Part shown: positions 1 through 64,000 of the stretch, in pieces | Layout: each line of letters starts with the position of its first letter | Position numbering within the stretch: the stretch's first letter is position 1 | NCBI GenBank assembly: GCA_964455705.1 | Contig: CAYVYM010000009.1 | Coordinates: 20,846 to 84,845 of the forward strand | Direction of reading: 5' to 3' | Source: an uncultured Rikenella sp. | GTDB taxonomy: Bacteria > Bacteroidota > Bacteroidia > Bacteroidales > VadinHA17 | Length of the DNA stretch: 64,000 nt | Notes under the pieces: generated by a model | Told to the model about the DNA's origin: nothing | The model's database searches: none | The model's input: the letters and a program-made list of their open reading frames with translations, nothing else | Position numbers and translations under genes: made by a program

Positions 1-233
1 GGAAAGCTGAGTTTGACATAATGTTCGGAGAAGGAATATCGCGCACAGGCGAGATAGTCGATCTCGGTACGGAGTTCAACATCATAAAGAAGAGCGGTTC
101 ATGGTTCTCCTACGGCGATACCAAGCTTGCCCAGGGACGTGATGCAGTCAAAAAACTCCTGGAGGACAACCCTGAGCTTGCCGATGAGATAAAGGCAAAG
201 ATCGCCGAACAGCTAAAGGAAAAGGCGAAATAA
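1..233 (+). CDS. recA: RecA recombinase, C-terminal fragment (5' end lies outside the window)
   Basis: The reading frame is open from the window edge. The translation ..[63 protein letters not shown].. matches the conserved RecA C-terminal region. Confidence 0.9.
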
Positions 234-420
234 GCTAAGGAAGGTCTGAAGGTCCCGAGGAGGTCGAAAGTCTGTAAAGTCCATGAAGTCCGTAAAGTCC
301 GTAAAGTCGAAAGTCGTAAGGATTTGCGATTTGCGATTTGCGAATTTTGATTAAATCGACAATCGAAAATCTGAAATCGAAAATTCCTCTATTGCCTACT
401 ACTTACTGCCTATTGCCTTC
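234..420. repeat. Modular short-tandem-repeat intergenic element, copy 1 (AAGTC units, GATTTGC heptamers, inverted AATCGA units, TAG-heptamer module)
   Basis: Read directly: 241-321 carries AGGTC/AAGTC units every 6-9 nt (..GTCCGTAAAGTCCGTAAAGTCGAAAGTC..). 322-347 is GATTTGC x3. 351-385 is AAATCGACAATCGAAAATCTGAAATCGAAAAT, an imperfect inverse of the heptamers. 389-417 is the TAG-heptamer module. The same module order recurs at 22191-22338. The element lies between the convergent recA and symporter genes. Confidence 0.8.
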
Positions 421-1856
421 TTTTCAGGGAACAGGAGGCTGAACAGAACGGCTGCCGTGAAAGCCAGCAGATAGCTTGCAAGACGTTCCGAGATGCCAGT
501 AGGATCAGCCAACCAGGTCTTCCAGATGATGGCTGACAGTGTGCCGGTGATGAGGGAGGCATACACTCCTCCGCGGGAAAATCTCTTCCAGAAGAGCAGG
601 AGCACAACTGCCGGGCCGAAGGAGGCACCGATGCCGCTCCAGGCGTAGGAGACGAGGCCGTAGACAGTATCCTCCATCGTCAGCACCAGCAGGAAGGCTA
701 CCACACCCACCATCAGCGTAAGGAACTTATTTAGAAAGAGCAGTTTCTTCTCAGACATGGGTTTGCGCTGCAGGTTAGCCCAGATATCCTCTGTGATTGA
801 AGAGGAGACTACTATCAGCTGTGACGATGCGGTTGACATCATGGCTGATACTGCTCCAGAAAGTAATATGCCCGCTAACAGCGGATTCAGCAGGGTCAGG
901 ACCATCACTGGCATGACTTTCTCAGCGTCTGCAGTAATGGCAGCAGCACCTTCACCCATTAAACCTGCCTGCACCATTCTAAAACCTATTATCCCGATGA
1001 GAAAGGCTCCGGTATAGGCCAGGAGGGTCCACCCTATGGCTACCACCCTTGCCCGCTTTGTCTCGGCAGGATTGCGCATTGCCATCATCCTGTTGAGCAG
1101 TTGGGGCTGACCAGTGTATCCGAACGCCCAGCTCAGGCCGTTGACCACCAGCAGGAATCCCGCTCCGGCAGTCATTGTTGTGGTAGCCTCATGCAATGCC
1201 ATGTCAGAATGTACGAGAGCCTCGGCGAAACCTATGCCGTTTGACGCGGCAATAAACAGGGCAGCTATCGGAAGCACCACGCAGGTAACTATCATCAGGA
1301 CAGCCTGAAACGCATCAACAGCTACTACAGTTATGAACCCCCCAAGCATGGAGTAGAGGGTGACGATGCCTGCACCTATCACCATGCCCCAGAAGGGTTC
1401 GATCTGAAAGGTGTCATTGAAGATCTTCCCGGCGCCACTGAACTGAGCGGAGAGGTAGAGGACGAAGAAGATAATGATGATCACAGACGACAGCAGTCCG
1501 ATTTTCTTTTCGGAGCCGGGAAATGTTCTGACAAATAGTCCTGATACTGTCAGGGCACCTGTTCTCTCTGTTACCCTTCTCAGAGGCTCTGCCATGAAGA
1601 TCCAGAGGAAGAGTATTCCTGAGACGCACCCTATGGCCACCCAGACGGCACTCCATCCTTCGGTGTAGGCAAAACCGGTCAGCCCCAGCAGCAGCCAGGC
1701 CGACTCACCCGTAGCTCTCTCAGAGAGTGCAAGAAAGAGTCCCGGTATCTTATGCCCCCCAAGTACAAAGTCGGCATTGGTCTTTGACCGGCGTGAAGCG
1801 TAAACTACGATGACTATCAGTAAAACGAGGTATCCGGCAAATACGGTGATCAGCAT
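399..1856 (-). CDS. Sodium:solute symporter family (SSF) transporter, PutP/PanF-like
   Basis: 485-aa polytopic membrane protein. The N-terminus (..ASRRSKTNADFVLGGHKIPGLFLALSERATGESAWLLLGLTGFAY..) follows the SSF signature region seen in PutP-type symporters. Confidence 0.8.
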   Translation of the reverse strand: MLITVFAGYLVLLIVIVVYASRRSKTNADFVLGGHKIPGLFLALSERATGESAWLLLGLTGFAYTEGWSAVWVAIGCVSGILFLWIFMAEPLRRVTERTGALTVSGLFVRTFPGSEKKIGLLSSVIIIIFFVLYLSAQFSGAGKIFNDTFQIEPFWGMVIGAGIVTLYSMLGGFITVVAVDAFQAVLMIVTCVVLPIAALFIAASNGIGFAEALVHSDMALHEATTTMTAGAGFLLVVNGLSWAFGYTGQPQLLNRMMAMRNPAETKRARVVAIGWTLLAYTGAFLIGIIGFRMVQAGLMGEGAAAITADAEKVMPVMVLTLLNPLLAGILLSGAVSAMMSTASSQLIVVSSSITEDIWANLQRKPMSEKKLLFLNKFLTLMVGVVAFLLVLTMEDTVYGLVSYAWSGIGASFGPAVVLLLFWKRFSRGGVYASLITGTLSAIIWKTWLADPTGISERLASYLLAFTAAVLFSLLFPEKKAIGSK

Positions 1857-2208
1857 GGTGTGTCCTGAACCAGGAATTAGTCCGTTGATCTGCTTAAAGG
1901 AAGTCCTGAATTCATTTCAAATATAGAAATATCAGATAATAAAAAAAACGATGCAGTCGGGTTTCAGTATCTCCGCGGATGGCTGTATAACACGGATATT
2001 CAACCCTCATTTCCAATTCTAATCCCAACCGGGCTGCCGGCATCCCTTAGAAGTCCGGTCCATAAAACAGAAAGTGAAGCCTGCACTTCACTCCCCGGAT
2101 TAACCCAATTCTATACCTACTGTTTAGATGACCGGTGATGCATACCCGTGGCAGGCATACGTTTCAACTTTCTCCCAGGCCGGTCAGATGAATTCCAGAT
2201 GGCCAGTC

Positions 2209-2628
2209 TCAGTTACAAACAGTCTTCCCTACAGTTATCTCACCTGTGAAATAACTGTAAGTCAATGTTCCGATATAGTGTGAACCACGGTCTCCTATCA
2301 GGTTATAGTGCCATGTAACATACCAATGATCAGTAAAATAGTACCTGTCAGTTTCCCTGACCTGAAAAACCTCACCTGTCTGGCTTGTTACTTCACCTTT
2401 TAGCTGGTCAATTTCGTAATACTTAGACCCGTTTGGAACAACATAGTGAACTCTAATGGTGCCACCTTCGAGTAAATCCATCATATTGTCTCCGCAAAAG
2501 ACTGGTGACCAATAAGCAGACAGGAACCATCCCTGTTCTGCCTTTTGACTCTTCCCCTGACCGTAAGCACTTGTCAGGGCCATGCCTGTAATAAGGCACA
2601 AACTGATTAAAATAGTTTTCGTTCTCAT
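2209..2628 (-). CDS. Hypothetical secreted protein (signal peptide), unknown family
   Basis: 139-aa ORF with an N-terminal signal peptide (MRTKTILISLCLITGMALTSAYGQ). It is aromatic- and beta-rich. I recognise no motif. Confidence 0.5.
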   Translation of the reverse strand: MRTKTILISLCLITGMALTSAYGQGKSQKAEQGWFLSAYWSPVFCGDNMMDLLEGGTIRVHYVVPNGSKYYEIDQLKGEVTSQTGEVFQVRETDRYYFTDHWYVTWHYNLIGDRGSHYIGTLTYSYFTGEITVGKTVCN

Positions 2629-2759
2629 GATTCAATGGTTTATTATATTAAGACAAGCTAGGCACAACGTTCGAATGGCTTTTGACTCTGTGTCCCAAAA
2701 TCTTTGCTGTGCGTACCAAACATCAAATTATTTACACTGGTTTTAAGATTCACATCCGC

Positions 2760-3374
2760 TCACTGTTGGTTACCCCTGACCAGGGTAATGGTACCTCTCC
2801 AGTGATGGAACGAATTATCAGGAAAGGAATCCCTGTTGTAATCATCGGTGTAACCACTTCCGGTGGCACCCTCGAACCTCCCGGTTCCACCCATTATTAC
2901 AAACGGATCTTTGAAGTATGAATTTACGTCTGCAGGATGATAGTCAAGCCTTCCGTTAAGTACCTGTCCGGCACATGAGACATATAGAATATCTCCGTTG
3001 GCAGCTGTGAAATAAGCTACCATGTGACCAGTCGGGCCTGGATAAATGCCAGATATGAAATCACAACAGAATTCAAAGTAATGGGTAAACTGGCCAAGAT
3101 GGGTCCCCGTTCCGCCGCCTTCATTGATCACCTGACCCCACATGACACCGCCTTCGAAGTCCCACGCACCGCAGGATGATTCGGGCCCGGCATACATATA
3201 AGTTCCTACAAAATCCGCCTTGAACGGCACAGTTACCGTTTTAGGCTCAGCCTTCCCCTTCTTTAGGCTGACATCCGTGTCATTATCAAAAAAAGTGTCA
3301 GATTTTGAACATGACAGGGTAAGGCAGACAGCTGCCGTTAAGAGAAAGATTTTTTTCAGAGTTTTCATAATCAC
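2760..3374 (-). CDS. Hypothetical lipoprotein, unknown family
   Basis: 204-aa ORF with a lipobox-type signal (..AAVCLTLSCSKSD). It lies directly downstream of the AraC-TPR regulator on the same strand. Confidence 0.55.
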   Translation of the reverse strand: MIMKTLKKIFLLTAAVCLTLSCSKSDTFFDNDTDVSLKKGKAEPKTVTVPFKADFVGTYMYAGPESSCGAWDFEGGVMWGQVINEGGGTGTHLGQFTHYFEFCCDFISGIYPGPTGHMVAYFTAANGDILYVSCAGQVLNGRLDYHPADVNSYFKDPFVIMGGTGRFEGATGSGYTDDYNRDSFPDNSFHHWRGTITLVRGNQQ

Positions 3375-3589
3375 TTGTTTTAGTTTAACACCAAGAAATT
3401 CCTTATCCTTAATTCTGATTCAAAGTTCAGCCTAACGAGGAGTGATTGCATAGAACTCTCCGTGCCATTGCTTTAAACAGTGATGCAGATATTTAAACTA
3501 TGTTGCACAGGATGCAACAACCCAGTCTTTATCGGATTCTTGTAATGGAGATCAACTGCCGGTAATACTTTCTGCGGTCAGATGTCGCT

Positions 3590-5548
3590 TTACCCTGGGG
3601 GCCTGGTGTTGTAGGGAGTAAGACCTGCTTTCTCAATGACCGCAAGGAACCGGGGGTCACTGCGCAGGATGTCAAAATCAGGATTGGTGGCAATGAGGTT
3701 GAAGTAGTGTTTTGGAATAAAAGAGGTTTCAATGGTCTTTTCAAACCACCTGATCGATTCCTCCCTGTTGCCCAGAATGGCATTCCACCATGCAACGAAG
3801 AACGGATGCCCGGTCAGCCCATCAACAGGGATAGGCCTGTTAATATTTATGTCTATAAGCCATGTAAATATTCCATCAATACCTGATTTACGGTATGCAT
3901 CAATCACCTCATCTCCGAGGTGACTGACAGGAGGATAACGCTTAAAGAGGTCGTGCAGTGCCATTGCCGCTTTCTCCCCCTCTCCCAGCTTTACGTAATG
4001 AAGAGCGAACAACCAACTGTTGTCAATGAAATCAGGATTAAGGTCGCGTGCAATAAGACAGGCATCAATTCCCTTCTCATATTCCTCTTCGAAGTAATAG
4101 ATCCAGGCACTCAGGTTATGTACCACCCAGAAATAGGGTTCGAGTTCCACAGCACGGTCAACATGTTTCCGTGCATCTTCAATAGGACCTGTAATCATAA
4201 GTAGCTGTGCATACCATTGATACGTCGTGGGATAATTCGGGTTCAGCTCAAGTGCTCTTCCTAATTCTGTTTTGGACTCTTCAAATTTTCCTTCAGGATA
4301 TGCCAGCCATACGCCCCTTAATGCATGAGCCTCCGCGCAATCGGGATCAAGCTCCAACGCTCTGGTGAAATTCTCCCTGGCCCTTGCAATACCATCATAA
4401 TAGGGTTTGAACCAGCCCCATGCCGAAAGATTATACCATGCATTGGCCAGCCCGGCATATGCTTCGGCAAATGTTGAGTCTTTGGCAATCGCCATCTCAT
4501 AGTACTTCAGGCTGGCCATGAGTCCCTCCCTACTGATGTCAAAACGCTGTATATCATTGGCCTTGTGCAGGAGAAATCTGGCTCTGATATAATAATCATA
4601 TGCTTCGGGATTCTCTGTAGGCAGTTCCTCGACCTGACTGGCATCACTCTCAGAAATGATTGCGTTCAGTCTCCTCGCTACCTGCCTGGCTATTTCATTC
4701 TGAAGACCTAGCATATCAGTCAGCTCACGGTCGTAATTTTTCGACCAGAGATGCTGCTCCTTCTTCCCGTCAATAAGCTGTACTGTGACCCTGACCTTAT
4801 CATCCTGCCTTCTTACACTGCCTTCGAGTACATTCCTGGCATTCAGTTGTCTGGATATTTCACCTGATGTGAGGTCAGTGTCACGAAAATGCTCAGAGGT
4901 TGTACGGGAGATCACCCTCAGATCGCTGACCTGATAAAGGCTGTTAAGGATGTCTTCCATGATGCCGTCAGCAAAATACTGATTGTCAGGATCCGCGCTG
5001 AGGTTCTTAAAGGGCAGGACCACTATAGACATATCCTTTGACTTTCGCTGCGGACTAATTGCAATCACAAGAATAAGGGCAGCAACAGCAACAATGAGAG
5101 CTGACAGAGCCAATATTCTTTTCCGCTTTAACCCCGGATCTGCGGCGGCAGGCTGTTGACTCTCAGACTCGCCTGGCAAGATACCCGGTTTATCTGTCTC
5201 ATGCTCTACAATCCGTTTCCTCTCTTCGCCCGGAGTGTAACCGTAATACTCATGAAAACACTTTGAAAAGTATGCCGGACTGCCGAAGCCCACCCGGAAT
5301 GCCACTTCAGATGCGGTCATGGAACTGTCACGAAGCATCTCCTGTGCCTTCTGCAGGCGGATCTCCCTGATGAAGTGGCTTGCATTCCGCTTCCCAAGAT
5401 ACCTCAGCCTGCGGTGAATAGCCGACCGGCTCATATGCGCTTCCCGGGCCAGCTCCTCAACATCAAAGTCCTCTCTTGACATGTTAGCCTCAACTATCTC
5501 ACTGAGCTTGCGGAGAAAAGACTTGTCCTTTACAGAGGGGTCAGTCAT
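3590..5548 (-). CDS. Membrane-anchored AraC-family HTH regulator with a TolB-N-like segment and a TPR-repeat sensor domain
   Basis: N-terminal AraC HTH (..IREIRLQKAQEMLRDSSMTASEVAFRVGFGSPAYFSKCFHEYYGYTPGE). One TM helix (ILALSALIVAVAALILVIAI). A VVLPFKNLSADPDNQYFADGIMEDILNSL segment, then multiple TPR-like repeats (AEAYAGLANAWY.., ALELDPDCAEAH.., ALELNPNYP..). Confidence 0.75.
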   Translation of the reverse strand: MTDPSVKDKSFLRKLSEIVEANMSREDFDVEELAREAHMSRSAIHRRLRYLGKRNASHFIREIRLQKAQEMLRDSSMTASEVAFRVGFGSPAYFSKCFHEYYGYTPGEERKRIVEHETDKPGILPGESESQQPAAADPGLKRKRILALSALIVAVAALILVIAISPQRKSKDMSIVVLPFKNLSADPDNQYFADGIMEDILNSLYQVSDLRVISRTTSEHFRDTDLTSGEISRQLNARNVLEGSVRRQDDKVRVTVQLIDGKKEQHLWSKNYDRELTDMLGLQNEIARQVARRLNAIISESDASQVEELPTENPEAYDYYIRARFLLHKANDIQRFDISREGLMASLKYYEMAIAKDSTFAEAYAGLANAWYNLSAWGWFKPYYDGIARARENFTRALELDPDCAEAHALRGVWLAYPEGKFEESKTELGRALELNPNYPTTYQWYAQLLMITGPIEDARKHVDRAVELEPYFWVVHNLSAWIYYFEEEYEKGIDACLIARDLNPDFIDNSWLFALHYVKLGEGEKAAMALHDLFKRYPPVSHLGDEVIDAYRKSGIDGIFTWLIDININRPIPVDGLTGHPFFVAWWNAILGNREESIRWFEKTIETSFIPKHYFNLIATNPDFDILRSDPRFLAVIEKAGLTPYNTRPPG

Positions 5549-5654
5549 ACCGGTTAATTTCGTTCATTGAAATTTACGAATTTCCAAACTACAAGTCAAT
5601 ACCCCGGGAGGAGACTGAAAAGCTGAAAATTCTGTAAATATCACTGAGCGGGAA

Positions 5655-8600
5655 CTACCACCCCGGCAAGAAACTCAGCCCGAATACGCCGTTGCGGAAT
5701 CCTCCGTTCTGCAGCGGGAAGGCATAGTATGGCTCAAGCACCAGGTAACCCAGGAGGTTTATCCTCACTGATGCACCCGTACTGAGCAGCGGATACTTTT
5801 GATTTGCAGAAGGCGTGATACCTTTCCGCCCGGTGATTATCTCATCACCCTTGTACCACGCCAGCCCGGCATCAATAAAGAGGTTCACATCAGTCAGAAA
5901 ATACCTCGACTTAATAAGTGCCAACCGCTCCGGTCCGCTGAACGGAAGCCTGAACTCAGCATTGGCAACAGCTATCCTCGTACCGGCCAGCCTGGATATG
6001 TCAAGCGAGCTCATGCCCAGGGTACTCTCCTGCCCGTAAGAGACGTTCTCATAACCCCTGATCAGCCACGGGTAACCCAGGTAAAAAGGTTGAAGCGGAG
6101 TATCTCCGGAGCTCCCGCCGTACATGCCGTAATTGTATGCACGGAATGCCAGCCCTACAGGCTTCATCCAGAAGTATTTCCTGTAGTCAAAAAGCGCTGT
6201 ATAAACGTCGGTGGCCCCGAAATACTTGTCTACCTGAAACCTCGCGCGGTGACCTTCCAGGGGTGAGGTCATACCCGATAGAGAGTTGTCCACCACGTAA
6301 GCAAGCGATATCTGCTGGTAACTGTTCCCACGAGGTGCCGGCATCTTCTCCCTGGTGCCGCCAATGCTGACACCGTTAAGCAGATAGTAGTAATTGAACC
6401 TGTCTATACGGTAATAGTACCACGACGACGACAAAGTTGTTTCAAGCCTTTGCGTCTGGGAGAACGGCCATGAGGCATAGAACGTGATGTTATCTTCAAA
6501 CATGCGGATGTAATCAAGTCTGAGTACATCAACCGGCACCCTGGCATCCTGGTAATTGACCGAATCCCTGGCAAATGAAATGCTGCCCGCACGATAGGGT
6601 ATGTGCGACAGTGCGGCACCCCACTTGATGGCCCCCCTCTGGTTGAGATAGGCTGTCTGCCCTCCGAAATCATAGATCTCACCATTGAGGGCCAATACTG
6701 AGTAAAGCTGGTTGTCACCAACCATGTCTGAGAAAATCATGGTGACACTTCCCCCGAGGTTATTCCTGTAAATACCTCCGGAGACCCCGATATTGGCGTT
6801 ATTTGAAATATAGTCGAGTTTGAATTTTGGTCTGTATGAAGTACTCCTGACCGAATCGGCAGGCAGAATGAGATCCTCTGTTCTGCTGTACAGGGCTGTA
6901 TCAACAAGGTTGTCAGCTACATGCCTGAGGGGAGGCAGCGTGGCCGGACCGAAGTCCAGGCTGTCCGGGTCAACCCCGGCGGACACAAACTGCCTGGCAT
7001 CGGCAACCACAATATGATACGCGTTGCCGGAATAGTAGTTATAGGCAATCTGCCCCGAACCGTGTGAGATGCTTATGGCAGGCGACCAGGGGGTGATCCC
7101 GCTGATCCCTGTCAGGTAGTTTGTCAGCCTGGAAAGAGTGCCGGCTTTGAGCTCATACCTGTAGAGGTTCCTGAAACCGTCTGCATCAGAAAGGAAGTAT
7201 ATCGCTTCACCGTCAGCAGAAAAGAGGGGATTCAGGTTGAATGCACCCCCGAAAAAGGCGAATTCTCTGACGCTCATGTCTGTCAGATCAAGGAGAGAAA
7301 TGTTAAAGGTGTATTTGCGAAGACCCTCTCCGTTGTTTTTTTTCTCCTGTGAGAAGACCAGAAAGCGGCCGTCAGGCGACCATGAAGGATGCAGGTTGGC
7401 CTCCAGATCAAAGGTGAGCCTTTCAACATTTCCCGATGCGAGATTATACAGGTACAGGTCGCTTGATCCGCCGGACATACCTGAAAAAGCGATCTTCCTG
7501 CCGTCAGGAGACCACGTAGGATTGAAGATCGAAGGCACATCTTTTATTACTGCCTCACGCGTGATTTTTCCTCTCTTTACATCGAAGAAGGCAAGCTTGT
7601 TCATCCCCTTGCTGAAGACTACGAAGGCGAACTTCCTGCTGTCCGGAGACCATGTACCGGCCGACTCAATTGAATTGAAATCCTCCACACTGCGGGCTGT
7701 TACACCGGAAAGCCTGTGCAGTGTCCTGCCCGTTACCGCGTCTGCCACGTACAGGTCAAGACTGAATATATTCTTCTCAGAAAAGTAAGCTATGTATTTT
7801 CCGTCGGGACTTATTGAGGGTGAGATATTCAGTCTGCCCCCGTTGGTCCGGGAGATCAGTTTCGTCCCCGTTATACTGTCCTTTCGTCCGTTGATATACT
7901 GGCCGTAATGGAGCTCCGTTGCGCTCTTCCACATTCCTGAAAGGGTCTTTTCGTCATAACCGAGAACACTGTCTGCCGCCTTGTTGAAACCGAGTTCACC
8001 CGTCTTCATGAGCAGTGGCACCAGGAGTGAGTCACCCCATGTTTTGCCCGCCAGGGCCATAAATGCCTGCCCGTACCTGTAGGGGAAGTACCTGGAGTCG
8101 GTCGACAACTTCCTGATAGTGGGAAAATCATCGTTTATCAGTGCATCCCTCATCCACATAGATGTATTGGGATCAACGCTCCCCAGGGAGAAGTACTCCG
8201 CCATCCCCTCTATCATCCAGAGGGGGATATTGGCCAGTGAGGCTTTTGAGGCGGTATCGCGCCTGAGAAACATGTTGTACTGGAATGCATGAACCAGCTC
8301 ATGCCCGAGAGTATGATCAGTCTGGGCAAGGGACGGTGCAACGGGCATGACAACCCTGTTCTTAAGGCTCTCTGTGACCCCGCCAGTGCCGGGTCCTATC
8401 AGTGAACTGATTGTATTGGTCTGCTGGAAGTCTGCATGAGTGTTATAGAAAATCAGAGGATTCCTGACCTTAAAGGTGTCCCTGAAAAAGCCCTGATGGA
8501 TTCCGTACCACTCCTCGGACCATTGCGAAATGGTATTCACCAGCGAGTCATCCTTCAGGTAATGATAAATCTCGAAATTGGGAGTCTGCAACACTTCGAA

Positions 8601-8735
8601 CCTGAAAGTGCTGTAACCTGGCTTGTTTCTTCCGAAATATTGTGCTTCCGCATCAGTAATCGCCAACAGACCGGCCAGAAGAAACAGCCATGCCAGCCTG
8701 AACCTTAATCCCCCTGTAATACCTGTCGAGCTCAT
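5655..8735 (-). CDS. Secreted multidomain protein: HExxH gluzincin (peptidase MA-like) + PD40/TolB-like beta-propeller + C-terminal outer-membrane beta-barrel (Omp85/surface-antigen-like)
   Basis: Signal peptide. HELVHAF followed by EGMAEYF (HExxH...E). Repeated PD40 motifs (SPDGKYIAYFS, WSPDSRKFAFVV, WSPDGRKIAFSG, WSPDGRFLVFSQ). The C-terminal ~350 aa have alternating beta-strand character and end ..GLSFLPGW (terminal aromatic residue). Confidence 0.7.
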   Translation of the reverse strand: MSSTGITGGLRFRLAWLFLLAGLLAITDAEAQYFGRNKPGYSTFRFEVLQTPNFEIYHYLKDDSLVNTISQWSEEWYGIHQGFFRDTFKVRNPLIFYNTHADFQQTNTISSLIGPGTGGVTESLKNRVVMPVAPSLAQTDHTLGHELVHAFQYNMFLRRDTASKASLANIPLWMIEGMAEYFSLGSVDPNTSMWMRDALINDDFPTIRKLSTDSRYFPYRYGQAFMALAGKTWGDSLLVPLLMKTGELGFNKAADSVLGYDEKTLSGMWKSATELHYGQYINGRKDSITGTKLISRTNGGRLNISPSISPDGKYIAYFSEKNIFSLDLYVADAVTGRTLHRLSGVTARSVEDFNSIESAGTWSPDSRKFAFVVFSKGMNKLAFFDVKRGKITREAVIKDVPSIFNPTWSPDGRKIAFSGMSGGSSDLYLYNLASGNVERLTFDLEANLHPSWSPDGRFLVFSQEKKNNGEGLRKYTFNISLLDLTDMSVREFAFFGGAFNLNPLFSADGEAIYFLSDADGFRNLYRYELKAGTLSRLTNYLTGISGITPWSPAISISHGSGQIAYNYYSGNAYHIVVADARQFVSAGVDPDSLDFGPATLPPLRHVADNLVDTALYSRTEDLILPADSVRSTSYRPKFKLDYISNNANIGVSGGIYRNNLGGSVTMIFSDMVGDNQLYSVLALNGEIYDFGGQTAYLNQRGAIKWGAALSHIPYRAGSISFARDSVNYQDARVPVDVLRLDYIRMFEDNITFYASWPFSQTQRLETTLSSSWYYYRIDRFNYYYLLNGVSIGGTREKMPAPRGNSYQQISLAYVVDNSLSGMTSPLEGHRARFQVDKYFGATDVYTALFDYRKYFWMKPVGLAFRAYNYGMYGGSSGDTPLQPFYLGYPWLIRGYENVSYGQESTLGMSSLDISRLAGTRIAVANAEFRLPFSGPERLALIKSRYFLTDVNLFIDAGLAWYKGDEIITGRKGITPSANQKYPLLSTGASVRINLLGYLVLEPYYAFPLQNGGFRNGVFGLSFLPGW

Positions 8736-8886
8736 AACCTACCTCCTTTAATTACCTTTTTAATAATAATTTCCACTCAGTCGGTTGATGAACCATTAAG
8801 ATCACCAGTGAATCAGATTCAAAATTTATGCCAAGACATTTCCCCTGTTTTAGCCCCATTTTTAATTTCGGCAGCGTTTAATTTTT

Positions 8887-8894
8887 TATTTTTG
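8887..8894 (+). promoter_or_regulatory. Candidate Bacteroidota -7 promoter box (TATTTTTG, fits TAnnTTTG)
   Basis: Exact fit to the TAnnTTTG consensus, 44 nt upstream of the ATG at 8938, in an AT-rich divergent intergenic region. Confidence 0.35.
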
Positions 8895-8937
8895 AAAATC
8901 AGCTGAAAGGAATCCGCTACAAGAAAACCCACACGAT

Positions 8938-11004
8938 ATGAAAAAACTTGCTATTCTCTCAATTGCACTTCTCCTGGCCTGCCTGGGTGCGTGCAAAAAT
9001 GAAAAAACTGAAAAAACCGTGGCGGAGGTCATCAATGTGTCACTTACAGAGGCTGAAAAGGCCGGAGGAGTCCTGACCCCTGAAATACTCTGGAAATACG
9101 GCCGCATAGGATCTATAGTGCTGTCACTTGATGGCGCAACGGTTCTCTATACCGTCACGCATTACGATCTTGCAACTGAAACAAGGATGACAAATATTTA
9201 TTCAATAGCCTCTACAGGAGGAACACCCGTACAATTGACAACTGACGGAGGGTCAGGTCCGCAGTGGATAGACAACGGATCAGCGATAGCATACCTTGCC
9301 GGAGGAAAGATAATGACCATGAAACCTGACGGCACTGCAAAGAAGGAGATAACGGGATTGCAGGACTTTGAGATACTCACCTTCTCCCCGGCCGGGGACA
9401 TGGTCTATTTCACCCGGCGCATCAAGCTAGACCAGACTGCAAATGAGAAATATGACCTCCCCAATGCAAAGGTCCGTATTATAGACGACCTGATGTACAG
9501 GCACTGGAACTACTGGCACGATTACTCCTACAGCCATCTGTTCACAGCCTCCTTCGACGGTGTGGCAATAAGCGGTGAAAAGGATATCATGGAGGGTCAA
9601 CGGTTTGATACCCCTGATGCGCCCTGGTTTGATGAGGCAGATATCAGCTGGAGCCCTGACGGGAAATACATAGCCTATGCCTGCAAGAAGCTGACGGGAA
9701 AGGCCTATTCGCTTAGCACGAATACTGACATCTATCTTTATGATGTCACAACCGGGGCAGAGAAAAACATCACTGAAGGAAACATGGGTTACGATAAATC
9801 CCCCGTCTTCTCTCCTGACGGGTCGATGATAGCTTATGCGAGCATGGAAGAGGGCGGTTACGAGTCGGACCTCGAAAGGTTGTTCGTTTACAATATTGCC
9901 AGAGGTGAACGCAGTTGGGTCTCCGAGGGTTGGGATTACAATGTTGGAAACATACAGTGGCACGGAACCGGTGAGATATGGTTCACCAGCCCGTACCGCG
10001 GCACACAGCCCATATTTAAGATATCGCTCGCATCAGGTAGCATAACTAGTGTATCCAAGGGTGACTATGACATGGGACCGCTGCAACTGAAGAACGGAGT
10101 GCTTGTATCAGGTATGATGTCAATGTCGAGACCGACGGAAGTGGCTGCAGTGAATTTGTCAACCGGAGAATTTAACTTGATAACTGATGTAAACGGCCAC
10201 ATCTACGAGAGCATAAAGATGGGCAAGACAGAGGAGCGCTATACGAAGACAACGGATGGCAAGGACCTCCAGAGCTGGATCATCTATCCGCCTGATTTTG
10301 ATCCTTCTAATAAATACCCCACGCTGCTTTACTGCAAGGGCGGTCCACAGGGATCACTGGGTCAGGGATGGAGCTATCGCTGGAACTACCAGATGATGGC
10401 TGCCAACGGTTATATTGTTGTGGCCGTCAACCGGCGCGGTAATTCGGGTTTCGGGAGCTACTGGCGCGAGCAGATCTCCGGTGATTACGGTGGCAGGAAC
10501 ATGCAGGATTACCTTGATGCCATTGACGCCATGGCGAAGGAGCCGTATGTGGATAAGGACCGGCTGGGTGCCGTGGGAGCCAGCTATGGCGGGTACTCGG
10601 TCTTCTACCTGGCCGGGATGCATGACAAACGGTTCAAGGCATTCGTGTCTCACTGCGGCGTTTATAATACAATTGCCGAGTATGGCTCCACCGAGGAGTA
10701 CTGGTATCCGAACAAGGATTACCAGGGAGCACCGTGGGACAAGCCGCAGCCTCCAGGATACAATAAGTTCTCACCCCACACAATGGTCGACAAATGGGAT
10801 ACGCCCATCCTGATCATAACGGGTGCAAACGACTTTCGTATACCCTACAGCCAGAGTCTCGAGGCGTTCAACTCAGCGCAGCTTCGCGGCGTGCCCAGCA
10901 GATTACTCTTCTTCGAGAATGAGAGTCACTGGGTCACCAGGCCCCAGAACGCCGTGATTTGGCAGAAGGAGTATTTCGAATTCCTGGATACCTATCTGAA
11001 ATAG
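8938..11004 (+). CDS. S9 family serine peptidase (prolyl oligopeptidase/dipeptidyl peptidase type) lipoprotein
   Basis: Lipoprotein signal (LLACLGACKNE). N-terminal beta-propeller with WSPDGKYIAY and FSPDGSMIAY. C-terminal alpha/beta hydrolase with the nucleophile motif GASYGGY. Confidence 0.85.
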   Translation: MKKLAILSIALLLACLGACKNEKTEKTVAEVINVSLTEAEKAGGVLTPEILWKYGRIGSIVLSLDGATVLYTVTHYDLATETRMTNIYSIASTGGTPVQLTTDGGSGPQWIDNGSAIAYLAGGKIMTMKPDGTAKKEITGLQDFEILTFSPAGDMVYFTRRIKLDQTANEKYDLPNAKVRIIDDLMYRHWNYWHDYSYSHLFTASFDGVAISGEKDIMEGQRFDTPDAPWFDEADISWSPDGKYIAYACKKLTGKAYSLSTNTDIYLYDVTTGAEKNITEGNMGYDKSPVFSPDGSMIAYASMEEGGYESDLERLFVYNIARGERSWVSEGWDYNVGNIQWHGTGEIWFTSPYRGTQPIFKISLASGSITSVSKGDYDMGPLQLKNGVLVSGMMSMSRPTEVAAVNLSTGEFNLITDVNGHIYESIKMGKTEERYTKTTDGKDLQSWIIYPPDFDPSNKYPTLLYCKGGPQGSLGQGWSYRWNYQMMAANGYIVVAVNRRGNSGFGSYWREQISGDYGGRNMQDYLDAIDAMAKEPYVDKDRLGAVGASYGGYSVFYLAGMHDKRFKAFVSHCGVYNTIAEYGSTEEYWYPNKDYQGAPWDKPQPPGYNKFSPHTMVDKWDTPILIITGANDFRIPYSQSLEAFNSAQLRGVPSRLLFFENESHWVTRPQNAVIWQKEYFEFLDTYLK

Positions 11005-11032
11005 GCAATAGGCAGTAGGTAGTAGGCAATAG
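11004..11032 (+). repeat. TAG-rich heptamer module (GGCAATAGGCAGTAGGTAGTAGGCAATAG), second copy
   Basis: 28 of 29 nt match the reverse complement of 389-417. Both copies abut or overlap the stop codon of the upstream gene in the same relative orientation. TAG occurs in all three frames. Confidence 0.75.
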
Positions 11033-11078
11033 TGTAATGTTAGCCCGGAGGGCTTAATGTATTGTAGAATAAGATTAT

Positions 11079-11115
11079 AAAAACAATTTTGTTCCCTGTA
11101 GGGGATACAGAATTG
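11079..11115 (-). terminator. Candidate rho-independent terminator for the MinD/NifX-like operon
   Basis: Imperfect hairpin CAATTTTGTTCCC-TGTA-GGGGATACAGAATTG (11084-11115). On the minus strand it is followed by TTTTT (11083-11079). It lies 45 nt downstream of the stop at 11161. Confidence 0.5.
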
Positions 11116-11160
11116 TTGCTAACTCCCTCTGTCGCCTGCATGCTCTGGCTGGCCAGGATT

Positions 11161-12027
11161 TTAAAAGCCACTGTCTAATCTATTCCAGATAGCCTTCATT
11201 GAATTGCTTATTTCTGCTTCAGGATACATCTCGGTAATGGTTTTACCAGCCACCATCGCCTCCGTTACCCGCCTGTCAAAGGGCAAACGTCCGAGCAGAG
11301 TACTTCCCTGTGCTGCACTCCAGCCCTCGATCCTGTCAGCCATGGCTTCATTCAGGTCATACTTGTTAATTATAATTCCCACCTCACCGCTGAATTTGCG
11401 TGCCACTTCGTGAACTCTCTTCAGGTCGGCCAGTCCTGACATGGTAGGTTCGGTAACGATAACGATCCGGTCAACACCCGTTACTGTTGAGATCACCGGG
11501 CATCCTATTCCCGGAGGGCCGTCAAGCAGAAGGTTATCTATCCCCTTTTCTGCAGCAACCCTCCTCGCCTCATCCCTCACCATGCTGACGAGCTTACCCG
11601 AGTTCTCCTCTCCCGGCGCCAGGCGGCCGTAGACCATCATGCCGTTGCGGAACGGGCCTGAGTACATCCGACTACTGTCGCTTCGTACCATTGTGATGGC
11701 ATTCATAGGACATATACGTGAACAAAAAAAGCATCCGTCACATGATGTCTCCGAGATGACTATCTTACCCTCTTTTTCACTTATGGCATCAAACCGGCAG
11801 TATCCCTCGCAGATGCCGCATACGGTACACAGAGTATGGTCTACCACAGCCTTATGACCTCCAATATAGACCACTACCTTCTCATGTTCCGGGGTGAAAA
11901 GAAGGTAGAGATTGGCGGCATCCACATCACAGTCGGCCACCACCAGCTCCTGCCCGAGTGTCGCAAAAGCAGCTGTGATACTTGATTTTCCCGTGCCTCC
12001 CTTACCGCTGATTACTGCCAGTTCCAT
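11161..12027 (-). CDS. MinD/ParA-superfamily P-loop ATPase with inserted 2x[4Fe-4S] ferredoxin domain (COG1149-like)
   Basis: Deviant Walker A GKGGTGKS at the N-terminus. Cys clusters CTVCGICEGYC and CDGCFFCSRICP. Paralogous to the adjacent gene. Confidence 0.85.
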   Translation of the reverse strand: MELAVISGKGGTGKSSITAAFATLGQELVVADCDVDAANLYLLFTPEHEKVVVYIGGHKAVVDHTLCTVCGICEGYCRFDAISEKEGKIVISETSCDGCFFCSRICPMNAITMVRSDSSRMYSGPFRNGMMVYGRLAPGEENSGKLVSMVRDEARRVAAEKGIDNLLLDGPPGIGCPVISTVTGVDRIVIVTEPTMSGLADLKRVHEVARKFSGEVGIIINKYDLNEAMADRIEGWSAAQGSTLLGRLPFDRRVTEAMVAGKTITEMYPEAEISNSMKAIWNRLDSGF

Positions 12028-12874
12028 GTTTATCTATTAGTTTGTATGCAAGCTCAGTGAAGAGTCCGGCTAATACCTTGTTTTCACCGGCAGCCATCCT
12101 TCCCTCCGAATATGCCCTTGCAATCTCATGATCATAGTTTATCTCCGCCAGCAACGGAATCTTTTCTTCTTCAAGGTACTTTTTCACGCTGGCGTCTCCG
12201 ATATCAGCACGGTTGATGATCACGCTGCATGCTTTGTTCATCGTCCTCAGTGTCTCCACACTTTGTTTCAGGTCGCTCAACCCGAAGGGAGTCGGTTCAG
12301 TCACCAGTAATATATGGTCAGACTTGTCTACGGTCTGCACAAAGGGGCATGATGTACCGGGCGGTGAGTCCAGGATAGTTACTCCTTCGTTGCCCGCCTT
12401 ATTTATCGCGGCTTTTATAACCCTCACCGGGGACATCTCGTTCACTCTCATACGGGCTTCGATGAGCGGAGCTTTTCCTGATATCTTATATGAAGTAACC
12501 GCTCCCAGTACAACGGGCTTTTCAGTGATGGCGCCGGCGTTGCACGCGAAACTGCATGCCCCGCAGCCGTGACACAGGTTCTCTATCACCTCAATCACTT
12601 TCGCCGACGGGACATAAAAGATAGCGTTGTAGTTGCACCACATACTGCAACGACCGCACCATTTACATGCATCCTTATTGATTACGGGAACCTGATGTGT
12701 CACCTCCGATTCGGAGACCTTCTCAGCCTTAAAGAAAATGAGATCATCCGGCGCCTCTGCGTCACAGTCGACCAGTGTGACCCTGTCGCCACGTTCTGAT
12801 AACACATGGAATAAGTTGGTGGCTACAAAGGTTTTTCCTGTACCCCCTTTGCCGCTTGCAACAGCTATCTTCAT
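12002..12874 (-). CDS. MinD/ParA-superfamily P-loop ATPase with inserted 4Fe-4S ferredoxin domain (paralog)
   Basis: GKGGTGKT Walker A. Cys clusters CKWCGRCSMWC and CHGCGACSFAC. 26-nt overlap with the downstream paralog. Confidence 0.85.
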   Translation of the reverse strand: MKIAVASGKGGTGKTFVATNLFHVLSERGDRVTLVDCDAEAPDDLIFFKAEKVSESEVTHQVPVINKDACKWCGRCSMWCNYNAIFYVPSAKVIEVIENLCHGCGACSFACNAGAITEKPVVLGAVTSYKISGKAPLIEARMRVNEMSPVRVIKAAINKAGNEGVTILDSPPGTSCPFVQTVDKSDHILLVTEPTPFGLSDLKQSVETLRTMNKACSVIINRADIGDASVKKYLEEEKIPLLAEINYDHEIARAYSEGRMAAGENKVLAGLFTELAYKLIDKHGTGSNQR

Positions 12875-12885
12875 TTGTTGAGCTT

Positions 12886-13329
12886 CTAGTCGTAAGTAAG
12901 CCTGGTAATCTCGTCAGCCAGGGTTGGTTTGATAAACCTCTGCATGGCTGCACCTTTCCAGGTACCAAGATTCATGTGAGTAGTGTAATATTTCTGCGGG
13001 ATCGGATGAGTGCCGACAACCACCTCAATGCCATATTTCTCGGGGATGAACCTGGTGAAGTAGTCGAGCCTGGGGCAGGGCGGATAACCTACAACGAGGC
13101 CCGTGGCCAGGTGAATGACGCTTACCCCGTTTTTAATCATCTCCTCAGGGGTATACTCAACGTTTCCGCCAGGGCATCCTCCACATGTTGTGAAGGCTGC
13201 CACCTCTATATCCTGATCCTTATATCTGTCGAAGGCACCCTCGCGGTTGCGGACGGATCTGAAGCACTTGCCACCGGCACATGCGGAATACCGGTCACAT
13301 ATGATTATACCTATCCTTTTCTTTTCCAT
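12886..13329 (-). CDS. CGGC domain-containing protein
   Basis: 147 aa with ..FTTCGGCPGGN.. (the eponymous CGGC motif) and further conserved Cys residues (ICDRYSACAGGKC). Confidence 0.75.
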   Translation of the reverse strand: MEKKRIGIIICDRYSACAGGKCFRSVRNREGAFDRYKDQDIEVAAFTTCGGCPGGNVEYTPEEMIKNGVSVIHLATGLVVGYPPCPRLDYFTRFIPEKYGIEVVVGTHPIPQKYYTTHMNLGTWKGAAMQRFIKPTLADEITRLTYD

Positions 13330-13338
13330 GACATTCTG

Positions 13339-13677
13339 TTAATGGTCACAATAATTTGCTCCGGCCTGCAGCTTATCGTTAAGCAGGTCTGTTGCAAGCT
13401 CGTCCGGACTTTTAACCGGTGCTCCGACAAAGACATTTATTGAATGCTGATTGAAAAGGCCTATGGCCCTTTGTCCCATGCCCCCTGCAATGACATCAGT
13501 CACCCCTTTTTCTGCCAGCCATCCGGGAAGCAGTCCCGGCTCATGAGGTGGAGGCGTGATGAGAGTTTCAGATGTTATTGACTTGTCCTCGGCATCTACA
13601 ATTGCGAACTGCTCGCAGTGGCCGAAATGAGAGCAAAGGATTCCTCCCTCAAGGGGAATTGCTATACGTTTCTTCAT
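13339..13677 (-). CDS. NifB/NifX-family (MTH1175-like) small cofactor-binding protein
   Basis: 112 aa. HFGHCEQFAIVD motif and a ..VIAGGMGQRA.. segment typical of the dinitrogenase FeMo-cofactor-binding fold family. Confidence 0.8.
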   Translation of the reverse strand: MKKRIAIPLEGGILCSHFGHCEQFAIVDAEDKSITSETLITPPPHEPGLLPGWLAEKGVTDVIAGGMGQRAIGLFNQHSINVFVGAPVKSPDELATDLLNDKLQAGANYCDH

Positions 13678-13685
13678 GTTCTAAG

Positions 13686-14003
13686 TTATTTATTCAACAT
13701 ATCAATTACTGACTGAACCGTCTTTTCCGGCTCCCTGTAAACAACCATCTGGATTTTCAGGCTGTCAAGGAGCGACTTGATCTTCACCCCGAACTCGCCG
13801 GAGATAATCTTCTTCACTTCCTTTGATGCCACCAACTGAACCGATGCCGGTCCGGCTCCCTCCTCGGCATCCTTGTTCGGGTTTGGAAGGATCTCAACCC
13901 CTCCTGTCTCTGTGTCATAGATAACAAAGAACGCGCAGCGGCCGAACCGCTGATCGAGATTGCTTTCAAGGCTTTGCCCTGTACTTGTTATCGCTACTTT
14001 CAT
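13686..14003 (-). CDS. NifB/NifX-family (MTH1175-like) small protein, paralog
   Basis: 105 aa. RFGRCAFFVIYD motif. Same fold family as the adjacent gene. Confidence 0.8.
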   Translation of the reverse strand: MKVAITSTGQSLESNLDQRFGRCAFFVIYDTETGGVEILPNPNKDAEEGAGPASVQLVASKEVKKIISGEFGVKIKSLLDSLKIQMVVYREPEKTVQSVIDMLNK

Positions 14004-14412
14004 ATTTTCTTATTGTTTCAGATCTTCCGCAAAGTGGGCATTCAGAAGGCTCAACAATCTTTTCCGGCTGGTTGAATAAACAGTTACACCCGTTGCATTT
14101 ATACCACTCGCTGTCAAAATATATCTTTCCACCTTCAATTATTAACTGCTTCCCGTTGACGATAGCATCGGCAATCCTGGCCCTGGCTTTCGCGTAGATT
14201 CGGGTAAGGGTAGGACGCGAGACATCCATCACCCGGGCAGCCTCATGATGATTCATATTCTCAAAATCACAAAGCCTGATCACCTCATACTCCTCGAGGT
14301 GCAGAAAGACTGACTGAGGTTGCTCATTCTTAGCTGTCCCCCCGTAAGGTCTGAAACCTGATACAAGTGGCGGATTACTTACCCTCCTTAATCTCTTCGG
14401 TCGTGGTGACAC
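13966..14412 (-). CDS. DUF134/UPF0251 putative DNA-binding protein with C-terminal zinc-ribbon-like extension
   Basis: N-terminus MSPRPKRLRRVSNPPLVSGFRPYG and an HTH-like HHEAARVMDVSRPTLTRIY are typical of UPF0251. The C-terminus carries CNGCNC...CPLCG. Confidence 0.8.
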   Translation of the reverse strand: MSPRPKRLRRVSNPPLVSGFRPYGGTAKNEQPQSVFLHLEEYEVIRLCDFENMNHHEAARVMDVSRPTLTRIYAKARARIADAIVNGKQLIIEGGKIYFDSEWYKCNGCNCLFNQPEKIVEPSECPLCGRSETIRKYESSDNKYRAKP

Positions 14413-14433
14413 TTTTTGATCATTTGCTCGTTA

Positions 14434-14441
14434 CAAATATA
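14434..14441 (-). promoter_or_regulatory. Candidate -7 box (TATATTTG on minus strand) for the DUF134 operon
   Basis: The plus strand reads CAAATATA. It lies 22 nt upstream of the ATG at 14412. Confidence 0.4.
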
Positions 14442-14644
14442 ATGAACTTATGATCATAATGTATAATCCTCACTAATTTTCTACCGAATTAATTTTATGG
14501 GGACAGACTTTGCCCGATTTCAGGCAGTTGTACACTAAGGCATCATCTGGGTACCGGACTGGGCCCAGTTTCAGGTGAATATTGGAGCTATGACTCTGCG
14601 GAGAAAATCTCAATATTCTCATTATAATTGCGGCGATTAATTTG

Positions 14645-14652
14645 TATATTTG
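14645..14652 (+). promoter_or_regulatory. Candidate -7 box (TATATTTG) for the Fic gene
   Basis: Exact TAnnTTTG match, 21 nt upstream of the ATG at 14674. Confidence 0.4.
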
Positions 14653-14673
14653 CCGCAAGCTCAATAATCAAAA

Positions 14674-15768
14674 ATGAATAAATATATTTATCAATATGGA
14701 CAGTGGCCACATTTCACATGGGATGACAAGGAAGTAAATGGAATTTTAGGAAGAGTACGCCATCTGCAGGGAAAGATCATGGGACAAATGGCGTCCCTGG
14801 GCTTTTCCATGAAAGAAGAAGCCCTGCTATCCACCCTGACAACTGATGTCATTAAATCATCTGAGATAGAGGGTGAAACATTGAACTATGAGCAGGTACG
14901 TTCCTCAATTGCAAGAAGATTGGGGATGGAATATGCCGGTATGACACCGGCAACAAGAGATGTTGACGGCGTGGTTGAAATGATGCTGGATGCAACACAG
15001 AATTATGAAGAACAACTGACCGAAGAACGGCTGTTCGGATGGCATGCTGCATTATTCCCATCGGGTTGGAGTGGTATGCAACGGATAGATTCCGGATGCT
15101 ATCGCAAGGGAATAATGCAGGTGGTTTCCGGCCCCATGGGTAAAGAAAAGATCCATTACCTTGCCCCCGCGCCAGAGAGAGTGAAACAGGAAATGGATCT
15201 ATTCCTGGAATGGTTTAATGCTGAATCAAAACAAGATGCTGTATTAAAAGCAGCCATATCGCATTTCTGGTTTATAATTATACATCCTTTCGATGACGGC
15301 AATGGTCGTATTGCGAGGACGCTCTCTGATATGTTATTGGCACGTTCTGAAGACAGCTCACAAAGATTTTATAGTCTCTCGAACCAGGTACTGATTGAGA
15401 AAAAAGGTTATTACGCAGTATTACAAAAAGTTCAGCATAGCAACGGAGATATTACTGAATGGCTGAACTGGTTCCTGAATTGTCTGCATCATGCATTGGA
15501 ATCAACAGAAAAAACAATGTTCAAAGTGCTTCAAAAAGCAGATTTCTGGGATAGACATAAAGAGACCTTGCTAAATAGAAGGCAGAGACTCATGCTGAAC
15601 AAACTTCTGGATGGGTTTGATGGAAAACTACGAACATCAAAATGGACTAAAATCACTAAATGCTCAGCTGACACAGCGTTAAGAGACATCAAAGATTTAA
15701 TTGACAAAGGCATATTGAGAAAAGAAAAATCAGGAGGAAGAAGTACAAATTATGAAGTAATTGATTAA
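14674..15768 (+). CDS. Fic family protein (AMPylase-type), class II with N-terminal inhibitory helix and C-terminal winged-helix domain
   Basis: Fic active-site motif HPFDDGNGRIAR (HxFx[D/E]GNGRxxR). The upstream inhibitory motif SSEIEG fits [S/T]xxxE[G/N]. ~364 aa architecture like SoFic-type proteins. Confidence 0.9.
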   Translation: MNKYIYQYGQWPHFTWDDKEVNGILGRVRHLQGKIMGQMASLGFSMKEEALLSTLTTDVIKSSEIEGETLNYEQVRSSIARRLGMEYAGMTPATRDVDGVVEMMLDATQNYEEQLTEERLFGWHAALFPSGWSGMQRIDSGCYRKGIMQVVSGPMGKEKIHYLAPAPERVKQEMDLFLEWFNAESKQDAVLKAAISHFWFIIIHPFDDGNGRIARTLSDMLLARSEDSSQRFYSLSNQVLIEKKGYYAVLQKVQHSNGDITEWLNWFLNCLHHALESTEKTMFKVLQKADFWDRHKETLLNRRQRLMLNKLLDGFDGKLRTSKWTKITKCSADTALRDIKDLIDKGILRKEKSGGRSTNYEVID

Positions 15769-15865
15769 TGCATAATGCATTGTTGTGCTGCCAGAGTGCC
15801 TGACTGGGGTTTCAACAGTAAACCTGCCGGCTTTGCTTGCCCTGCTAATAATATATGCAAGCCTT

Positions 15866-16948
15866 TCAATTTAAAAACCTGACGCATGCCGGGGCGTTGA
15901 GGGGCAGGGTTGAGACAGCCTCATCAGAATCGCCACCGGCTGCCATCACAGATATCTCATTTGATCTCTGGTTTGCCACCAGGAAATATTTGCCGGACCT
16001 CGTGACTGCAAAGTTCCGTGGCCAGTTGCCACCGCAGCTCTGGTGAGACGGATCCGATAGTGTCCCGTCGGCCCTGACCCTGAAGGTCGCAATGCTGTTA
16101 TGTCCCCGGTTTGATCCGTAGATCCTTTTTCCGTTGCGCGACAGGTGTATGTCTGCACAGTAACTCTTTTCCGTGTAACCATCGGGCAGGGTGCTGATAG
16201 TCTGCTTTACATTTACTGTATCGGACAGACTATTGTATACTGAAACTGAAGAATTCAGCTCATTGATAACATACAGGTTCGCACCTGGCCTGTCAATTGC
16301 CATGTGCCTGGGACCGCTTCCCGGTCCACAGCTGAACGATGGAACAACTGCATTCATAAGCAGACCCAATGTTGTGTCAAGTTTTAGCTGATATACCCTG
16401 TCAAGTCCAAGGTCAGACACATAATAGGTATGAAGGCGCCGATTATACACGGTCATATGCGGGTGCGACTTCTCACCATAAAATATCACATCTGTGACCT
16501 TTTCAGGCATCCCTTCGCTGCTGAGTCTGACGACAGATACTGAGCCGCTTCCGTAGTTGGCTGTGATCAGGTGTCTTCCGTCTTTCGAGAGAATAATATG
16601 GCATGGGCCTCCCCCACCCTGGTTGAGTGAGCCGACTTTCTCAAAACTCTTGCTTTTTTCATCAAATCGCAGCGTGGTGACGCCCCCTCCGGATTTCAGG
16701 TTAAAGGTGTCAACCTCATTGACGAAATAAACGAGGCCATCCTTGCCGTAGGTAAAGAACGAAGGATTATCACCTACAGTGATCTCCGAAAGCTTTTCAA
16801 TGCTGCCGTTGCCATTCAGCTTACAAAGCAACACATCAGCCCCACCATCACCTGAATAGCCGGATGCTATGAACATGTTTTCCCCCATGTTACATGAAGA
16901 AAGAAAAGCAGTGAGCACCACCAACACTATCAGAATTTGATTCTTCAT
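15866..16948 (-). CDS. Lactonase-family 7-bladed beta-propeller lipoprotein (6-phosphogluconolactonase-like)
   Basis: Lipobox (LSSCNMG). Repeated blade pattern with ..GGGPCHIILSKDGRHLITANYGSGSVSV.., GSGPRHMAIDRPGANLYVINELNSSVSVY and NFAVTRSGKYFLVANQRSNEISV. Confidence 0.7.
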   Translation of the reverse strand: MKNQILIVLVVLTAFLSSCNMGENMFIASGYSGDGGADVLLCKLNGNGSIEKLSEITVGDNPSFFTYGKDGLVYFVNEVDTFNLKSGGGVTTLRFDEKSKSFEKVGSLNQGGGGPCHIILSKDGRHLITANYGSGSVSVVRLSSEGMPEKVTDVIFYGEKSHPHMTVYNRRLHTYYVSDLGLDRVYQLKLDTTLGLLMNAVVPSFSCGPGSGPRHMAIDRPGANLYVINELNSSVSVYNSLSDTVNVKQTISTLPDGYTEKSYCADIHLSRNGKRIYGSNRGHNSIATFRVRADGTLSDPSHQSCGGNWPRNFAVTRSGKYFLVANQRSNEISVMAAGGDSDEAVSTLPLNAPACVRFLN

Positions 16949-17076
16949 CGGATTGCATGTATATCATTGTTTTCCTTTGTCTGCCTCTATAGTACCGGCA
17001 TGACCGGACGAAAGACAAATATGAGGCAATTTATTTAAATCTTTAAGAATCTCTGGCGAAAGATTCCCAATGCCTG

Positions 17077-18270
17077 TCAGTACATCATTCCAAACATCCA
17101 TAGTGGAATGCGGTTACCGGAACCGTACTCAATATCATCCGATACCACAAAGGCGTTCTCGGTTCCGGTCAGCTGTTTATTCGGCCTGTCCTTACCTCCT
17201 ATCTCAAATACGTATTTCCCGTCCATGAAAGAATCGGCCCTTGCATCATACTGCAGCACATGCTCATATCCCGCCTGGTTGGCAAAGAATGTCTCTCTCA
17301 GGTTTCCTTTGCTTAATTGTCCGCTGCCAAGTATATGCATAAGGTTAGTATTCTCAAGAAATATCTTTTCAGGCTTTTGGAGGATACTAATTCCAGCTGA
17401 GTTTTTATACAGTGCATTTATCAACTTTGCCTCTTCCAGATATTTCAGGTAAGATACTAATGTGATACGAGCCATGCCTGTACGTTCAGCAAGTTTACTC
17501 ACATTGGGGACAAATGGAGCCGATTGTGAGATAATCTGCAGCAGTTGTTTCAATTTATGTATATACCCATACTCTACACCCCTCAACAATGGCAGTTCTA
17601 TTTCCAGAATCATGTTTACCGTCTCCTCCAGTCTCATCGGATAACGGCCAGGATTTTCTGAATAGTAGGGATAATATCCGTTTTGCAGATAATCTCCGAA
17701 GTATCGTATCGGCTTGAACTTTCCAACTACTTCCGCCGATATCTCAATATGATGCCTCAGGATATCCTGCAGACCACAAACCGGCAGATTGATACCGTGA
17801 AACATAGCTGCATATTCACGGAAAGAGAGCCCCTGCAAGTGGTAAATATCTGCTCTGCGCGAGAGGTCAGCTCGTGCATTCAGTATTTCCAGCAACGACG
17901 AACCTGTGAATACGATTTTCAGATTGGGATAATCGTCATAGATGTTCTTTATTTCCTGCGACCATGAAGGGTATTTATGCACTTCGTCCAAAAATAAGTG
18001 TCTTCCTCCGTGTTTCACAAAATCGTCTGCAAGTGTACTTAACCTGTGATCAGCGAACCAGATATTGTCTAAACTCACATATAACGCAATTTTGTCTTGC
18101 CCATAATTCTGGAGGATATATTGAAGCATCAGGGTGGTTTTACCTACACCACGGGCTCCTTTTATACCAACCAGACGTGAATCCCACTGAATACGGTCTT
18201 TCAGGGAGCGTACAAACCTGGTGTCAGTCAACGATAACCGTTGATAATGTTTCTCAATCAGTGATTCCAT
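17077..18270 (-). CDS. AAA-superfamily ATPase of the COG1373 / DUF4143 type
   Basis: Walker A GARGVGKTT. Walker B-like HLFLDEVH. The C-terminal part resembles the DUF4143 region of these ~400-aa ATPases. Confidence 0.75.
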   Translation of the reverse strand: MESLIEKHYQRLSLTDTRFVRSLKDRIQWDSRLVGIKGARGVGKTTLMLQYILQNYGQDKIALYVSLDNIWFADHRLSTLADDFVKHGGRHLFLDEVHKYPSWSQEIKNIYDDYPNLKIVFTGSSLLEILNARADLSRRADIYHLQGLSFREYAAMFHGINLPVCGLQDILRHHIEISAEVVGKFKPIRYFGDYLQNGYYPYYSENPGRYPMRLEETVNMILEIELPLLRGVEYGYIHKLKQLLQIISQSAPFVPNVSKLAERTGMARITLVSYLKYLEEAKLINALYKNSAGISILQKPEKIFLENTNLMHILGSGQLSKGNLRETFFANQAGYEHVLQYDARADSFMDGKYVFEIGGKDRPNKQLTGTENAFVVSDDIEYGSGNRIPLWMFGMMY

Positions 18271-18296
18271 ATTGGATTATTGATAACTGATCTTTA

Positions 18297-18304
18297 CAAA
18301 TATA
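18297..18304 (-). promoter_or_regulatory. Candidate -7 box (TATATTTG on minus strand) for the AAA ATPase, flanked by TTGATAACT operator-like palindromes
   Basis: The plus strand reads CAAATATA, 27 nt upstream of the ATG at 18270. A perfect palindrome TTGATAACT-CC-AGTTATCAA lies at 18313-18332, and an extra half-site TTGATAACT at 18280-18288. Confidence 0.35.
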
Positions 18305-18491
18305 TACTTTATTTGATAACTCCAGTTATCAATACGAAATTTTTCATTATCCCTATCAATTAATGATAAAGGTTAGTGGAACTGGTCTTGTTTAGCATTT
18401 GATAGTGTTTCATAAAGTGTGTCTGGCGTAGCATGCCGAATGCCTATCCAATAGGGTGAATTAAAAAGTCTATGACCGGCAATCATGCCCT

Positions 18492-19232
18492 CTAACCCCG
18501 TCTCCTGTAGATATACCAGTACGCCAGCGGAATAAAGTAGAGACTGACAAAGGTGCCAAGGGTCATGCCTCCTATAAGCGCCAGCGCCATGGGACGCTGC
18601 AACTGGTTCCCCAAACCTGATCCGAACAGCATCGGAAGGGTCGATAAGATCGAAGCCATCGCTACCATTATGATGGGCTTCAACCTTCTTGACCCGCCGA
18701 GATAAATCGCTTCCTTAAGCCCCATCCCCGACTTCCGGAGATTGTTGATAGTATCTACCTTTAGTATCGAGTCGTTGATAATGACGCCTGACATCACAAT
18801 GATCCCTATCATCGTCATTATGTTGATCGATCCTCCCCATAACCAGACCAGGAAGAGCGCCCCGGCAATGTCAATGGGAATCTCAAGTAGCACTATCAAT
18901 GGCTGTGTGAGCGACTCGAACTGCGCAGCAAGGATGAAGTAGAGCAACACGATGGAGACAAGCAACACCAGCGCCAGCTCGCGGAACAGCCTCTGGCCTG
19001 TTATAAGCGAGCCGCTGAATGAAAGCGAGAGGTTCGGATAAGACGACAGAACCTCTTCGATCTCCGCTGTCAGACTCGCTGGACGGTTGGTCGCAACATT
19101 CATCTCCACTGGCACGTATTCGGAGGTCATGCTGCCCATGATGGCCTTATAATAACGCACCGGGCTATTGCGGACAAATGCATTGAATCGCTTTTGGCTT
19201 TCGAGAGATCCAGTTTGATCAGCTTGACAGAA
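18492..19232 (-). pseudogene. Remnant of an RND (AcrB/CzcA-type) efflux transporter: only the C-terminal ~220-245 aa remain
   Basis: The translation covers only the last TM bundle of RND pumps (..LFRELALVLLVSIVLLYFILAAQFESLTQPLIVLLEIPIDIAGALFLVW..IIVMSGVIINDSILKVD..LGGMTLGTFVSLYFIPLAYWYI). The frame is closed by a stop at 19233-19235, and the ORF starts at GTG. Full-length RND pumps are ~1000+ aa. Confidence 0.65.
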
Positions 19233-19408
19233 TCACCATGAGATGAAGAAGAATCTTTGTATTTGCATGACAAGACTACTAATGTGAAACAAACAATAAG
19301 TATCCACAACGTTTTCATATCACATTTATCATATCACGATTCATACTTCTGGTCAAATTCTAAATTACTAAATATACGAAACACTATCTCTATTTCCGGA
19401 TCATTTGA

Positions 19409-20065
19409 TCAATTTCTCTCCCTCGGCTGATCATCGGATAGGATCGTGACTTTACGCTTCCACTGAATAAACCCGTAGACAGCCATTGCAAGGAAAATGA
19501 CATACTGAACGGATACAAGCATAATCCCTCTCATCGTATACATGGCGATACTCATTATATTAACCAGTATCCATAGGACCCAGTTCTCGAGCTTCAGTCG
19601 TGCACAGAGCAGGGATGCAGCGATGCTCATAACGGCTATCATGGCATCGGTATATACAAAGGTAGCCTCCTCAGGGAACAGATCCGGCAGCCAGAGATGG
19701 ATGTGGCTCATGACCGTTCCCATGGCAATGGCCCCGGCTATGACCGCAACAACCCAGGCCAGCCTTCCCTTATGACTCAACAAGGTGACAGGTTCATCCC
19801 CGTTAATGCTCTGTCTCTTCCAGTTGAACCAGCCGTAGAAGGCATTGAAGAAAAAGAAGAGCTGCAGGATCATCGCCGAATAAAGATTCACCTGGTAATA
19901 GAGCATGAAGAAGAGCACGGCATTAATAAGCGCAAAGATCCAGGTGATGATGTTAGCCCTTGCTGCAAACCAGACTGCACACAGCCCGGTGATGACTGCA
20001 AGCAGCTCGAGAAGGCTCATTCTGTAGCCGGGGAGTTCGAAGAGGATGGTGTCGATATTAAACAT
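19409..20065 (-). CDS. pnuC: Nicotinamide riboside transporter PnuC family
   Basis: 218-aa membrane protein with ..WFAARANIITWIFALINAVLFFMLYYQVNLYSAMILQLFFFFNAFYGWFNWKR.. and a second ..VQYVIFLAMAVYGFIQWKR repeat, typical of PnuC. Confidence 0.85.
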   Translation of the reverse strand: MFNIDTILFELPGYRMSLLELLAVITGLCAVWFAARANIITWIFALINAVLFFMLYYQVNLYSAMILQLFFFFNAFYGWFNWKRQSINGDEPVTLLSHKGRLAWVVAVIAGAIAMGTVMSHIHLWLPDLFPEEATFVYTDAMIAVMSIAASLLCARLKLENWVLWILVNIMSIAMYTMRGIMLVSVQYVIFLAMAVYGFIQWKRKVTILSDDQPRERN

Positions 20066-20068
20066 ATG

Positions 20069-20150
20069 TCTGAAGGTCTTCGAAAGTCGAAAGTCTATAA
20101 AGTCTGTAAAGTCTGTAAAGTCAAAATTTTTAAGGTCTTGTAGTCTGAAG
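20069..20150. repeat. AAGTC-type short tandem repeat module (copy in the pnuC 5' leader)
   Basis: TCTGAAGGTCTTCGAAAGTCGAAAGTCTATAAAGTCTGTAAAGTCTGTAAAGTCAAAA.. starts 4 nt from the pnuC start codon. Same unit family as 241-321, 22191-22235 and 33945-33990. Confidence 0.8.
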
Positions 20151-20198
20151 TGTTGGTTTTTAATCAGGGGTAAAGGTAATTAAACAGGTGGGAAAGAG

Positions 20199-20362
20199 AG
20201 GTCGGATTTTGAAGATGACAACAGCAAACAGGTCGGTTTTGACATAGGAAGCCAACAAAGAAGGTCGGTTTTTGCACGGACAATAGAAAAACGAGTCGGT
20301 TTTTGCACGTGCAACATGCAAAACAGGTCGAAATTTGTTGATGGCGCATGCAAATTTCGACT
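20199..20362. repeat. Five tandem 31-32-bp degenerate direct repeats (core AGGTCGGTTTTTGCAC); the last unit is converted to a perfect hairpin
   Basis: Unit starts are at 20199, 20230, 20262, 20294 and 20325. Each unit has a conserved 5' core A(G)GTCGG(A)TTTTG(C)A and a variable 3' half ending in CAAA(A)C. The last unit contains GTCGAAATTTG-N13-CAAATTTCGAC. Confidence 0.8.
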
Positions 20363-20411
20363 GCTTTTCAATTTCAGGACAGATTGATTAGCTTTAAACC
20401 CTGATTAAGCC

Positions 20412-22199
20412 ATGATGTCACCACGTGAGGTTTATACTACCAGAGAAGCTGAATTCAGCGCCTCTGCCGAACGGCTGCGGAAGCTGTCGGACCGCCTGTC
20501 ATTAGCCCGCCTGGTATCATTCATCGGTGGATTGATCCTTTTCGCACTGCTCCTGTCCGTCTCTGGTGCTGCTGCTGTCACCGCCCTGACAATAGCCCTG
20601 ATCCTGTTTGCCTGGCTGGTGATCAGGTCCGACACGACGGAGAAGAGCAGGAAGAGATTCCTTCACCTGGCGGAGATCAACAGGCTTGAGCTGAAGTGCA
20701 TCGATGGTGACTTTTCAGGATATAAGCCCGGTGAAGAATACATCGAAAGAGACCACCCCTATTCATATGACCTTGACATCTTCGGGAAGGCGTCATTGTT
20801 TCAGTACATATGCCGAACCACGAGCAAGCCGGCCTCTGACATGCTGGCAGAGTACCTGAGACAATCTGCTTCCAGGGAAGAGATACTGCAGCGCCAGGAG
20901 GCTGTAGCGGAATTGCAGCCTCTTACCGACTGGAGACAGGAGCTGATTACCCTCGGTTACCTGAATGCCGGTGCCGGCAATGATCCAGCGCCCCTGTTGC
21001 AGTGGCTCAGGAGTGACGATACCTTCACGAAAATAATGCGCGAGAAGATAATAACCGGATGCCTCAGCCTCCTGGCCCTGGCATCAGTCATCATGGTCAT
21101 AGCCGGATGGCCCGCTGTAATACTTACACCGGTTTTTATCACGAACTTCATCTTTAATGTAACACGATTCACAAGGATCTCAAAACTACAGGACCAGATT
21201 AGCCGGTCATCAGACCTGCTCAAATCGTACTCCGAGATCATAAGGCTGATTGAAGAGGAGAAATTTACTGCTCCACTACTTCAGACCCTGCATGGATCAT
21301 TCAAAAACAGCATTACTGCCTCATTTCGTATCAGGCAGCTTTCGAAGCTGGTCGGCAGGCTCGACTGGAGGTTGAATATGCTTCTATCCGCCCCACTCAA
21401 CCTGCTGTTTTTCTCTGATATACATTTTTGCCTCGCTCTTGAGAGATGGAAGCGTGAGCATGCCCTGCGGATCCCCGAATGGTTTGCCGCGATGGCTGAA
21501 TTCGAAGTATTGGCCTCCCTTGCCAATACGGCCTTCAACAATCCCGGCTGGGTATTTCCGACTGTGACTGATGACTGGTTTGTATTTAGTGCGAAAGAGA
21601 TGGGGCATCCGTTGATACCTGCCGACAGGCGGATCAGTAATGATTTCTCGGTTGAGGGTCCCGGAAAGGCAATAGTGATAACAGGGTCTAACATGTCGGG
21701 TAAGAGCACCTTCCTCCGCACCTACGGCATAAATGCCGTGCTGTCTTTTTGCGGGGCGCCGGCATGTGCTTCATCATACACGGTCTCGCATGTCAGGCTT
21801 CATTCCAGCATGCGAATATCCGATTCTCTGGAGGAGAATATCTCCTCGTTCTATGCAGAGTTGCGGCGACTCAGGGCAATCATCTCCGGAGCTGAATCCG
21901 ATCCGAAGGCATTTCTCCTGCTCGATGAGATACTCCGCGGCACCAACTCGGACGACAGGTATACGGGATCGGTGGCTCTTATCAAACAGCTGACGGGCTA
22001 TGGTTCAGTAATCATGGTGGCCACACACGACCTCCGTCTCGCCGGCCTGGAGAAAGAGCTTCCGGATGCCATTGAAAATTATCATTTCGATGTGAAGGTG
22101 AGCGGTGAGGAGCTCTTCTTTGACTACAGGCTGACACCGGGGGTCTGCTCAAGCTTCAATGCTTCGCTGCTGATGAAGAAAATGGGAATAAAAGTCTGA
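20412..22199 (+). CDS. MutS-related protein: N-terminal membrane region + MutS domain V ATPase only (no mismatch-binding domain)
   Basis: Hydrophobic helices near the N-terminus and mid-protein. C-terminal ABC-type ATPase of the MutS family (GSNMSGKSTFLRT, LLLDEILRGTNSDDR, ATHD). Confidence 0.8.
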   Translation: MMSPREVYTTREAEFSASAERLRKLSDRLSLARLVSFIGGLILFALLLSVSGAAAVTALTIALILFAWLVIRSDTTEKSRKRFLHLAEINRLELKCIDGDFSGYKPGEEYIERDHPYSYDLDIFGKASLFQYICRTTSKPASDMLAEYLRQSASREEILQRQEAVAELQPLTDWRQELITLGYLNAGAGNDPAPLLQWLRSDDTFTKIMREKIITGCLSLLALASVIMVIAGWPAVILTPVFITNFIFNVTRFTRISKLQDQISRSSDLLKSYSEIIRLIEEEKFTAPLLQTLHGSFKNSITASFRIRQLSKLVGRLDWRLNMLLSAPLNLLFFSDIHFCLALERWKREHALRIPEWFAAMAEFEVLASLANTAFNNPGWVFPTVTDDWFVFSAKEMGHPLIPADRRISNDFSVEGPGKAIVITGSNMSGKSTFLRTYGINAVLSFCGAPACASSYTVSHVRLHSSMRISDSLEENISSFYAELRRLRAIISGAESDPKAFLLLDEILRGTNSDDRYTGSVALIKQLTGYGSVIMVATHDLRLAGLEKELPDAIENYHFDVKVSGEELFFDYRLTPGVCSSFNASLLMKKMGIKV

Positions 22200-22338
22200 A
22201 AGTCAAAAGTCCATAAAGTCCGTAAAGTCTAAAGGATTGGCGATTTGCGATTGGCGATTTGCGATTTTTGTTAAATCGACAATCGGAAATCTGAAATCGG
22301 AAATTTCTCCTTTATCCTTTATCCTTTCTCCTTTAACC
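22191..22338. repeat. Modular short-tandem-repeat intergenic element, copy 2
   Basis: AAAGTCTGAAAGTCAAAAGTCCATAAAGTCCGTAAAGTC (22191-22235). GATTGGC/GATTTGC heptamers (22235-22268). Inverted AATCGG units (22272-22305). CCTTTAT heptamers (22308-22338). The element overlaps the stop codons of both convergent genes. Confidence 0.8.
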
Positions 22339-23245
22339 TTAATATTACTTCAACCTTCTCCTCGTCTGGCAGCTGGCCGTCTATCCAGTTGATGATGATG
22401 CCACGGCGCTCCATGCCGCGGAACCATGTCATCTGCCGCTTGGCAAAACGGTGAATCTCCACCTCCAGCTTCTGCGTCATCTCCTCATAACCCATCTTAT
22501 TCAACAGGAACAAAGTGACATACTTATACTCCAGCCCGTAATAAAGAAGGTCATCAGGATGTATCCCGGAAGCCAGCAACCGCTGCACCTCCTCAACCAT
22601 ACCTCCATCAAGCCTGGCCCTCAACCGCGAGCTGATCCGCTGCCGACGTGTCTCCCGGTCAAAGAAAACGGCTGTTACCAAAGGATTCTTTACCGGAAAC
22701 GGACTCTCATCAAGGGGGTGATGTGCATAATATTCCGCTATCTCTATCGCCCTGACCGCCCTCTTCACCGTATCCACGTCAGTTTTGTTGTGGAGACTCT
22801 TGTACTGCGATAAAATCGCTGTCAGCTCATCAAGTGACCTTCCTGCCATCAGAGCACGCAACTGGCTGTTAACCGGCACCTGTATCAGCCTGTAACCACT
22901 GACAATACTGTCGATGTACATCCCCGAGCCACCACATACCACCGGAAAACAACCGCGAGCAGACAAACCCCCGAAAACCTTCAGAAAATCGCGTTGAAAT
23001 TCATATACATTGTACCTGTAACCGGCATCTGCAATATCCACCAGATGAACCGGCACAACCCGTCCGTCAATAACATAGTCCGACAAATCCTTCCCGGTGC
23101 CTATATCCATCCCCCTGTATACCTGCCTTGAGTCGGCACTTATGACCTCTCCTCCCAGCCGGTCCGCCACCAGAGCCGCCAACCGGGTCTTCCCGGTTGC
23201 TGTCGGTCCGGTGATCACAATGATATCATGCATCGGCTTGTCCAT
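22319..23245 (-). CDS. miaA: tRNA dimethylallyltransferase
   Basis: P-loop GPTATGKT, ..ISADSRQVYRGMDIGTGK.., and typical MiaA length and C-terminal region. Confidence 0.9.
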   Translation of the reverse strand: MDKPMHDIIVITGPTATGKTRLAALVADRLGGEVISADSRQVYRGMDIGTGKDLSDYVIDGRVVPVHLVDIADAGYRYNVYEFQRDFLKVFGGLSARGCFPVVCGGSGMYIDSIVSGYRLIQVPVNSQLRALMAGRSLDELTAILSQYKSLHNKTDVDTVKRAVRAIEIAEYYAHHPLDESPFPVKNPLVTAVFFDRETRRQRISSRLRARLDGGMVEEVQRLLASGIHPDDLLYYGLEYKYVTLFLLNKMGYEEMTQKLEVEIHRFAKRQMTWFRGMERRGIIINWIDGQLPDEEKVEVILRLKEKG

Positions 23246-23324
23246 CAGAAATTAAAGATAACCAATAAGGGTCCACAGTAATGCAATTTTACTTAATTTT
23301 GCCGTTCTTAAATCAAAAGAGGTC

Positions 23325-23906
23325 ATGGACTTCAGGTTTCTGTATCATCGTACAAAGTATTTCATAATCAATCCCGGCAAGGCCTGGGAAGTGGTTCACC
23401 GCGAGGAGAGACCTATGAAGTTCGTCAGGGGCAGCTTCTTCATGCCGCTTGTAATACTGGTAACCATAAGTGCATTCCTGGGATCGATGTTCTTCATCAA
23501 CTCCACCCTGAAACCGATGTACTCGGTGCTGGTAGCCGTCACCACCTTTCTCTTCCTCTACCTTGGCGTCTATGCGTCGGCATTCGTTGTGAGGGAGATA
23601 ATGAGAGCGCTTGACCTGGGACACGATTTTCTGGTAGCATTCAAGCTGGTAGCCTATTCCATAGCCCCCATATTCCTTACTCTCACCATCAGCCGCCTGT
23701 TCGAGTCGCTGCTCTTTATCAACGTACTGGGACTCTACGGGCTATACATCTTCTGGATTGGCATGGAGACAATGATCAACCCGCCTGATCACAAGAAAAT
23801 TCAGATGCTGATAGCGACAGTAGTCTCAATGCTGATCATTTTCCTCCTGCTGCAGATTATTCTTTCCAAACTGACCGAAACGGTCTATTTCAACATCTTT
23901 GCCTGA
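23325..23906 (+). CDS. Yip1-domain-like integral membrane protein
   Basis: 193 aa with about 5 TM helices after a short soluble N-terminus. The layout resembles the Yip1/DUF1282 family. Assignment is by topology only. Confidence 0.5.
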   Translation: MDFRFLYHRTKYFIINPGKAWEVVHREERPMKFVRGSFFMPLVILVTISAFLGSMFFINSTLKPMYSVLVAVTTFLFLYLGVYASAFVVREIMRALDLGHDFLVAFKLVAYSIAPIFLTLTISRLFESLLFINVLGLYGLYIFWIGMETMINPPDHKKIQMLIATVVSMLIIFLLLQIILSKLTETVYFNIFA

Positions 23907-23914
23907 GTCCGCCA

Positions 23915-24382
23915 ATGAGAAACGATACCAGCAATATCGTCATCCAGAACCGCAGGGCCTCGCACGATTATGAATTCATTGAGAAGCTCATTGCAGGCAT
24001 AAAGCTGACCGGCACCGAGATAAAATCTATCCGTGCCGGCAAGGCAACACTTACCGACTCTTTCTGCGCCTTCCGTAACGGGGAACTCTTCGTTACCGGG
24101 ATGCATATCTCAGAGTACTACTGGGGCAACCTGAACAACCATGATCCGCTGGGTGAGCGCAAGCTTCTGCTGACGCGAAAGGAATTACGCAAGTGGGAAA
24201 GGAAGGTTAATGAGACAGGCCTGACGATCATCGTCACGAAAGTTTTTATAAACAACAGGGGGCTGGCGAAGGCGGAGATTGCCCTTGCCAGGGGTATGAA
24301 GCAGTATGATAAGCGTGACAGCATTAAGAAGCGCGACCATGAGCGTGAGATGGACCACCATGTCAAGGAGCGCAACAGGTAA
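23915..24382 (+). CDS. smpB: SsrA-binding protein SmpB
   Basis: ..IQNRRASHDYEFIEKLIAGIKLTGTEIKSIR..GERKLLLTRKELRKW..GLTIIVTKVFINNRGLAKAEIALARGMKQYDKRD.. is the canonical SmpB sequence. Confidence 0.92.
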   Translation: MRNDTSNIVIQNRRASHDYEFIEKLIAGIKLTGTEIKSIRAGKATLTDSFCAFRNGELFVTGMHISEYYWGNLNNHDPLGERKLLLTRKELRKWERKVNETGLTIIVTKVFINNRGLAKAEIALARGMKQYDKRDSIKKRDHEREMDHHVKERNR

Positions 24383-25099
24383 TCAGAAGTTCGGGCTGAG
24401 CAGATATCTTGAATAGAACTGGTCAATGTAACCGACGGCCTCTTCCGGGGTATCAACTATCCTGAAGATATTCATGTCTTCAGCAGAGATGTTGTGCTCC
24501 TCATTCAACATAACATCAGTCACCCATTCAAACAACCCTGACCAGTAACGTTCACCTACCATAACAATTGGAAAACGCCCGATCTTCTTAGTCTGTATGA
24601 GTGTGATTGCCTCGAAGAGTTCATCAAGGGTGCCGAAGCCACCTGGCATCACAATGAATCCCTGTGCATACTTCATGAACATTACCTTGCGGACAAAGAA
24701 ATAGTCGAAGGTGATTAGCTTGTCGCGGTCAATGAAGGCATTGGGTTTCTGTTCAAAGGGCAGGTCGATGTTTATGCCTATTGACTTGCCATTCCCCCTC
24801 TTTGCTCCCTTGTTGGCGGCCTCCATGATACCTGGACCGCCGCCGGTGATGACGCCATAACCCTTCTGAACCAGCCGGAAAGCGATCTCATCAGCCATCT
24901 TGTAATACTTGTGGTTGTAATGGGTGCGGGCAGATCCGAAAATGGCCACGCTCGGGCCAATTCGTGAAAGCTTCTCAAATCCTTCTACCAGCTCGGAAAT
25001 GATCTTAAAGATCCTCCAGGAATCCATGGTATGAATCTCATGCCATGTCTTCTGTTCAAAAGCATCCTTAATGAGATCTTTTTCTTTTGCTTCGTCCAT
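24383..25099 (-). CDS. LOG / TIGR00730-family Rossmann-fold protein (nucleotide 5'-monophosphate phosphoribohydrolase-like)
   Basis: Motifs GGGPGIMEA and PGGFGTLDE are characteristic of the LOG family. Confidence 0.85.
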   Translation of the reverse strand: MDEAKEKDLIKDAFEQKTWHEIHTMDSWRIFKIISELVEGFEKLSRIGPSVAIFGSARTHYNHKYYKMADEIAFRLVQKGYGVITGGGPGIMEAANKGAKRGNGKSIGINIDLPFEQKPNAFIDRDKLITFDYFFVRKVMFMKYAQGFIVMPGGFGTLDELFEAITLIQTKKIGRFPIVMVGERYWSGLFEWVTDVMLNEEHNISAEDMNIFRIVDTPEEAVGYIDQFYSRYLLSPNF

Positions 25100-25132
25100 G
25101 AGTAAATATTTAGGCGTTAAATATAATCTTTT

Positions 25133-27961
25133 CTACTGTTCCAGCACGGGAGCAAGAAACCTCCCGGTATAATTATCTTTTACCCTTGCTATCTCTTCAG
25201 GTGTACCGGAGAACATAATTTCACCTCCTCCGCGTCCTCCCTCCCTGCCAAGGTCAACTATGTAATCGGCCATCTTTATGACATCCATATTATGCTCTAT
25301 CACCATGATTGTATTGCCTCTCTCAACCAGGCGGTCAAGCACCTCAAGGAGCACCTTCACGTCATCAAAATGAAGTCCCGTTGTCGGTTCATCAAGGATA
25401 TAGAGTGTACGGCCTGTATCGCGTCTTGCGAGCTCGGTGGCCAGCTTGACACGCTGCGACTCACCCCCGGAAAGTGTCGTCGAGGGCTGTCCGAGTCTGA
25501 CATAGCCCAGGCCCACATCCTGCAATGTCTTAATCTTTTGATAAATCGAAGGGATACCTTTGAAGAACTCCACAGCATCGTCAATTGTCATTTCAAGGAC
25601 ATCATTTATTGACCTGCCCTTGTATTTCACCTCCAGTGTCTCCCTGTTATAGCGTTTCCCACCGCAGTCGGGGCACATCACATAGACATCCGGCAGGAAA
25701 TTCATCTCGATTGTCTTTACTCCCGCACCTTCGCAGCCCTCGCACCTTCCGCCCTTGATATTAAATGAAAATCGTCCCGCGCCAAAGCCTCTGACTTTTG
25801 CGTCGGGAGTTATCGCGAACAGGTTGCGTATGTCCGTAAAGACACCCGTATAGGTTGCAGGGTTTGAGCGCGGGGTGCGACCAATGGGAGCCTGGTCGAC
25901 CTCAATCACCTTATCGATACTCTCCAGTCCGTCAATTGTATCATATGGCAGCGGAGTCCTTCCGGCACCGTTCAGTTTCTTTGCCAGCGCCGGGTGCAGG
26001 GTCTGGTTGATAAGCGACGATTTGCCGCTGCCCGAGACGCCGGTGATGCAGATAAAGGTTCCGAGAGGTACCTTCATCGTAACACCCCTGAGGTTGTTGC
26101 CTGTTGCACCGGTGATTGTAAGGTGTCTGCCGTTGCCCTTCCTTCGCTGTTTCGGTACTTCAATCCGTTTAGTCCCGTTGAGATACTCAGCCGTCAGGGT
26201 GCCGGCCTTAAGGATTTCTTCCGGAGTACCCTCGGCAACGATCATCCCCCCATGAACACCGGCGCCCGGACCGATGTCAATGATATGATCGGCGCTGAGG
26301 ATCATGTCACGGTCATGTTCTACAACAATCACCGAGTTGCCCGCATCACGAAGGTTCCTCAGGGCCTCAATGAGTCTCCTGTTATCACGCTGATGGAGGC
26401 CTATACTGGGTTCGTCAAGGATGTAAAGCACATTGACCAGCTTTGATCCTATCTGCGTGGCCAGCCTTATGCGCTGGCTCTCTCCTCCCGACAGGGTCCT
26501 TGCCCCACGGTTCAATGAGAGGTAATCAAGGCCGACGTCAAGCAGAAAACCAAGTCGTGACTTAATCTCCTTGAGTATCTCCGAAGCGATCTTCCTCTGT
26601 CTCTCTGACATGGCACCGGTGACACCATCGAGGCAGATCTTCAGCTCTGTAAGGTCCATCGCTGACAGCTCCCCGATGTTCTTCCCCCCTATGCGGAACC
26701 ACAACGCCTCCCTGTTCAGCCTGGTGCCACCACATTCGGGGCAGACATGATACTGGACATACTGTTCACGGCCTTTGGCGCTGGTCTTTCGGGCGCCGAC
26801 AGCCTCCTGGTTACCAACGTAGTTGACAACCCCCTCAAAGGTCATGAAGTAATTGGATGTGACTCCCAGAGGTGTGTTTGACAGTTTCAAAACCTCATCA
26901 GAGCCAAAGAAAATCTTATTCAATACATCTTCCGGGATGTCCTTCACGGGGGTATCGACGGTGAAGCCATACTTCTCACCAAGGGCTTCAATCATCCAGA
27001 AGATCCAGATATTACGGTACTTACCCAGCGGCTCTATCCCTCCCCTGCGTATGCTGAGCTCAGGATCAGGCATCATCCTTGTGATGTCAACCTCAGATAT
27101 CTCCCCCAGTCCGTTGCATTTGGGGCATGCCCCCTGCGGCGAGTTGAAGGAAAAGGTAAAAGGTGCAGGCTCATTGTAGGAGATACCCGTCACCGGGCAC
27201 ATCAGGTGACGACTGTAATACCTGAAACTATTGTCCTCGGCATTGAGAACCATCATTATGCCGTCGCCCTGATCAAGAGCAAGGAGCAGAGCGTCATGAA
27301 GCCTCTTTTCAGTTACATGCCCGGTCTGAAATTTATCGATAACCAGTTCAATGAAATGCGACTTGTACCTGTCGAGTTTCAGTCCCGGCGTGATCTCCCT
27401 GATCTCACCGTCAATGCGGGCATGAAGAAAACCCTTGCGCCTCAGCTGCTCAAAGAGCTCTTTGTAATGCCCTTTTCTGCCTTTGATAAGCGGTGAAAGT
27501 ATATAGATCTTCCTCTGGTCATAGCGCGAGGCCACCAGCTCAAGTATCTGTTCATCAGTGTATTTCACCATCTTTTCCCCTGACTCATACGAGTAAGCAT
27601 CAGAAGCGCGTGCATATAGAAGCCTCAGAAAGTCATAGATTTCAGTGATGGTCCCGACAGTTGAACGGGGATTCTTGTTGGTTGTTTTCTGCTCAATTGA
27701 GATTACAGGGCTGAGACCGGTAATGCGGTCTACATCAGGTCGTTCCATGCCTCCCAGAAACTGACGGGCATATGCTGAGAGAGTCTCCATGTATCGTCTC
27801 TGACCCTCGGCATAGATGGTGTCAAATGCCAGTGACGACTTCCCGCTGCCGCTGAGTCCGGTGACAACCACCAGCTGATTGCGCGGCACAGTGAGGCTTA
27901 TGTTTCGCAGATTGTGAACCCTAGCCCCGTATATCTTTATCTCATCCCTCTGTTCCGGCAT
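25133..27961 (-). CDS. uvrA: Excinuclease ABC subunit A
   Basis: 942 aa. Two ABC ATPase modules (GLSGSGKSS, GVSGSGKSS, LSGGESQR x2) and zinc-finger Cys clusters. N-terminus ..IKIYGARVHNLRNISL.. Confidence 0.95.
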   Translation of the reverse strand: MPEQRDEIKIYGARVHNLRNISLTVPRNQLVVVTGLSGSGKSSLAFDTIYAEGQRRYMETLSAYARQFLGGMERPDVDRITGLSPVISIEQKTTNKNPRSTVGTITEIYDFLRLLYARASDAYSYESGEKMVKYTDEQILELVASRYDQRKIYILSPLIKGRKGHYKELFEQLRRKGFLHARIDGEIREITPGLKLDRYKSHFIELVIDKFQTGHVTEKRLHDALLLALDQGDGIMMVLNAEDNSFRYYSRHLMCPVTGISYNEPAPFTFSFNSPQGACPKCNGLGEISEVDITRMMPDPELSIRRGGIEPLGKYRNIWIFWMIEALGEKYGFTVDTPVKDIPEDVLNKIFFGSDEVLKLSNTPLGVTSNYFMTFEGVVNYVGNQEAVGARKTSAKGREQYVQYHVCPECGGTRLNREALWFRIGGKNIGELSAMDLTELKICLDGVTGAMSERQRKIASEILKEIKSRLGFLLDVGLDYLSLNRGARTLSGGESQRIRLATQIGSKLVNVLYILDEPSIGLHQRDNRRLIEALRNLRDAGNSVIVVEHDRDMILSADHIIDIGPGAGVHGGMIVAEGTPEEILKAGTLTAEYLNGTKRIEVPKQRRKGNGRHLTITGATGNNLRGVTMKVPLGTFICITGVSGSGKSSLINQTLHPALAKKLNGAGRTPLPYDTIDGLESIDKVIEVDQAPIGRTPRSNPATYTGVFTDIRNLFAITPDAKVRGFGAGRFSFNIKGGRCEGCEGAGVKTIEMNFLPDVYVMCPDCGGKRYNRETLEVKYKGRSINDVLEMTIDDAVEFFKGIPSIYQKIKTLQDVGLGYVRLGQPSTTLSGGESQRVKLATELARRDTGRTLYILDEPTTGLHFDDVKVLLEVLDRLVERGNTIMVIEHNMDVIKMADYIVDLGREGGRGGGEIMFSGTPEEIARVKDNYTGRFLAPVLEQ

Positions 27962-27970
27962 AAAAGGATG

Positions 27971-28909
27971 CTATAAACCAACTGCCATCCTTGCATCTTT
28001 CTCAGGAATCCTTATGATATACTCCTTACCGTCACTGTTAGTGAGGAATGGTTTGCGAAGCCAGGGGTTCAGAAATTTCAATATCTTGTAGTTGGTCTCA
28101 TACTGCCGTGCAAACTGTTCAAAACTCGGTATGGGGGTATTGACTGTTACCTCACTGTATGGGATGGGCTGGTAAAGATCTCTCTCACTGACATCGAAAC
28201 CGTATGCAGAGGGCACAGACATAATCAGTTTCAGAGCCGTAATACGGAAGATATATCTTGCCGTCTCTTCATTCAGGAGAAGGTCATAGTAGTTTGTTTC
28301 CTTCTGTATCTGAACCTGTTCGCTGAGGCCGCTGAAGCCATTATTGTATGAAGCTGCGGCCATAGTCCAGCTTCCGTATCTCTCATAAGCCCTTTTAAAG
28401 TACCTGCAGGCAAAGAGGGTGGATTTCTCCAGGTTGTAGCGGTCATCTACCTCTTTGTTGATGGTCATGCCGTACTCCCTGCCAGTGCCTTCCATTATCT
28501 GCCAGATCCCGGTGGCGCCGGCCGGTGATATGGCATTACTAAGGTCACTCTCGGCGCATGCGAGATATTTAAAATCGTCAGGTATGCCGTTCTCCCTCAG
28601 TATCTTTTCAATCTCAGGGAAGTATCTCCCCGCTCTCTTCATTGTAAGGAGGGTAGAGCCATGCCGGTAGGCGGTTGCATTCAGCTCCCTGTCAAGGCTC
28701 TCGCGTGTGTCAAAATTCTGCATGGGCAGTGGTTCACCTGCGAAGACTACATTCTCAGGCAGGGCCCATGAGGCTGCAACTGGCATAAATTCCTCATTGT
28801 CAATGGAAATAGGTTGCTGGTTATCGGCTGATACAAGCAGTGTAAATATAAAACCGGCGCTGAGCAGCAGCATTATTCCAAGTGTGGCCTTCCCTATGAT
28901 TATTTTCAT
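27971..28909 (-). CDS. Lytic transglycosylase (SLT domain) protein, membrane-anchored
   Basis: N-terminal TM/signal. SLT catalytic region ..LACAESDLSNAISPAGATGIWQIM.. with the catalytic Glu in the ES motif. Confidence 0.75.
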   Translation of the reverse strand: MKIIIGKATLGIMLLLSAGFIFTLLVSADNQQPISIDNEEFMPVAASWALPENVVFAGEPLPMQNFDTRESLDRELNATAYRHGSTLLTMKRAGRYFPEIEKILRENGIPDDFKYLACAESDLSNAISPAGATGIWQIMEGTGREYGMTINKEVDDRYNLEKSTLFACRYFKRAYERYGSWTMAAASYNNGFSGLSEQVQIQKETNYYDLLLNEETARYIFRITALKLIMSVPSAYGFDVSERDLYQPIPYSEVTVNTPIPSFEQFARQYETNYKILKFLNPWLRKPFLTNSDGKEYIIRIPEKDARMAVGL

Positions 28910-28992
28910 CTTCTGACAGTTTCTTTAGAAACCGCAAAAGTAGTGATTTTATTGCGTTCCGGGAATTAAAAGAAAGAGCAGATGGAGAGTGG

Positions 28993-30297
28993 TCAGAATT
29001 TGAAGAAGAAGCCCGACCAGACACCAACCGAGTAGGGTTTGTAGAAAGCCCCGTAAATGTCGCTTATCGGTGTCACGTAGTATTTGAAGACAGGCTCAAG
29101 GTTGAAGGAGATCTTTGACGAGATGCTATACTCCATCCCCAGTCCCAACTGGCTGCTCAGGTTGTGAACATTGATTCCTTCGGTATGACCTACCTGGACC
29201 ATGTCTGACCCTGTCCCGGTGTAAGCCATGTTATCTACCAGCAGTCCGTATGCAAATCCACCCGAGAGGTTCAGTCCCAGCCTGCTGTCGATAACCTTGT
29301 AACGCAGCATCAGAGGCAGCTCAAGGTAGCGGAATATCTGCTGGATATCATCGCCAACCTGTGTCAGATGGTACTTTGAGGGGTCGGCCCCCTGGACGCG
29401 TGTTCCTACCCTCTCCTGGTTGTCAGACAGGTAAAGGTCAGTATTGCCTGCAAGGATAAGCCCGGAGGCTGTCTCAACACTGTAGAGATAACTGCTCTTG
29501 ACAGCATAGAAATCAGAAAGCCCGGCGAACACGTCCACGCCGGTAATTGTCTGCCCTATTGAAGAGAGTCCTATACCAGACTGAATTGTCAGGCGGTCTG
29601 AGATCTTGTACCCGAATGTCAGTCCTGTTGCAAATGCAGGTCTTGATTTTTCACCGTTCATCAGCTCTGAGAGCCTCATATCCTCTGCTCCCGGTGAGAA
29701 TCCCATGGTGGGTGACATGGAGGCGCCCACAAGAAAGCGCTGGGAAACTGCATCCGGATTGGCGGGTGTAAGTGTCAGTGTCTGAACCTCATCCCCACCG
29801 GTCAGCCTGCCTGAGGCTATCACCGTAATTTCATCCCCTGAAACGGGCATTGATCTGTCATCATTCCCATTTGCCAGATTCATGTCAGCATCAGCAAGGA
29901 GTCTCATCGGTTCTTCCGTCGGCACAAAAAGCGTCTTCTCGTTTACACGGTCATTTACAGACGATGGTATGGTTACTGAAGCAGGAGGAATGTCGGCATT
30001 AACTGCGACCGGGGTTAAAGCCGTCCCTTCGATCCTGACTGCCTGTTGCTCACCGCTGGCAAGGGTGAGTTCTGCAAGCTGGTTTCCGGTGTTATTACTG
30101 CGCAGGTACCAGCCGGCCAGAAGGGTAAGGGAAACAAGTGCGGCTATACCGGCAGCTATACCCGTTACGACACGGAAGCGCGACTGCCTGACATGCACAG
30201 GCGGTATATTTTCCCACACATCAGCCGGTGGCAGGACTTCCATGTTTTTCAGTCCGTTCCGGAATACAATGTCAATATTTGGTTCCCTTTCAAACAT
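28993..30297 (-). CDS. Putative anti-sigma-like membrane protein with C-terminal outer-membrane beta-barrel-type domain
   Basis: 8-nt overlap with the upstream ECF sigma gene. Short cytoplasmic N-terminus plus one TM (VVTGIAAGIAALVSLTLLAGWYL). The C-terminal ~220 aa have an alternating beta-strand pattern ending ..VWSGFFFKF. Confidence 0.5.
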   Translation of the reverse strand: MFEREPNIDIVFRNGLKNMEVLPPADVWENIPPVHVRQSRFRVVTGIAAGIAALVSLTLLAGWYLRSNNTGNQLAELTLASGEQQAVRIEGTALTPVAVNADIPPASVTIPSSVNDRVNEKTLFVPTEEPMRLLADADMNLANGNDDRSMPVSGDEITVIASGRLTGGDEVQTLTLTPANPDAVSQRFLVGASMSPTMGFSPGAEDMRLSELMNGEKSRPAFATGLTFGYKISDRLTIQSGIGLSSIGQTITGVDVFAGLSDFYAVKSSYLYSVETASGLILAGNTDLYLSDNQERVGTRVQGADPSKYHLTQVGDDIQQIFRYLELPLMLRYKVIDSRLGLNLSGGFAYGLLVDNMAYTGTGSDMVQVGHTEGINVHNLSSQLGLGMEYSISSKISFNLEPVFKYYVTPISDIYGAFYKPYSVGVWSGFFFKF

Positions 30298-30850
30298 TTA
30301 CCAATCTTCTTGTGACACCCGTAAGTATCATCACCTTCTTCTGAAGTATGTCCCTTGCCCTTGAGAGATTCGATTTGCTTGTTCCTTCAGAGATTCCGAG
30401 CATTTCACTGATCTCCTTATGGGCATATCCTTCAATGGCGTACAGGTTAAAGACCATTCTGTATTTGGGAGGCAGCTCCATAATCATATTTAGGAGATCG
30501 TAAGCTTCAAGTCCGGCAAAATCATCGGTGTCGGGGTCGGCTTCCGGTTCGGTTACCTCGTCAATGTCGTCGACGCGGCTCAGGTAATACCTGCTGCGGT
30601 ATCTCTCAAGAGCAGTGTTGACGATGATCCTCCTCATCCATCCTTCAAAAGAACCTTCATGGCTGAAGCGCGACAGGTTTTCAAAAATCTTGATAAAACC
30701 CTCCTGCAGGACATCCCTTGCCTCTTCCGTATTACCTGCGTACTGAAGGCAAACGGCATAGAGTTTAGGGGCGTACCTGCGATAGAGCAGTTCCTGGTCG
30801 CGCCTGCTGCCTGACAAGCAGCCGTTAATTATGTCTTTCTCCTTATGCAA
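30290..30850 (-). CDS. ECF-type RNA polymerase sigma-70 factor
   Basis: Region 2 (..YAPKLYAVCLQYAGNTEEARDVLQEGFIKIF..) and region 4 HTH (..HKEISEMLGISEGTSKSNLSRARDILQKK). Confidence 0.85.
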   Translation of the reverse strand: MHKEKDIINGCLSGSRRDQELLYRRYAPKLYAVCLQYAGNTEEARDVLQEGFIKIFENLSRFSHEGSFEGWMRRIIVNTALERYRSRYYLSRVDDIDEVTEPEADPDTDDFAGLEAYDLLNMIMELPPKYRMVFNLYAIEGYAHKEISEMLGISEGTSKSNLSRARDILQKKVMILTGVTRRLVNV

Positions 30851-30960
30851 ACCCGGCTTTTAGACGAGTTATAAAGATAAGAAATAAAACCTGAGCTTGT
30901 CAATAGATTGATGCTAAAAAAGGGGTAAAGGTTGCGTTAATGCAATTCTTCCTCAGACAA

Positions 30961-32355
30961 TCAGCCGTGTATGGCCTCACCAAGTGCATCTGCTGCTGCC
31001 TCCATGATACCCTCTGACATGGTCGGGTGAGGATGTATGCTGAGCATAAGATCATGGGCAGTGGCCCCCATCTTTCTTGCCACAACAACTGAAGAGATCA
31101 TCTCAGTGACATTCATTCCTATCAGGTGACCGCCGATCAGCTTGTTGTCAGAGGCGTTAAACACCAGCTTCACGAATCCTTCGCGGGCACCAGCCGCGGA
31201 GGCCTTTCCTGACGCCATGAACATGAACTTGCCGGTTTTAGTTTCGATGCCGGCTGCCTTTGCGGCCTCCACGGTCATACCGCAAGACGCCACCTCGGGA
31301 GTGGTGTAGGTGCATCCGGGGATGTTCGTGTAATCAACCGGTTCAGGATCTTTGCCGGCTATCTTTTCAACGCAGACAATTGCCTCGGCTGATGCAACAT
31401 GAGCCAGTGCCGGTCCGGGGACAATGTCTCCAATGGCATAGACACCAGTGACAGAGGTCCTGTAGTACTCGTCAACGACTATCTTTCCCCTGTCGGTTTT
31501 AACACTGCACTCCTCCAGACCTATACCCTCTATATTTGGAGTGATACCCACGGCTGAAAGGACCACATCGGCCTCCGTCATCACCTCCCCTTTCGGAGTC
31601 TTTATTGTGACAATGCATTTCTCACCCGAGGTATCAACTTTTTCAACTGACGAATCAGTCATGATCTTCATCTTCGCCTTCTTAAACGAGCGTTCCAGTG
31701 TGCGTGACACCTCCTCATCCTCCAGCGGCAGTATCCGCGGCAGGAACTCCACAAGGGTCACCTCTGTGCCCATTGACCTGTAAAACCCGGCGAACTCGCT
31801 GCCTATCGCTCCCGAGCCCACCACCACCATTGATGAGGGCAGGTTAGAGAGGCTCATTGCCTCGCGGTAGCCGATTATCTTTTTCCCGTCCTGCTTGAGG
31901 TTTGGCAGCTCACGCGATCGTGCGCCGGTAGCGATAATTATGCTCCCGGCATTGTATAATTCCTTCGTACCATCAACGGCTTCCACCTCAACTGTGCCAG
32001 CACTTTTCATCCTCCCGAAACCGTTAATGACCCTGATGTTATGTTTTTTGAAGAGAAACTGCACACCTTTGCTCATGGCGTCGGCTACAGCCCTGCTGCG
32101 TGCAATGACAGCGCCGAAATCAGGTGCCGGCGCCTCCCCTGCATTGATGCCGTAATCAGTTGCGTGGCGGGCATAATCAAGAACCTGGGCACTCTTCAGA
32201 AGGGCCTTTGTGGGTATGCATCCCCAGTTAAGGCATATGCCGCCGGTCTCGGCCTTTTCTATCACAGCCACCTTCTTACCGAGCTGTGATGCCCTGACGG
32301 CAGCCACATAACCTCCCGGGCCGCTTCCTATTATCAGAATATCAAATTCATTCAT
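30961..32355 (-). CDS. lpdA: Dihydrolipoyl dehydrogenase
   Basis: FAD motif GSGPGGYVAA. Redox-active disulfide GGICLNWGCIPTK. C-terminal dimerisation region with HPHPTMSE. Confidence 0.9.
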   Translation of the reverse strand: MNEFDILIIGSGPGGYVAAVRASQLGKKVAVIEKAETGGICLNWGCIPTKALLKSAQVLDYARHATDYGINAGEAPAPDFGAVIARSRAVADAMSKGVQFLFKKHNIRVINGFGRMKSAGTVEVEAVDGTKELYNAGSIIIATGARSRELPNLKQDGKKIIGYREAMSLSNLPSSMVVVGSGAIGSEFAGFYRSMGTEVTLVEFLPRILPLEDEEVSRTLERSFKKAKMKIMTDSSVEKVDTSGEKCIVTIKTPKGEVMTEADVVLSAVGITPNIEGIGLEECSVKTDRGKIVVDEYYRTSVTGVYAIGDIVPGPALAHVASAEAIVCVEKIAGKDPEPVDYTNIPGCTYTTPEVASCGMTVEAAKAAGIETKTGKFMFMASGKASAAGAREGFVKLVFNASDNKLIGGHLIGMNVTEMISSVVVARKMGATAHDLMLSIHPHPTMSEGIMEAAADALGEAIHG

Positions 32356-33191
32356 GCCTTTTTCTTTCTTAATTTTTCAATACTGCTGCTCTTCTTCAGG
32401 CTTCTTGCAGCACGAGCCACCAGCCAGAACAACACCATTACAGTCACTATTGTTGCGCCGGTTGGCAGGTTGGTGAACCATGAAACCGCGAACCCGGCAC
32501 AGATGCTGATGAAACTGACAACAGTGGATAAAATAATTATCTGTTTGTATTTCCTTGTAAACAACATGATAATGTTTGCGGGTATTGTGAGCAGGGCAAT
32601 TATCATGATTACCCCTGCCATCCTGATGTTCAGCACAATTACAAGTCCCGTCAGGCCCACTGATACATACTTGAAGAGATCGACATGCCTTGTGAAGGTA
32701 CGGGCATAATTCTCATCGAACGAGATGTAAAGCAGTGTCCGGTAAAACAAAACGGTAAAGAGTATTAATACCACCGAGATTATTCCCAGGGCTATCAGGT
32801 CGCCATTTGTTACGGTCAGGATGCTTCCGAAGAGATAGCTCATGAGGTTGGGGGCGTATCCGGGAGTCAGGTAGATGAATATTATTCCGATGGCCATTCC
32901 CAGGGCCCAGAGGATACCTATTGCGCTGTCTTCCCGCATCCTGCCCCTGTGAGACATGAACTCCATCCCAAGAGCGGACCCCAGTCCGAATATTGCAGCA
33001 CCCACCACCGGGTTAATACCAAGGTAATGGCCCAGTCCTATCCCGCCAAAAGAGGCATGAGTGATGCCTCCGCTGAGGAAAACCAGCCTTCTTGAAACGA
33101 TGTACGTTCCTGCCAGTCCTGCCGTGATGCTGGCGAAGAGCGCACCCAGCAGTGACCTGACGACAAACGTATATTCAAAAAGATTATCCAT
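32352..33191 (-). CDS. znuB: Metal (probably zinc) ABC transporter permease
   Basis: 279-aa polytopic protein of the ZnuB/TroCD type (..LSGGITHASFGGIGLG..). Overlaps znuC by 1 nt and lpdA by 4 nt. Confidence 0.8.
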   Translation of the reverse strand: MDNLFEYTFVVRSLLGALFASITAGLAGTYIVSRRLVFLSGGITHASFGGIGLGHYLGINPVVGAAIFGLGSALGMEFMSHRGRMREDSAIGILWALGMAIGIIFIYLTPGYAPNLMSYLFGSILTVTNGDLIALGIISVVLILFTVLFYRTLLYISFDENYARTFTRHVDLFKYVSVGLTGLVIVLNIRMAGVIMIIALLTIPANIIMLFTRKYKQIIILSTVVSFISICAGFAVSWFTNLPTGATIVTVMVLFWLVARAARSLKKSSSIEKLRKKKA

Positions 33192-33937
33192 TAACTGTGT
33201 TTGTGGAGAACAATATGTGGCACATCACCGTGGGTGACGAGCTGTATGGGACAACCGTACAGCCTAAGGTCCTCATCGGTTATTTTGCTGTGCGGATGGT
33301 AGAACAGCGATCCGTTGACGCATGCGAACGACTTAACCCATGTAGAGATGGTACCAACATCATGTGACACCATCATTATTGTCATCTTGCTGTTAAGCAG
33401 CCGGAGCTTATCGTAAAAATCGGCCTCGAAAGAGGAATCAACGAATGTTGCAGGCTCATCAAGGAGGAGAAGTCGGGGTGATCCTGATACCGCCCGTGCC
33501 AGGTAGACGCGCTGAAGCTGTCCGCCGGAAAGTTCATTCAGTGCCTGTCTGGCCAGGTGGGTGAGGCCGAGATCATCCATTACCTCTCTGGCACGCTGCC
33601 TCTCCTTTCGGCCCATCCGCCCTGATGCGCCCTTAACGTGCATCAGTCCTGAGAGAACCACATCCTCAACGGTGACAGGAAAAAGCAGATCACCCTGGGC
33701 TACCTGTGGCATGTACCCTATCTGGTTAAGTCTCAGATCTCCGGGAGAATAATCGACCCTGCCTGACAGCGGCTTCAGGAGTCCGAGGATCACCTTCAGA
33801 AGAGTTGTTTTCCCACCTCCGTTCGGGCCGATGATTCCGATGAAGTCATTTTCCTCAACGGCCATGGTGATCTCCCTGAGGGCTACCTTCTCCTCGTAGC
33901 CGGCGGTGACGCTATCTATGGTGAAAAGTATGCTCAT
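33191..33937 (-). CDS. znuC: Metal (probably zinc) ABC transporter ATP-binding protein
   Basis: Walker A GPNGGGKTT, signature LSGGQLQR, Walker B LLLLDEP. Confidence 0.88.
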   Translation of the reverse strand: MSILFTIDSVTAGYEEKVALREITMAVEENDFIGIIGPNGGGKTTLLKVILGLLKPLSGRVDYSPGDLRLNQIGYMPQVAQGDLLFPVTVEDVVLSGLMHVKGASGRMGRKERQRAREVMDDLGLTHLARQALNELSGGQLQRVYLARAVSGSPRLLLLDEPATFVDSSFEADFYDKLRLLNSKMTIMMVSHDVGTISTWVKSFACVNGSLFYHPHSKITDEDLRLYGCPIQLVTHGDVPHIVLHKHS

Positions 33938-33940
33938 GTC

Positions 33941-34062
33941 AGTTTAAAGTCGAAAGTCCGTAAAGTCCGTAAAGTCAAAAGTCTGAAGGTCTCAAGGTCG
34001 CGCAGGCAGTGCAATTTTACATGCTACACTTATCTCTTTCGACTTTGGACTTTCGACTTTTG
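33941..34062. repeat. AAGTC-type repeat element with perfect 14-bp terminal inverted repeat, inserted between znuA and znuC
   Basis: AAAGTCGAAAGTCC (33945-33958) is the exact reverse complement of GGACTTTCGACTTT (34046-34059). The left part carries GTAAAGTCC tandem units like the other copies. Confidence 0.85.
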
Positions 34063-35019
34063 TCATTTGTGTTTGCCCAGTGCTTCTGCTACAGCTAAAA
34101 CAGCCTCCGGCCAGTTTCTGTTCATCGGGTTGATGACAATAAGTTCCGCACCTGTCTCCCCGGAGAGCGACTGTGCATTGCGCAAATCGTATTCTGCCTG
34201 TATGAAGATAGTCTTAATTTCCTTATCCCTGGCAAAATCAATCAGCTCTTTCATGCGTGCCGGAGAGGGGCTCTTCCCTTCATCCTCGAAGGAAACCTGC
34301 TCGAAACCATAATCGCGTCCCATATATGCCAGCGCTGGATGGTAGATCATTACCGTTTTATTGGGTGCTGTGGCCACAGCCTGGCGGACCAGCGAGTCAA
34401 TCTCCACAATCCTTTTCAACACGGCTGCAAGGTTTGCCCCGTACTTTTCATATGACCCGGGATTCAGTGCAATAAGGAAATCGGTTATATCATGGGCCAT
34501 GATCATGGCGGCTGACGGAGACATCCAATAGTGGGGATCCGGACCGCCATGTGAATGGGCATCATCCTCATGTTCATGTCCGTCTCCGGCATGGTCTGTA
34601 TCATGATCTCCGTCTCCAATATTTCCTCCCGCCGGATCCTCAGACCTTTCCACCTTCAGACCTTCAGACCCTATTAGCTGAAGATTGCGCGACAGGTCAA
34701 GTACCTTCATCTTAGGATTGACCTGTGTGAACCGGTCCATCCATGCCTCCTCAAAGCCCAGTTTGCCATTGATGATCAATGCCTCTGAGCCTGACAGTGC
34801 GTTTATCTGTGCCGGCAGCGGCTCCCATATGTGATGGTCAGCCCCGGGAGGAAGAAGTACATTTACTTTATAGTCATCACCTGCAATACCCTCAACGAAC
34901 CAGGCAATGGGAGGTATTGTAACGGTAATAATCCTTGCACCGCCACCGGCGCCTGAACGTCTGCCGCATGAAGTGATGGCAAGTGCCAGTATAACCAGCC
35001 ATATTATATTACTTCTCAT
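34063..35019 (-). CDS. znuA: Metal ABC transporter substrate-binding lipoprotein, ZnuA-like with His/Asp-rich loop
   Basis: Lipobox (LAITSCG). Cluster-9 SBP pattern. Long acidic/His loop GDGDHDTDHAGDGHEHEDDAHSHGGPDPH, typical of zinc-specific ZnuA. Confidence 0.85.
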   Translation of the reverse strand: MRSNIIWLVILALAITSCGRRSGAGGGARIITVTIPPIAWFVEGIAGDDYKVNVLLPPGADHHIWEPLPAQINALSGSEALIINGKLGFEEAWMDRFTQVNPKMKVLDLSRNLQLIGSEGLKVERSEDPAGGNIGDGDHDTDHAGDGHEHEDDAHSHGGPDPHYWMSPSAAMIMAHDITDFLIALNPGSYEKYGANLAAVLKRIVEIDSLVRQAVATAPNKTVMIYHPALAYMGRDYGFEQVSFEDEGKSPSPARMKELIDFARDKEIKTIFIQAEYDLRNAQSLSGETGAELIVINPMNRNWPEAVLAVAEALGKHK

Positions 35020-35038
35020 AACTGTCAGTTTTGTCCTG

Positions 35039-35046
35039 CAAAATTA
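35039..35046 (-). promoter_or_regulatory. Candidate -7 box (TAATTTTG on minus strand) for znuA
   Basis: The plus strand reads CAAAATTA, 20 nt upstream of the znuA ATG (35019). Confidence 0.35.
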
Positions 35047-35111
35047 ACAATATGCCAGTCGGGGACAAAAAACGGGAAAAAAATAAATCCCTCCACAGGA
35101 TTTAAACAAGC

Positions 35112-35136
35112 GGAGACAGGTCCCTGACCTGTCTCC
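35112..35136 (-). terminator. Candidate terminator hairpin downstream of the 252-aa gene
   Basis: Perfect 10-bp stem GGAGACAGGT / ACCTGTCTCC with a 5-nt loop, ~62 nt after the stop at 35199. The trailing sequence is only weakly T-rich. Confidence 0.45.
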
Positions 35137-35198
35137 GTCAATGATTACAACAAATTTGTAATCAATAAATTGAACTTATTATGAAGCAGAAAACCAAA

Positions 35199-35957
35199 TC
35201 AATTTGAGTTCAGTGAAATTCGCAGATTGCCTGTAGCGCTCTTTGCCCTTATCTTAAATACCCACTTCCCGTTCTTCCATCCGTTGTTCTCACCGGCCTC
35301 AAAATTCTTCCTCCAGTTCAGGCTTCCGTTCTCATCGAGGACTACCTCAGAGAGCTGCTTCCCGTCAGGCATGATGATTGTCACTGTAATTGACCCCTCT
35401 GCACAGTCGCCCGAGACAGACAGATTAACACTGCTCTCATCAGAAGCGCTCATTGTAAACTCATTTGTGAATGTAGCCTCCATGACCTGGCGCGAATAAT
35501 TCCATGACGATCCCGGTTTGCTTGCATGTCCGCTGTTGCTGAATACAAAGTAATCGCCGGGATTGGGAAGCCCGTACCTGAGTATCTTGCCATCGGGCAC
35601 GACCATCACGGGAAGATCCCTGGTAATATCATAGGTGTTCTTACGGATATCATCCATATTTATGTGGAGCCATTCAAACTCCTTCTCCCATTTTGCCGCA
35701 TCACCCTCAATCTCTGCTATTTTCTTTTGGATTTCCATCTCCTTCTTTTTTGCTTCCAGCTCTGCAGCCTTCAGTTTCTGCTGCTCCGCCTCGCTTAAAG
35801 TATTGCCCTTCTTCTGCAATTCAGCCTTCTTCTGAATTTCAGCCTCCTTCTGCTTCTGCTGATCGGCAGATACCTGTGTACCCTGCCCTGATACCGTTGT
35901 TGCTGATAATACCAGTGCCATGGCACAGGTTGCGAATAAATAAACTGTTTTCTTCAT
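35199..35957 (-). CDS. Hypothetical secreted protein with Lys/Glu-rich coiled-coil N-terminal region
   Basis: Signal peptide. Repetitive QKKAELQKK/EAKKKEMEIQKK segment. Beta-rich C-terminal domain. No recognisable family. Confidence 0.5.
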   Translation of the reverse strand: MKKTVYLFATCAMALVLSATTVSGQGTQVSADQQKQKEAEIQKKAELQKKGNTLSEAEQQKLKAAELEAKKKEMEIQKKIAEIEGDAAKWEKEFEWLHINMDDIRKNTYDITRDLPVMVVPDGKILRYGLPNPGDYFVFSNSGHASKPGSSWNYSRQVMEATFTNEFTMSASDESSVNLSVSGDCAEGSITVTIIMPDGKQLSEVVLDENGSLNWRKNFEAGENNGWKNGKWVFKIRAKSATGNLRISLNSN

Positions 35958-36066
35958 GACTGCCCTGTTAATTGTTTTCGATGTAAATTTACATTGCTAA
36001 AAATCATCCTCTGGTTAATGGGAAGTTAATGCAAGGTTAATCCTGTTTTAAATCCGGATCATTATA

Positions 36067-36074
36067 TAATTTTG
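36067..36074 (+). promoter_or_regulatory. Candidate -7 box (TAATTTTG) for the two-component operon
   Basis: Exact TAnnTTTG match, 17 nt upstream of the ATG at 36091. Confidence 0.35.
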
Positions 36075-36090
36075 AATTAAAATCAACTGT

Positions 36091-37440
36091 ATGAAGCGTC
36101 AACTCCTTCTGGTTGTCTCACTTGCAGCCCTGGTACTATTCGTTGCCGTCCAGTCCTGGCTGATCTACAGCATCTGGAGGCAGAAGGAGGAGATCCTGAC
36201 AATGAGGTACAGGGACCTTTCACGCGAAGGTTTATCGTTACTGCTTTCCAAAAAGAAGAACAATGGGTTTGAGAAGGCGATGGATGTGACTGACAAGTTT
36301 GCCTCTTATCTTTTAACTGAGGAACTGAACAAGCGTGAGTTCGCGGATGATTCAGCAGCGATCCGCAGGTTGGCACTGCATGAAATTTATTCAATTTTGT
36401 ATAAAAATGAGATGCTGACCTCCTTCCTCAAATCCTATATAGGACAGACTGGTTTTGACAATGATTTCATGCCTGTGCTGGCAATCGCACAACTTGACCT
36501 GATTTCAGGGCATCAAAGATTTGTACTTGCCGACACTGTTTTTAAAACCAGGAAGAAGAACCTTGTTATCGTTAACACCTTCAAGGAAGAGCATAACAAT
36601 TTCTTCATTGAATACCATTACCTGATAGATCTTACCCACAAGAATGAACTGGTATTCAAGGGTGCCCTCTTCACCTTTGTTCTTATCATAGTCAGTATAG
36701 TGATAGTCTTCCTCGTCTATGGCATAACCTGGAGGAATCTTATGGAGGAGAGGCGCCTCTCTGAGCTGAAGAGCGACTTCATCAACAACATGACCCACGA
36801 GCTCAAGACGCCGTTGTCAACCATCACCGTGGCCGGCAGAACACTTGAGAAGGAGCAGATCATGGGTGACAGGGAGAAGGTACTGGAGACGGCTAAGATG
36901 ATCGGCAAGCAGAGTATACACCTGAACCAGCTCATAAACACCATTCTCGAGGTGAGCTTTCTGGAGAGAACTGAGTTTGAGCTTGACAGGCATATGGTGT
37001 TGGTTGATGAGCTGATGCACCAGATAGTAGTATCTTTCCTTACATCCTGCGACGGGTGTGCTGTGATCAAAGAAGACTACAGGGCCAACGGCTCTTCCGT
37101 ATCGCTTGACCTTGTCTACTTCACAACCATGATAAACAACCTCCTTACCAACGCTGTGAAATACTGCGACCGGGAGCCTGAGATAGATATTACGACAGCC
37201 ATTGACTGCGGAAACCTCGAGATCACCGTTGCCGACAACGGGGTTGGCATCTCACGTGATCACACAGACCACATCTTCGAGAAATTCTACAGGGTACCCC
37301 ACGGCAACATTCACAAAAACAAGGGGCTGGGACTGGGGCTCTATTACGTGAGGCGGATCGCCCGGGCACATGGCGGAGATGTATCTGTTGGCAGCAAAAC
37401 CGGTAAGGGGACCACATTCAGAATCATAATACCAATATGA
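36091..37440 (+). CDS. Sensor histidine kinase (HisKA + HATPase_c)
   Basis: Two TM segments. H-box MTHELKTPLSTI. N-box LLTNAVKY. G-boxes DNGVGI and GLGLGL. Confidence 0.85.
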   Translation: MKRQLLLVVSLAALVLFVAVQSWLIYSIWRQKEEILTMRYRDLSREGLSLLLSKKKNNGFEKAMDVTDKFASYLLTEELNKREFADDSAAIRRLALHEIYSILYKNEMLTSFLKSYIGQTGFDNDFMPVLAIAQLDLISGHQRFVLADTVFKTRKKNLVIVNTFKEEHNNFFIEYHYLIDLTHKNELVFKGALFTFVLIIVSIVIVFLVYGITWRNLMEERRLSELKSDFINNMTHELKTPLSTITVAGRTLEKEQIMGDREKVLETAKMIGKQSIHLNQLINTILEVSFLERTEFELDRHMVLVDELMHQIVVSFLTSCDGCAVIKEDYRANGSSVSLDLVYFTTMINNLLTNAVKYCDREPEIDITTAIDCGNLEITVADNGVGISRDHTDHIFEKFYRVPHGNIHKNKGLGLGLYYVRRIARAHGGDVSVGSKTGKGTTFRIIIPI

Positions 37441-38120
37441 ATAAGACCATGAAAATTCTGCTAGCTGAAGACGACATCGATTTCGGGAACATACTCTCGC
37501 AGTACGTAACCCTCAGCGGATTTGAAGTGACACTTGCCCGTAACGGCCGTGAAGCCTGGGACATGTTCCACGCCTCCCGTCCTGATATATGCGTACTCGA
37601 TGTCATGATGCCCGAGATGGATGGTTTTACACTCGCTGAAAAGATGCGTGCCGGGGAGCCGGGAATACCCTTTATCTTCCTGACGGCCAAGAGCCTCAGG
37701 GAGGACATCATCAAGGGACTGAAGCTGGGGGCAGATGATTACATAACCAAACCTTTCGATCCGGAGATGCTGATGCTGCGCATCAACAACATCCTGCGGA
37801 GGGTCTATTCAGCTGCCGAGGATGAATACACGATCTCCGGAACCACCCTGAAGTATAACTCCCTGGAGCTGATCACCCCTGCGGGTAAGGAGAAGCTCAC
37901 GCTGCGCGAAGCCCAGCTGCTGAGACACCTCATGATGAACCGTAACAAAGCACAGACACGTGAGCAGATCCTAACCGAGATATGGGGACAGGATGATTAT
38001 TTCCTCGGCAGAAGCATGGATGTCTTCATCAGCCGACTGCGAAAGTACCTTGCCGCTGACAATGGTATTGCACTCCGTACCCTTAGAGGCCTGGGGTTTG
38101 TCCTGGAGGAGCTGAACTAA
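37437..38120 (+). CDS. OmpR/PhoB-family response regulator
   Basis: Receiver domain (LLAEDD.., DVMMPEMDG, ..LTAK) plus a winged-helix output (..REQILTEIWG..SMDVFISRLRKYL). ATGA overlap with the kinase gene. Confidence 0.9.
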   Translation: MNKTMKILLAEDDIDFGNILSQYVTLSGFEVTLARNGREAWDMFHASRPDICVLDVMMPEMDGFTLAEKMRAGEPGIPFIFLTAKSLREDIIKGLKLGADDYITKPFDPEMLMLRINNILRRVYSAAEDEYTISGTTLKYNSLELITPAGKEKLTLREAQLLRHLMMNRNKAQTREQILTEIWGQDDYFLGRSMDVFISRLRKYLAADNGIALRTLRGLGFVLEELN

Positions 38121-40951
38121 TCGGTTGTCTCTGCCTCGCGGATAAGGTATTCCGTCAGGTTGACGTCATGACTGAGTTTTAGTTTTGTCCTGAGCCTGTA
38201 ACGGCCTATCTCTACCGCCCGCGTTGAGATATTCGAGAGGTTGGCTATCTCCTTTGTTGTAAAGTTCATCCTCAGATATGAACATAGCCTGAGGTCATTG
38301 GGAGTGAGCGACGGATACTTCTTCTTCATCTTACTGAAGAAGCCTTCCTGTGAAAACTTCAGGTTCTTCATCACATTCTGCCACTCTTCGGTCTGAGTAT
38401 CAAGCCCGTGATCAATGATCTTCTCCATCTCCTTTACAAAACGCGCCGGAAGCTTTGATGAAGACTCCTTGACAGACTCCAGCTTGTCACGCAGTTCTCT
38501 CAGAGTATCTGTTTTTCTGATCAGATATCGCATTGTCAGCATCAGTTCATAACTCTTGTAGTCGAGCTCGCTCTCGAGCCTGTTCTTTCCCACCTCATAC
38601 TCAATCATACGGCGGTGCCTCTCAAGAGCCATCCTGAACAATCTCACCCCGGCCGTAATCAGTCCGGCGACGATAAGAACATACAATACCCATGCCCATC
38701 CGGTCAGCAGAAAAGGCCTCCGGATGACAAAGTGAGCTTCTGCGAAGTCGTTGCCCCCAGCCTCCCTGACCTGCAGATGGTACTCACCATAACGAAGGTT
38801 GAGAAGAGAAAAATTGTCTGTCGCTGTTCGGTACCATTCGTCACCCAACTCTGTTATCCTGTAGTGGTACTCCCGCCCTTCGCGGTCAAAGCCGGAAGGA
38901 TTGGCTATGTGCACTGTGAGATTATTTTCCCTGCTTGAGACGGAAAGGTTTTCGTTTTTCCCTGGAAGGAGTGTCGTGCTTTTGTTGCCCCCGCTGAAGA
39001 TAAGCCGGCTGAAATGCAGAGCAGACCGTGGTAGAGAATCACTGAGTTTTTCGATGTTGTAAATACTGAACGCCTGCCTGGTTGGAATAAGAAGCCTGGC
39101 GGAGTCAAGTGAGATGATCTGCTGTTCCCGCCAGGGCAGGTCGGCATATTCATGAACGAACTCCAGCACCTTTACTGCCTGCAGGTCACGCGAGATATTG
39201 AAGAGGGCAATTCTGTTGTCAAGCACAAACCAGTAGCTGTTTCCGTGGTAGCCTATTATCTGCGTTGCACCGACAAACTCACCAAGACCCTGCTCAAGTG
39301 ATGTAACAGGGAAAAAGTCCCTCTTCTCATAATCGAATGCAAAGATATGATCTGATGCCATGAAGACAACCTGGTTGTTCAGGCTTGACATGGATAGAAT
39401 TTTTGAGCTGTCTGCCAGTAAGCTGAAGTAAAGTGAACTGACGATTGAGTCAGCCTGTTCATTGAGTTCCAGGCGGTAGATCCCTTTCTGCGGATGAACT
39501 GCCCAGATGAAGCCCAGGTAATCGATCTCAAGGAACCTGGTTGGTTCTATATAACCTTCAATCCGGTTCCTGTAAACCCACTTTCCTGATGCATCCTTCG
39601 CGAAAGAGACGATACCTGTGTAGGTGCCCTCAAGCAGGAGGTCACCGTAAGGCTTGAATGACCACCCTCCGGTCACGTCAGAAATTTTTTCCGCCCTGCC
39701 GCCATCAATAACAAAGGTTCCGTCATTATGGCCGCACAGGATCTGGCCGTCATATTGGACAAGCTTCCAGACCTGGCCCTGGGTATTGGGTATAATCCGG
39801 AGATCAGAGAAACGGTAGTTACCGTCTTCAGGAGAGATATCTGCAGCAAACAAACCGTGATTGGTTCCAAGGTATAGATGGTCATGATCCCTTATTGCAG
39901 TATAAATGGTTCCGAGGGCACCGCTTGAATTTGCATAGTAGGTCACGTGAGAAGAGGTCAGGATATAATTTGCCCCGTCATCAAGGCCCGCCCAGATACC
40001 ACCCGAATCATCGAGGTACAGTGAGAGTACAGTGTTGTTTTTAAGGCCGTTGGAATAATCAAAGGTTTCAAGTATCCGGCCTGACCTGTCACAGATAGCA
40101 ACGCCTTTCAGAATTGTCCCGAACACTATCATGTTATCATTTACAGCCAGGCCGGCGTTGCAGATAGCCTCTTTCAGATAGAGTGATATCTCCGTATTAA
40201 GAGGGGAGAAATTACTTCCGTCAAATGCAAAGATGCCGTCATTGGCGGTGCAAATCCACTGATCGTCCGGACCAAAATCAATCAGGGCATGAACCTTCAG
40301 TGATCCGAACGGTTCACTGCCCTCAATGAAGGTGAAATGGGAACCGTCAAACCATAAAAGCCCATGCCCGAGGGCCTGTGCCATAAACCGCTCACCCACC
40401 CTGAAAAAGAAGAGCATGAAGGAAGGCGTTTCAATCTTGCGGACAACATTATAATCAAATATATAGACAGCTGTAAACGACTGAAAATAAATGTTATGAT
40501 CAAGCTCATAGATATTCCATATCTCATCATTTTTTGATATTCCCGCCCCCTCTGCCAGGGATTCGTAGGAGAGTCTGCCTGACATTCCCTTACTCCAGAT
40601 GCCGAAGTCCTCAAAGGAGCCCGTAAAAATCAACCCGTCATTGTTGACATATACTGACCGTACCCCCTGCCTGCTGGGGACGGTATATGTTCTGGCGGTA
40701 ATGCCGTTATATTCTATGAGACCGGCAGAGTTGGCAAAATAGACATACCCACTGACAGGATCCCTTGAGATTTCCCAATTCTGACTTATTACTGGTATGT
40801 TTCCAGGGATGAATTTATGGATCTCATTCCGCTGTCCGTCGTTCTGACCCGGAGCAACCGGTGAAATTGTCAACACCCAGATCAATAAGAACAGTGATCT
40901 GGTGTTTTCAAATCCTTGTTTAACTGACTTTAGACCGGACAAATACATCAC
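38117..40951 (-). CDS. Transmembrane one-component regulator: periplasmic two-component-regulator-propeller repeats + Y_Y_Y domain, TM helix, cytoplasmic LuxR/GerE-type HTH
   Basis: N-terminal signal/anchor and a long beta-propeller-like region. Y_Y_Y-type segment (YHYRITELGDEWYRT...YGEYHLQVREAG). TM helix (WAWVLYVLIVAGLITAGV). C-terminal LTPNDLRLCSYLRMNFTTKEIANLSNISTRAVEIGRYRLRTKL. No HisKA, HATPase or REC motifs. Confidence 0.8.
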   Translation of the reverse strand: MMYLSGLKSVKQGFENTRSLFLLIWVLTISPVAPGQNDGQRNEIHKFIPGNIPVISQNWEISRDPVSGYVYFANSAGLIEYNGITARTYTVPSRQGVRSVYVNNDGLIFTGSFEDFGIWSKGMSGRLSYESLAEGAGISKNDEIWNIYELDHNIYFQSFTAVYIFDYNVVRKIETPSFMLFFFRVGERFMAQALGHGLLWFDGSHFTFIEGSEPFGSLKVHALIDFGPDDQWICTANDGIFAFDGSNFSPLNTEISLYLKEAICNAGLAVNDNMIVFGTILKGVAICDRSGRILETFDYSNGLKNNTVLSLYLDDSGGIWAGLDDGANYILTSSHVTYYANSSGALGTIYTAIRDHDHLYLGTNHGLFAADISPEDGNYRFSDLRIIPNTQGQVWKLVQYDGQILCGHNDGTFVIDGGRAEKISDVTGGWSFKPYGDLLLEGTYTGIVSFAKDASGKWVYRNRIEGYIEPTRFLEIDYLGFIWAVHPQKGIYRLELNEQADSIVSSLYFSLLADSSKILSMSSLNNQVVFMASDHIFAFDYEKRDFFPVTSLEQGLGEFVGATQIIGYHGNSYWFVLDNRIALFNISRDLQAVKVLEFVHEYADLPWREQQIISLDSARLLIPTRQAFSIYNIEKLSDSLPRSALHFSRLIFSGGNKSTTLLPGKNENLSVSSRENNLTVHIANPSGFDREGREYHYRITELGDEWYRTATDNFSLLNLRYGEYHLQVREAGGNDFAEAHFVIRRPFLLTGWAWVLYVLIVAGLITAGVRLFRMALERHRRMIEYEVGKNRLESELDYKSYELMLTMRYLIRKTDTLRELRDKLESVKESSSKLPARFVKEMEKIIDHGLDTQTEEWQNVMKNLKFSQEGFFSKMKKKYPSLTPNDLRLCSYLRMNFTTKEIANLSNISTRAVEIGRYRLRTKLKLSHDVNLTEYLIREAETTD

Positions 40952-41025
40952 CTCCTGATACCGACAGTAAATATATTAAAAAGCCGGATTCCGGAGAAAG
41001 ATTAAGGAACAGTTTGACACATGCC

Positions 41026-44000
41026 TTAAAGGTAAATGTCAACCCTGTTATCCTTTCTGTCTAGCATTGCTGAAAAGAGGGAAGCCGGAATAACGGCTCC
41101 TCCCCGTCGATAGGGATTTTCTTCGGTTGAGGGAACCGCTTCCCTGCCGTTGATGCTGATTCTCTCCGGTCCGGAGGTATTTACTCTGACTTCAAATCTG
41201 AATGAGACCCGACGACTCATGAAATTCATGGAGACCGTCAGTCCGTCGAGTGAATATGGCATTACCGGATCAATTATCACATTCCCCCATTCAATTCTCA
41301 GGCCCAGGAGACGGGTTACGATGATGCTTATGTATATACCCGGCCCGCTTGAATAAACCCGCCACCCCCCCCTGAGGGTTACAGCTCCGGTCATTATCTC
41401 AGAGTACAGTCTGTCAGCCTCATAGCGGTTCATGAAGATTACATCCGAGCTGCTGTAATATGTATTTGATTGTCTGATATCACCGCAGGGGACTGCCTCC
41501 CTGTAGCCCACAGGAATTGCCTTGCGCAGGGCTTTAATAAACGCATCAGCCTGCCCTGTGCGGGCAAGAGCCTCTGCATAACGGATATGTTCATGCACAT
41601 ACATGAGTCCGATCTCGCGTCCGAAGAATGTACTGCTCTCTGCTCTCTGAAAAAGTGTCTGAATGCCGCCGCTGTACTTCAGCGGCCGGTCCATCAGGCG
41701 GGCACCATCAGGACCGGTGAGGTGCTCTTCAATAAGTGACTGGTGCCTCCGTGCCTGCTCTGCAGTGAAAATCCCGCTCAGAATGCCCCTGTTCATCGGC
41801 AGGATGCTGTACTTAATCCCCGTTCTCTCATCCGTCGGGTGAAGCAGCAGGCTGAATTTCCTGTTATCCTCTGCAAGCACGTATCCGGCAACCACTCCGT
41901 TTTTAATAAGATATATGTTAAAATCTGATTTTATGCTCTCACACAGGGTATTAAACTCACTTGTTTTGACAGCATCACCCATCATCAGGCACACTTCAGC
42001 GTATTCTCTGAAAGCCTGGTAATTCATCTCCACCGTCCAGCTTGATATCATTCTCCTGGCAAGGTCCTTATTGACCGGTTGGAGAGAGTCATTCCAGTCT
42101 CCTCCGCCATACCGTACAAGGAAAGTGCCAGGAAAAAACGAGGAAGTTACCTTTTTAACCAACCGGTTAATATGCTCTCCGAGTGATTTTTCAACAGGAT
42201 GCGATGTTTTACGCTTGTTACGGAATGGGAGTTTTTCATGTAAGAAATCAAAATCACCTGTAACCCTTATGTAATAGCATAACGCCATAAGGCACCAGTA
42301 GACAATGTCTCCGTGAGCACTGTTTGCCCTTATCTCCCGGTAGCTGTCGAACATCCACCACTGAGGCCACCCACCGTCCCGATCCTGGTTTGAGAAAATA
42401 ATACGCAGTACCTGCTTTGCCTCAGCATACTTTTGCATTGCCAAAAGGAGTTCAACAGGGCCCTGTGCGACATCGCGCGTTCCCCATGCCGCCCCGCTGA
42501 ACTGTTCCAGTCCGTAAGGTGTGAGATAATGGATAAGGGCATTCATGCCATACCAGGGCAGGATCTCCCGGATGGCAGCAATGTCTGCCTGCTTTCCATG
42601 CAGTGACAGCCCCTGGCTGAGATCAATCCACCTGGCCCGGGCATCAAGGGAGTCGGCCATCCATTGTGTTTCCGCGTCATCAAAGTCAACTGTCTCTTCT
42701 GCACCGCAAACCTCACCAATTATGCTTATGCGAAGGCTGGCAGTCTCTGTTACATCGAGTATAAAAAGATTGTCTCCCAGGCTATCACTACCGCTGCCGG
42801 CTAACTCATCACCGCCAGCCCGGTATCCGGTCCCTGTTGTCCGGACCGTTATCCGGAAGCGGGCTCCCGGAAACCTTTTTGCAATCGTGCTTTCCGGATC
42901 AGGTACGGCAATATGGCTACCTTCTGTATTGTCAGGAATCACCTTCCAGCCGTTGAGGTCATCAAAATCATGCGTGACCATCAGCCTTACCGCTTCACCG
43001 CTCACTACCCTGAAGTCCATGTGCACCCGGGGTGATCTCATGGAGGTCCAGGTTCGTACCTGAACACAATGGTCGTCGAATCTGTAAATCCACCGGCAGC
43101 TGTTGAGCCCTGTCTCAAATGCTGAAGGAACGCCAAGAAGTCTGAATTTGCCGTCGACTTCAATGAAGATCCGTTGTCCGGTCTCAGGTGAAAGGTTAAA
43201 CTGGCTGTTGCAGACAGAGAGGAGTGTGTTGAAGTTGGTGTTGCCCTGGGTGAGATGCGAGTTGAATACTCCAAATGCAAATGCCGTCGTTGACATTATC
43301 CTCTCATCAGGTGTAATACCTGCTGCAGCCTGCATGATGTGGCCGTGCGGCCGGTCAATCAGGCTCTCCTTTTCACGCAGCATGATGTGATTGTTATCGC
43401 CGCTGAAAAATGAGATCAGTTTGCCCTCATTGTGTTCAGGGTGCCTTCTCTCACTTCCGAAAAATCTTTCAAGATCTGCCTCATTCAGCTCCTCGGCCTG
43501 CAGGAAATCAGGGCTATTGAATTTATTGGTTGCCGGTTTTTTCCAGGCACCTTTAGCCTCCGTCACTTGCTGACGGGCAAATTCACGCAAGAGGCCGGGA
43601 AGCCTTTTAAGGTCAGACAGGGAGGTGGCGGGGCGATGGTTGCGCATAAATTTTGCCACAAAGGCGCTCCTGTGTCTCGCTCCGGCAGGCAGCTCAAACG
43701 ACGCCTCCTGGAGAGCTACAACAGAAGATTCCCCGGCATATTCCCCTCCCAGCCTGTCTGATACAACTCCTGCCGGGATACCTGTCTGGCGGTATGCCCG
43801 GCCGTAAAACTGCATTCCGTCGGTGCTTGCAGCGATGGCGCCGTTAACGCATGCGATCATTAGCCATGGATTTCCGCCAGCCTCCTTCATATTCTGACGG
43901 CAGCATACGACTGAACCGTAAACAGGGTCTTCAAGTATCCTCCGCTCCAAGTACTGGCTAATATAATATTCATTTACCGGTTCGGATACAACAACTTTCA

Positions 44001-44370
44001 GGCCTACGTCCTGAACATATATCAGATCAAGCATCTGGCCTTCTCCTGAGTTATTAAGGATATCCACGCTCCACTGCCAGCTCAGGCTTTTTTCTGACAA
44101 GTGAAGCAGACATTCATATTTCAGCCCATCCCAGCTGCCGGCGACCCTGGAGTGATTTTTCCCGGCACGAAACCTTGTGTCACTGCCCGGACCCGTCAGG
44201 GGTCTGTACTCAATCAGTCCGCCTCTCTTCCTCAGCCAGATATTTGCGGAGGCTCCTGAATATATCGAAGATGTACGGAGGCTTATCTTTACATGATCAG
44301 CATCAATTGCACTTATCAGACCGTTTTTCAGAAAGCCGGCAGACAGCCCGAGGGAGTTACTTATTTTCAT
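41026..44370 (-). CDS. Large cytoplasmic GH94-like (clan GH-Q) glycoside phosphorylase candidate
   Basis: 1114 aa with no signal peptide. Motif ..VRYGGGDWNDSLQP.. resembles the catalytic-Asp DWND motif of GH94 phosphorylases. ..LRGGWRVYSSGPGIY.. resembles the conserved (alpha/alpha)6-barrel C-terminal motif. Family not verified by any search. Confidence 0.55.
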   Translation of the reverse strand: MKISNSLGLSAGFLKNGLISAIDADHVKISLRTSSIYSGASANIWLRKRGGLIEYRPLTGPGSDTRFRAGKNHSRVAGSWDGLKYECLLHLSEKSLSWQWSVDILNNSGEGQMLDLIYVQDVGLKVVVSEPVNEYYISQYLERRILEDPVYGSVVCCRQNMKEAGGNPWLMIACVNGAIAASTDGMQFYGRAYRQTGIPAGVVSDRLGGEYAGESSVVALQEASFELPAGARHRSAFVAKFMRNHRPATSLSDLKRLPGLLREFARQQVTEAKGAWKKPATNKFNSPDFLQAEELNEADLERFFGSERRHPEHNEGKLISFFSGDNNHIMLREKESLIDRPHGHIMQAAAGITPDERIMSTTAFAFGVFNSHLTQGNTNFNTLLSVCNSQFNLSPETGQRIFIEVDGKFRLLGVPSAFETGLNSCRWIYRFDDHCVQVRTWTSMRSPRVHMDFRVVSGEAVRLMVTHDFDDLNGWKVIPDNTEGSHIAVPDPESTIAKRFPGARFRITVRTTGTGYRAGGDELAGSGSDSLGDNLFILDVTETASLRISIIGEVCGAEETVDFDDAETQWMADSLDARARWIDLSQGLSLHGKQADIAAIREILPWYGMNALIHYLTPYGLEQFSGAAWGTRDVAQGPVELLLAMQKYAEAKQVLRIIFSNQDRDGGWPQWWMFDSYREIRANSAHGDIVYWCLMALCYYIRVTGDFDFLHEKLPFRNKRKTSHPVEKSLGEHINRLVKKVTSSFFPGTFLVRYGGGDWNDSLQPVNKDLARRMISSWTVEMNYQAFREYAEVCLMMGDAVKTSEFNTLCESIKSDFNIYLIKNGVVAGYVLAEDNRKFSLLLHPTDERTGIKYSILPMNRGILSGIFTAEQARRHQSLIEEHLTGPDGARLMDRPLKYSGGIQTLFQRAESSTFFGREIGLMYVHEHIRYAEALARTGQADAFIKALRKAIPVGYREAVPCGDIRQSNTYYSSSDVIFMNRYEADRLYSEIMTGAVTLRGGWRVYSSGPGIYISIIVTRLLGLRIEWGNVIIDPVMPYSLDGLTVSMNFMSRRVSFRFEVRVNTSGPERISINGREAVPSTEENPYRRGGAVIPASLFSAMLDRKDNRVDIYL

Positions 44371-46799
44371 TAACTGATTATGATTTTAAGAACTATCTCC
44401 TTCTTGTGTTCATGGCTGTAGGTCAACGCAATACGATCACCAATCCGGGTAAGTCCGACATGGATGTCACCAATATCGGCTGACCTGATATTAACAGCAC
44501 TGTGACCTTCAAATACCGTCTCACCTTTAAGATCGCGCTCGCCGAAGAGCGTTAAAGACAATTCGCCATCCTTCATTTCGTAACCGAGGATATCTGAAGT
44601 AGAGTGCAGGATTTGCAGTCCTTTGGAAATTTCCAGGCAAACCGGGGTCAGCACGCTGTATAGCGCAGGCCAGGTGATCATTTTGCCGGACAGTGGCAGG
44701 TTTACAGCTTCCTTCGATTTCGGGTGAGTGTAGGTTATCACCCCGCTTCGATCTTCATTATAATAATTTGCCACAAAAAGCAATGCTTTATCGTTGCCGG
44801 CAAAGCGTTCCCTGACTGTCAGATAATCATTATCTGATGATGTCAGTCTCAGTTTTGCTCCGGATCTCTTCAGGATAGCTTCATATGCCGGCTTATGCCC
44901 CTCTGTGTCGAACCCCATCCAGGTGCCGATGTATGTCACAATTCCTTTTCCCACATTCCTTGTTAATCCGCATGGAGTGCCGTTAATTGTCCGTGCAATT
45001 ATTTCGGTACCGGCCATTGACTCTTCTGCAAAGGTCACGATCGGATTGCTGCACTTGATATCCCGGAAACTGAGGATATCCATAAGCGGTGAATCAATGA
45101 TCTCGAAAGCTGAAGGAGAAAGGTTCAGTGCATCGCGAAGCACCGTGCACTTTTTATGAGACAGTTCACGATCAGGAATATATGGGTAGATGACGGCATT
45201 TCCGCCATCGGTGATGTAATCGGCAATTGTCTGCTGTGCCGGGGCATCCATCTCATCGGTTACGAAGGCCCATACCTGTTTGTATTGGCTTAGTGATTCC
45301 CCGATAGCCCTGTTCAGGTCAGCCATGTCATAGTCTATGTTGAGAACCTGCAGCACTTTTAGTAACCCGTCAAAGTAAGCCGGTCTGCGTATGACAGAGG
45401 GAACAAATCTGAGGCCACTGTCGCCGGAAGGCCGCTCAAGCTCGGTAGCATAGGCGGGCGGGTAAAAGAGCACACATATTTCCGCCCTACGCTGCGCTTC
45501 AACAATTATGTCTCCTGACACTTTCAGCATCCGGCTCATTCTTTCCACCGGAGCGAATGCGCTTGTTCGCTCGCCTTCTTCCGTCAGGGGAGTGAACCAG
45601 TAAAAAGTTTTCCCTGAATACCCCGTCCTCTCTGCATTCCGTCCCTGTGAGAACATATAATAGTTCCATCCCGTCAGGCCGTTGGCAATACTTGCCTTAT
45701 AAAACAGCTCCATCTCGCGGGGGTTCGTCACAACGTGATATTCACGTGATCCGCTCTGGAACTCGGCGGCAAAAAGCGGCCCCCGTCCCTGCATGGCACC
45801 CGTTATGTCATTCACAACCCGGTCGTCATGCATGTTGCGATATGAAACGAATTCGGGAATATGATCGATTCCGAAGATGATCTCACTCTTTTCATTGAAG
45901 AGATCCTCATACATAGTGTTATTGACCGGGAACTCGTAACCGTTGCCGTAAATCCAACCGGGAAGGTTGTGGTAGAGGGGAACCGTAATACCTCTCTCCC
46001 TGGCCATGCCTGTCAGCATCCTCAGGTAGTCACCGTAGTATCTCCTCCAGAAAGAGTGCCATTCATTGTCACGTCCCCGGTCTCCGGAAGAAGTATAAGG
46101 TGTCTGACCGTCAGGCGGGAGCTCAATGTGGTCCATGCCGTTGTAATCCGTTCCCCATAGCTTATTCACCTCATCGATGCTTCCGATCCTCTCCTTTATC
46201 CAGGAGATAAACTTTTCTCTCACGGCATTGCCATAGTCTGCCTGATGCGCCAGCCATGAGAATACTCCTATCTCATTGCATATCTGCATCATTATTACTG
46301 GTCCGCCGGAGGAGGCTTCGTTCCGCCGGATCAGGGGCATTATCATGTCATACCACAGCCCCACCTTCTCAATATACCTTTCATTGAAGAGGCTGACCCC
46401 GTCACTCATTACAATCGCGCCATCGCGGTTACGCATACGGACCTCCTCTCCGTGCTTTTCGATGAACCAGTCGGGCAGACCGGATCCCCTGAATTCAGCA
46501 AGGATAAATGGTCCGGGTTTTACGATACACTGCAGACCATGATCATGGCAACTGCGGAGCCATCCTTCAAGGTCTTTCTCACGGCATGTTGAGCCGTCAA
46601 AGTCGAACAGCCCCTCCTCTTCCTCATGCCAGGCCCAGGGAATATATGTACTGACCGCAGAAAGCCCCGCCTTCACAGCTTCGCCAAGGTGTCTGTCCCA
46701 CAGTTCGCGCCTGATTCTGAAATAATGTATCTCTCCCGAATTGAGAAATACCTTTTTATCATCCTGAATGAAATTACGTCCCTTAATACTGAGTACCAT
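44370..46799 (-). CDS. GH35-like glycoside hydrolase/transglycosylase, cytoplasmic
   Basis: N-terminus ..FLNSGEIHYFRIRRELWDRHLGEAVKAGLSAVSTYIPWAWHEEEEGLFDFDG..GLQCIVKPGPFILAEFRGSGLPDW.. and ..QICNEIG.. follow the GH35 TIM-barrel signature. No signal peptide. TAATG stop/start overlap with the next gene. Confidence 0.65.
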   Translation of the reverse strand: MVLSIKGRNFIQDDKKVFLNSGEIHYFRIRRELWDRHLGEAVKAGLSAVSTYIPWAWHEEEEGLFDFDGSTCREKDLEGWLRSCHDHGLQCIVKPGPFILAEFRGSGLPDWFIEKHGEEVRMRNRDGAIVMSDGVSLFNERYIEKVGLWYDMIMPLIRRNEASSGGPVIMMQICNEIGVFSWLAHQADYGNAVREKFISWIKERIGSIDEVNKLWGTDYNGMDHIELPPDGQTPYTSSGDRGRDNEWHSFWRRYYGDYLRMLTGMARERGITVPLYHNLPGWIYGNGYEFPVNNTMYEDLFNEKSEIIFGIDHIPEFVSYRNMHDDRVVNDITGAMQGRGPLFAAEFQSGSREYHVVTNPREMELFYKASIANGLTGWNYYMFSQGRNAERTGYSGKTFYWFTPLTEEGERTSAFAPVERMSRMLKVSGDIIVEAQRRAEICVLFYPPAYATELERPSGDSGLRFVPSVIRRPAYFDGLLKVLQVLNIDYDMADLNRAIGESLSQYKQVWAFVTDEMDAPAQQTIADYITDGGNAVIYPYIPDRELSHKKCTVLRDALNLSPSAFEIIDSPLMDILSFRDIKCSNPIVTFAEESMAGTEIIARTINGTPCGLTRNVGKGIVTYIGTWMGFDTEGHKPAYEAILKRSGAKLRLTSSDNDYLTVRERFAGNDKALLFVANYYNEDRSGVITYTHPKSKEAVNLPLSGKMITWPALYSVLTPVCLEISKGLQILHSTSDILGYEMKDGELSLTLFGERDLKGETVFEGHSAVNIRSADIGDIHVGLTRIGDRIALTYSHEHKKEIVLKIIIS

Positions 46800-46808
46800 A
46801 CTGTCAAC

Positions 46809-48893
46809 TTAATTTTGTATAACCTGCTCTCCTCCCGGCTGGCCTGTGCCATCATTATCCTCATTGTTCCTCTGCCTGAGCAGCTCTTTTATCTCAAATG
46901 TCCTTTTTTCAGTCAGCGTATACCGGATGGCGAAGAACAGTGCCAGCAGGCTTAACAGCAGAGGCAGGCCGATCTCCACAATCCTCATCATCAGCAGGGT
47001 ATAGGGCGACTGCTTTTTCAGAGGCTCTATGTCCTTTTCAATCGCGGCCAGCTCACTGTGAAGTATATCCGGTGACGAACCGGGGTTCAGGGCGTTGACC
47101 CTGTTATTGATGTCGGATATATTCTGTGTCAGCTGTGTCGTATGCTCCCTGCTTTTCTCATGCTGTTTTGTCCTGGCCTGAAGGTGTGCCAGCAGATCGA
47201 ATGAATAGACCCTCGCCTTCAACAGTTTCGACTGCATTATGAGAGGAATCGCCGCCCTGATGAGTGAATCACTCTGTGCCGGTAATGCCTTGATCAGGGC
47301 TGCATCAATTGATTCCAGTTCACTGATGAGCGACTTTGAGGCCGTGGAAGCATTGATTAATTCGTCCCTTCTGCGGGCGTCATTCTCAGCGAACCCGCTT
47401 CTTTTCTTCTCCGGCTTCTTTGTCACCTCATTTTCAAGATAAAGCAGGTAGTCTTTTGACTCCTTCAGGGCCTCGGATGTCAGTGCCCTGGCACTCCTGC
47501 GCCATTCTTCTCCGGCGCCTGTCCCATCATACCCCTTCCAGTACTGTATCTTGCTCTGCATTTCACGCACGCTTCCCTGAAGACTGTCAACTTTTGTTAC
47601 CTGTGTCTGATCGAAGAGTGTCAGTGTTATCAGGATTCCTGCCACAAAACTGGCAAAGGCGGTACCCAGCTTGATGAACCACCAGTAGATTGAATAATAA
47701 CTCCCTTCCGACCTGTGACCCGTCCTCAGTTCGTCCTCATCGCATATGTCGCCTACCATCGATGACCCCAGTGTAAAGAAGAAAAGCATTCCAGTAGACA
47801 GCATTATTGTCGGGATAAGGACCAGGTACGGATGTTCCGGGTCATAACAGACGATCTTTGAAAGCTGTGCAGCGCACATCAGCACCATGGCAATTATGAG
47901 TGTATTCCGTTTCCCCAGTTTCGGGCTTACCCAGTTCAATGGAAAAACGGCCAGCACGCCGGTGATTGCCCAGACGGTCCCGTTGATGCCAAGCAGTCTG
48001 GCGCCTAAAATCTTATCGCCTCCGTAAATATAAAAGATAGGTATGTACGACCCGAGCAGGTTGACAAAGTTAAAGCCCATTGCCAGTGTAAAAATGGTCA
48101 TCACCAGATAGATGAAATTCTTGTTGGTGCCCACTATCTTCATGTCAGTCCAGAAATGTGTCTTTTCCTGTTTTGCAACCTTCACAAACTTCGGCTCCCG
48201 CAGTTTGGCTGTCCACCAGAATGAGAGGGGAATAATCACGGCCGCTATCAGAAGTGATACATATCTCATGCCGTCAGCCTCATTTCCTCCGGGCCCCCTG
48301 AAGGCCTCGGTATTGGCGAGGGCAAAGAGCCACGGGGTGCTCATTGCAAAGAGGTTGCCTATGAAACTTTTGCCGCTGAACAGGCGGGTTCGTTCATGAG
48401 GGTCGGTTGTCATCTCCATGCCCAGGGCGCCGTGAGGGATCTCGAAGACGGTGGTGGCAGTGAAGAACAGGAGGAGGCCAAACAGGATATAAATAAGCTG
48501 GAACCGCTGAAAACCGGCATCACTGGGGAAGAGGGCATGCACCGCCTCTCCCTTGGGTATCCACCACATGACAACAAAGAAGACCGCTACGGCTATGCCC
48601 CCGATCAGGAGGTAAGGCCGCCGGCGCCCCCAACGGGTACGGGTGTTGTCAGAGAGATGGCCAACGATAGGGTCGGAGAAGGCATCCCATAACCTTGGGA
48701 TTATCATGATGAACCCGAGCCAGAAGGCGCTCAGTCCCAGGCTTATATTGCCCATCAGGCCAACCAGTTGCCCGGCAATGTTGAAGAGGGCGATGGGTAT
48801 AATGCCTCCGGCGGAATAGGCGGCAAGCTGACCCATCGTGATCCGGTCATTCTGCCCGGAAGCCTTAACTGTGCTCTTATCTCTTATGCTCAT
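46809..48893 (-). CDS. GPH-family (glycoside-pentoside-hexuronide:cation symporter) MFS transporter with ~265-aa C-terminal extension
   Basis: GPH signature ..PRLWDAFSDPIVGHLSDNTRTRWGRRRPYLL.. ~12 TM in the first ~430 aa. This is followed by a ~200-aa charged, coiled-coil-like region and a further TM helix (IVEIGLPLLLSLLALFFAI). Confidence 0.8.
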   Translation of the reverse strand: MSIRDKSTVKASGQNDRITMGQLAAYSAGGIIPIALFNIAGQLVGLMGNISLGLSAFWLGFIMIIPRLWDAFSDPIVGHLSDNTRTRWGRRRPYLLIGGIAVAVFFVVMWWIPKGEAVHALFPSDAGFQRFQLIYILFGLLLFFTATTVFEIPHGALGMEMTTDPHERTRLFSGKSFIGNLFAMSTPWLFALANTEAFRGPGGNEADGMRYVSLLIAAVIIPLSFWWTAKLREPKFVKVAKQEKTHFWTDMKIVGTNKNFIYLVMTIFTLAMGFNFVNLLGSYIPIFYIYGGDKILGARLLGINGTVWAITGVLAVFPLNWVSPKLGKRNTLIIAMVLMCAAQLSKIVCYDPEHPYLVLIPTIMLSTGMLFFFTLGSSMVGDICDEDELRTGHRSEGSYYSIYWWFIKLGTAFASFVAGILITLTLFDQTQVTKVDSLQGSVREMQSKIQYWKGYDGTGAGEEWRRSARALTSEALKESKDYLLYLENEVTKKPEKKRSGFAENDARRRDELINASTASKSLISELESIDAALIKALPAQSDSLIRAAIPLIMQSKLLKARVYSFDLLAHLQARTKQHEKSREHTTQLTQNISDINNRVNALNPGSSPDILHSELAAIEKDIEPLKKQSPYTLLMMRIVEIGLPLLLSLLALFFAIRYTLTEKRTFEIKELLRQRNNEDNDGTGQPGGEQVIQN

Positions 48894-48912
48894 TTAAGTA
48901 TTATTTCAGCAG

Positions 48913-51900
48913 TTAATATTTGATCACCAGATCAACAGGTACCTCCCCGACTGCTATCTCCCCTTCATTGAAATCCGTTAACTCCTTACCGTTGACTGAT
49001 ATCGCCGATGGCATTTTTCCCCCGTTGAAATTCCTTATTTTGATACCCCCTTCCGGCAGATCTATATCACCAGATATGGAAAAATGGTAACTGTTGCCCT
49101 CCTTCTTAATCGAGTAGGATATCTCACCGTAATATGTAGGCAGGTTTTCAACCGACATCCCCTCAGGAGCGTCAATCCAATCCTGGTACAGGCCAGATGC
49201 AAGAACGAGAGTATGGTCATACTCGTTTTCATATACAAACATGGACCTTACGGCATTGATAAAGTCACTCCCGCACCAGGTATGGGGCATGTCTCCTATA
49301 AATCCGGGATGACGATAGTCATTCCACACCACCTCAGCCCAGTGATGCCACCCGCCGGCTGGCGGGCGCTGATCAGCAAGGAAGTATTCAATCAGCTCAT
49401 GTGCCCTCTCCGGCTGGTCAAGCATAATGAATGAGCCTATCAGGCGATTTTCATAAGGAGTATAATTGACCCACTCTCTCCTGCCATCCCTCCTGTCGAG
49501 GAAAAAGGCGTAGTACTTCTCAAAGGTGTTGTAAACCTGCGGAACAGGAAGGTTATGCAGCTCATTGCACGGGGTTAGTGCGATGGTGGTTGATGTCGCA
49601 TCGAAGTCGCCAAGCTCCACACACCCGGGGATGTAATCTATTTTCCTGACCTTCATGGCCAGACGAAGAGAGTTGTATAGATTTACACGGAATGTGTCCC
49701 TGATGCCGGCAATCTTCCGGTAATTTTCACTCTCTCCCAGGATCTTCTGTATTTCAGCTGCATCCTTCAGTCCTTTCATTGTAAAAAAGTTATCCCAGTA
49801 TGAGTGCATGGGTTTGGCTGAGTAGCCTTCATGGCTGATTGACTCGGGCACCAGACCATAGTAAGCACGGATACTGTCATTCCCGAACCGGAAGTGATCC
49901 GTTGATCTTTCCGCAACCAGCGACTCAAAATAGTCAACTGCTTTCAGAACGTTGTCATTTCTTGTTCTCAGAAAAACGGTGTCGCCGGTGAAATTGAAAT
50001 ACTCACGGATCAGGTATATCAGCTCGCCGTGACTGTCGTGCTCAGGCACCGGGTCCGGACCTCTTGAATCAACAACACATGGCACCTTGCCGTTCTCATA
50101 CTGGAACGACGAATACCAGTCTGTAAAATCTCTTACCTCCTCAACAATTCCTGATTTGAGCAGTGCTGATGATGTCAGGGATCCGTCGCGAATCCAGCTC
50201 CGTTCATAAGAACGTGACCCTGGCTGGATGCCAACCTTATCCCTGTTGATCAGGATATAGACAAGATTTGATTTCCAGGTATCTATGATCCTGTCACCCG
50301 AAGGGGGCAGATTCAACCGGATGTGATCCGTTTTCGTCCTCCAGAAATCGGCCGCACGGTAGAAGGCGCCAGGAATATCTTTGACATCCATACTTCCTTC
50401 CAACGACTCTCTGCCATGATATGGGACTGCGGCAAAGAATTCTGCCTTTTCACCGGCCTCAAGGTGAATTGAATAATTCATAACGCCGTTTGCCATTCCG
50501 GCCTTATCGCTGGCTGATTTGCCCGGAGGTATACTTCCGTTACGCAGCCAGTCCACGAGGTTGCCCTCATCGAAAACAGCTGCACCGAAAGAATCATACG
50601 CTCTGGTCATAACGATGACCTTGTCATCAACCGCAATCCGGCCCCCGGCTTCTTCATTTATGTTGTTGATTCTCCCGCTTCCGCCTATTGTGTTGAGGAA
50701 CTGGTAATAGGGATTCACCTGGAACGGGCGTACCAGCAGGTAAAACTCAAAATCAACAGGCCGGTCCGAGAGATTTTCAAACGAGTAACCGATATAGAGC
50801 AGGGAATTCACATTGGCAGTGCCACCTGATGCCACTCCCGTGGAAAACTTCAGCCCGCCGTGCTGCCATGTTACTGACGGGACGAAGTCAGTCTCACCGG
50901 CAGCTCCCGGAAAAATCATCGACTGTACCGGATCCGAATTGCTCCAGTTTACCAGGGAATCGCCTACTCTCAGCATCGGCTCAATTGAAAAGAGCGACTT
51001 GTCAACTTCAACCATCCCCGATTCGTTGATCAGAGCCTCCTTTGTGTCATTATTAACGCCCGTAACAGTCCAGTACGTTGCCCGTTCCGAGAAGTACTCG
51101 GGATAATTGCCTGCCGGTGAATTCTTTGCACAGTATATCAGGAAATCATTGGGTGTTTTGGTGTTGCTCACATCCGGAAATTCGATTTCTTTAATACCGA
51201 ATGTGCCGTCCTCTGCGGGTTCTGCCATTTCCAGCCTGAGATACCTCGCCTCCGCTTCGGGAAGTCTTACAAAGCTTACCTTTCCCCTGTTGGAAGAAAC
51301 AGAATATGCTTTTTCCCAGCTCCTGTTGTCATCTGACAGGTAAATCTCAAAACTTCCTGCCTGATGACCTTCCAGCCACCTGATCTGAACTCCTCCGAAT
51401 TCCCTTCTCTCCTTGAAATCAACCGTAATATCTGCGCTCTTCGCTTTGCGGCTTTGCCAGAATGTGTCATCAGAGCCGTCAGCTATCATGCCTGGCAAAA
51501 GCTTCCTGGCTGATGATGAAGCTGACAGTGCCGGCGCCGGCCATGAATGCTTTTCAGGCTTCAGGGGCTCAAACCTGAGGTCATCTATCCAAAGCGTGCC
51601 TCTGCCGCCGACAAATGACGCAACGGTAAACTCTATCCGGTCAAAACGGTCTGGCTGCCGGCCCTCCGATGGCCCCCATGCAAACTCAATATGACGCTTC
51701 TTTATGCGGATCTTTTTCCACTCTCCGGGAAAGGAGTAGTTACGGTTATTGACCCACCACACATTATTCCCGGTGCTGTCAATGAACTTAATCTCAAAGT
51801 TATTGGAAGGTGACTCAGCCTTCAGCCAGAATGTAAACTCATAGTTTTCAGGGAGCTCCAACGGGAAGAGCTTCTGGATCCCCCCATATCCGGACCCCTT

Positions 51901-52104
51901 TGTGAAATCATAGTCGATTCGGATGGCATTGCCGGTGACTCCCTTCTCAATGAAGTGGTTCAATGTCACCCCGTCAGACAGGTTGTAAGACCATCCGTCT
52001 GCATTTTCAAACTCATCCAGGGTCCTTACCTGAGCATTGCCGCCGGCAACTGCAAGAACCAGCAGTAAGAATATGGCAAGAAATCTGCTGATGTGGTGCT
52101 CCAT
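48913..52104 (-). CDS. Secreted discoidin (F5/8 type C) domain protein with large C-terminal (alpha/alpha)6-like putative glycoside hydrolase region, family unknown
   Basis: Signal peptide. N-terminal jelly-roll-like module. Discoidin-like segment (..DGSDDTFWQSRKAKSADITVDF..ARYLRLEM). Downstream ..SYERSWIRDGSLTSSALL.. resembles the W-x-RD motif of GH15-type toroids. Confidence 0.55.
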   Translation of the reverse strand: MEHHISRFLAIFLLLVLAVAGGNAQVRTLDEFENADGWSYNLSDGVTLNHFIEKGVTGNAIRIDYDFTKGSGYGGIQKLFPLELPENYEFTFWLKAESPSNNFEIKFIDSTGNNVWWVNNRNYSFPGEWKKIRIKKRHIEFAWGPSEGRQPDRFDRIEFTVASFVGGRGTLWIDDLRFEPLKPEKHSWPAPALSASSSARKLLPGMIADGSDDTFWQSRKAKSADITVDFKERREFGGVQIRWLEGHQAGSFEIYLSDDNRSWEKAYSVSSNRGKVSFVRLPEAEARYLRLEMAEPAEDGTFGIKEIEFPDVSNTKTPNDFLIYCAKNSPAGNYPEYFSERATYWTVTGVNNDTKEALINESGMVEVDKSLFSIEPMLRVGDSLVNWSNSDPVQSMIFPGAAGETDFVPSVTWQHGGLKFSTGVASGGTANVNSLLYIGYSFENLSDRPVDFEFYLLVRPFQVNPYYQFLNTIGGSGRINNINEEAGGRIAVDDKVIVMTRAYDSFGAAVFDEGNLVDWLRNGSIPPGKSASDKAGMANGVMNYSIHLEAGEKAEFFAAVPYHGRESLEGSMDVKDIPGAFYRAADFWRTKTDHIRLNLPPSGDRIIDTWKSNLVYILINRDKVGIQPGSRSYERSWIRDGSLTSSALLKSGIVEEVRDFTDWYSSFQYENGKVPCVVDSRGPDPVPEHDSHGELIYLIREYFNFTGDTVFLRTRNDNVLKAVDYFESLVAERSTDHFRFGNDSIRAYYGLVPESISHEGYSAKPMHSYWDNFFTMKGLKDAAEIQKILGESENYRKIAGIRDTFRVNLYNSLRLAMKVRKIDYIPGCVELGDFDATSTTIALTPCNELHNLPVPQVYNTFEKYYAFFLDRRDGRREWVNYTPYENRLIGSFIMLDQPERAHELIEYFLADQRPPAGGWHHWAEVVWNDYRHPGFIGDMPHTWCGSDFINAVRSMFVYENEYDHTLVLASGLYQDWIDAPEGMSVENLPTYYGEISYSIKKEGNSYHFSISGDIDLPEGGIKIRNFNGGKMPSAISVNGKELTDFNEGEIAVGEVPVDLVIKY

Positions 52105-52139
52105 CGGGGTAATGGTTTAATCAGATTTACCTGCCTGCA

Positions 52140-53525
52140 TCAATTTTTCAGATAGATGAATCCCAGTTTGTTGAGACCTTTCCGGATAACAGGATCCTTC
52201 ATCACGTAATCCCATACCAGGCCGGTCCTGAAATTTTCTATCATTATCAGCATAGGGCCCTGGTCAATGCCTATGAAATCATCATTGACCCATCCGGCAG
52301 TCAGGTTAAAGGAGTCATAATAGCCGTATTTGCCCCACAGCCGGGCGCCATACCTGTCATTTATCGATTTTATTGTTGGCAGAACAATCTCCGGAGCAAA
52401 GGGAAGTGATGACAGGGGTCCGTATGGAGCGATGGTTCCGTCATCAAAATAGTTATAATCAGGTCCGCTGGTCCCTCTCCCGGCGTAGCCAAGGAACTCC
52501 CTGTCGTTAAAATTATATTTGGCTGTCGGGCCGTCGCTTGCAGTGATGCCCCAGCAGAGCGAATCATATCCCACCCACCCGTGCGGATTGTCGATTGCAT
52601 ACTGTCGCTGGACGTAGGTTGCACGGCGGGAATTTTCAAAGTAGTCAATCCCCTTCTCCTTCATGTAGACGTCAGCTATGCCGCGGAAGTCAATGAATGC
52701 CTGTGAGAACTGGTGGCCGAACAGCGGCGGAAAGGCCACATGAGAGAGACCATCGTAGGGTGTCTGCCATTTGTAGGAGCTTAACCATGATTTATAGCTC
52801 TCTTCAGCGTTCTCCAGTCCGCTTCCGGCGGCAAGTATATACAGAAAGAGCGCTTCGTTGTAACCGCTCCAGCCCATGTGATGAAGTCCTTGCTCAGGAT
52901 GCCAGCCCATGGAGATCTGACGTGCATACTTACCCGTGTCCGGCATCATCATGAAATCCCACTCTATCCGGTTTAGTATAAGATCAGCCTGTGCACGGAT
53001 ACGCCGTTCTATGTCACTGTTGAGGTTGTAATAGTTACGGGCAAAGATAATTCCCATCATAAGGAGGCCCGTATCTACAGTCGACAGTTCACATGTCCAT
53101 TCCCTGGTTCCGGTGCTCATTCGCAGGAAATGGTAGTAAAAGCCCCTGTAGCCTGTCACGGCAGTATCTGCACTCTGAACCGAATTGACGAAGAAGTCGA
53201 GTGTGTTCAGTGTTATCCGGGCAGCTTCATCACGGGTTATCCAGTTCCTCTCCACGCCAACGGCAAAAGATGGCAGTCCGAATCCGGTAGACGCGATGCT
53301 GGCCGGCGCCCATTCCGCAGTACGGTCCTTGACTATTCCCCATTCGGGATGATGCTCATGCAGAAAGAACTGAAAGGTCTTCTCCTGGATGGAGTCAAGC
53401 ATTGCCTCTTCGCTGGCCGTCAGATTGTAATTGGTCCGGCCCTGTGATGTGTAGTTGATCTGCACCTGCCGGTTGCAGGAGGCCAGTACAAAGACCGCCA
53501 GTATGATAAGGTATGTTGTTCTCAT
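52140..53525 (-). CDS. PF10091 'putative glucoamylase'-type / GH144-like lipoprotein (candidate endo-beta-1,2-glucanase family)
   Basis: Lipobox (VLASCNRQ). Sequence character of the Bacteroides 'glucoamylase family protein' group (..STVDTGLLMMGIIF.., YNEALFLYILAAGS, CWGITASDGP, LWGKYGYYDSFNL, IGIDQGPMLIMIENFRTGLVW). Assigned from memory of the family, not from a search. Confidence 0.6.
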   Translation of the reverse strand: MRTTYLIILAVFVLASCNRQVQINYTSQGRTNYNLTASEEAMLDSIQEKTFQFFLHEHHPEWGIVKDRTAEWAPASIASTGFGLPSFAVGVERNWITRDEAARITLNTLDFFVNSVQSADTAVTGYRGFYYHFLRMSTGTREWTCELSTVDTGLLMMGIIFARNYYNLNSDIERRIRAQADLILNRIEWDFMMMPDTGKYARQISMGWHPEQGLHHMGWSGYNEALFLYILAAGSGLENAEESYKSWLSSYKWQTPYDGLSHVAFPPLFGHQFSQAFIDFRGIADVYMKEKGIDYFENSRRATYVQRQYAIDNPHGWVGYDSLCWGITASDGPTAKYNFNDREFLGYAGRGTSGPDYNYFDDGTIAPYGPLSSLPFAPEIVLPTIKSINDRYGARLWGKYGYYDSFNLTAGWVNDDFIGIDQGPMLIMIENFRTGLVWDYVMKDPVIRKGLNKLGFIYLKN

Positions 53526-53531
53526 CTCTTT

Positions 53532-55178
53532 TCAGTATGTAAATCCAAGTTCATCAAGACCGGCCCTCACCTCCGGGGCAGACATGAAGAGATCCCACAG
53601 CAGTCCCGTACGGTAGTTCTCGATCATGCAGACTATCGGTCCCTGGTCAATGGCTATATATGAATTCGCAAACCATCCGGAAGTCAGGTTAAATGCATCA
53701 TAAAAACCATACTGACCCCATAATTTATCGCCAATAGTATAATAGAAGAATTTCAGTGCCTTCATGCTTTCGACAGGAGTATAGGGGAATGATGAAAGAG
53801 CTGCTGTCGGGGCAATTACACCAAGATCATTTGTCGGAGAGCTTGCCCTGTAACCGTTTTGTATGTCGCTGGCTGTCAGGCCCCAACAATTATCAGCATA
53901 ACCTGAGTAACCCCTCGGATTGGCTTTGCAGTAGGCGTGATTAATCCTTGAATGGGCAACGTTCTGGGTCCAGTAAGAGGCGTACTGATCTGCCAGATTC
54001 CTCGGATCGAGCCCAAGGAATGAGTAATGGGCAAAGAAGAGCGGTCCTCCATAATCCTGCCCAAGAGGAAGCTTAATGTCATAAAAGAATTTATTGTTAA
54101 CCATCGGATATGCCCCATTGCGTGCCCACCCGTTTGTATACACAACGAGGGGTATTGCGCTGGTGGGAGCCGAAGCTGCAAGCACATAGATAATCAGGGC
54201 CTCATTCCATCCGGTTATCCCCATGTTCATTATCCACTCTTTGTCAGGTGACCAGTGCCAGTAGAGGATGTTCTGTGCTTCCCGTCTGTACCAGCTCCAG
54301 TCGACCGCCTCCCACAATGCGGTAATTGAATTGCACATCTCCCTCTCTGCAGCAGTGCCATCCTTAAAATACTCCCTGACAGCGATGAGTCCCTGCATCA
54401 GGAAAGCTGTCTCTACAAGGTCGCCTCCGTTGTCATTGGCGCTAAAGGGAATCACCTTGCCTGTTGTACCGTTTAGCCAGTGAGGGAAAGCACCATGAAA
54501 TCTGTCTGTCTCCGGACGAATGAGAAAATTGACAATCTTGTTCAGGCGCTCAAAACCCTCTTCTCTTGTGACAAAGCCTCTCTCTATTCCGACAATGACA
54601 GCCATGAGTCCGAAGCCGCTGCCCCCTGAAGTAACTGTCTCACCCGAACCGTAACGCTCACGTGACAAACCTGAGATCGGATGTGCATGGTCCCAGAAGT
54701 AGCCGAAGGTCTTATTCTGAACCAGTGTAAGAAGTGAGTCATCCGAAATCTCGGGAAATTTGGGAGTGGGATCAAGTCTGGTGCGAAAGGTGAAAGTATA
54801 ATTCTCATATATGAACCCGCCCAGATTGCTTCCCTGATCAAACAGAAGCCTGTAGAGGGAATAGGGTTCAACCGCCACGTCAGGAATGATAGTAAGCCAC
54901 TGTGATTTTTTGTCAAATCTGTAAGTGTAAGAAGGCTCTGCTGCTCCGGTAATAGAAATCTTTGCGCTGTTAAAGAGAAGTGTATCGACAGTCTCGCTAA
55001 ACTTAAAGCTGATTACAATATCATCATAATCCACATCCCTGATGATTGAATTCTTGGCCACATATTTCTGGTTGACAAATACGGAGTCAACCGTGATCTC
55101 ATGCAACGGATCAACCTTTTCTTTATGGCACGATGCCAGAGTTAAGACAGTAGCGAATATGAAAATGAGATATTTCAT
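53532..55178 (-). CDS. PF10091/GH144-like lipoprotein paralog with extra N-terminal ~130-aa Ig-like module
   Basis: Same motifs as the neighbour (..ETAFLMQGLIAV.., WNEALIIYVLAASA, CWGLTASD, LWGQYGFYDAFNL, IAIDQGPIVCMIENYRTGLLW). I place the start at the internal ATG (55178), which gives MKYLIFIFATVLTLASCHKE. The longer ORF to 55256 would overlap the upstream gene. Confidence 0.6.
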   Translation of the reverse strand: MKYLIFIFATVLTLASCHKEKVDPLHEITVDSVFVNQKYVAKNSIIRDVDYDDIVISFKFSETVDTLLFNSAKISITGAAEPSYTYRFDKKSQWLTIIPDVAVEPYSLYRLLFDQGSNLGGFIYENYTFTFRTRLDPTPKFPEISDDSLLTLVQNKTFGYFWDHAHPISGLSRERYGSGETVTSGGSGFGLMAVIVGIERGFVTREEGFERLNKIVNFLIRPETDRFHGAFPHWLNGTTGKVIPFSANDNGGDLVETAFLMQGLIAVREYFKDGTAAEREMCNSITALWEAVDWSWYRREAQNILYWHWSPDKEWIMNMGITGWNEALIIYVLAASAPTSAIPLVVYTNGWARNGAYPMVNNKFFYDIKLPLGQDYGGPLFFAHYSFLGLDPRNLADQYASYWTQNVAHSRINHAYCKANPRGYSGYADNCWGLTASDIQNGYRASSPTNDLGVIAPTAALSSFPYTPVESMKALKFFYYTIGDKLWGQYGFYDAFNLTSGWFANSYIAIDQGPIVCMIENYRTGLLWDLFMSAPEVRAGLDELGFTY

Positions 55179-55248
55179 TCTCTGAAAAAAAAGAAAAAAA
55201 ACGGGAGGAAAAGTGTAACCTGATCCTCCCGTAATTAAATAAATGTGA

Positions 55249-56130
55249 TTATTCAATCTGTGTTACCTCAGCATCAAACAGATCTTTCACTTCTGCTGCA
55301 GTCAGCGCTTTGTCATAAACGCGCAGTTCGTCAAGGTTACCAAGGAACCAGCCCATCCATGCATCTTCGGCAGTGCCTTCAGTCTTTGGACGCCATGCAC
55401 CGATATTGATCTTATCAGCATCGACAAAAGCCATAGGTCCGAGGGCCGGCCTCGGAACGACATCATCACCAGCTGCCCATCTGTTTTCAACTCCGTCATT
55501 AGTAACAATTTTAACACCGTCTTTGTAGATCATGAACTTGGATGTTGTCTGATCATACTGGAAGACAAGATGCATCCAGATGTTAATTGGGAACAACGGA
55601 TCAGAATAATTGATGTGCTGGCCTGACCAGACAGCTCCGTCCTTGAAGAAGAATGCCTTGAAATTCAAAGAATCAGCTGTAGCATCCAGCCTGAGTAATC
55701 CAATTTTTAAATTGCCCCAGAAAAGATCAGTTGATTTCCCGATCTCAAAGATTGTAGGTTCGGGATCACCTGTTACCAGCGGGGATTTAAGCCACATAGC
55801 AATTGAAAACGATGTTAAGCTTTTCATCTTACTGGCTGCAGGAAGAGTATATAACAGGTGCGCCATATTGGCTCCCTGGTAAGCCTGACCACGACGGCCG
55901 GCAACATAAGTCACATTTGGCTGTAACGTCGGAGTAAGGCTGGCAATCGATTCGGTTGCATTCCCGTCGAATGGGAAGTATGCCACCAGATTGGTAGTAG
56001 CAATCGTGCTGGGGTCAATTTTCCCGTCATCGTCGGGATCATTGTCCTTATTACACGATGTAAGCATCGAACTCATCATGATCATCATTCCGATCAGTAA
56101 AGCTCCTGTAATTTTAAATCTGTTTTTCAT
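55249..56130 (-). CDS. LamG/concanavalin-A-like lectin-domain lipoprotein (SusE/F-position surface glycan-binding protein candidate)
   Basis: Lipobox (MLTSCNKD). Laminin_G_3-type ending ..WMGWFLGNLDELRVYDKALTAAEVKDLF. Lies immediately downstream of the SusD-like gene. Confidence 0.65.
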   Translation of the reverse strand: MKNRFKITGALLIGMMIMMSSMLTSCNKDNDPDDDGKIDPSTIATTNLVAYFPFDGNATESIASLTPTLQPNVTYVAGRRGQAYQGANMAHLLYTLPAASKMKSLTSFSIAMWLKSPLVTGDPEPTIFEIGKSTDLFWGNLKIGLLRLDATADSLNFKAFFFKDGAVWSGQHINYSDPLFPINIWMHLVFQYDQTTSKFMIYKDGVKIVTNDGVENRWAAGDDVVPRPALGPMAFVDADKINIGAWRPKTEGTAEDAWMGWFLGNLDELRVYDKALTAAEVKDLFDAEVTQIE

Positions 56131-56166
56131 AATAAACTGAGTTTGGTTTTAAATTAAAAATATTTA

Positions 56167-57654
56167 TTAGTTGTACCCACTGTTCTGAGTGAGGTTTGGA
56201 TTTAGCTGCATCTGTGCTGACGGGATAGGATAAACTTCATGCCTTCCCGTAACGAAACCCTTGGAGGCAAGGGCCGTGGCTGCCTGCCCGGTCCGGACAA
56301 GGTCAGGAAACCTGTCCTCTTCCATTGCCAGCTCAGCCCGGCGCTCATCCCAGATCTGCTGTATAGTGGCCCCGGCGAGCGGAAGTAGCCCGGCACGCAC
56401 CCTGACAAGGTTTACTGCATCATCAGCAGTCAGGCCGCTGGCAGTGATTACCGTGGCACCGTTTACTTTCGCTTCGGCATACATCAGAAGTATGTCAGGA
56501 TAGCGGATAATTCTTATATTATGGTCAAATCCGTACCCGTTGAAGTTCCAGTTATTATATATTGAGGGTGTATAAACTTTACCATTATAAACCGGATTTG
56601 TACATATGGTCTTGATACTGTCTCCTTCCGGCGTTATGGTCCCTCTGTAAAGAAGTGTGGTGGCCGGACGAATTACCTCCCCTCTGGATGTGAAGAAGTC
56701 TATCAGGTTCTGGGTCGGTGTGCAAAAACCCCATCCCTGCATGTTGCCCGGATTGTTGCCTCTCGGGCCCTGAACGTAAGCATACTCAATAAAAGTCTGG
56801 TCTCCCGTACTCTTGCCCAGTGTAGAGCTTTGTATTTCAAAGAGTGATTCCCTGCTGTTTTCTCCGTCAACGCTAAACACTTCACGGAAATCATCGAGAA
56901 GACTGAACCGGCCCGATGCAATTATCCTGTCAGTGAGAGAGGCTACAGAGTCCCATTCTGCCTGGTACATGTGCACTTTTGCTTTTAGCGCCATGGCAGT
57001 AAACCTGGATATCCTGCCGTCCCAGTCTTTTGTATACCCGTCCGGGAGTATCTCTATCGCCTCAAGGAGATCTTTCTCAATGAATGAATATAACTGTTCT
57101 GTTGAGGACTGTGGGACCGAAGCAAGCTGCTCGGCAGTGAGTACCGTATCAACAACCGGGACCCTCCCGAAGAGACGGGTAAGGTTGAAATAGGCATAGG
57201 CCCTTATTGTCTTAACCTCACCCTGGCACTGAAGGGCGTATAACTTGTCGGAACTGTTTATCAGCGCCTCTTCAAAAAGCGGCATCTGATGAATTGAATA
57301 ATTGGCCCCGCTGACTATGTCATAATAGGAGGTCCAAAGAGAATTTATTAACCCGTTGTCAGACTGGTAGGCAAGGTTGTCGATCTCAAGCATCGTCGGA
57401 TTATCTTCCGGACTACTCCCTTTGTCTGCGTTGTCTGATGCTATTTCAAAAGCACCTATGTATGGGAACACATGAGCCCCGTAGTTCCTGAGTTTGGCAT
57501 AAGACGCGCTTACCGAAAGAAAGACATTTTCTGACTTTGAGTAATCGATTCCTGTGGAAGGCAAAGTACCCTCCGGTCTTATCTCAAGAAAATCCTCGCA
57601 ACTGACAAATGTCAGTATCAGGGTCATAATGAATATTATATGGAATCTTTTCAT
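56167..57654 (-). CDS. SusD/RagB-family nutrient-binding outer-membrane lipoprotein
   Basis: Lipobox followed by the typical start (LTFVSCEDFLEIRPEGTLP). TPR-like helical core. C-terminal ..IWDERRAELAMEEDRFPDLVR..YPIPSAQMQLNPNLTQNSGY. Confidence 0.9.
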   Translation of the reverse strand: MKRFHIIFIMTLILTFVSCEDFLEIRPEGTLPSTGIDYSKSENVFLSVSASYAKLRNYGAHVFPYIGAFEIASDNADKGSSPEDNPTMLEIDNLAYQSDNGLINSLWTSYYDIVSGANYSIHQMPLFEEALINSSDKLYALQCQGEVKTIRAYAYFNLTRLFGRVPVVDTVLTAEQLASVPQSSTEQLYSFIEKDLLEAIEILPDGYTKDWDGRISRFTAMALKAKVHMYQAEWDSVASLTDRIIASGRFSLLDDFREVFSVDGENSRESLFEIQSSTLGKSTGDQTFIEYAYVQGPRGNNPGNMQGWGFCTPTQNLIDFFTSRGEVIRPATTLLYRGTITPEGDSIKTICTNPVYNGKVYTPSIYNNWNFNGYGFDHNIRIIRYPDILLMYAEAKVNGATVITASGLTADDAVNLVRVRAGLLPLAGATIQQIWDERRAELAMEEDRFPDLVRTGQAATALASKGFVTGRHEVYPIPSAQMQLNPNLTQNSGYN

Positions 57655-57671
57655 CGCTATACCATTTTTAA

Positions 57672-60662
57672 TTAAAAGTTCGCTTTAAGTCCCATTGTAT
57701 ATACTGCCTGTAGCGGATACACAGAATTGTCTATCCCGGTACTGATAGGAGAGCCTCCTATCTCGGTTGTAAACCCCTTATAGGTAAAATAGGTATAGGG
57801 TCTCTGGGCTGAGGCATAAATCCTCAACCCGGGAATGAACCTGATCTTGTCTGTGGTATATCCTACCGTTATATTCTGTATCCTGCCGAATGAACCGTCT
57901 TCGACAAAAAAGTCATTTGCCTGCTGGGTAAATGAAAAGCTGTAAGCAAATGCTGAAGGGTACTTATATGAAGGATTATCTACCGTCCAGTGGTTGTCAT
58001 AAAAATCCTGGTCATAATTACCATCCGCAAAAACATCCCTGTTCATTCTTTTGGCATTGAGAATCTTATTTCCAATCTGGCCAAGGAGTGAAATATTCAT
58101 ATCAAAGGCCCTGTATTTGAATCCGAAATCAATCCCTGTTATAAGCCATGGGATTGCGCTTCCCAGGTAGACCTTATCTTCTTCATTAATGACCTTATCC
58201 CCGTTTTGATCCTTATATTTAAAGAAGCCGGCACCTTTTATTGCCTGGGAAACTTCATCCCTTAATGCCTCGCCTTCGCTCTCATATACACCTTCGATCT
58301 CGTAACCGTAAAATGACCCGATAGGATGACCAATAGCAGTGCGGGTAGTATAATTGCCCCTGACGTACCCGCTTGGTATGTATTCGCGGCCCTCAAGTTT
58401 TGTTACCCTGTTCATGATAGTTGTGGCATTGAATCCTATTATCATTCTCAACCCGTTGTCATACTGCTGAGTCCAGTTAAGGCTAAGCTCGACCCCTGCG
58501 TTTACCACACTTCCATTATTGCCGAGCAACTCTGCAACTCCTCCGCCGGTAGCAATAGGGGCGAAAAATACAACATTGTCTGTGGTGCGGTGATACAGGT
58601 CCAGGTCACCCGAGAGCTTGTTGTTGGAGGCTGTGAAATCAACCCCAATGTCAAACTCATTGACAACCTCCCAGCGCAGGTAATTCTGCACTACCGTCTG
58701 TGCTCCCATACCATCAACCAGCTCATCGCCGAAAATACCTGAAGCACCTGCGCCGGACTGCCCAAGTATTATGGTAGAGTTAGCGGGCACATTGTCATTA
58801 CCCAGAAGACCCCAGCTCGCCCTTAGCTTGAGATAGCTGAACAATTTCTGATTATCCATGAAATCTTCCTGTGTAAGGTTCCAACCTAATCCTATGGATG
58901 GGAAATAGCCCCATTTTTTCTGGTACTTGGAACTGGCGTCGGCCCTGAAGGTAACCGTGGCAAGATACCTGTCATTAATGTTGAAGGTGCCTCGTGTGAA
59001 GAACGATATTCCATTATATCTCCCCGCCCCGTCATATGCATTGCGGTCCCTGAAGGAGCCAAGCACCAGGTATTTTGATTGCTCATCGAGCCCTGGCACA
59101 TCAATTGCTGATCCCGACAGGGTCTCCCACTTTTCGACACGTGTTGATTGACCTACCATCAATGTATAATTAAGTCCGCCCGACTGATCTTTAAATGTCA
59201 GCAGGTTATCAATTATCTGCTTGGAAGAGATGCCAAAGGTCTTGGACAAACTCGACTTTCTGACACCCTGTGATCCGCCTACATTAAATGCAGGTGTATA
59301 TCCCCTGCTGGTCCAGTTGCTCAAATCCTGGTTGTATGAAACTTTGAATGTCAGTTTATTTTTTATAGGATAAAATTCTGCATACCCGTTAAAAACAAGT
59401 TTATTGCCTTTTTCGTAGTTATCGGAATAATAGGCTGCTGCAACCGGATTACCATATTGGTTACCAAATCCATAGGTTTGCGGTGACCCGAAACGCACAG
59501 GATAAGCTGCTGTATTCTCAGGATCGTAAACCGGGTAGACAGGCGGGTTGACATATGCCCCGAAGAATGCTCCCTCATTGGGATTGAACTTATCATACCG
59601 TGAAATAATAGTGTTCAGGCCTACCTTCAAATACTGATTTACATTCTGCTCAAGCCTTCCTCTTATATTAAACCTTTCAAAATTGTTTTTTGTATCCATT
59701 ATTCCTTCCTGGAAAAGGTAGCTTCCACCGATCGAATAGGATGTCTTTTCTGACATCCCTGAGATGTCAATGCTGTGACCTGTCATAGGTGCACTCCTGA
59801 CAAGTTCCTGATACCAGTCTGTGGATGCAGGGTAGTCAGAAGGATCTTTGGGTATATAACCTGTAGATCCTGAATAGGCTTCATTCAACAGCTCGACATA
59901 CTGGTCTCTGGTTGCCATCTTCATTATATTAACCGGCAGCTGCATCCCGAAATAGCCGTCATAGCTTATAGTGGGTTTGCCGGTGGTGCCCCTTTTTGTG
60001 GTAATAAGTATTACCCCGTTTGCTGCTCTCACCCCATAGATAGCCGAGGCTGAGGCATCCTTCAGTACAGTAAGATCTTCTATGTCACCTGCTCCGAGAA
60101 AATCAATATTATCCACAAAAACACCATCAACAACGTAAAGAGGCCTGGCAAAATCACCGATTGACCCCACTCCTCTGATCTTCACCGAAGGGCCACTTCC
60201 CGGCACACCGCTGCTGATTATCTGTACTCCTGCCACCTTACCCTGCATAGCCTGCATGGCATTGGAGGTCACCTGCCTTGACAGGTCTTCACCTTTTACA
60301 GTGACAATCGGCGCAGTCAGGTCCTTGGCACGTTGTGTACCATACCCTATGACCACCACTTCATCCATCAGTGTGGTTTGTGTAGCAAGCATTACATCGA
60401 TCACTGTCCTGCTGCCAACAACGATCTCCTGGTTAACCATTCCTACCATTGAAAAGACAAGAGTATCTGAAGGCGACGCGCTGATTGTGAATGTTCCATC
60501 AAGGTCAGTCATGGTTCCCCTGAATGTGTTTTTAACGAGAACAGATGCACCGGGGAGCGGTATGTTCTGATCATCAACGACTGTTCCCCTGATCGGCACC
60601 TGTGCCTGCAGAGGGCCCAGGTAAAAGAGGAACAAAAACAGGATTGAGAGAATTTCTTTCAT
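57672..60662 (-). CDS. SusC/RagA-family TonB-dependent outer-membrane transporter
   Basis: CarboxypepD_reg-like N-terminal domain (IRGTVVDDQNIPLPGASVLVKNT..GTMTDLDGTFTI). Plug (VVVIGYGTQRAKDLT). ~1000 aa ending ..MGLKANF. Start placed at the ATG at 60662 (MKEILSILFLFLFYLGPLQAQ). Confidence 0.9.
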   Translation of the reverse strand: MKEILSILFLFLFYLGPLQAQVPIRGTVVDDQNIPLPGASVLVKNTFRGTMTDLDGTFTISASPSDTLVFSMVGMVNQEIVVGSRTVIDVMLATQTTLMDEVVVIGYGTQRAKDLTAPIVTVKGEDLSRQVTSNAMQAMQGKVAGVQIISSGVPGSGPSVKIRGVGSIGDFARPLYVVDGVFVDNIDFLGAGDIEDLTVLKDASASAIYGVRAANGVILITTKRGTTGKPTISYDGYFGMQLPVNIMKMATRDQYVELLNEAYSGSTGYIPKDPSDYPASTDWYQELVRSAPMTGHSIDISGMSEKTSYSIGGSYLFQEGIMDTKNNFERFNIRGRLEQNVNQYLKVGLNTIISRYDKFNPNEGAFFGAYVNPPVYPVYDPENTAAYPVRFGSPQTYGFGNQYGNPVAAAYYSDNYEKGNKLVFNGYAEFYPIKNKLTFKVSYNQDLSNWTSRGYTPAFNVGGSQGVRKSSLSKTFGISSKQIIDNLLTFKDQSGGLNYTLMVGQSTRVEKWETLSGSAIDVPGLDEQSKYLVLGSFRDRNAYDGAGRYNGISFFTRGTFNINDRYLATVTFRADASSKYQKKWGYFPSIGLGWNLTQEDFMDNQKLFSYLKLRASWGLLGNDNVPANSTIILGQSGAGASGIFGDELVDGMGAQTVVQNYLRWEVVNEFDIGVDFTASNNKLSGDLDLYHRTTDNVVFFAPIATGGGVAELLGNNGSVVNAGVELSLNWTQQYDNGLRMIIGFNATTIMNRVTKLEGREYIPSGYVRGNYTTRTAIGHPIGSFYGYEIEGVYESEGEALRDEVSQAIKGAGFFKYKDQNGDKVINEEDKVYLGSAIPWLITGIDFGFKYRAFDMNISLLGQIGNKILNAKRMNRDVFADGNYDQDFYDNHWTVDNPSYKYPSAFAYSFSFTQQANDFFVEDGSFGRIQNITVGYTTDKIRFIPGLRIYASAQRPYTYFTYKGFTTEIGGSPISTGIDNSVYPLQAVYTMGLKANF

Positions 60663-60940
60663 GATGGGCGTATGTTTTAACCAAGTTATGAAGTAATAAC
60701 CATGCATTCAGCAAACGAAACCGTCGTTTAATTTTCTCAAGCGTAAAATTTTAAACCATCAAGACCTATATATTTCCACAACAAACAGCAATACATATTT
60801 GTTTATCATATAATTACAAATTGAATTCGGCAATAACCAACAGAGACGCTGAAGCAACGCCTCCGGAACCTTAACACAAAGGTGATTAATCATTGAATTT
60901 TAAGGATTACAAAATTCAGAGTAATATTTATATAATTCAC

Positions 60941-61025
60941 ACATAACAAAATACCCACAGACCGACAAAATGCCCGTCTGTGGATATATGCCTGCACGTT
61001 GAGGTGTTGCATGCAACGCCTCAAC
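60941..61025 (-). terminator. Two consecutive hairpins downstream of the S9 peptidase gene (terminator candidate)
   Basis: GTTGAGGTGTTGCA/TGCAACGCCTCAAC (60998-61025) is a 14-bp stem with one G.U-compatible mismatch. CCACAGAC..GTCTGTGG (60955-60983) is followed on the minus strand by GTATTTTGTTATG. Confidence 0.45.
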
Positions 61026-61049
61026 AGCAGTATCCGGAATGATCTGTAT

Positions 61050-63890
61050 TTAATATCCCAGCGTGAACTCCTTCTCTGTAGCCGGGATGCCCTCCTTCAT
61101 CCACTGAGGCATCGGCTCTCCCCTGAGATAATGATTGAAGAACTGTGCCATACGTTTCTGGAAGTCTATCCTGTTCGGCAGCTTCTGCGCCCAGTGTGGC
61201 TCTCCGTTGTAGTTGAGCAGCCATGAGGGTTTGCCGAGCCGACGCATCGCCACGAAGAACTCAATGCCCTGGTACCATGGCACTGCGCCGTCCTGGTCAT
61301 TGGCCATGATGAGTATCGGCGTCTCAATCTTGTCGATGGCAAAGAGAGGTGAGTTTTCCCAGTAGAGGTGAGGCGCCTCCCATATTGAAGCCCCAAGGCG
61401 GCTCTGTGTATGTTCATACTGGAACGACCGGTTCATGCCTGATTCCCAGCGTATGCCTCCGTAGGCACTGTACATGTTTACCACCGGAGCACCTGACTCT
61501 ATTGCCGCAAACAGGGTGGTACGGGTAGCCAGGTAAGCAACCTGATACCCTCCCCAGCTGTGACCCTGTGCACCAATGCGCTTCTCATCAACGAAGCCCT
61601 TGTCTATCAACGACATGATGCCAGGCATCACGCAATTGAATGCACTCTGCCCGGGGTAACCGTCGATATAGTAGACATCGGGGTTGAAAATGAGGTAACC
61701 GTTGCTTGTATAATAATGATAATCAATAGTAGATCTGCCTGGTTCAGGTATCCTGTGCCTGTTGAGCTCCGTTGAGCTCTTCTCGTAAAAGTTCACTATC
61801 ATGGGGTACTTCCGCGAAGGATCAAATCCTTCCGGCTTGTACAACAGCCCTTCTGTCTTCCTGCCGTCAAGGGAGGTCCAGCTGACCAGCTCTGCAGTAC
61901 CCCACAGGAAATCTTTCTGCTGCGGGTTTACATCGGTTACTATCTTCTCATTCCTGAATGTGAGATCCGTCACCAGATAGTCAGGAAAAAGACTAAAGTC
62001 CTCCTTAGTATAAATGAGAGCATCGCTCTTTTTAGCCTTCACCGGTATACCCAGGCTGTAATCGCCTCCAACAAGCCATTGCGGCTTCTCCTTTTTACGA
62101 AGATCGATAGAATAGAAGCCCTGTGTCCTGGTCTCCTCGTTGGTGCCATGAAGGTATTGTCTCTCCGAAGGGTCAATGAAGTCGTTCTCAGAATCGAAGT
62201 CCAGCAACCTGTACCTTATTCTTTCACTCCGTCCGTTACTGGTCAGATTCTGCGGTGCCCGTGCAGCAGCAGGATCAAGTGACCATATGTCATACCTGTC
62301 AGAGACAAGGAAAGCTTTGTCATCCTTCAGCCATCCTGCCGAAGGGTATGACCCTGGGAGGTCGGGAACATCATTCTCTTCATCCCATACCCTGAGAGTG
62401 GACGGAGTGGTCAGACGCTTATCCCTTCCTGCTGCAACATCCCATGCGTACCATGAGCTGTCGGCCTCCTGATACCAGAACAGGTAATTGCCTGCCGGTG
62501 AAAAACGGGTTCTTGCCCTGAGCTTCTCCTTGATTTTAACGGCATCACCGGTCATGACATCAATGATCCAGACATCACTTCCGGTATTCCCCTCCCACAT
62601 CGATTCGAGTTCATAAGGCTTAGAAGAGAAGGTGGCAGCCTTCGGGCCGTCACCCTTGTCAGGCAACTGAATATCAGGCATCTCCTCTGTCGCCAGCTGC
62701 ACGACCTTTTTCCTGTCAGCATGAAAAACTGCAGTATAACTCTTCTTAATATCGCGCGATTTGCTGACCACCTGTGCTGTCTTCAGCCTGCCTTCCGCCC
62801 AGTGCCATACATCCACTACAGCACGGTCTTCATCAAGCACCGTCGTGTCCTTAACCTTGTATGCCGGTGAGGTGCCGAAGAAGAGCCTCGGACTGTTTTC
62901 GGCGAATGTCAGCCTGGCATTCTCATTGATGATCCATCCTTCAGGGATGCCCTGCGTTCCACTGGTGGCAGCCATTGTTGCCAACCCTTTGCCATCCCAG
63001 AAACATAGTGAATATGTGTTCCCGGCCTTGTCCTTCTCATCAAATGACACGATGAATGCGGCCCTCTCCCCTTTCTTATCGAGCGAGAGTTGCTTATACT
63101 TCGCCTTGCCCTTATAGAGGATGGGAGTTGTACCCTTTTTAAGATCGATGATGAAGACGCCGGGTTCGAGCCCGTTGTCGTCACCTGTTGTTGTATACGC
63201 AAGCTTCTCCGCCTCTTCGGCAAATAGATATTCGGTCACAAACCCGACCGAATCAGTCATGCCGGTACTCAGGTTCCGGAAATACAATGTATATCCGTTG
63301 TCGGCCGATTCGCTCTTCGGTTTCTTCCCGTTCTCTTTTCCCGACTCCCTGCCGGCTTCCTTAACAACCTCCTGTCTGCTCTCCCCTCCGTTGCCCGTGG
63401 TATCTTTCGGTGGTGCAGACTTCTCCTTTGACGGCTCGGTCTGCCATGCTATCCAACCTGCCCATTTTGCCGGCACCTTGAACGATTTCAGCCTGCTGAT
63501 TGTATCAGTCAGACCGGTGGCAACATAATAGATCCCAAGCTTGTCGGGCGACATATCCTCCTTTTTTGTCTTTTTGAGCTTCAACGCCCTTACTTCATCA
63601 ACCGGAGGCTTGATAGTGAAGAACAGGAACCGCGAGTCAGTTGAAATATTTATGCCGGTGGCACAGCTGAATGTTGACTTCAGCTCCCCGTTCCTGTCAT
63701 ATAGCGTTACCACCGGATCACCCAGCGAAGGCTCGGCTTTAAATGCAATAAGCGAACCGTCATCAGAGATCACCCTCTCTGATATACGGTTCCACGTTAC
63801 AAGGTCGTCTATAGTCAGTGCCCTCTTTCCCTGAGGTGTGGCATGCAGTGAAAGCAGCATGACAAGATATAATGCAATACTTCTCTTCAT
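61050..63890 (-). CDS. S9 family serine peptidase (prolyl oligopeptidase family), secreted, with low-complexity insert
   Basis: Signal peptide and a long beta-propeller region. C-terminal hydrolase with GHSWGGY nucleophile motif and ..NDQDGAVP../..EPHW.. The propeller contains a Lys/Glu/Gly-rich insert (..EKSAPPKDTTGNGGESRQEVVKEAGRESGKENGKKPKSE..). Confidence 0.85.
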   Translation of the reverse strand: MKRSIALYLVMLLSLHATPQGKRALTIDDLVTWNRISERVISDDGSLIAFKAEPSLGDPVVTLYDRNGELKSTFSCATGINISTDSRFLFFTIKPPVDEVRALKLKKTKKEDMSPDKLGIYYVATGLTDTISRLKSFKVPAKWAGWIAWQTEPSKEKSAPPKDTTGNGGESRQEVVKEAGRESGKENGKKPKSESADNGYTLYFRNLSTGMTDSVGFVTEYLFAEEAEKLAYTTTGDDNGLEPGVFIIDLKKGTTPILYKGKAKYKQLSLDKKGERAAFIVSFDEKDKAGNTYSLCFWDGKGLATMAATSGTQGIPEGWIINENARLTFAENSPRLFFGTSPAYKVKDTTVLDEDRAVVDVWHWAEGRLKTAQVVSKSRDIKKSYTAVFHADRKKVVQLATEEMPDIQLPDKGDGPKAATFSSKPYELESMWEGNTGSDVWIIDVMTGDAVKIKEKLRARTRFSPAGNYLFWYQEADSSWYAWDVAAGRDKRLTTPSTLRVWDEENDVPDLPGSYPSAGWLKDDKAFLVSDRYDIWSLDPAAARAPQNLTSNGRSERIRYRLLDFDSENDFIDPSERQYLHGTNEETRTQGFYSIDLRKKEKPQWLVGGDYSLGIPVKAKKSDALIYTKEDFSLFPDYLVTDLTFRNEKIVTDVNPQQKDFLWGTAELVSWTSLDGRKTEGLLYKPEGFDPSRKYPMIVNFYEKSSTELNRHRIPEPGRSTIDYHYYTSNGYLIFNPDVYYIDGYPGQSAFNCVMPGIMSLIDKGFVDEKRIGAQGHSWGGYQVAYLATRTTLFAAIESGAPVVNMYSAYGGIRWESGMNRSFQYEHTQSRLGASIWEAPHLYWENSPLFAIDKIETPILIMANDQDGAVPWYQGIEFFVAMRRLGKPSWLLNYNGEPHWAQKLPNRIDFQKRMAQFFNHYLRGEPMPQWMKEGIPATEKEFTLGY

Positions 63891-64000
63891 ATCATAATGA
63901 TGTTGGTTTCAGTGCTTAAAAATAGTACTTAATCGGTACGGCAAAAGATGTTTTGCAGCGGATCATATGGCTTCAGGACTTATATCATGTTAATTTTCCA

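Follow-up and report, generated by a model that had tools for sequence, protein, structure and literature searches.

Few anaerobe-specific gene sets of unsolved function are as widely conserved as the orange protein (ORP) genes. To our knowledge, only the Desulfovibrio version of the system has been studied so far, and a 2011 paper by Fievet is said to have been the founding one on the ORP complex and the orp operons of Desulfovibrio vulgaris Hildenborough. In this version, Orp3 co-purifies with Orp4 and Orp8, and the architecture of Orp3 and Orp4 has been reported (PMC6345978). The transcription of the orp genes is switched with redox potential by OrpR, an Fe-S-containing sigma54 activator that is confined to Deltaproteobacteria, and a link of ORP to cell division has been suggested (PMC8359166).

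The locus analysed here, from a soil Rikenellaceae-type bacterium, is a six-gene operon on the minus strand (14412-11161) of a 64-kb stretch of DNA, referred to below as the window. Judged from sequence comparisons, it appears to be one transcription unit and a reduced form, in Bacteroidales, of the ORP metal-sulfur system of anaerobes; we put the probability of this reading, including the mechanism set out below, at about 0.7. The family assignment follows from existing knowledge, and it is the variant that is new, being a simpler, single-operon form of a known system. Common to this operon and the D. vulgaris system (Orp3, Orp4, Orp5, Orp8 and Orp9) are two adjacent paralogous ATPases with two 4Fe-4S motifs each, a single-domain, orange-protein-type PF02579 protein (as Orp8 and D. 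gigas ORP), a PF02579 domain with CxHFGHCE and CDH that is 50% identical to that of Orp9, and anaerobic hosts. In contrast, the D. vulgaris genes form two divergent operons instead of one, and have a sigma54 promoter, OrpR and IHF where this operon carries a -7 promoter, a DUF134 gene and two palindromes. Moreover, the Mrp domain of Orp9, and with it the MrpORP fusion, is missing here, while relatives carry Mrp as a separate gene, and the CGGC protein is extra.

The first gene of the operon (13966-14412, minus strand, as all features below) encodes a DUF134/UPF0251 protein of 148 aa and starts with GTG. It is followed by genes for NifX-like protein a (13686-14003, 105 aa), NifX-like protein b (13339-13677, 112 aa), a CGGC-domain protein (12886-13329, 147 aa), ATPase 1 (12002-12874) and ATPase 2 (11161-12027). 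The ORF coordinates give overlaps of 38 and 26 nt and gaps of 8, 9 and 11 nt, in agreement with the overlaps of 38 and 26 nt and the gaps of 8-11 nt described in an earlier note on this DNA, and the domains named there (PF02001, two PF02579, PF08821 and two ferredoxin-bearing P-loop ATPases) were all matched in profile searches. The weakest part of the original observation was the terminator. RNA folding (centroid) does predict a weak, AU-rich terminator-like hairpin with a U-rich tail, UUUAUAA, 44 nt past the last stop codon (11082-11117), but a generic terminator scan made no call there, and the folding z-score of the region was only -0.97.

Related loci were collected by a scan of genome contigs anchored on NifX-like b, the best 80 matches of which were nearly all from Bacteroidales. 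Among the matches listed, 53 loci that were covered in full, all from other species of Bacteroidales, served for counting: the order DUF134-NifXa-NifXb-CGGC-ATPase 1-ATPase 2 recurred in about 50 of them, and the individual genes were present in 53 (NifXa), 52 (DUF134), 50 (both ATPases), 42 (Mrp) and 36 (CGGC) loci. Since the same order recurs in dozens of species-level genomes, the arrangement is not due to chance. The chromosomal flanks are also syntenic between this locus and its relatives; here they carry S9 peptidase, Fic and lactonase genes. The operon itself is devoid of Mrp, DUF5320, radical-SAM and DUF89 genes. Related loci adjoin Fur-family, rubrerythrin and peroxidase genes. In Peptoclostridium (Clostridia), NCBI annotation reveals a DUF134-NifX-ATPase-ATPase-MrpORP cluster, and a Chloroflexota record contains a NifX-ATPase-ATPase cluster, both drawn from an annotated plasmid collection. 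The conserved co-occurrence on which the earlier note had let its interpretation depend was thus found, and, together with the resemblance of the proteins to DVU2109, 2WFB, and Orp3 and Orp4 described below, it supports the ORP-like reading. The same note had considered the DUF134 and CGGC partners and the Bacteroidota setting unstudied; in the literature searched, we found no paper on DUF134 or CGGC in such a context. The partnership with DUF134 extends beyond Bacteroidota, as the Peptoclostridium cluster shows.

Both small proteins recognized earlier as having the MTH1175/NifX fold matched PF02579, NifX-like a with E 5e-16 and NifX-like b with E 3e-16, and they contain the RFGRC and HFGHC motifs, respectively. 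A refinement is that the two represent different subtypes. NifX-like a is of the MTH1175/orange-protein (Orp8-like) subtype: its phmmer matches in the PDB were 1RDU (6e-15), 1EO1 (2e-10) and 2WFB, the D. gigas ORP (4.7e-7), with the last one ranking after TM1816 and MTH1175. NifX-like b (CSHFGHCE...PPPHEPG...GGMG...CDH) shares 50% identity (E 5e-38) with the C-terminal domain of D. vulgaris Orp9/MrpORP (DVU2109; sequence taken from Fig. S5 of PMC6345978), retaining the CxHFGHCE and CDH of this domain with all motif residues present, and 41% identity with the MrpORP of Peptoclostridium. By these motifs and identities, NifX-like b is the free-standing counterpart of the 'Di-Nase' C-terminal domain of MrpORP (Orp9). 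In support of that, it aligned with positions 264-364 of the NCBIfam model of MrpORP (NF041136, E 2e-35), an Mrp/NBP35-type Fe-S carrier, while the Mrp product of related loci aligned with positions 2-252 (E 2e-79), so that the two together correspond to a split MrpORP, neither of them reaching the equivalog cut-off of 450 bits. The window has the C-terminal part only: an Mrp gene was found neither in the operon nor elsewhere in the 64 kb.

The properties of PF02579 proteins are also the starting point for a different explanation, according to which the operon would serve in the storage or detoxification of Fe-S or thiometallate species, with the NifX-fold proteins sequestering thioferrate-like or Mo/W/Cu-sulfide species, and the ATPases loading or unloading them. 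Proteins of this family do hold such species, as exemplified by the Mo-Cu cluster that orange protein sequesters in vitro and the thioferrate of Pyrococcus IssA (PMC6345978), and the orp-region genes of D. alaskensis respond strongly to copper-surface stress (PMC10533852); the Fur-family, rubrerythrin and peroxidase neighbors of related loci would fit as well. However, both NifX-like proteins lack a cationic tail such as the one attributed to the C-terminus of IssA, the ligand-type Cys/His motifs of NifX-like b are those common to the Fe-S carrier domain, and no linked transporter or metal-sensor gene is present in the window. We consider storage or detoxification an unlikely main function of the operon.

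The CGGC protein matched PF08821 with E 2e-29 (102.2 bits, gathering cut-off 27), and has more than 8000 homologues, which are about 70% identical across phyla. Six Cys and three His residues are invariant in it, as is C49-G-G-C52, and it is predicted to be a metal- or Fe-S-binding subunit. Although its AlphaFold model is of high confidence (pLDDT 94.8), Foldseek retrieved no significant PDB neighbor for it (best E 6e-3, TM about 0.4), and a sequence search of the PDB retrieved no match. An MvhD-like [2Fe-2S] fold, considered as a candidate, was unsupported, as the Foldseek matches were of a generic flavodoxin-like alpha/beta type only. Because the CGGC gene is missing from a third of the related loci and occurs alone in Sabulitectum, its product is perhaps not required in every complex. 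Hints in a secondary paper suggest a resemblance of Dde_3197 to NifX-like rather than CGGC proteins (PMC10533852).

The domain searches agreed with the earlier description of the last two genes as encoding paralogous MinD-type ATPases with inserted ferredoxin domains. ATPase 1, an Orp3/Orp4-type protein of the MinD/Mrp class, and ATPase 2, whose architecture is identical in kind, are CbiA/ParA-type P-loop proteins, about 30% identical to each other, and contain two 4Fe-4S ferredoxin motifs apiece as an insertion. Both have a deviant Walker A motif (GKGGTGKT in ATPase 1). There are ten invariant Cys residues per ATPase, two of them additional to the ferredoxin motifs; those of ATPase 1, in which C37 and C176 are the additional ones, are kept in 72-73 of 73 sequences. 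Natural fusions of 600 aa are known, in which the N-terminal half is closest to ATPase 1 and the C-terminal half to ATPase 2. The existence of these fusions, the 26-nt overlap of the genes and the Walker A deviation common to the two proteins argue for the formation of a heterodimer by ATPase 1 and ATPase 2.

One could suppose that the main task of these ATPases is in positioning or cell division, as has been proposed for the Orp proteins of Desulfovibrio, and that the metal-binding partners only tune their activity to the redox state. In favor of that, the deviant Walker A of both is of the MinD type, and both match the model of archaeal MinD (E 1e-15 to 1e-21, below the cut-off of the model), and in Desulfovibrio the loss of orp expression causes morphology defects, MrpORP is polar, and Orp3 and Orp4 have predicted membrane-targeting helices (PMC6345978, PMC8359166). 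Nevertheless, the authors of the Desulfovibrio work call the role 'still unclear' (PMC8359166). The matches of our ATPases to the minD_bact model (40-46 bits, cut-off 213) fall far from membership in the MinCDE system, and neither minC nor minE is present in the operon or its flanks. Also, the ten invariant Cys per ATPase point to cluster chemistry, as does the constant presence of genes for NifX-fold, Mrp, radical-SAM and CGGC proteins beside them, and a primary function in positioning seems improbable to us.

A role of the ATPases in cluster chemistry, as in the ORP reading, can be compared with that of the SIMIBI-class ATPases, which include the reductases NifH, BchL and CfbC, and the insertases Mrp/Nbp35, CooC and HypB. 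The deviant Walker A dimer fold is common to all of them. Our ATPases have a Cys seven residues past the Walker B aspartate (PPGxxCP), a spacing that we take to equal that of the cluster ligand Cys132 of NifH. They differ from this class in carrying a ferredoxin domain as an insertion behind switch I, in the proposed heterodimer of paralogues, and in having no known catalytic partner. The idea that the genes are NifX/NafY/NifH-like accessory factors of nitrogenase cofactor biosynthesis, to which the Pfam name Nitro_FeMo-Co and weak Fer4_NifH matches might lead, is hardly credible, since the match to the NifH equivalog model reaches 33.6 bits where the cut-off is 394, the flanks are those of S9 peptidase, Fic and lactonase genes, and nifHDK, nifEN and nifB are absent from the operon, its flanks and the gene types recurring in the 53 related loci, consistent with the previous view that this is not a nitrogen fixation locus.

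The promoter region of the operon is unlike that of the Desulfovibrio system. A generic sigma70 scan was uninformative here, as the promoter is of the Bacteroidetes type: the -7 box claimed earlier for the operon is a perfect TAnnTTTG (TATATTTG, 14434-14441), located 29 nt ahead of the GTG start, and in 74 orthologous promoters the box lies at 29-32 nt. It is flanked by two palindromes of the TGAWC-N4-GWTCA type, forming with them a 51-nt promoter-operator module that 74 loci share and that occurs only once in the window (consensus ...TTTGTAGTGAACAATTGATCATAAT). Operator-like palindrome 1 (TGATCATAAGTTCA, 14443-14456) abuts the upstream side of the box, has the same position across the 74 orthologous promoters, and is the only exact intergenic match to TGAWC-N4-GWTCA in the window and its top PWM score (29). 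The next score was 10, and no convincing further operator sites were found in the window. Palindrome 2 (CGAGCAAATGATCA, 14417-14430), with two departures from the consensus, lies between the box and the start codon, and covers the expected transcription start. A Rex-type operator seems unlikely, judged by the spacing of half-sites in the Rex consensus.

The protein that apparently uses these operators to switch its own operon is the product of the first gene. It matched PF02001 with E 1.3e-23 (83.8 bits, gathering cut-off 27) and Sigma70_r4 with E 2.5e-5, indicating a sigma-70 region-4-like helix-turn-helix, and a PDB sequence search with it retrieved no relative. Its orthologues share the N-terminus MSPRPKR, which supports the GTG start, and a C-terminal Cys4 ribbon (C106, C109, C125 and C128) is kept in 71-72 of 72 of them. 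The DUF134 gene is first in 52 of the 53 related loci. Given the conserved module of two palindromes around the -7 box, DUF134 is predicted to be an autoregulator that stands in place of sigma54 and OrpR, and the positions of the operators predict a repressor rather than an enhancer-binding activator. No enhancer-binding-protein gene is located next to the operon. OrpR and DUF134 are both dedicated regulators encoded with the system, and both have Cys residues that could hold a metal center, but they belong to unrelated families (PAS-AAA+-HTH versus the DUF134 helix-turn-helix), and DUF134 is a candidate sensor. In relatives, the same palindrome is also present ahead of DUF5320 genes and second copies of DUF134, and the DUF134 gene of Peptoclostridium is preceded by two similar, CATATG-centred sites. 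The link of DUF134 to the palindromes is one of association, and another regulator could bind them.

Under the ORP reading, the two ATPases would assemble into an ATP-dependent heterodimer holding the NifX-fold proteins and CGGC, as Orp3, Orp4 and Orp8 do in Desulfovibrio, and the complex would, under anoxia, receive, hold or pass on a cluster of the Fe-S or heterometal-sulfur type. Transcription would begin at the -7 box, which has TGAWC-N4-GWTCA on either side, with DUF134 most likely binding both sites as a dimer and repressing its own operon, and its cysteine ribbon possibly providing a metal or redox input. DUF134 would thereby take the role of the deltaproteobacterial OrpR. More speculatively, DUF134 proteins may be a widespread class of Cys4 metal- or redox-sensing repressors that, acting through TGAWC-N4-GWTCA, regulate ORP-type genes in anaerobes outside the Deltaproteobacteria, and the operon a minimal core (the ATPase heterodimer, two NifX-fold proteins and CGGC) of an orphan pathway, driven by ATP, for building or delivering a metal-sulfur cofactor; we offer this as a tentative extension that may well prove wrong. 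What the locus and its relatives add is incremental rather than surprising: many Bacteroidales have the core parts of ORP in a simpler form, as a single operon, this operon can do without the Mrp carrier, and a compact module of DUF134 and two palindromes over the promoter appears to replace sigma54 and OrpR. DUF134 gains a concrete candidate DNA target, and the five structural proteins offer a minimal set for co-expression.

The exact sequence of the locus was found in DNA metagenomes only. In two metatranscriptomes, contigs of relatives that are 85-95% identical to it, assemblies of which may contain DNA, cover the genes of the operon and span the gene junctions.

Reading of the ORFs recovered the operon proposed in the earlier note: six minus-strand genes, coding for a DUF134 protein (14412-13966, 148 aa), NifX-like a (NifXa; 14003-13686, 105 aa), NifX-like b (NifXb; 13677-13339, 112 aa), a CGGC protein (13329-12886, 147 aa), ATPase 1 (12874-12002, 290 aa) and ATPase 2 (12027-11161, 288 aa), with overlaps of 38 and 26 nt and gaps of 8, 9 and 11 nt. 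All of the domains assigned to them in that note were found in profile searches with Pfam and NCBIfam. The DUF134 product matched PF02001 at 1.3e-23 and contained a sigma-70 region-4-like helix-turn-helix; PF02579 was matched twice within the operon, by NifXa and by NifXb; the CGGC product matched PF08821 at 2e-29; and ATPases 1 and 2 are P-loop ATPases of the CbiA/ParA type, into each of which a double 4Fe-4S ferredoxin module is inserted. The DUF134 gene starts with GTG, a start backed by the N-terminus MSPRPKR, which is conserved among orthologues. The operon has its own -7 box, as had been claimed, a perfect Bacteroidetes-type one, TATATTTG, at 14441-14434, with the GTG start 29 nt downstream. 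The terminator proposed with it stood only in part: there is an AU-rich hairpin with a U-rich tail at about 11117-11082, but a generic scan made no call, and this is the least secure element of the operon anatomy.

In the reading that we consider most likely, ATPases 1 and 2 would form a heterodimer that is driven by ATP and, with the NifX-fold and CGGC proteins as partners, handles a cluster of the Fe-S or heterometal-sulfur kind, and DUF134 would repress its own operon; of this, the cluster chemistry is what we infer from the observed anatomy. A role in storage or detoxification, a nitrogenase accessory function and a role in cell division are all less well supported than this cluster-handling reading.

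The co-occurrence of these families proved to be conserved. A genome scan anchored on NifXb, with one genome per species, matched 167 genomes, and the best 80 of the 167 were taken. Almost all of these 80 are MAGs of uncultured Rikenellaceae or other Bacteroidales; one is labelled Ignavibacteria and one Oscillospiraceae, the latter possibly mis-binned. When the ORFs of all the loci were sorted by their BLASTP matches to the proteins of the window, with a small number of additional neighbours as further references, the gene order was near-constant, the prevailing one being DUF134 - NifXa - [DUF5320] - NifXb - [DUF89/ARMT1-like] - [radical SAM] - [CGGC] - ATPase 1 - ATPase 2 - [Mrp]. Among the 53 of these loci with enough flank, and conditional on NifXb since they were selected through it, NifXa was present in 53/53, DUF134 in 52/53, both ATPases in 50/53, Mrp in 42/53, CGGC in 36/53, DUF5320 in 29/53, and radical SAM and DUF89 in 24/53 each. 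The six genes of the window, with neither Mrp nor DUF5320, make up the minimal form, which only a few close relatives share (loci L007 and L022), and no Mrp gene was found within the 64-kb window.

Similar clusters were annotated outside Bacteroidota: DUF134 - NifB/NifX family - ATP-binding - ATP-binding - 'iron-sulfur cluster carrier protein MrpORP' in Peptoclostridium acidaminophilum (Clostridia), and NifX - ATPase - ATPase - DUF59, beside a divergent HTH regulator and DUF5320, in a Chloroflexota record. The Peptoclostridium cluster adjoins hemerythrin and DUF1858 genes, and that of a Tenuifilaceae locus (L001, 1-3408) adjoins genes for a Fur-family regulator, catalase-peroxidase, a rubrerythrin/ferritin-like protein and peroxiredoxin; these two loci give a lead to an oxidative-stress or iron context. 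The closest relatives among the best 80 of 167 are 86-92% identical in DNA and have the same flanks, an S9 peptidase gene on one side and a lactonase gene on the other, and the exact window sequence was found in soil metagenomes. A Fic-family gene (14674-15768), divergent from the operon promoter, occupies the same position in L007 and L022 and is missing there in six other related loci (L005, L006, L008, L009, L011 and L012); it was therefore inserted recently, between the operon and the gene for the lactonase.

Both ATPases carry the deviant Walker A motif GKGGTGK[TS]. For each paralogue 73 sequences were aligned, among them those of Clostridia and Chloroflexota, and ten cysteines per paralogue proved to be conserved in 71-73/73. 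Eight of the ten are the ferredoxin ligands; a ninth belongs to a D-C-D motif that follows strand 2, and the last to PPGxxCP, seven residues beyond the Walker B aspartate, the same spacing as for the cluster ligand Cys132 of NifH, which we treat as a lead only. An HMMER search through all 1.84 billion cluster representatives gave 533 clusters at E<=1e-30, and many of the top matches were about 600 aa long with two matched stretches each. In one of them, P0123, ATPase 1 is the nearer paralogue for the N-terminal half and ATPase 2 for the C-terminal half; like about 30 further matches, this protein is a natural fusion, about 600 aa long in a single chain, of an ATPase1-like and an ATPase2-like module in the order of the genes. 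These fusions, together with the constant adjacency of the two genes and their overlaps of 20-26 nt, argue for ATPases 1 and 2 acting as a heterodimer.

The likeness to the "orange protein" (ORP) system of Desulfovibrio, suggested in the earlier note, was supported by both NifX-like proteins. The D. vulgaris ORP complex consists of Orp3, Orp4, Orp5, Orp8 and Orp9, of which Orp3 and Orp4 are paralogous ATPases with two 4Fe-4S motifs apiece, Orp8 is of the orange-protein type, and Orp9 (MrpORP, DVU2109) joins an Mrp/NBP35 NTPase to a 'Di-Nase' domain (PMC6345978). Orp4 and Orp8 co-purify with Orp3, MrpORP is able to transfer Fe-S clusters to Orp3, Orp4 and Orp8, and the Di-Nase motifs CxHFGHCE and CDH are, according to the authors, likely cluster ligands (PMC6345978). 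NifXb has CSHFGHCE near its start and CDH as its final three residues. It matched positions 264-364 of the MrpORP model (E 2e-35), and was 41% identical to the C-terminus of Peptoclostridium MrpORP and 50% identical (E 5e-38) to the C-terminal domain of DVU2109 (sequence from Fig. S5, PMC6345978). The best solved relatives of NifXa were TM1816, MTH1175 and the D. gigas orange protein 2WFB, none of which was matched by NifXb; judged by sequence, the two proteins are of different subtypes. The terminal Mrp gene of the related loci matched positions 2-252 of MrpORP (E 2e-79). As this gene and NifXb match separate parts of MrpORP, Bacteroidales encode MrpORP as two genes, of which the window keeps just the small half.

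The ORP system itself is a known kind with an unsolved function. Unlike that of D. vulgaris, the window locus lacks a fused MrpORP and the control by sigma54 and its activator OrpR, and has DUF134 and CGGC added; it is therefore a variant, not a plain member, of the Desulfovibrio kind. The statement that DUF134 and CGGC are unstudied in the ORP setting agreed with our literature search, which found no work on either there; among the papers searched, none on bacterial ORP was later than 2021.

The conservation of the CGGC protein is unusually high, with more than 8000 homologues and about 70% identity across phyla, and six cysteines and three histidines are invariant. Its linkage to the cluster is not constant; in Sabulitectum it is a solitary gene. 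The AlphaFold model is a confident alpha/beta structure (pLDDT 94.8), for which Foldseek gave nothing significant among PDB structures, its best matches being to generic folds of the flavodoxin-like kind (best E 6e-3, TM about 0.4), nor was there a sequence match in the PDB. We predict a metal or Fe-S protein from a fold family without a solved relative in the PDB.

When the regions upstream of 74 DUF134 orthologues were aligned on their -7 boxes, a near-invariant 51-nt module emerged, TGTATTATGAACATATGTTCATTATCTTTGTAGTGAACAATTGATCATAAT, with 29-32 nt between the -7 box and the start codon. One 14-bp palindrome, TGAWC-N4-GWTCA, ends at the -7 box (palindrome 1, upstream, 14456-14443, minus strand), and a second lies just downstream of it, over the transcription start, which is expected a few bases beyond 14434 (palindrome 2, 14430-14417, minus strand). 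The whole module was by far the top PWM match in the 64 kb (67 bits, the next unrelated site being negative), and pattern and PWM searches found no other convincing operator within the window. A second exact TGAWC-N4-GWTCA match at 48921-48934, TGATCACCAGATCA, has no promoter module around it and is probably due to chance. In relatives, perfect TGAACATATGTTCA sites beside a -7 box precede DUF5320 genes and, in some of the loci only, second copies of DUF134 and an MBL-fold gene (L034, L035, L036, L048, L050, L052, L053, L057, L062, L063, L067 and L080). The DUF5320 proteins behind them are glycine/arginine-rich (MPGGDRTGPMGQGPxTGRG...). This recurrence is far above chance for a 14-mer in 1.35 Mb, and suggests that relatives have a wider DUF134 regulon, which is missing from the window. 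Peptoclostridium DUF134 is preceded by two similar, CATATG-centred sites. As the DUF134 gene is the common denominator of the sites, its product is the best candidate for their binding, and the positions of the palindromes predict repression.

The C-terminal Cys4 ribbon of DUF134 (C106, C109, C125 and C128) is kept in 71-72/72 orthologues, about half of which (within L005-L084) are 194 aa long and have, at the C-terminus, a second Cys-rich extension that is missing from the window protein of 148 aa. OrpR senses redox potential via an Fe-S cluster (PMC8359166); by analogy, the ribbon could act as a sensor, and a structural zinc site is just as possible.

The organism itself was found in none of the RNA runs. 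Two metatranscriptomes, from sediment and ice, contained contigs 85-95% identical to the operon, which span 11.2-14.46 kb, end before 14471, and run across two gene junctions, CGGC/ATPase 1 and NifXb/CGGC. Orthologous operons of relatives are therefore transcribed in nature; as evidence for transcript boundaries in the window, these contigs are weak. The spacer between the operon end and the convergent S9 peptidase gene is filled by a tandem array of the heptamer AATAGGC (4.7 copies) at 11000-11032. Several relatives (L009, L016, L049 and L067) have comparable short G/C-rich heptamer-like arrays ahead of their DUF134 promoter, and similar ones occur in the loose ends of the metatranscriptome contigs.
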